The notes under the pieces were generated by a model. The model was not told where the DNA came from, did no database searches, and worked only from the letters and a program-made list of their open reading frames with translations. From an uncultured virus (IMG/VR IMGVR_UViG_3300025773_000001) (Duplodnaviria > Heunggongvirae > Uroviricota > Caudoviricetes), in IMG/VR virus record IMGVR_UViG_3300025773_000001: DNA of 20,000 nucleotides. One strand, written 5' to 3'. Both the position numbers and the translations under genes were made by a program. Positions 1 through 20,000 of this stretch are shown here, piece after piece. The number at the start of each line of letters is the position of its first letter. Position 1 is the first letter of the stretch.

Positions 1-1
1 T

Positions 2-790
2 CCTGACTCACTGCCCTGGGAGTTGGTAGAGCTGCCTGCTATATTAAATGAGAATACGCCAGAGGAGAAGTCACTTTGGCCTGAACAGTGGAAGTTAGAT
101 GTTTTAAAAACAACAAAAGCGTCGATTGATCCCAAGTTTTGGAATGCGCAGTACATGCAGCAACCCACGACGGACACATCAGCGATTGTGCCCAGAAAAT
201 CGTGGAAGATTTGGGATAAAGAAGACCCTCCGCAGTGTGAATACGTGATCCAGTCCTGGGATACGGCGTATGAAACCAAGAATAGTTCTGACTATTCAGC
301 ATGCACAACATGGGGCGTGTTCTTTAACGAGTATGAAAAGATGCGCCCGCATATCATACTATTAGATGCGTTCAAGGATAGAATGGCGTTTCCGGATCTC
401 AAACAAGCTGCACTTAAACACTACAAGAATTGGGAACCTGACGCGTTCATTGTGGAGAAAAAAGCTTCTGGAGCACCGCTGATACAGGAACTCAGAGCCA
501 TGGGTATCCATGTGCAAGAAACAAATCCAAGCCGAGGCAACGATAAGATGGTGCGGTTAAATGCCGTGTCTGACTTGTTTGCATCCGGCGTCGTGTGGGC
601 ACCAGACACACGCTGGGCTAGAGAAGTCATTGAGGAAATCGCAGTATTTCCAGTTGGTGAACACGATGACTACGTGGATACGACCACGCAAGCGTTAATG
701 AGATTTAGACAAGGCGGGTTTGTTCAACTTGACTCGGACGAACGCGACGACCCCATACATTTCAAGCGTAGACAACACGCGTATTATTAA
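2..790 (+). CDS. terL: Terminase large subunit, C-terminal nuclease domain (5' truncated by window edge)
   Basis: Frame is open from base 2. Motifs WNAQYMQQP, IQSWDTA, SDYSACTTWG, IVEKKASG and FPVGEHDDYVD are typical of the RNase H-like Terminase_6C domain. Lies directly upstream of the portal. Confidence 0.93.
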   Translation, partial: PDSLPWELVELPAILNENTPEEKSLWPEQWKLDVLKTTKASIDPKFWNAQYMQQPTTDTSAIVPRKSWKIWDKEDPPQCEYVIQSWDTAYETKNSSDYSACTTWGVFFNEYEKMRPHIILLDAFKDRMAFPDLKQAALKHYKNWEPDAFIVEKKASGAPLIQELRAMGIHVQETNPSRGNDKMVRLNAVSDLFASGVVWAPDTRWAREVIEEIAVFPVGEHDDYVDTTTQALMRFRQGGFVQLDSDERDDPIHFKRRQHAYY

Positions 791-798
791 GGACAAAC

Positions 799-3426
799 AT
801 GGCTACTAATATAGACAAATCACTTTACTCTGACATGCAGGGCACAGATCCAAGTCATGTTGACGAACCAATTGAGATTGAAGTTGTTGATCCAGAGGCG
901 GTCAAGATTCATGCAGGGGACTTGGAGATGGAGATCAAGCCAGACGGCGAAGGCAATGATTTCTATAAAAATTTAGCAGAAGAAATTCCAGAGTCTGTCA
1001 TGGGATCTTTAGCCAACGATTTGGCAAACGATATTGAGAATGATAAAAATTCCCGCAAAGAATGGGAGAAAGCATATGTAATGGGGCTCAAGCTTTTGGG
1101 ACTCCAATACGAAGAGAGAACGGAGCCTTGGAACGGAGCATCAGGTGTCTTCCACCCAATGATTACTGAAGCCGTAGTGCGATTCCAAAGTGAAACGATC
1201 ACCGAGATGTTTCCCGCCCAAGGCCCCGTTCGCACTAAGATATTAGGTAAAGAAACGCCAGCCAAGAAAGAATCTGCCATCCGGGTTGAGGATGACATGA
1301 ACTACGAGTTGACTGAGGTGATGGTGGAGTTTAGACCCGAACATGAGCGCATGTTGTGGTCCCTTCCAGCAACCGGTTCAGCGTTCAAAAAAGTGTATGA
1401 TGACATCACTTTAGGGCGCCAAACATCTATGTTTGTACCTGCGGAAGATATGATTTTGCCTTACGGTACGACCGATATGGACACTTGCTACCGCATGACG
1501 CACGTGATGCGCAAGACTAAGAATGAAATTTTAAAATTGCAAAAGGCGGGTTTTTACCTAGATTTTGAATTACCTGACGCTACGCAGTTAAGAGATGAGA
1601 TTCAAAAAGCCAAAGATCAAGAAACTGGATTCAACGATTTAAACGATGATCGTTATGTTATTTATGAAGTTCACGCTGACTTAGATTTAAAAGGCTATGA
1701 AGATGTAAACGACAAAGGTGAAGAAACTGGCATTGCACTTCCATATGTGGTAACCTTAATCAAAGGTAGTAATAACGTACTGTCCGTACGCCGCAACTGG
1801 AAGGAAGATGATGAAAACAGACTTAAGCGACAACACTTTGTCCACTACCAATACATCCCAGGATTTGGAGCCTATGGCTTCGGACTCTTCCATCTTATCG
1901 GTGGCTTCGCAAAATCCGCCACCTCGATTATGCGTCAACTGGTCGACGCAGGAACTTTATCTAACCTCCCCGGAGGACTTAAATCGCGTGGCCTTCGCAT
2001 TAAAGGTGATGACACGCCCATTGCACCAGGAGAATTCCGCGACGTTGATATTGCGTCGGGTCCGCTAAGAGATAACATTTTACCGCTCCCATATAAGGAG
2101 CCTAGTGCAGTTTTAGCCGGATTATTAGACAAAATTGTCGAAGAGGGGCGTAGATTTGCCGCTACTGCAGATATGCAAATTAGCGACATGTCCAGCCAAG
2201 CACCTGTTGGCACAACGCTCGCTTTGTTAGAAAGACAACTTAAAGTTATGTCGGCTGTTCAAGCCCGCATGCACTACACATTCAAACAAGAATTAAAACT
2301 TCTTGCCGCGCTAATTAAAGAAGACACACCTGTTAACTACGAGTATGAGCCTGAGTACGGGTCTAAAACAGCTAAACAAGATGATTACGACAACGTAGAC
2401 ATTATCCCTGTCAGCGACCCCAATGCAGCGACTATGTCGCAACGTGTTGTTCAGTACCAAGCTGTGATTCAAATGGCACAGATGGCGCCTGATATTTACG
2501 ATTTGCCAGAGTTGCACAGACGCATGCTTGAAGTAATGGGCATCAAGGGTGCGGACAAACTCGTACCTTTACCAGACGACATTAAGCCAAGCAATCCAGT
2601 ATCTGAGAACATCTCCATACTTAAGATGGAGCCGGTTAAAGCGTTTGAGTATCAAGATCACGAGTCACATATTAAAGTGCACATGGCTGCTATGCAGGAT
2701 CCACTGATTATGCAGTTGATAGGTCAGAATCCCAATGCACCTAAGATTCAAGGCGCGATGACGGCGCACATTGCTGAACACGTTGGTTTAGAGTACAAGA
2801 AACGTATTGAAGCGCAAATGGGCATGGCGATTCCTCCAAATGACGAAGACCACAAGATTTCTCCACAGGTCGAGTATCAGATGTCACAAGCCATGGCGCA
2901 AGCAGCTCAAGCGGTTCTTCAACAACATCAACAGCAGGCTCAACAACAGCAGGCTCAACAGCAACAACAAGATCCGATGTTTCAGTTACAACAGCAAGAA
3001 TTGCAGATTCGTCAAAAAGAAGTTGACATTAAAGCGCAAGAAGTACAGGCTAAAGCAGCTCAGGCGCAGGCCAACACGCAGCTTAAAGCCGAGGAGTTTA
3101 AAGCACGTCAAGACATGGAAGGGCAGAAAATACAAGTTAACGCAATGGAGAAAGCGGGTCGTCTGCACATGGACGATAAACGCATCCAAGTTGACGCAAT
3201 GCACAAGGCAGGAATGCTCCATACTGACAATAAGCGTATTCAAATTGACGCGCTCAACAAGGCTGGGCAATTCCAAGAAAAACGTAAAGATCGTGCGGCG
3301 GACTTGTACAAACACAAAAAAGGACTGGACCACTCTGGCTATGAGAGCGACGTCCAGCGTATGCACGAACAAGAGATGCAAGCTAATCAGCCTACCCCAC
3401 AACCCAAGGAGAAACCAACTAAATGA
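799..3426 (+). CDS. Portal protein (P22-like) with long Q-rich helical C-terminus
   Basis: 875 aa, directly after terL, with RBS TAAGGA. Motifs HPMITEAVVRFQ, GSAFKKVY, FGLFHLIGG and LVDAGTLSNLPGG. The Q-rich C-terminus resembles a portal barrel. Confidence 0.88.
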   Translation: MATNIDKSLYSDMQGTDPSHVDEPIEIEVVDPEAVKIHAGDLEMEIKPDGEGNDFYKNLAEEIPESVMGSLANDLANDIENDKNSRKEWEKAYVMGLKLLGLQYEERTEPWNGASGVFHPMITEAVVRFQSETITEMFPAQGPVRTKILGKETPAKKESAIRVEDDMNYELTEVMVEFRPEHERMLWSLPATGSAFKKVYDDITLGRQTSMFVPAEDMILPYGTTDMDTCYRMTHVMRKTKNEILKLQKAGFYLDFELPDATQLRDEIQKAKDQETGFNDLNDDRYVIYEVHADLDLKGYEDVNDKGEETGIALPYVVTLIKGSNNVLSVRRNWKEDDENRLKRQHFVHYQYIPGFGAYGFGLFHLIGGFAKSATSIMRQLVDAGTLSNLPGGLKSRGLRIKGDDTPIAPGEFRDVDIASGPLRDNILPLPYKEPSAVLAGLLDKIVEEGRRFAATADMQISDMSSQAPVGTTLALLERQLKVMSAVQARMHYTFKQELKLLAALIKEDTPVNYEYEPEYGSKTAKQDDYDNVDIIPVSDPNAATMSQRVVQYQAVIQMAQMAPDIYDLPELHRRMLEVMGIKGADKLVPLPDDIKPSNPVSENISILKMEPVKAFEYQDHESHIKVHMAAMQDPLIMQLIGQNPNAPKIQGAMTAHIAEHVGLEYKKRIEAQMGMAIPPNDEDHKISPQVEYQMSQAMAQAAQAVLQQHQQQAQQQQAQQQQQDPMFQLQQQELQIRQKEVDIKAQEVQAKAAQAQANTQLKAEEFKARQDMEGQKIQVNAMEKAGRLHMDDKRIQVDAMHKAGMLHTDNKRIQIDALNKAGQFQEKRKDRAADLYKHKKGLDHSGYESDVQRMHEQEMQANQPTPQPKEKPTK
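2920..2970 (+). repeat. Coding poly-Gln tract (CAA/CAG) in portal
   Basis: QQHQQQAQQQQAQQQQQ: 14 Gln in 17 codons. Confidence 0.9.
3127..3273 (+). repeat. About 3 degenerate 54-bp (18-aa) tandem repeats in portal C-terminus
   Basis: KIQVNAMEKAGRLHMDDK / RIQVDAMHKAGMLHTDNK / RIQIDALNKAGQF, with units starting at 3127, 3181 and 3235. Confidence 0.9.
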
Positions 3427-3617
3427 TAGTCAATTTCGCAGGCGCGCTGCGCAAACAATTACGCGACCAAATGAACAATTACGCTGACGACTTAGCAACA
3501 GGTCAGTGCACCACTTTTGATCAATATCAAAAACTTTGCGGGGTGATTTCGGGTCTAGCCATCGCAGAGGGTTTATTACTTGACCTGCTAGAAAAGGTAG
3601 AAAAACAAGATGAGTGA
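3423..3617 (+). CDS. Small conserved hypothetical phage protein
   Basis: ATGA overlap with the portal stop. Helical 64 aa protein with a YQKLCGVISGL motif of the kind often seen after such portals. Confidence 0.75.
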   Translation: MIVNFAGALRKQLRDQMNNYADDLATGQCTTFDQYQKLCGVISGLAIAEGLLLDLLEKVEKQDE

Positions 3618-4047
3618 ACTCATACTCCCTGAGCGGTTAAAGCTCAAACCAACGGTCGAGGTAATTGAACAAATTACCAAACCGCCAGAGAAAGACGAGG
3701 ATAAAGCAACACTGCTTCCTAGCCCATCCGGGTATCGGTTGCTTTGTAGCGTACCCCAAGTTTCTAAAAAAATTGACGGTACTGAGCTAGACCTTGAGCG
3801 TCCAGACTTCTACGCCAAACAAGAAGAACATGCAACCACCGTGTTGTTTGTTTTAAAAGTTGGGCCAGATGCGTACGCAGACAAGAACAAGTTTCCTAGT
3901 GGACCTTGGTGTAAGGAAGGTGATTTCATTATGGTACGTACCTATGCAGGTACGCGTTTTAAGATTTACGGCAATGAATTCCGGTTCATCAATGATGATC
4001 AGGTTGACGGCGTTGTAGATGATCCCCGTGGCATAACCCGCGCATAA
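3610..4047 (+). CDS. groES: GroES/Cpn10-like co-chaperonin
   Basis: PSGYRLL ... VLKVGPDAY ... PWCKEGDFIMVRTYAGTRFKIYGNEFRFINDDQVDGVV matches the GroES pattern (P..DRVL, V.AVG.G, V.VGD.V...Y.G...K..G.E......DILAVV). Confidence 0.82.
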   Translation: MSELILPERLKLKPTVEVIEQITKPPEKDEDKATLLPSPSGYRLLCSVPQVSKKIDGTELDLERPDFYAKQEEHATTVLFVLKVGPDAYADKNKFPSGPWCKEGDFIMVRTYAGTRFKIYGNEFRFINDDQVDGVVDDPRGITRA

Positions 4048-4057
4048 AGGAAAAACA

Positions 4058-5023
4058 ATGGCAGAATTTAAAGGCGAGGAATTCAAATTTCCTGACGAAA
4101 TTGAAGACAAGGGTAAACCCTTAGAGACAAACAATGACGACGATTTTGAAATTGAAGTTGTTGATGACACACCTCCTGCGGATCGTGGGCGCAGGCCACT
4201 AGACCGTGAGGTAGAGGACCCCACTGATGAAGAAATTAATCAGTACACCAAGGGTGCCCAAGAAAGAATTAAAGAACTCACCCATGCAAGGCACGACGAA
4301 AGACGTGCTAAAGAAGCTATGGCGCGAGAGAAAGCAGAGCTAGAAAGAATAGCTCAGCAAATGCTTGAGGAAAACAAACGCCTCAAACAATACGTCAACA
4401 CGGGCACAGAGCAGTACACGGCTATGGCTAAAACTGCAGCGGAAGCAGAGCTTGATAAAGCCAGGCGTGACTACAAAGCAGCGCAAGAAGCATTTGACAC
4501 AGATGCCATTATTGCTGCCCAGGAGGCGTTGACAGTTGCTAAACTTCGTTCAGAAGAAGCAAAAAATTTCAAAACGACCCCTTTACAAGAAGATAGAAAT
4601 GATGTATATTCAGCTCCACAACAGGTCCAACAACCTTACCGCGATGAAAAGCTCTTGCGCTGGCAAGCCAAAAACCAGTGGTACGGTCAACCAGGATTCG
4701 AAGATATAACCAGTTACGCACTAGGACTGCATCAAAAACTAGTGAATTCGGGGGTAGACCCACGTACTGATCAGTACTATGAGGCCATTGATTCCCGCAT
4801 CAAAAAGACCTTTCCAGATATGTTTGGACAGGCTACGGCAGAAACTACGCCGCCTGCTGATCCTCCAAAAAAGACGCCGTCTGTCACCGCACCTGCAAGT
4901 CGTTCTTCTGGAACAAAGAAGATACAACTGACTACGACCCAGCTTGCGCTGGCGAAGAAGTTCAAAATGGACCCCAAAGTGTATGCAGCTGAAGTTTTAA
5001 AATTGGAGAAATTAAATGGCTAA
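4058..5023 (+). CDS. Probable capsid scaffolding protein
   Basis: Acidic N-terminus, long coiled-coil middle and short C-terminal helix-turn-helix (LTTTQLALAKKFKMDPKVYA). Lies between portal and capsid genes. Confidence 0.65.
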   Translation: MAEFKGEEFKFPDEIEDKGKPLETNNDDDFEIEVVDDTPPADRGRRPLDREVEDPTDEEINQYTKGAQERIKELTHARHDERRAKEAMAREKAELERIAQQMLEENKRLKQYVNTGTEQYTAMAKTAAEAELDKARRDYKAAQEAFDTDAIIAAQEALTVAKLRSEEAKNFKTTPLQEDRNDVYSAPQQVQQPYRDEKLLRWQAKNQWYGQPGFEDITSYALGLHQKLVNSGVDPRTDQYYEAIDSRIKKTFPDMFGQATAETTPPADPPKKTPSVTAPASRSSGTKKIQLTTTQLALAKKFKMDPKVYAAEVLKLEKLNG

Positions 5024-5474
5024 TAGTAATACCCGTACCCCCCGTGACTTAGAAACACGCACACAAGAGGCTCGATATGTGTACACACCATCGAGTAAGT
5101 TGCCCGATCCAACACCCATACCAGGTATGTCTTTCCGCTGGATTGCTACCCATGTAATGAGTATTGCGGACCCCACCAATGTGTCTAGAAAACGCAGAGA
5201 TGGCTGGGAGCCGGTCAAGGCAGCAGACCATCCAGAACTGATGTTGGAAGGAAACGCCAGCGGCAACGTGGAGATTGGAGGCCTCATGCTTTGCAAGATG
5301 CCAACAGAACGCGTTAAAGCCATGGACGAGTACTACCAAAACCAAAACAGAGCTCAGATGGATTCCGTAGACAACAATTTCTTGAAAAACCAAGACCCAC
5401 GCATGGCGACTTTGTTCTCCGAAAGGCAGTCAACAAGCTCAAGAGGCGGAAGTTTTGGAGCTGGTATTAAATAA
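5016..5474 (+). CDS. Conserved hypothetical head-region protein
   Basis: Overlaps the scaffold stop. Motifs PGMSFRWI, RDGWEPVKA and IGGLMLCKMP are recalled from related phages. Confidence 0.8.
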   Translation: MANSNTRTPRDLETRTQEARYVYTPSSKLPDPTPIPGMSFRWIATHVMSIADPTNVSRKRRDGWEPVKAADHPELMLEGNASGNVEIGGLMLCKMPTERVKAMDEYYQNQNRAQMDSVDNNFLKNQDPRMATLFSERQSTSSRGGSFGAGIK

Positions 5475-5490
5475 ACTTAGGAGTTTTTAA

Positions 5491-6390
5491 ATGGCATATC
5501 CTATCGTTCCTGCAGCTTACGGTCTAAAGCCTGTAAGCCTGTCTGGTGGTAGAGTGTTTTCTGGTTCTACCAGACTCATCCCTATCGCTTCTGGCTATGG
5601 CTACAACATGTTTGACGGCGATGTCGTTACAGCAAGTGGTGGTTCATTAGTCGTCACAACTCTTGGCGCGGCGTCTTCACCTGTTGCTGGTACTATCGGT
5701 GTTTTTGTTGGCGCTCAATACGTCAACTCAATGAGCCAGACAGTCCGTGCACAGTTCTATGCAGCTAACACAATCACTAACACAATCTATGGACCTAACA
5801 GTCTGCAAGGTTATGTTGTGGATGATCCTTATGCTGTATTCCAAGCAGCTGTGCTCACACAAGGTACATCTTCTGTATCTAACACACCCGGCGCTACTAT
5901 CGGTTATGTAAACCCATCTTTCATTGGGTCTAACATGTACTTGGTAACTAACGGTTCTAACGGTGGTTCAGCTTCTGGTAATACTACAACTGGCGACTCA
6001 GCAATGGGCTTGACCGGTGGTGTTGTTACTTCTGGCACACAAGGTAACACACGTGTTACTTCTTCAGCACCTTTCCGTGTTGTTAACGTTGTTCCAGATA
6101 CAGCAGTTACTGTTACTGCAGTTGGTTCTACATCTGGTTCCAGCACAACTCTTACTTTGACTGCCGCTAATACAGCGATCAGCCCCGGTATGCAGTTGAT
6201 TGTTCCAGGTGTTACTGGCGCACTCGCAAGCAACTTCTTAACTGTAACTAACGTAAGCTCAACAACTGTTACTTTGTCTGCAGCAGTTACTATTGCAAGC
6301 GGTACAGCACTGTCTTTCGTCGGTTACCCAGAAGTTCAAGTACAGTGGAACTTCGGTTACCACGGTTACTTAAACGCAACAGCAGCTTAA
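5491..6390 (+). CDS. Probable capsid decoration/stabilising protein with extra beta-rich domain
   Basis: Strong RBS AGGAG. AYGLKPV N-terminus, YVVDDP motif, G/T/S/V-rich. Directly precedes the capsid gene and shows high-expression codon bias. Confidence 0.65.
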   Translation: MAYPIVPAAYGLKPVSLSGGRVFSGSTRLIPIASGYGYNMFDGDVVTASGGSLVVTTLGAASSPVAGTIGVFVGAQYVNSMSQTVRAQFYAANTITNTIYGPNSLQGYVVDDPYAVFQAAVLTQGTSSVSNTPGATIGYVNPSFIGSNMYLVTNGSNGGSASGNTTTGDSAMGLTGGVVTSGTQGNTRVTSSAPFRVVNVVPDTAVTVTAVGSTSGSSTTLTLTAANTAISPGMQLIVPGVTGALASNFLTVTNVSSTTVTLSAAVTIASGTALSFVGYPEVQVQWNFGYHGYLNATAA

Positions 6391-6405
6391 TCAAGGAGCA
6401 CATAA

Positions 6406-7308
6406 ATGGCTATTTCACGCGCACAACTATTGAAGGAATTGCTCCCAGGATTGAACGCACTGTTCGGACTTGAGTACGCAAGATACGGCGAAGAGCACAA
6501 AGAAATCTACGAAACAGAGACTTCTGAGCGTTCATTCGAAGAAGAGACAAAACTGTCAGGTTTCTCTGCAGCACCAGTCAAGAACGAGGGCTCAGCTCTT
6601 GCTTATGACAATGCTCAGGAAGCTTGGACAGCTCGCTACAACCACGAGACAATCGCTCTTGGCTTCTCAATCACCGAAGAGGCGATTGAAGATAACTTGT
6701 ATGACTCTTTGTCAGCACGTTATACCAAGGCTCTTGCTCGCGCTATGGCTTACACCAAGCAGGTTAAAGCAGCTTCAGTTTTGAACAACGGTTATAACGC
6801 TGCCTACACTGGCGGTGACGGACAAGCTCTGTTCTCTACAGCTCACCCATTAGTCAATGGCGGTACAAACGCCAACACATTCACAACTCCTTCCGATTTG
6901 AACGAGACTTCCTTAGAAGCCGCCGTTATCCAGATCGCTGCTTGGACAGACGAGCGTGGACTTTTGATCGCTGCTAAGCCTAAGAAACTTATTGTTCCCC
7001 CATCATTAATGTTCGTTGCAACTCGTCTCCTCGAGACAGAATTGCGCGTTGGTACAAACAACAACGACATTAACGCGATCAAGAACAACGGAGCTATTCC
7101 TGAAGGCTACACCGTTAACCACTTCTTGACATCAACCAACACATGGTTCCTGACAACTGACGTGCCAAACGGTCTTAAGCACTTCGAGCGTATTCCACTA
7201 CAAAATTCCATGGATGGTGATTTTGATACGGGGAACGTGCGTTACAAATCTAGAGAGCGTTACAGCTTCGGTTGGAGCGATCCATTAGGTATCTTTAGTT
7301 CATATTAA
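6406..7308 (+). CDS. Major capsid protein (HK97 fold, Mu gpT-like family)
   Basis: MAISRAQLLKELLPGLNALFG, GGDGQALFSTAHP, PKKLIVPP and RERYSFGWSDP motifs. RBS AAGGAG, strong codon bias, followed by a terminator. Confidence 0.92.
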   Translation: MAISRAQLLKELLPGLNALFGLEYARYGEEHKEIYETETSERSFEEETKLSGFSAAPVKNEGSALAYDNAQEAWTARYNHETIALGFSITEEAIEDNLYDSLSARYTKALARAMAYTKQVKAASVLNNGYNAAYTGGDGQALFSTAHPLVNGGTNANTFTTPSDLNETSLEAAVIQIAAWTDERGLLIAAKPKKLIVPPSLMFVATRLLETELRVGTNNNDINAIKNNGAIPEGYTVNHFLTSTNTWFLTTDVPNGLKHFERIPLQNSMDGDFDTGNVRYKSRERYSFGWSDPLGIFSSY

Positions 7309-7336
7309 ACTACTATTTAAAACTTTTAGTTTAATT

Positions 7337-7362
7337 AAAGGCCCCCACAAGGGGCCTTTTTT
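7337..7362 (+). terminator. Rho-independent terminator after capsid gene
   Basis: AAAGGCCCC-cacaa-GGGGCCTTT followed by further T residues. Confidence 0.9.
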
Positions 7363-7405
7363 ATTTCCCGTATCAAAGGCACAATCTAACAACTTAGAAA
7401 AACAT

Positions 7406-7434
7406 TTGCAAATCCTCGTCCATTGTGGTACACT
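7406..7434 (+). promoter_or_regulatory. Sigma70-like promoter for the endonuclease gene
   Basis: TTGCAA (7406-7411), 17-bp spacer, TGn extended -10 with TACACT (7429-7434). Confidence 0.65.
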
Positions 7435-7457
7435 TGAGTCTTTCATAAGGAGTCAAG
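7433..7457 (+). promoter_or_regulatory. Hairpin sequestering the endonuclease RBS
   Basis: CTTGAgTCTTT-cat-AAGGAgTCAAG forms 10 pairs (one G-U) with one G-G mismatch. AGGAG (7448-7452) lies in the 3' arm; the ATG is at 7459. Confidence 0.6.
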
Positions 7458-7458
7458 T

Positions 7459-8199
7459 ATGTTTTATGTTTATGTGTATCGTGATCCAAGAGCTACCAAA
7501 CATCAACAACCGGTCTACGTAGGTAAAGGGACAGGCGACAGAGATTTGTCCCATTGGTCTAGGGGGTCTCACAATAAGCCTTTGCAAGATTTTTTATCGC
7601 ATCTTCGCGGTTTAAATTTAACACCAATATGTGATCGAGTTTTTGAGACCCCGGATGAGCAAGCAGCTTTTGTTAAAGAAATTGAACTTATAAAACTTTA
7701 CGGACGCAGAGACTTAAAACAAGGTCCACTGTTTAATTTAACGGATGGTGGTGAAGGTCCGACAGGGCATGTTAGAACTGATGAACAAAAAGCCAACGAT
7801 GGGCGTTTTACCAAAGAACATTGGCAAGATCCAGAATACCGCGCCAAAGTAGTAGCCGGGCAAATCAAAGCGCAAAACACTCCAGAAGCCCTTGAAACCA
7901 AGTCAGTTAACTCTAAAAAACTTTGGGCAGCCCAAGGTGACACCTTAGCTAAAAGCATCAAGGAAGCGCGTAATACAGAAGAATCTAAAGCTAAAACAAG
8001 CGCTCAAGCAAAAGCGCAGTGGGCTGACCCAGAATACGCGGCTAAACAAACCGCCAACAATAAAGAGATTGCTAACCGTGAAGAAGTCAAAGCTGCTAAG
8101 AAAGCTGCGGCTAAAGCGCTATGGGCTGACCCTGTGTGGAAAGCTAAAATGATGGAAGCAAGAAAAAAGAAAAAACTTGTTGACACACCCCAAAATTAG
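7459..8199 (+). CDS. Free-standing GIY-YIG (LEM-3-like) homing endonuclease with helical repeat C-terminus
   Basis: FYVYVYRDPR ... PVYVGKGTGDR (GIY-YIG variant), E..LIKLYGR and LFNLTDGGEG. Basic C-terminal W-x-D-P repeats resemble NUMOD3-type DNA-binding modules. Confidence 0.85.
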   Translation: MFYVYVYRDPRATKHQQPVYVGKGTGDRDLSHWSRGSHNKPLQDFLSHLRGLNLTPICDRVFETPDEQAAFVKEIELIKLYGRRDLKQGPLFNLTDGGEGPTGHVRTDEQKANDGRFTKEHWQDPEYRAKVVAGQIKAQNTPEALETKSVNSKKLWAAQGDTLAKSIKEARNTEESKAKTSAQAKAQWADPEYAAKQTANNKEIANREEVKAAKKAAAKALWADPVWKAKMMEARKKKKLVDTPQN

Positions 8200-8207
8200 T
8201 GTATATT
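8180..8207 (+). promoter_or_regulatory. Sigma70-like promoter for downstream structural genes
   Basis: Perfect TTGACA (8180-8185), 16-bp spacer, TATATT (8202-8207). The -35 lies inside the last codons of the endonuclease gene. Confidence 0.65.
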
Positions 8208-8211
8208 AGTG

Positions 8212-8287
8212 GCATCTGGGAATTCACTCTTGTTGCCACTGGCCCAGCAGACGATGCAACGATTAACAAGAGGCTTTTGCATAAGGA
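8212..8287 (+). ncRNA. Candidate structured cis-regulatory RNA leader (interlocking helices)
   Basis: CTGGG(8216-20)/CCCAG(8243-47), CTCTTGTT(8227-34)/AACAAGAG(8265-72) and ATGCAA(8254-59)/TTGCAT(8277-82), ending directly at RBS AAGGA. Confidence 0.5.
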
Positions 8288-8296
8288 CTAAAAATC

Positions 8297-9016
8297 ATGG
8301 GACGCAGTACATTTGAAGGACCAATCATATCGGGCGACAACCGTTTTGGCGCTTTGCGCGATATTGGTTACACAGTTTTAGAGCAAGACTGCTACATTGA
8401 TCTCTCCAACACTACTGTTGGTACTGCTGGTTACAGCGGTGGATCTGGTCAATTTGTTTGGGGTAACAACATCCCTAACTTGAACGGCACTGTTTATACT
8501 CCTTCTAGCACATACAGTGCTAACGGTCCAACGACTCAAACAATCCCTGCGGACGCGTCTACACAGGTGTATCGTGGCGTGGTAATGTATTTACCAATTA
8601 ATAGCCAGATTCTCGACATCATTGTTGACTATCCTTTGGCAATTACTGGTGAGTCCGGCGCAACACTTTCTAACACAAGCGTGTTTGTTTCTAACGGCTA
8701 TACAGCTGCAGCAGGCACACCTGCTTACGCAACAGCGGTTATTTCTTCAAGCACAGGCGTTGGAACTGCTGGTCGTTTGACAACAACATACACAGGTACT
8801 AACTTGTTGAACATGTTGGCTACTACTTCTGACATTCAGAATCCAACACTCGGTGCTAACCCATCGTTTTTGTCTCAGATAGTATTCACGTTGTCTATCA
8901 CTGGTACAAGCGTTGCAGCTCCTACTGGCGGTAAGTTGAACTTTATTGTTCGCTACGCTCAGAATGACAACAACATTGGTACTTTGACAACTTACCCATA
9001 CGGTAACTTAGATTAA
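8297..9016 (+). CDS. Putative virion structural protein
   Basis: N-terminal STFEGPIISG resembles the TTFSGPV motif of post-capsid genes in related phages. T/S/G-rich beta composition, YLPINSQILDIIVD, RBS AAGGA. Confidence 0.7.
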   Translation: MGRSTFEGPIISGDNRFGALRDIGYTVLEQDCYIDLSNTTVGTAGYSGGSGQFVWGNNIPNLNGTVYTPSSTYSANGPTTQTIPADASTQVYRGVVMYLPINSQILDIIVDYPLAITGESGATLSNTSVFVSNGYTAAAGTPAYATAVISSSTGVGTAGRLTTTYTGTNLLNMLATTSDIQNPTLGANPSFLSQIVFTLSITGTSVAAPTGGKLNFIVRYAQNDNNIGTLTTYPYGNLD

Positions 9017-9021
9017 TCCCC

Positions 9022-9045
9022 TGGGGGCTTCGGCCCCCATTTCTT
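9022..9045 (+). terminator. GC hairpin with cUUCGg tetraloop, probable (leaky) terminator
   Basis: TGGGGGC-TTCG-GCCCCCA followed by TTTCTT. Confidence 0.75.
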
Positions 9046-9062
9046 AATTTAAGGAGCTTAAT

Positions 9063-9839
9063 ATGGCAAACCAAAGCCCAAATGGTACTCCAAGTACCAA
9101 TAACCAGTTCAATTCCATTACGCGTCAAGCGAGATACGAGCCTTTTGAGCTACAAGTTGCACGCGGTCAAATTTATGGTCATAGTGTTTTAAACATTTAT
9201 GGTTATCAAACAGCGGTAGGTACATCGTTTGTGCCTGTGTGGGAAGGTAATACCTCCTATACTTTTCCGTCATCTGCTATTCAAATGCACCTTGTCAGCT
9301 CTGTTAACACAGGTGCTGATGCAACTTCGTTGATAACCATCAACGGCTTGGATGCGAATTACAACCAAATTTCTGAGACTATCAAGCTAAACGGCACAAC
9401 GGCTGTAACTACAGTAAAGTCTTATTTCCGTATCAACAGTATGTCGGTCGCTAGTGGTGCCCCTACTGGTAACATTACGCTAAAAGACACATCAGATACA
9501 ACATTGTACGCAGAGATTGCAGCAGGCAACGGTCGAACTTTGATGGGCATTTACACCGTGCCCGCAGGATACACGTTCTACTTGAGCCGTATTGACATCA
9601 ATACCAGCTTGAACGCTAACCCCGCAGGTTTTGCAACATATCAGAACTATCAAACAAATAGTGCAGGGGTATCTAGCGTTACTGTTGTGGCTCCGTTTAC
9701 AAACAACTACCATACACAGCGAGTAATGCCCAGGCTTGTTTCTGAGAAAACGGACATCCAATTGCAAGCAAAAGTTAGTACCGGTACTGCGGCTTTGACA
9801 GTTTCGCAAGAAGGTTACTTGATCGCTAACGGGAATTAA
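9063..9839 (+). CDS. Putative virion structural protein (beta-rich)
   Basis: RBS AAGGAG. Motifs FELQVARGQI, ITINGLDANY, YTVPAGYTFYL and EKTDIQ. Confidence 0.7.
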   Translation: MANQSPNGTPSTNNQFNSITRQARYEPFELQVARGQIYGHSVLNIYGYQTAVGTSFVPVWEGNTSYTFPSSAIQMHLVSSVNTGADATSLITINGLDANYNQISETIKLNGTTAVTTVKSYFRINSMSVASGAPTGNITLKDTSDTTLYAEIAAGNGRTLMGIYTVPAGYTFYLSRIDINTSLNANPAGFATYQNYQTNSAGVSSVTVVAPFTNNYHTQRVMPRLVSEKTDIQLQAKVSTGTAALTVSQEGYLIANGN

Positions 9840-9841
9840 TC

Positions 9842-10156
9842 ATGGCTAAATCTCCAGCTTGGCAACGCAAGGAGGGGAAGAACCCGAACGGGGGGCTAAA
9901 CGCCAAGGGGCGGGCTTCTGCAAAGAAAGAAGGGCACAACCTAAAACCGCCTCAACCAGAGGGGGGATCAAGGAGAGACTCCTTTTGCGCAAGGATGAGT
10001 GGCATGAAGAAAAAGTTAACATCCTCGAAAACAGCGAGCGACCCAGACAGCCGGATTAATAAAAGTTTAAGAGCTTGGAATTGTGCAGAAGGTGGATATA
10101 TAAAAACAGCAGATGGTATTGCTGAACGGGGTCATACTAAAGGAAAATTTATATAA
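9842..10156 (+). CDS. Small basic protein (DUF6321-like) with C-terminal extension
   Basis: KNPNGGLNAKGRAS ... RRDSFCARMSG ... DPDSRINKSLRAWNC is recalled as the DUF6321 pattern; K/R-rich. Confidence 0.75.
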   Translation: MAKSPAWQRKEGKNPNGGLNAKGRASAKKEGHNLKPPQPEGGSRRDSFCARMSGMKKKLTSSKTASDPDSRINKSLRAWNCAEGGYIKTADGIAERGHTKGKFI

Positions 10157-10347
10157 TGGATACACATGATGCAAAAACAATGACAGATGGAGCAGCCGTA
10201 GTTATAGGACTGGGCGGTTTTATGTCATGGTTTCCACCTATTGTTGCATTGATTGGTGGTTTACTTACAATTGTTTGGATGACCATCAGGATTTGGGAAA
10301 CAGATACTGTTCAAAGATGGGTAAATAAAAATGCCAAGCAGCAGTAA
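10156..10347 (+). CDS. Small membrane protein (holin-like)
   Basis: TAATG coupling with the upstream gene. Hydrophobic segments AAVVIGLGGFMSWF and IVALIGGLLTIVWMTI, with a basic C-tail. Confidence 0.6.
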   Translation: MDTHDAKTMTDGAAVVIGLGGFMSWFPPIVALIGGLLTIVWMTIRIWETDTVQRWVNKNAKQQ

Positions 10348-10780
10348 AAAACAACATAATTTCATGGAAGCGGTGGCCCACAATCCATCGTTCGCCAAGA
10401 AAGTAGGGGTCCCTCAATCCGTGGGTAAAGACTTTAATCAGGCTGACAAAGGTAAGAAATTTGCAAAGGGTGGCGTGCCACGCCCAGAGTTAGAAGGTGT
10501 TAACAAAGCAAAGACTGCGCACGGTGCTTTGCAACTATTTTCAAAAGGCGGAAATATGAAAAAAATGATGAAAAAAATGTCTAGTGGTGGAGACACTTCT
10601 ATGTCAAACAAAAGCAAAGAAAGCAAAGGCATAACCAAAGAAACTATGGCTAAAGTTCGCACTGCAGCCCCTAGCAAAGATGGTATTGCTGAACGTGGTA
10701 AAACTCGCGCTATGATGCCTAAAATGTCTGGTAGCACAACCGGCATGAAAAAAGGCGGCATGGCTAAAATGAAAAAATAA
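10331..10780 (+). CDS. Lys/Met-rich basic protein with four x-x-GG motifs
   Basis: MPSSSKKQHNFMEAVAHNPSFAKKVGVPQSVGKDF N-module, then FAKGG, FSKGG, MSSGG and MKKGG. Confidence 0.8.
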   Translation: MPSSSKKQHNFMEAVAHNPSFAKKVGVPQSVGKDFNQADKGKKFAKGGVPRPELEGVNKAKTAHGALQLFSKGGNMKKMMKKMSSGGDTSMSNKSKESKGITKETMAKVRTAAPSKDGIAERGKTRAMMPKMSGSTTGMKKGGMAKMKK

Positions 10781-10789
10781 GGAACTGTT

Positions 10790-10990
10790 ATGAAAATGGA
10801 TCACCCCCCTTTAATGAACGAAATGACACCTGCTCACATGCACAATGTTGACCATGTTAAGAAGCACTACTCTGAAGGCGGACACATGCACCACCAAGAG
10901 CATGTCAGCAAGACGCACGGCAGCGACGGTCACAAGATGCACCACGAGCATGTTAAAGCCATGTGTGGTGGCGGGATGACTAAAAAATGA
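10790..10990 (+). CDS. His/Met-rich small protein
   Basis: RBS TAAGGA. 14 His and 9 Met in 66 aa. ATGA coupling with the next gene. Confidence 0.75.
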   Translation: MKMDHPPLMNEMTPAHMHNVDHVKKHYSEGGHMHHQEHVSKTHGSDGHKMHHEHVKAMCGGGMTKK

Positions 10991-11226
10991 TAGCAAGTCG
11001 GGGCATGGGAGCGGTTGCTTCCTCCAAAATGCCTAAAGGTGTGACCAAAGCTCGTCGCGACGATACGGACTTTCAAGAGTTCAAGAAAGGCGGCAAGATT
11101 GGTCTTTATGCCAACATCAACGCTAAGCGTAAGCGCGGCGAGAAGATGCGCAAGCCTGGTGACCCAGGTGCTCCGACCAAACAAGACTTCATCAATTCAG
11201 CTAAAACTGCTAAAGGTAAAAAATGA
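10987..11226 (+). CDS. Small basic two-module protein
   Basis: SRGMGA module, then FKKGG, then GLYANINAKRKRGEKMRKPGDPGAPT module. ATGA couplings at both ends. Confidence 0.78.
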   Translation: MIASRGMGAVASSKMPKGVTKARRDDTDFQEFKKGGKIGLYANINAKRKRGEKMRKPGDPGAPTKQDFINSAKTAKGKK

Positions 11227-11501
11227 GCTTACTTAAAAAACTCGAAGACGAAGCGCACTTGCTATTACAAGAGCTTCAACAGCACGTCATCAACCAAGTA
11301 TCTAGAGGCAACAAGATTAATCCTAAGTTGCAAGAGTTGCTTAACCATTTAGAAGACCATGTCAATCCTCCTGTGGCTGAGGTGGCTGCTGATCCTACTC
11401 CTGCTCCTGTTGAAGCTGCTCCAGTGGTTGCGGCAACATCTGTAGAAGACGCCCCTCAAACAGTCGCGCAAACACAATCTGCGGCTAACAAGGCTAACTA
11501 A
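11223..11501 (+). CDS. Hypothetical protein with helical N-terminus and Pro/Ala/Val-rich tail
   Basis: ATGA overlap; fills the gap in the operon without conflict. Confidence 0.7.
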   Translation: MSLLKKLEDEAHLLLQELQQHVINQVSRGNKINPKLQELLNHLEDHVNPPVAEVAADPTPAPVEAAPVVAATSVEDAPQTVAQTQSAANKAN

Positions 11502-11503
11502 TC

Positions 11504-11683
11504 ATGGCTGAAAAATTTATACAAAAAGCAATTAAAAAACCAGGAGCACTTCGTGAAGAATTGGGTATTAAGGCGGGCAAAACAATACCACCTAAGAAAC
11601 TTGCTGCAGCTGCTAAAAAGCCGGGCAAGCTTGGTCAACGTGCTAGATTTGCTGAAACGCTCAAAGGTATGAAGAAAAAATGA
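11504..11683 (+). CDS. Small very basic protein (59 aa; absent from ORF track)
   Basis: Manual translation: MAEKFIQKAIKKPGALREELGIKAGKTIPPKKLAAAAKKPGKLGQRARFAETLKGMKKK*. Its stop overlaps the ATG at 11680. Confidence 0.85.
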   Translation: MAEKFIQKAIKKPGALREELGIKAGKTIPPKKLAAAAKKPGKLGQRARFAETLKGMKKK

Positions 11684-12645
11684 CCATCTCCACGCTCAAT
11701 TCAATGACGTCCGGTACGGCGTCGTTTAACCTCAATCTCACCGAAGCGTGCGAAGAGGCGTATGAGCGTGCGGGGTATGAAATGCGTTCAGGCTATGACC
11801 TGCGAACTGCGCGTAGGTCACTTAACTTGTTATTTGCGGACTGGGCGAACCGTGGTATTAACATGTGGACAATTGAGCAAGGTACGATTACTTTGCAACA
11901 AGGACTAAATACATACGCGTTGCCCAATGACACAGTGGATCTTTTAGATCACGTTATTAGAACAAACCCTAACAACACATCCACTCAAGCAGACTTAACG
12001 ATTACGCGTATCAGCGTCTCTACTTACGCAACTGTTCCAAACAAACTTAATCAAGCGCGCCCCATTCAAGTGTGGGTTCAGCGTTTGGACGGACAGATTT
12101 ATCCAACGGGCTTCACCGTTGCCAGTGTTGTTAACCCAACAGACACAACTATTACGTTGACTTCTACAGCAAATTTAGCGACTGCTGGGTTTGTTAATTT
12201 GGTAAATGGAACAGTCACCGAAACAATCTACTACAACAACATATCAGGGAATACCCTTGGTAATTGTTTTAGAGGGCAAAATGGTACAACAGCTGCGCAG
12301 TTTCCTGTAGGTTCTGTAGTTAACGTTCCCAATCTTCCAGCTGTTACAGTTTGGCCTACACCAGACGGAGTACAGACGTATCAATTCGTGTACTGGCGCA
12401 TGCGCAGGACGCAGGACGCGTCTCAGTACGGTAATAACGTCATGGATGTACCATTCAGGTTTATTCCGGCTATGATTGCGGGGCTTGCCTATTATGTTGC
12501 GCTCAAAGTGCCAGACGGCATGAACCGTTTACAAATTCTTAAACAACAATACGACGAGTTCTGGGAACTTGCTGCGTACGAAGATCATGAGAAGGCTGCC
12601 CTACGCCTAGTGCCAAGGCAGATGTTCATAGGTGGCGGTTTTTAA
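11680..12645 (+). CDS. Putative head-tail connector/adaptor protein
   Basis: EEAYERAG, YDLRTARRSLNLLFADWANRG, VWPTPD and DVPFRFIPAMIAGLAYY fit a helical adaptor-type protein. An alternative start exists at ATG 11704. Confidence 0.65.
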   Translation: MTISTLNSMTSGTASFNLNLTEACEEAYERAGYEMRSGYDLRTARRSLNLLFADWANRGINMWTIEQGTITLQQGLNTYALPNDTVDLLDHVIRTNPNNTSTQADLTITRISVSTYATVPNKLNQARPIQVWVQRLDGQIYPTGFTVASVVNPTDTTITLTSTANLATAGFVNLVNGTVTETIYYNNISGNTLGNCFRGQNGTTAAQFPVGSVVNVPNLPAVTVWPTPDGVQTYQFVYWRMRRTQDASQYGNNVMDVPFRFIPAMIAGLAYYVALKVPDGMNRLQILKQQYDEFWELAAYEDHEKAALRLVPRQMFIGGGF

Positions 12646-13074
12646 ATGGGTAATCGGTTTTCATCAGGCAAGAACTCAATTGCCGAGTGTGATCGGTGTG
12701 GGTTTCAATTCAAACTGCGTGAACTTAAAAAAGAAGTCATCAAGACCAAAACGTATGACCTCAAAGTTTGCCCGCAGTGTTGGGATCCAGATCAGCCACA
12801 GTTGCAGCTTGGTATGTACCCGGTTGATGACCCACAGGGCGTTAGAGATCCAAGACCAGATACAACTTACATCACGTCTGGTCGTAACGGTTTGCAGGTA
12901 CAACAAGGAAACAGTTCCAGTGTTTTGCAAAATGGTGAGAATGAAGGAGGTAGCCGAATTATTCAATGGGGGTGGAATCCTGTTGGTGGTTCGGAATTTT
13001 TTGATGCAGCCCTTACGCCAAACAATTTGGCTTTGACCGTTGCAATTGGTACAGTTACAATCGTTACAACGTAG
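12646..13074 (+). CDS. Protein with N-terminal C4 zinc-finger-like motif
   Basis: ECDRCGF ... VCPQCWDPDQPQL ... DPRPD. Confidence 0.78.
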   Translation: MGNRFSSGKNSIAECDRCGFQFKLRELKKEVIKTKTYDLKVCPQCWDPDQPQLQLGMYPVDDPQGVRDPRPDTTYITSGRNGLQVQQGNSSSVLQNGENEGGSRIIQWGWNPVGGSEFFDAALTPNNLALTVAIGTVTIVTT

Positions 13075-13083
13075 GAGTTTATA

Positions 13084-13281
13084 ATGGCTAATAAAGAAAT
13101 GGACAAAGATCTTGCTCAAGACAAAAAAATGATCAAGAAAGCTTTTGGCATGCACGACAAACAGTTGCATGAAAACAAAAAAACAAACCTAACAAAGCTT
13201 AAAAAAGGCGGAGTAACAGGTCAAGCCATGCGCGCAGTTGGTCGCAATATGGCACGTGCCAACAACCAAAGGGGCAAGTAA
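13084..13281 (+). CDS. Small basic protein
   Basis: RBS AGGAG; K-rich; LKKGG motif; GRNMARANNQR. Confidence 0.78.
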   Translation: MANKEMDKDLAQDKKMIKKAFGMHDKQLHENKKTNLTKLKKGGVTGQAMRAVGRNMARANNQRGK

Positions 13282-13541
13282 TGGCTAATTTCAGCATGAA
13301 AAAGGGCGGTAAAGAAGTAGGTCCTGCATCTACTTATGCCGCTCCACATACTTCTGGCGGTAAAATGTTGGAAGAAAAAGACATCGGGTTTTCTGTTGAG
13401 ATGCCAACACGTAAAAACTGGACACCTCTAAACGGAAGCGTTTCTATTGGGCACAATGACATGGTTGAGTCTACCGGTATTGAGACACGTGGTAATGGTT
13501 GTGCTACTAAAGGAAGAATTGCTAGGGGACCAATGGCGTGA
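13281..13541 (+). CDS. Small basic protein
   Basis: TAATG coupling; MKKGG motif; C-terminal RGNGCATKGRIARGPMA. Confidence 0.78.
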   Translation: MANFSMKKGGKEVGPASTYAAPHTSGGKMLEEKDIGFSVEMPTRKNWTPLNGSVSIGHNDMVESTGIETRGNGCATKGRIARGPMA

Positions 13542-14485
13542 CATACACTGAGCTTGTAACTGCAATTCAGTCTTACACGGAGAATCAATTCCCCGCCGTA
13601 TATCTTGCTGATGGAACACAGGAATCTAGCACTTCGCAGATTAACCGTTTCATCGAGCAGGCTGAACAACGCATTTACAACACGATACAGTTCCCAAGCC
13701 TGCGTGCAAATAAGATAGGAACACTTACGGCGGGCAATTCATATTTGTCTTGCCCTGATGATTTTTTATCGGTTTATTCGCTTGCGGTTATTAATAACGG
13801 GACATACACATATCTAATTAACAAAGATGTTAATTTTATCCGTGAAGCATTCCCGACTGTATCAGCTGCATATTATCAGCAACCACAGTATTACGCGCTT
13901 TTTGGGCCAAGATACGGTAATGTAGCTGAACTTAGTTTTATTATTGGTCCAACACCAGACCAGTCTTATCCTGTAGAACTGCACTATTACTATTATCCTC
14001 CCACTATTATTCAAGGCGCCATTTCTGCAATTACAATAACTGCCGGTGGAACAGGGTATACCAATGGCACATACTACGATGTTCCTTTAACGGGCGGAAA
14101 TGGAAATTCGGCAACTGCTACCATTACGGTAGCGGGCACAGCCGTTACAAGCATTACTCCAACAACCGGAGGGGCGTTATATTCTGTTGGTGATTCACTT
14201 ACAGCACCGAATGCGTATATTGGTAGCGGTGGGTCTAATTTTACAGCGTCTGTTAGCGCCGTAACAAATACAACAGGAACCACATGGCTTGGGGATAATT
14301 ACGATTCTGTTTTGTTGTATGGCGCTTTAGTGGAAGCGTATACGTTTATGAAGGGCGAAGCCGATATTATTACGCTCTATGATACTAAGTACAAAGAAGC
14401 ACTTGCAGAAGCCAAACGTTTAGGTGATGGCCTTGAGAGACAAGACGCATACAGGTCTGGTCAGTATCGTCAGAAGGTTACATAA
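13538..14485 (+). CDS. Putative head-tail adaptor / tail tubular protein with inserted beta domain
   Basis: GTG start overlapping the upstream stop. MTYTELVTAIQSYTEN, FIEQAEQRIY, GPTPDQSYPVELHYYYYP and TTWLGDNYDSVLLYGALVEA motifs. Confidence 0.7.
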   Translation: MTYTELVTAIQSYTENQFPAVYLADGTQESSTSQINRFIEQAEQRIYNTIQFPSLRANKIGTLTAGNSYLSCPDDFLSVYSLAVINNGTYTYLINKDVNFIREAFPTVSAAYYQQPQYYALFGPRYGNVAELSFIIGPTPDQSYPVELHYYYYPPTIIQGAISAITITAGGTGYTNGTYYDVPLTGGNGNSATATITVAGTAVTSITPTTGGALYSVGDSLTAPNAYIGSGGSNFTASVSAVTNTTGTTWLGDNYDSVLLYGALVEAYTFMKGEADIITLYDTKYKEALAEAKRLGDGLERQDAYRSGQYRQKVT

Positions 14486-14486
14486 A

Positions 14487-14915
14487 ATGGCATTTACTGG
14501 CAACTGGGCGTGTGATGTATTTAAGACCGGCATGATGAACGGGGTGTATAACTTTACATCCGGTAACTTCTATATCGCGCTTTACACCAATTCCGCCACA
14601 CTTAACCAAACCACACAAACTTACACCAATGCGGGTGAAATTAGTGGTGGCAGTTATACAGCAGGCGGTCAATTACTTGTTGTCAATCAACTTCCAACAA
14701 CAGGATCAAGTGGAGACACGGCTTATGTATCTTTTGCCAACGCGGTTTGGACAGGATCTATAAGTGCAAGAGGTGCTTTGGTATATCTAAATAACGGTAC
14801 AACAAACCCCGCAGTTTTTGTTTTAGATTTTGGTGCGTCTAAAACGTCTAATGCCACATTCACAGTTCAATTTCCCGCCGCCACAAACACATCAGCGATT
14901 ATTCGCATTTCTTAA
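14487..14915 (+). CDS. Putative virion structural (tail) protein
   Basis: Likely start is ATG 14487 (MAFTGN), just after the upstream stop, not 14424. Motifs FYIALYT, YTAGG, ARGALVY and VLDFG. Confidence 0.72.
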   Translation: MAFTGNWACDVFKTGMMNGVYNFTSGNFYIALYTNSATLNQTTQTYTNAGEISGGSYTAGGQLLVVNQLPTTGSSGDTAYVSFANAVWTGSISARGALVYLNNGTTNPAVFVLDFGASKTSNATFTVQFPAATNTSAIIRIS

Positions 14916-14924
14916 GGAACTAAT

Positions 14925-15530
14925 ATGACTAACGAAAAATCAGGATTTGGAGACAACGCAATAGCGACACTACAGACCAACGCTAAAGTACCAGAGGGTA
15001 TGGGCATTGAGGGCTGGTACCATGTTGTGTGCCGAGATGCACAGGGTAATCTAAAGTGGGAAGAAGAGTTTCCTAACTTAGTGGTAGCTGTAGGTAAGCA
15101 GTTGATGCTTGACACTTTGCTTAGAACTTCAGGAACTTATACGACTGTTGGGCCTTTCCTTGGTTTACTTAATGCAAGTATCACTGCCGCAGCAACAGAC
15201 ACGATGAGCACGATTGTGCCTTCTAAAGAGTTTGTCAACTACACGGTTGGCGGTTCAGCAGTGCGCGGTACAGCAGTTTTTGCTGCGTCTACAAGTACAG
15301 GTTCTACACCTTCTAACGTTACATCAAGTACAGCTACAGCAATTACTTACACAATCACAAGTACAGGCGGTACGGTGTATGGTTGCTTCTTGGTTACAGG
15401 CACTGGCGCGGTCAACACACAACTCAGCACTGCGGGTACTTTGTATTCTGAAGGAAACTTTGGTACAGCAAAAACAACGACAGCCGGAGATACTGTCAGC
15501 GTTACTTTTTCGACCACCGCTACGTCTTAA
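14925..15530 (+). CDS. Putative virion structural (tail) protein
   Basis: RBS TAAGGA. Motifs GNLKWEEEFPNLVVAVGK, GTVYGCFL, GTLYS and GDTVSVT; T/S/G-rich. Confidence 0.72.
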   Translation: MTNEKSGFGDNAIATLQTNAKVPEGMGIEGWYHVVCRDAQGNLKWEEEFPNLVVAVGKQLMLDTLLRTSGTYTTVGPFLGLLNASITAAATDTMSTIVPSKEFVNYTVGGSAVRGTAVFAASTSTGSTPSNVTSSTATAITYTITSTGGTVYGCFLVTGTGAVNTQLSTAGTLYSEGNFGTAKTTTAGDTVSVTFSTTATS

Positions 15531-15543
15531 TTAAGGGGTATGT

Positions 15544-16218
15544 ATGGCCTTTCTAGTCAAAGACAGGGTTTTAGAGACATGTAGTGCGCCGGGCACAGGC
15601 TCAGTTACGCTCCTTGGTGCTGTCACGGGGTATCAAGCCTTTAGCGCGGCGTTTGGTTCTGTTAACGGCACAACTACATATTACTGTATTGCAGACCAAG
15701 GCGGTGCTAATTGGGAAGTGGGTCTTGGCACTTGGAACACAGGCAATACGTTAAGCCGTACCACAGTACTGTCTTCTAGCAATGCAGGGTCTTTAACTAA
15801 TTTTGCGTCTGGTACACAAAACGTATTTTTAACATACCCGTCTGAAAAAGCTGTCTATATAGACCCAACAACAAGTAACGTATCGCTTGCAACGCTTTCT
15901 ACTACGGGCGATATTACGATGTCTGGAACTGGAGAAATCCAAGTAGCTGCGGGTACGACGGCACAAAGATCAGGCTCTCCTGCAACGGGCATGTTCAGGT
16001 ATAACACAACTCTTGCTCAGTTTGAGGGATACAACGGGACGATCTGGGGCGGTATTGGCGGAGCACAAGCAGGTGGTGCAATTCAAGTCAATAACACTAC
16101 AGCATCAGTTAGCTATACCATCGCAACAGGCACAAACGGTTTTTCAGTCGGCCCAATCACAACAGCATCTGGAGTTAGCGTCACGGTCGCGAGCGGTCAA
16201 CGCTGGGTAGTAGTGTAA
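15544..16218 (+). CDS. Putative tail fibre proximal/adaptor protein
   Basis: KDRVLET, WEVGLGT, LSRTTVLSSSN, the fibre module GTTAQR...GMFRYNTT..FEGYNG..W, and C-terminal GPIT..SGVSVTVASGQRWVVV. Confidence 0.7.
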   Translation: MAFLVKDRVLETCSAPGTGSVTLLGAVTGYQAFSAAFGSVNGTTTYYCIADQGGANWEVGLGTWNTGNTLSRTTVLSSSNAGSLTNFASGTQNVFLTYPSEKAVYIDPTTSNVSLATLSTTGDITMSGTGEIQVAAGTTAQRSGSPATGMFRYNTTLAQFEGYNGTIWGGIGGAQAGGAIQVNNTTASVSYTIATGTNGFSVGPITTASGVSVTVASGQRWVVV

Positions 16219-16232
16219 TATAAAGGATTAAT

Positions 16233-17267
16233 ATGAGTTCAATTGCATCAGGAACAACTACCACTACCGCTTTGGTATATACGGCAGATACAACAGGCAA
16301 TTTGGTATTGCAGACTAACGGCACGACTACTGCGGTAACAATAGGTACAAATCAAGTTGCTACTTTTGCAAGTGGAATAGCTTTAAATGGTGCGACTGCG
16401 GCAGGAGGGGGATCTTCAATAACTTTACCTTCTGGATACGCTTATTCTTGGGCAGGTGGCAATGATTATTTGACTGTTAATACATCAAGCCATTTAATGT
16501 CATTTGTTACAAATGGCACTACCCAATTAAATTTAGACACCTCTGGTAACTTAGGATTAGGAGTTACTCCTACTGCGGTTGCTAGTTATCGTGTATTAGA
16601 TATGAGTGGCGTTTCTGGCGGATATCTATCTTTACAAGTCAGTGGCACAGAAACTGCAAACGTATACGGAAATACAGGCGGGTTATCTTTAACTGCGGTT
16701 GGATCAAAAAATATTGCTTTTTGGAATAATGGTGTAAACACCATGACACTAGATAATAGTGGTAATTTGTTGGTTAACACTCCAAGTCAGTTAAATAGCG
16801 GAAAAGTCTGCATTGTTTTCAATGGTTCAGGCACTAATGGCTTAACCATGCAGACAACTTATGGTTCTACTGGTAGTGTTTATTTAGGTTTTTATAACTC
16901 AGCAAACACTTTGGCTGGTTATATTTCTCAAAACGGAACTACAACAGTTAACTATGTCACATCGTCTGATGCACGTTTAAAGACAAACATTGTTGACGCT
17001 GATTCAGCAAAAGCAAAAATTGAGTCCATCAAGATTCGTAAGTTTGACTGGGTTTCTGGCGAACATCAAGATTTCGGTGTTATTGCACAAGAATTGTTTG
17101 AAGTTGCACCAGAAGCTGTAAGCGTTGCACAGACAGAAGAACAACTTTGGGGTGTTGATTACTCTAAATTGGTTCCATCGCTCATTAAATATGTGCAAGA
17201 ACAACAAGCAATCATTCAAGAACTATCAGCAAAAGTAACAGCTCTAGAAGCAAAGGTAGGAGCATAA
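16233..17267 (+). CDS. Tail fibre protein with C-terminal intramolecular chaperone (Peptidase S74)
   Basis: Fibre repeats LDTSGNLGLG and LDNSGNLLVN. SDARLKTNI autocleavage motif at 16965, GVIAQEL, VDYSKLVP and a coiled-coil end. Confidence 0.85.
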   Translation: MSSIASGTTTTTALVYTADTTGNLVLQTNGTTTAVTIGTNQVATFASGIALNGATAAGGGSSITLPSGYAYSWAGGNDYLTVNTSSHLMSFVTNGTTQLNLDTSGNLGLGVTPTAVASYRVLDMSGVSGGYLSLQVSGTETANVYGNTGGLSLTAVGSKNIAFWNNGVNTMTLDNSGNLLVNTPSQLNSGKVCIVFNGSGTNGLTMQTTYGSTGSVYLGFYNSANTLAGYISQNGTTTVNYVTSSDARLKTNIVDADSAKAKIESIKIRKFDWVSGEHQDFGVIAQELFEVAPEAVSVAQTEEQLWGVDYSKLVPSLIKYVQEQQAIIQELSAKVTALEAKVGA

Positions 17268-17270
17268 CAA

Positions 17271-18488
17271 ATGTCATCAAATCTTATTACCGCAGACAAT
17301 GGTGTTAGTTCTGGCGTTACTGGAATTACGCAATCAGCAGGGAGCGATGGAACCTTACAGCTTCGCACAACTTCTTCGGGCGGCAGTGCAGTAACAGCAC
17401 TTACGCTAAACAACTCCCAACAAGCAACCTTTGCTAATACGATTAACGTACCTAATACATTTGGGTTTAAGAACCGTATTATTAATGGTGCGATGGTTAT
17501 TGATCAAAGAGATGCTGGGGCAAGCATTACTCCTACAACATCTAATACATATTGTGTTGATAGATGGTCAAACTATATTTCACAATCAAGTAAATATTCA
17601 ATTCAACAAAATGCAGGCTCTGTAACACCGCCAGTAGGTTTTAGTAACTATTTGGGTGTAACTTCTTTATCTGCTTATTCTGTTGGAGCAAGTGATTATT
17701 TTCTTCTAATACAAAATATTGAAGGCTATAACATTGCAGATTTAGGGTGGGGGACGGCAAACGCTAAAACAGTTACTTTGTCATTTCAAGTTTATTCTAG
17801 TTTAACTGGCACATTTGGTGGCGCATTAAAAGGTGCGTCAGGAACAGTTTATTCATATCCATTTACCTATTCAATATCATCGGCAAATACTTGGACAACA
17901 ATTTCTATTACCATACTTGGACCAACATCAGGAACTTGGACATCAAATAATACAACTGGTATTCAACTTTCATTGGGATTAGGTGCAGGTTCTTCATATG
18001 CAGGAGCCGCAGGTTCTTGGCAATCTGGAAGTTACTATTCAGCTACTGGCGCAGTCAGCGTAGTCGGCACAAACGGAGCAACCTTCTACATCACAGGCGT
18101 TCAACTAGAAGTAGGAACCCAAGCAACATCTTTTGATTATCGTCCTTATGGTACTGAGTTGGCTTTGTGTCAGAGGTATTATTATAGTTTTTATGCGGGA
18201 GATACCATAGGTTACAGTATTAATACGACTCTAGCTGTTGTAGGAATTCCTTTGCCGTCAACTATGAGAGTTGGCCCATCTTCATTGACAATAACTCCAT
18301 CTAATTTCAATTATTTTAATGGCTCCAATTCATTGACTGTACCTTCTGCAATAGGATTAGATGCTTACACTAATACATATATTGGATTAGTTGTAACAAC
18401 AACTGGTTTAACTGCAGGTCAAGGGGGAAGACTTGCTAGTACAGGATCAACCCCATCATATTCAGTTGGCTTAAGTGCGGAGTTATAA
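17271..18488 (+). CDS. Tail fibre / receptor-binding protein with carbohydrate-binding-like domain
   Basis: FKNRIINGAMVIDQR ... YCVDRW ... ITGVQLEVGTQATSFDYRPYGTELALCQRYY, a common phage fibre beta-sandwich pattern. Confidence 0.78.
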   Translation: MSSNLITADNGVSSGVTGITQSAGSDGTLQLRTTSSGGSAVTALTLNNSQQATFANTINVPNTFGFKNRIINGAMVIDQRDAGASITPTTSNTYCVDRWSNYISQSSKYSIQQNAGSVTPPVGFSNYLGVTSLSAYSVGASDYFLLIQNIEGYNIADLGWGTANAKTVTLSFQVYSSLTGTFGGALKGASGTVYSYPFTYSISSANTWTTISITILGPTSGTWTSNNTTGIQLSLGLGAGSSYAGAAGSWQSGSYYSATGAVSVVGTNGATFYITGVQLEVGTQATSFDYRPYGTELALCQRYYYSFYAGDTIGYSINTTLAVVGIPLPSTMRVGPSSLTITPSNFNYFNGSNSLTVPSAIGLDAYTNTYIGLVVTTTGLTAGQGGRLASTGSTPSYSVGLSAEL

Positions 18489-18698
18489 ATGTACACCCTT
18501 TATCAAAATACAAAAAATCAAACTATGGCTTTATTTACAAATCAAAATGGTTCTGTAACTAGCTTTGGTTTTGATATAAACAACACAGACTACCAACAAT
18601 TCAAAAAAGAATTGGCAAATGGTGTGGAATTAAAAGATGCAGATGGTAATCAAATGACACCTGAGCAAATCACAACATTCTTGGAGACTTTACCATGA
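18489..18698 (+). CDS. Small fibre-associated protein (possible fibre assembly chaperone)
   Basis: Abuts the upstream fibre gene. FDINNTDYQQFKK motif is typical of small genes following such fibres. Confidence 0.65.
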   Translation: MYTLYQNTKNQTMALFTNQNGSVTSFGFDINNTDYQQFKKELANGVELKDADGNQMTPEQITTFLETLP

Positions 18699-20000
18699 CA
18701 ACAGTTATTGGGGGATCAGCCCCATCAATTACGTTTAGTGACTCAACAACACAGTCTACTGCGGCTTTGCCTTTAACGGGCGGATCAGTATCTGCTGATA
18801 TAACTGTACACGGACTAACAGTAGGTTTAGGTGGTGCTAGTGGTGCTGCAAATACAGCTTATGGAGTTAGTGCTATACCTATCGCACCAAACTCAGGCGT
18901 AGTTGCTATTGGAAATAGTGCTGGTAAATTATTTAATACATCCAGCGATACAGGTCAATCTACTTTTGTTGGATATTTTGCTGGTGCTTCTTGTGTTTCA
19001 GGAACAGATAACACTTTTGTTGGCGGTAGTGCAGGAACAAATACAACTGGTTCAAAAAATACTGCTTTAGGAAGTCAGGCGCTTCAATTAAACACTTCAG
19101 CATCTAACAATACAGCAGTAGGTTATCAGTCTCTTTATACCAATACAACTGGCGCACAATTAGCTGCGTTTGGTCATACCGCTTTATATTCAACAACAAC
19201 AGCAACGGCAACTGTAGGGCTTGGTCATCAAGCTGGTTATGGAAATACCACAGGTTCTAATAATACTTTTGTTGGCGATACTGCCGCATATTCAAATTCA
19301 ACAGGCTCTTACAACACGGCAATCGGTTCAAACGCACTTCAAGCCAACACCACAGCATCTAACAATACAGCAGTAGGGTATCAAGCTTTATATACTTTAA
19401 GCACGGGAAATAATACTGCCATTGGTTATGGTGCTCTTTATGGCGTTTCTGGAGGTAGTGGTGGTTCAACAAATGTAGGTGTTGGATATAACGCAGGTTC
19501 AAATATTAACAGTAATGCAAGTTACGTTGTTTGTATTGGTCCTAATACTCAACTCAATAATGGTTCAGATAATACAGAAATAATACTTGGAACAAATCCA
19601 AGTGCAAATGTGACAGGAAAAGGTGGTAATACTTTTTTTGTTTATGCCAATAATTCTGGAACATCTGCTACTGGAGGCTCTTATTACAACGGAGCAAATT
19701 CATCTTCTTGGTCAACAACTTCAGATGGTCGAATTAAAGAAAATATTGTTACGATTGCAGATGGATTAACGCCAATACTTGCACTTCGTCCGGTATCATT
19801 TGATTACATAGTTAGCAAACAAAAAGATGTATCTTTTATCGCTCAAGAATATCAAACAGTATTTCCAGAGCAAGTAGTTACTCATTCAGCCACAAAAGAA
19901 GAAGCGGAAGTAGCTGGAACGGACACTATATTTGGATTGCAAAAGAATCTTGACCCATATTTGGTTAGAGCAATTCAACAATTAAATGCACTTGTTACAG
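18695..20000 (+). CDS. Tail fibre/spike with 17-aa beta-solenoid repeats and C-terminal S74 chaperone (3' truncated; absent from ORF track)
   Basis: ATGA overlap and open to the window end: MTTVIGGSAPSITFSDSTTQSTAA ... NTAVGYQSLYTNTTG repeats ... SDGRIKENI (19721) ... LRPVSFDY ... FIAQEYQTVFPE ... YLVRAIQQL. Confidence 0.88.
   Translation, partial: MTTVIGGSAPSITFSDSTTQSTAALPLTGGSVSADITVHGLTVGLGGASGAANTAYGVSAIPIAPNSGVVAIGNSAGKLFNTSSDTGQSTFVGYFAGASCVSGTDNTFVGGSAGTNTTGSKNTALGSQALQLNTSASNNTAVGYQSLYTNTTGAQLAAFGHTALYSTTTATATVGLGHQAGYGNTTGSNNTFVGDTAAYSNSTGSYNTAIGSNALQANTTASNNTAVGYQALYTLSTGNNTAIGYGALYGVSGGSGGSTNVGVGYNAGSNINSNASYVVCIGPNTQLNNGSDNTEIILGTNPSANVTGKGGNTFFVYANNSGTSATGGSYYNGANSSSWSTTSDGRIKENIVTIADGLTPILALRPVSFDYIVSKQKDVSFIAQEYQTVFPEQVVTHSATKEEAEVAGTDTIFGLQKNLDPYLVRAIQQLNALVT
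19098..19377 (+). repeat. Exact 25-bp direct repeat within fibre repeats
   Basis: CAGCATCTAACAATACAGCAGTAGG at 19098-19122 and 19353-19377, 255 bp apart (5 x 17 codons). Confidence 0.9.

Follow-up and report, generated by a model that had tools for sequence, protein, structure and literature searches.

A knotted RNA leader upstream of a probable capsid cement gene in uncultured lake phages

The locus and its downstream gene

The window analysed here, a 20,000-nt stretch of the uncultured virus record IMGVR_UViG_3300025773_000001, covers a phage head and tail module in which every gene lies on the + strand and most genes abut. A scaffold-like gene lies between the portal gene (799-3426) and the gene for the major capsid protein (6406..7308), whose Mu gpT-like product matches the Pfam families PF25209 (Phage_capsid_4; 5.2e-15) and PF10124 (Mu-like_gpT; 1.7e-11) and a PHROG major head protein. 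A terminator-like hairpin is found 3' of the capsid gene (7337..7359, + strand; a 9-bp stem with 6 GC pairs, and a T run). Beyond it, a putative homing endonuclease gene (7459..8199) has been inserted between the capsid gene and a promoter. The endonuclease product matches PHROG family phrog_314 (5.1e-09), has no Pfam match and begins with what we take, reading by eye, to be a GIY-YIG-like N-terminus. The following gene starts with an ATG at 8297, leaving a gap of 97 nt that holds a leader ending at 8296. Such a gap stands out among genes that mostly abut, and the original prediction was right to single out a long leader at this position as exceptional.

The promoter is the best sigma70-type match in the window (11/12), with TTGACA at 8180-8185, a 16-nt spacer and TATATT at 8202-8207 on the + strand; its -35 box is overlapped by the last codons of the endonuclease gene. 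To place the transcription start we anchored 110 distinct upstream regions on the first base of the leader in an ungapped stack. A TAnnnT -10 box is present in 96 of these and a TTG-type -35 box in 80, at a fixed distance, and the stack reads TATA(T/A)T at -12 to -7 and TTG at -34 to -32. Position -1 is a pyrimidine in 102/110 regions and position +1 is an A in 95/110. These two boxes, together with the conserved pyrimidine at -1 and A at +1, lead us to place the start of the transcript at A8214 (+ strand), 7 nt after the -10 box and two bases 5' of the first helix of the leader (helix a). Contigs from two lake metatranscriptomes cover the leaders of relatives and give no start, strand or level; one of these contigs includes the -10 region, and the contigs thus show neither the start site nor transcription.

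The gene at 8297..9016 (+ strand) encodes a 239-aa protein without a match to a Pfam family, a PHROG family or a PDB sequence. A profile search of 1.84 billion representatives returned 115 proteins at E <= 0.001. In the AlphaFold (AF2) model (pLDDT 81) the product folds as a beta sandwich, preceded by an N-terminal arm that is conserved and disordered. Foldseek gave no match of this model to the PDB at E <= 0.001, and matches in BFVD comprise uncharacterised phage proteins and one protein labelled 'structural protein'. In a VIA-align comparison, phage capsid or cement chains took four of the top six places at middling Z values (Pam1 7eel_H, Z 7.2; GP4 8h89_J, 6.5; KHP40 cement 7dou_4, 6.4; BPP-1 3j4u_H, 5.7). 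These chains, and the place of the gene right after the capsid gene, make the product a probable jelly-roll protein that cements or decorates the capsid. Neither the Pfam search nor the model and structure comparison revealed a known RNA-binding domain or RNA-binding feature in it. Gene callers can extend the cement open reading frame into the leader, as in protein P0020.

The cement gene is closed by a second terminator-like hairpin (9022..9039, + strand; a 7-bp stem with 6 GC pairs, and a T run). Promoter, leader, gene and terminator thus follow one another in series, implying that the gene at 8297 is its own transcription unit. Further virion genes lie 3' of the terminator at 9022 without an obvious promoter.

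Fold of the leader

The leader is a knotted RNA in which six helices, with two crossing contacts, are formed within about 70 nt of the + strand. The original prediction had read three interlocked helices, a, b and c, in the sequence and had described two hairpins whose loops pair through b. All three helices are present where they had been placed and are kept by matched changes in a collection of 132 distinct leaders from related uncultured phages. The loop-loop pairing also stands, with the difference that it is formed by helix c, between two hairpins (e and f) that had been missed together with a third (d). Rather than making a loop contact, helix b closes a three-way junction from which hairpins d and e emerge, and the tertiary contacts are a and c.

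Helix b pairs CTCTTGTT(G) at 8227-8235 with (T)AACAAGAG at 8264-8272, giving eight Watson-Crick pairs and a last pair, G8235-U8264, that is G-U in 74/100 aligned leaders. It is the most variable of the helices, with 79 haplotypes, and all nine of its pairs change on both sides in both alignments used here. Hairpin d (8239..8250) has the stem CUG 8239-8241 / CAG 8248-8250 and a 6-nt loop (8242-8247); its stem occurs as six haplotypes (CUG/CAG, CCC/GGG, CCU/AGG, CCG/CGG, CUU/AAG and CAG/CUG), and 2/4 pairs change on both sides among 100 leaders. Hairpin e (8252..8261) has a stem of two pairs, C8252-G8261 and G8253-C8260, around the 6-nt loop AUGCAA (8254-8259). Both stem pairs change on both sides (from CG..CG to CA..UG and to UG..CA), and five haplotypes are known. 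The junction itself is marked by single adenines between b and d (A8238) and between d and e (A8251), each an A in 100/100 aligned leaders, and by an A and a U between e and the 3' strand of b (8262..8263), of which the A is invariant and the U is present in 91/100. Upstream of the Shine-Dalgarno (SD) sequence these four bases, A8238, A8251, A8262 and U8263, are the only unpaired positions conserved in at least 90% of the 100 leaders.

Two helices cross this nested core. Helix a pairs CUGGG (8216-8220) with CCCAG (8243-8247), the latter lying in the loop of hairpin d, and so ties the 5' end of the RNA to that loop; it crosses b and d. Among 100 leaders 99.8% of its cells are paired and 2/5 pairs change on both sides, and its seven haplotypes include CUGGG/CCCAG, CUAGG/CCUAG, CCGGG/CCCGG, CCAGG/CCUGG and CGGGG/CCCCG. 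Helix c pairs ATGCAA (8254-8259), which is the loop of hairpin e, with TTGCAT (8277-8282), which is the loop of hairpin f, and crosses b and e. This loop-loop kiss is found as five haplotypes (AUGCAA/UUGCAU, UGCAAU/AUUGCA, CAUAAA/UUUAUG, CAUAUA/UAUAUG and CAUAGA/UCUAUG), with both-side changes at 4/6 pairs in the 100 leaders. The crossing helices therefore all have both-side changes and several haplotypes each, and a and c are far more constant than b (7 and 5 against 79 haplotypes). All of the variation in c and most of that in a comes from loci that were found through the encoded protein rather than through a DNA pattern.

Hairpin f (8274..8285) joins the fold to the ribosome-binding site. 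Its stem, CUU 8274-8276 / AAG 8283-8285, encloses the 6-nt loop UUGCAU (8277-8282), and its 3' strand provides the first three bases of the SD sequence AAGGA (8283..8287), which begins directly 3' of helix c. Five stem haplotypes are seen (CUU/AAG, CUU/AGG, CUC/GAG, CCU/AGG and ACU/AGG), and 2/3 pairs change on both sides in the 100 leaders. The SD variants GAGG and AGGG are accompanied by the 5' strands CUC and CCU, respectively: CUC/GAG occurs in leaders L203, L227 and L231, and CCU/AGG in L190. Stem f is only 3 bp long and the matched changes in it rest on these four leaders.

The fold as a whole was assessed on two alignments. The first, a plain MAFFT alignment of 71 distinct leaders, was given to RNAalifold with no structure supplied, and b, d, e and f were predicted from it. 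Its cells are paired at a rate of 98.7%, compared with 88.0 +/- 0.4 in shuffles, and 15/26 pairs change on both sides, a count reached by 0/500 shuffles. A covariance-model alignment of 100 leaders, built on a model (R2) that contains b, d, e and f without a or c and leans towards those four helices, gave 98.1% pairing against 88.0 +/- 0.3 in shuffles, and both-side changes at 21/29 pairs, again reached by 0/500 shuffles. When the partners were slid by 1-3 columns as a control, pairing fell to 33.8-45.7%. Five divergent leaders (of the L048 type, L271 and L272) lie one column off in c and are counted as not paired in the 100-leader alignment; a grammar scan shows that they do pair in helix c. 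The positional grammar, which demands all six helices, fits 128/132 distinct leaders and 7/2640 shuffles, and two of the four failures are caused by trimming of the leaders. A MAFFT alignment of 115 leaders, in which the 5' GGG is misplaced, was left out of the counts. These data bear out the earlier claim of a structured, interlocked leader ending at the ribosome-binding site, and the covariation that had been proposed as its check is present in a, b and c alike. The frequent G-U pairs assign the structure to the RNA of the + strand. We conclude that the leader represents a genuine new RNA motif with strong support.

For 8206-8310, the minimum free energy of nested folding does not stand out from that of shuffles (MFE z-score 0.38), as is expected where pairs cross to form a pseudoknot. 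Rough energies of -10.1 kcal/mol for the nested part, -6.7 for a and -4.6 for c, set against -15.7 for the best nested-only fold, are crude and make the full knot plausible. Two competing helices in the original prediction, 8212-16/8253-57 and 8208-14/8234-40, can indeed be formed by this sequence and are not conserved: they draw on bases -6 to -1 of the putative start, which vary freely in the 110 upstream regions, and on this ground we reject them as conserved elements. We likewise discarded the idea that the junction GCCA pairs with the start region, many leaders having GGA at that place, as well as that of a conserved upstream reading frame in the e loop, the AUG of which is lost in other haplotypes of helix c. 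The motif adds an intricate and well-supported small RNA fold from abundant uncultured lake phages, and the natural variation among its leaders is sufficient to guide probing or structure work.

Distribution and relation to known RNAs

Scanning viral contigs with the 239-aa product identified 70 loci, 64 of which have at least 88 nt of upstream sequence; the leader is present in 60 of these. The remaining four, and the shorter locus L035, have another endonuclease gene instead, the end of which abuts the start codon. Promoter and leader have thus been replaced by an endonuclease gene at five related loci, implying that the element is dispensable. A DNA pattern scan, which fixes helix c by design, gave 119 matches made up of 59 full leaders and 60 chance matches that lack the upstream half. 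In a second protein scan that reached more distant homologues, 79/80 loci have a match to covariance model R1 immediately 5' of the gene; for the remaining locus there is no DNA upstream of it. The shorter branch of the protein family (140-170 aa) is different, with only 3/80 loci matching R1; a scan with the protein of one of these three led to a divergent subfamily, which we named M1b.

The window contains one copy of the motif, at 94.9 bits (the next best match scores 12.7), and each of five virus records searched likewise has a single copy. Cultured phage records gave neither a DNA nor a protein match. In bacterial genomes, a 20-mer scan found one true copy, on a 17-kb contig binned with a Nanopelagicaceae MAG, which is at most a weak hint to the host; the other two of the three contigs with the 20-mer were rejected for want of an R1 match, and one of them (L356) has 67% GC. 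In the window the leader stays with the cement gene although the endonuclease gene separates both from the capsid gene. The leader is bound to the cement gene, not to the capsid gene upstream.

The original prediction could assign the leader to no known family, and comparison with Rfam agrees: no Rfam 15 family matches the window at gathering score, and at E up to 10 the region 8150-8350 gives only a chance miRNA match (E 0.43). Known self-cleaving ribozyme and xrRNA families of Rfam have no match in the window. Parts of the architecture have parallels nevertheless. The leaders of T4 gene 32 and of the E. coli S15 and S4 alpha-operon mRNAs are autoregulatory pseudoknots at or near the ribosome-binding site that act on translation initiation. 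They share with the present motif a pseudoknotted leader at or beside the ribosome-binding site of the regulated gene, but bind the nucleic-acid-binding protein encoded downstream, whereas the product here looks like a capsid-binding jelly roll. In preQ1-II, SAM-II/V and guanidine-II riboswitches, a tertiary contact beside or including the SD decides ribosome access. Such a contact is also seen here, but without a family match, with few conserved unpaired bases and with no link to a metabolic gene. Helix c resembles the six-base loop-loop kissing complexes of HIV TAR-TAR* and ColE1 RNA I/II in that two hairpins with 6-nt loops pair through all six loop bases, and differs in that the kiss is intramolecular, the stems are only 2-3 bp long and one stem is made of SD bases. 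In flavivirus xrRNAs a three-way junction has both its 5' end and its 3' flank held by pseudoknots, as here; there is no sequence or model match, and this likeness is one of pairing pattern only.

The closest known counterpart in genomic position is RF03012 (Mu-gpT-DE), an orphan family that is filed in Rfam as an sRNA and reportedly originates from a 2017 survey by Weinberg et al. Under the terms searched, no mention of RF03012 was found in that survey's main text (PMC5737381), and PMC7657543 lists the family. A 2023 catalogue (Fremin et al.; PMC10690425) comprises 8495 candidate RNAs without names, drawn from the same viral collection, and re-found RF03012 six times. Full-text search of the literature did not find the motif described here, which may well be contained, unnamed, in that catalogue.

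Like the window's leader, RF03012 follows a Mu gpT-like capsid gene and directly precedes a homologue of the cement-type gene. In the window, where the product of 6406-7308 matches PF10124, an endonuclease gene intervenes. The protein associated with RF03012 shares the N-terminus M-x-x-T-F-S/E-G-P-I with the cement-type gene. The Rfam model takes in the SD and AUG, and its matches end on the ATG of the homologues; the position directly before the SD and start of a cement-type gene is our reading of these matches, not part of Rfam's definition. Both RNAs start right after a -10 box, have their 5' end tied up, involve the SD and contain a small hairpin flanked by GA...AC. They differ in complexity, RF03012 having one closing stem (5' CCUG with a CAGG that overlaps the SD) and one inner hairpin, in contrast to the three-way junction, three mini-hairpins, 5'-end pseudoknot and loop-loop kiss of the present motif. 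RF03012 may in addition pair UAGCCA with UGGCUA at the start region. RF03012 falls below its gathering score (49 bits) in the window and at seven other M1/M1b loci, and among the loci of shorter homologues it matches 5/20 sources (M2) at 52-73 bits. Conversely, R1 matches 0/77 loci outside M1, the group of the window's leader. The two RNAs are not detectably homologous by either covariance model, and the motif appears to be a new and more elaborate counterpart of RF03012 in the same niche. This gives the orphan family a context, both RNAs being 5' leaders of the same cement gene family that tie the 5' end to the SD, and the shared niche makes the function of both leaders directly testable by reporter fusions.

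A possible role in translation initiation

The locus presents a virion gene that is run as its own promoter-to-terminator unit with what would be dedicated RNA control, a regulatory layer of head assembly that is not known to have been studied. The original prediction had suggested a translational switch, a protein-binding autoregulatory element, a small ribozyme or a structural RNA. Of these functions, a role in translation seems to fit best, the SD covarying with its partner strand, and a ribozyme or free structural RNA has no support in the sequence comparisons made here. Folding of the first ~72 bases would hide the 5' end of the mRNA together with half of the SD, and so most likely set the amount of cement protein.

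The mechanism that we tentatively favour, at a probability somewhat below even, is that of a leader acting in cis without a small-molecule ligand, which would cap the 5' end and throttle translation at a set rate. Between base +3 and the SD the RNA forms a single compact body, in which stem b closes the junction with mini-hairpins d and e, the d loop pairs with the 5' end through a, and the e loop kisses the f loop through c, with the 3-bp stem of f holding the first three SD bases. Only two bases would remain free at the 5' end, which may protect the message from 5'-end-dependent decay. The SD would be half-masked in stem f, itself stable only while the e-f kiss holds, so that a 30S subunit would have to melt f, and perhaps c too, to initiate. 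The outcome would be a long-lived message with a set, throttled translation, suited to a protein needed in capsid-like amounts. For such a leader we infer 5' protection, throttling and the absence of a trans-acting partner. This reading is favoured by RF03012, the known motif in the niche, which likewise pairs its 5' end with SD-overlapping bases. A half-masked SD is nevertheless odd for a high-copy protein, and this favours a regulated over a constitutive element.

Regulation could be exerted if the same fold were the binding site of a phage protein, either unassembled cement protein, in an assembly-linked feedback, or an activator that opens the masked start site; we regard this as a real possibility that falls clearly short of being probable. 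T4 gp32 and ribosomal proteins exert feedback on their own mRNAs, and Mu Com acts as an activator on mom mRNA. Helix b drifts freely, whereas almost no change is seen in the three junction adenines or in helices a and c; the constancy of a and c might reflect recognition by a partner. A tertiary helix of 5-6 bp tolerates intermediates and single mismatches poorly, however, so that the slow change of a and c needs no partner. The inclusion of the SD in the structure also fits an operator, as does the finding that, in other phage lineages, homologues of the gene are preceded by conserved leaders of other kinds, RF03012 among them; differing conserved leaders across lineages are the pattern of autoregulated ribosomal-protein leaders. 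A strong host-type promoter would, moreover, fire early unless translation were held back. On the other hand, a jelly-roll cement protein binds capsid protein, no RNA-binding feature is seen in the product, and our analysis yielded no candidate regulator. We consider it rather unlikely that the leader is a switch rather than a fixed cap, with the e-f kiss stabilised or disrupted by a host signal or by a phage protein, for which unassembled cement protein would be the most attractive candidate. If that were true, cement protein would be made in step with the supply of capsids. Translational feedback that senses assembly in this way is not known to have been described for capsid decoration proteins, and many ocean phages would share a simpler form of it in the orphan Mu-gpT-DE motif.

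Control of the e-f kiss, and hence of the SD, by a small molecule, an ion (Mg2+) or temperature is improbable. A complex pseudoknotted fold directly on the SD with an invariant three-adenine junction is what such a sensor might look like, and guanidine-II riboswitches use kissing hairpins beside the SD, but A8238, A8251, A8262 and U8263 as the sole conserved unpaired bases seem a poor fit to a metabolite pocket. Inspection of the leaders by eye revealed no conserved alternative pairing or anti-SD, the pyrimidine runs in b are not conserved, the sole associated gene encodes a virion protein, and no riboswitch family of Rfam matches. Roles outside translation appear very improbable, whether the leader were to act as a self-cleaving ribozyme, release a stable small RNA or help polymerase past the terminator at 9022 as a processive antiterminator. 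The strong terminator after the gene, followed by virion genes that have no obvious promoter, would suit an antiterminator; the compact double pseudoknot is ribozyme-like in size, and the sRNA label of RF03012 would suit a small RNA. Yet the structure includes the SD and has a fixed join to it, which points to translation. The covariation of the SD with the 5' strand of f implies an element concerned with translation initiation, which makes antitermination or a free RNA less likely, and cleavage beside a start site only 2 nt away would be purposeless for a ribozyme, a class for which Rfam gave no family match. It is scarcely credible, finally, that conservation acts on the DNA, for example as the target site of neighbouring homing endonucleases, without an RNA structure. 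Endonuclease genes do lie exactly at this spot, and one replaces promoter and leader at five loci. A DNA site would leave the six helices without matched exchanges and would show no G-U pairs specific to one strand; the covariation already brings the DNA-level reading close to refutation.

An Rfam family as the apparent leader of shorter cement-type genes

Some shorter homologues of the window's gene, which encodes a probable jelly-roll capsid cement protein, are preceded by a different RNA from the one in the window. At five related loci (L273, L276, L280, L281 and L304), each carrying a homologue of 144-154 amino acids, a match to the Rfam family RF03012 (Mu-gpT-DE) occupies ~50 nt before the gene start. 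The 3' end of this match coincides with the start codon of the homologue, and its closing stem overlaps the Shine-Dalgarno sequence. RF03012, filed by Rfam under sRNA, thus looks like the 5' leader of the cement-type gene and not like something that belongs to the capsid gene further upstream.

Across 17 distinct RF03012-type leaders (from loci within L273-L349) the internal loop contains a conserved hexamer, mostly UAGCCA, with complementarity to bases around the gene start (UGGCUA in AUG-GCU-A). Loop and start region match over 6 nt in nine of the 17 leaders, 5 nt in three and 4 nt in the remaining five; in one leader the matching bases are CCCA and UGGG. Judged from this complementarity, the loop hexamer and the first codons may form an additional pairing that would mask the start codon.

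Further leader types and a possible intermediate

At least three more conserved leader types are present within the 100 nt upstream of other homologues of the window's gene (L285-L349), exemplified by the locus groups L286/L289, L285/L288 and L293/L294. Several of them contain a hairpin flanked by GAC...GAC. A GC-rich and more distant homologue, L390 (49% protein identity to that of locus L270), has a leader ~90 nt before the gene in which helices a, b and d of the window-type structure are recognisable by eye. By the same inspection, the kiss between loops in the L390 leader is present only as a 4-bp GCAC/GUGC version and a clear e or f was not found. The L390 leader may be an intermediate form.

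Genomic setting of the leader

Freestanding homing-endonuclease-like genes lie precisely in the interval that separates the capsid gene from the cement gene. The one in the window (7459-8199) overlaps the -35 box with its end, and another is found at L014 (1914-2501). At five related loci the promoter and leader are replaced by a different endonuclease gene, whose stop codon directly adjoins the start of the cement gene. The neighbouring homing endonucleases may have the conserved leader DNA as their target.

A true leader copy, scoring 95.4 bits against the covariance model of window-type leaders, is carried by a 17-kb contig in the bin of a Candidatus Nanopelagicaceae MAG (genome contigs L355/L358), and the window's leader is similar in GC content (0.44). 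The bin may be a hint to the host or a binning artefact.

The public gene call for one homologous protein (P0020) begins at an AUG within the e loop and translates through the leader, giving an N-terminal extension, with ...LLHKESN as its last residues, ahead of the true Met. The leader RNA can thus be absorbed into the ORF by automatic annotation.

Among the tail genes of the window, a 142-aa ORF (12646-13074) with a weak PHROG match of unknown function contains two CxxC pairs and, by eye, is zinc-ribbon-like.
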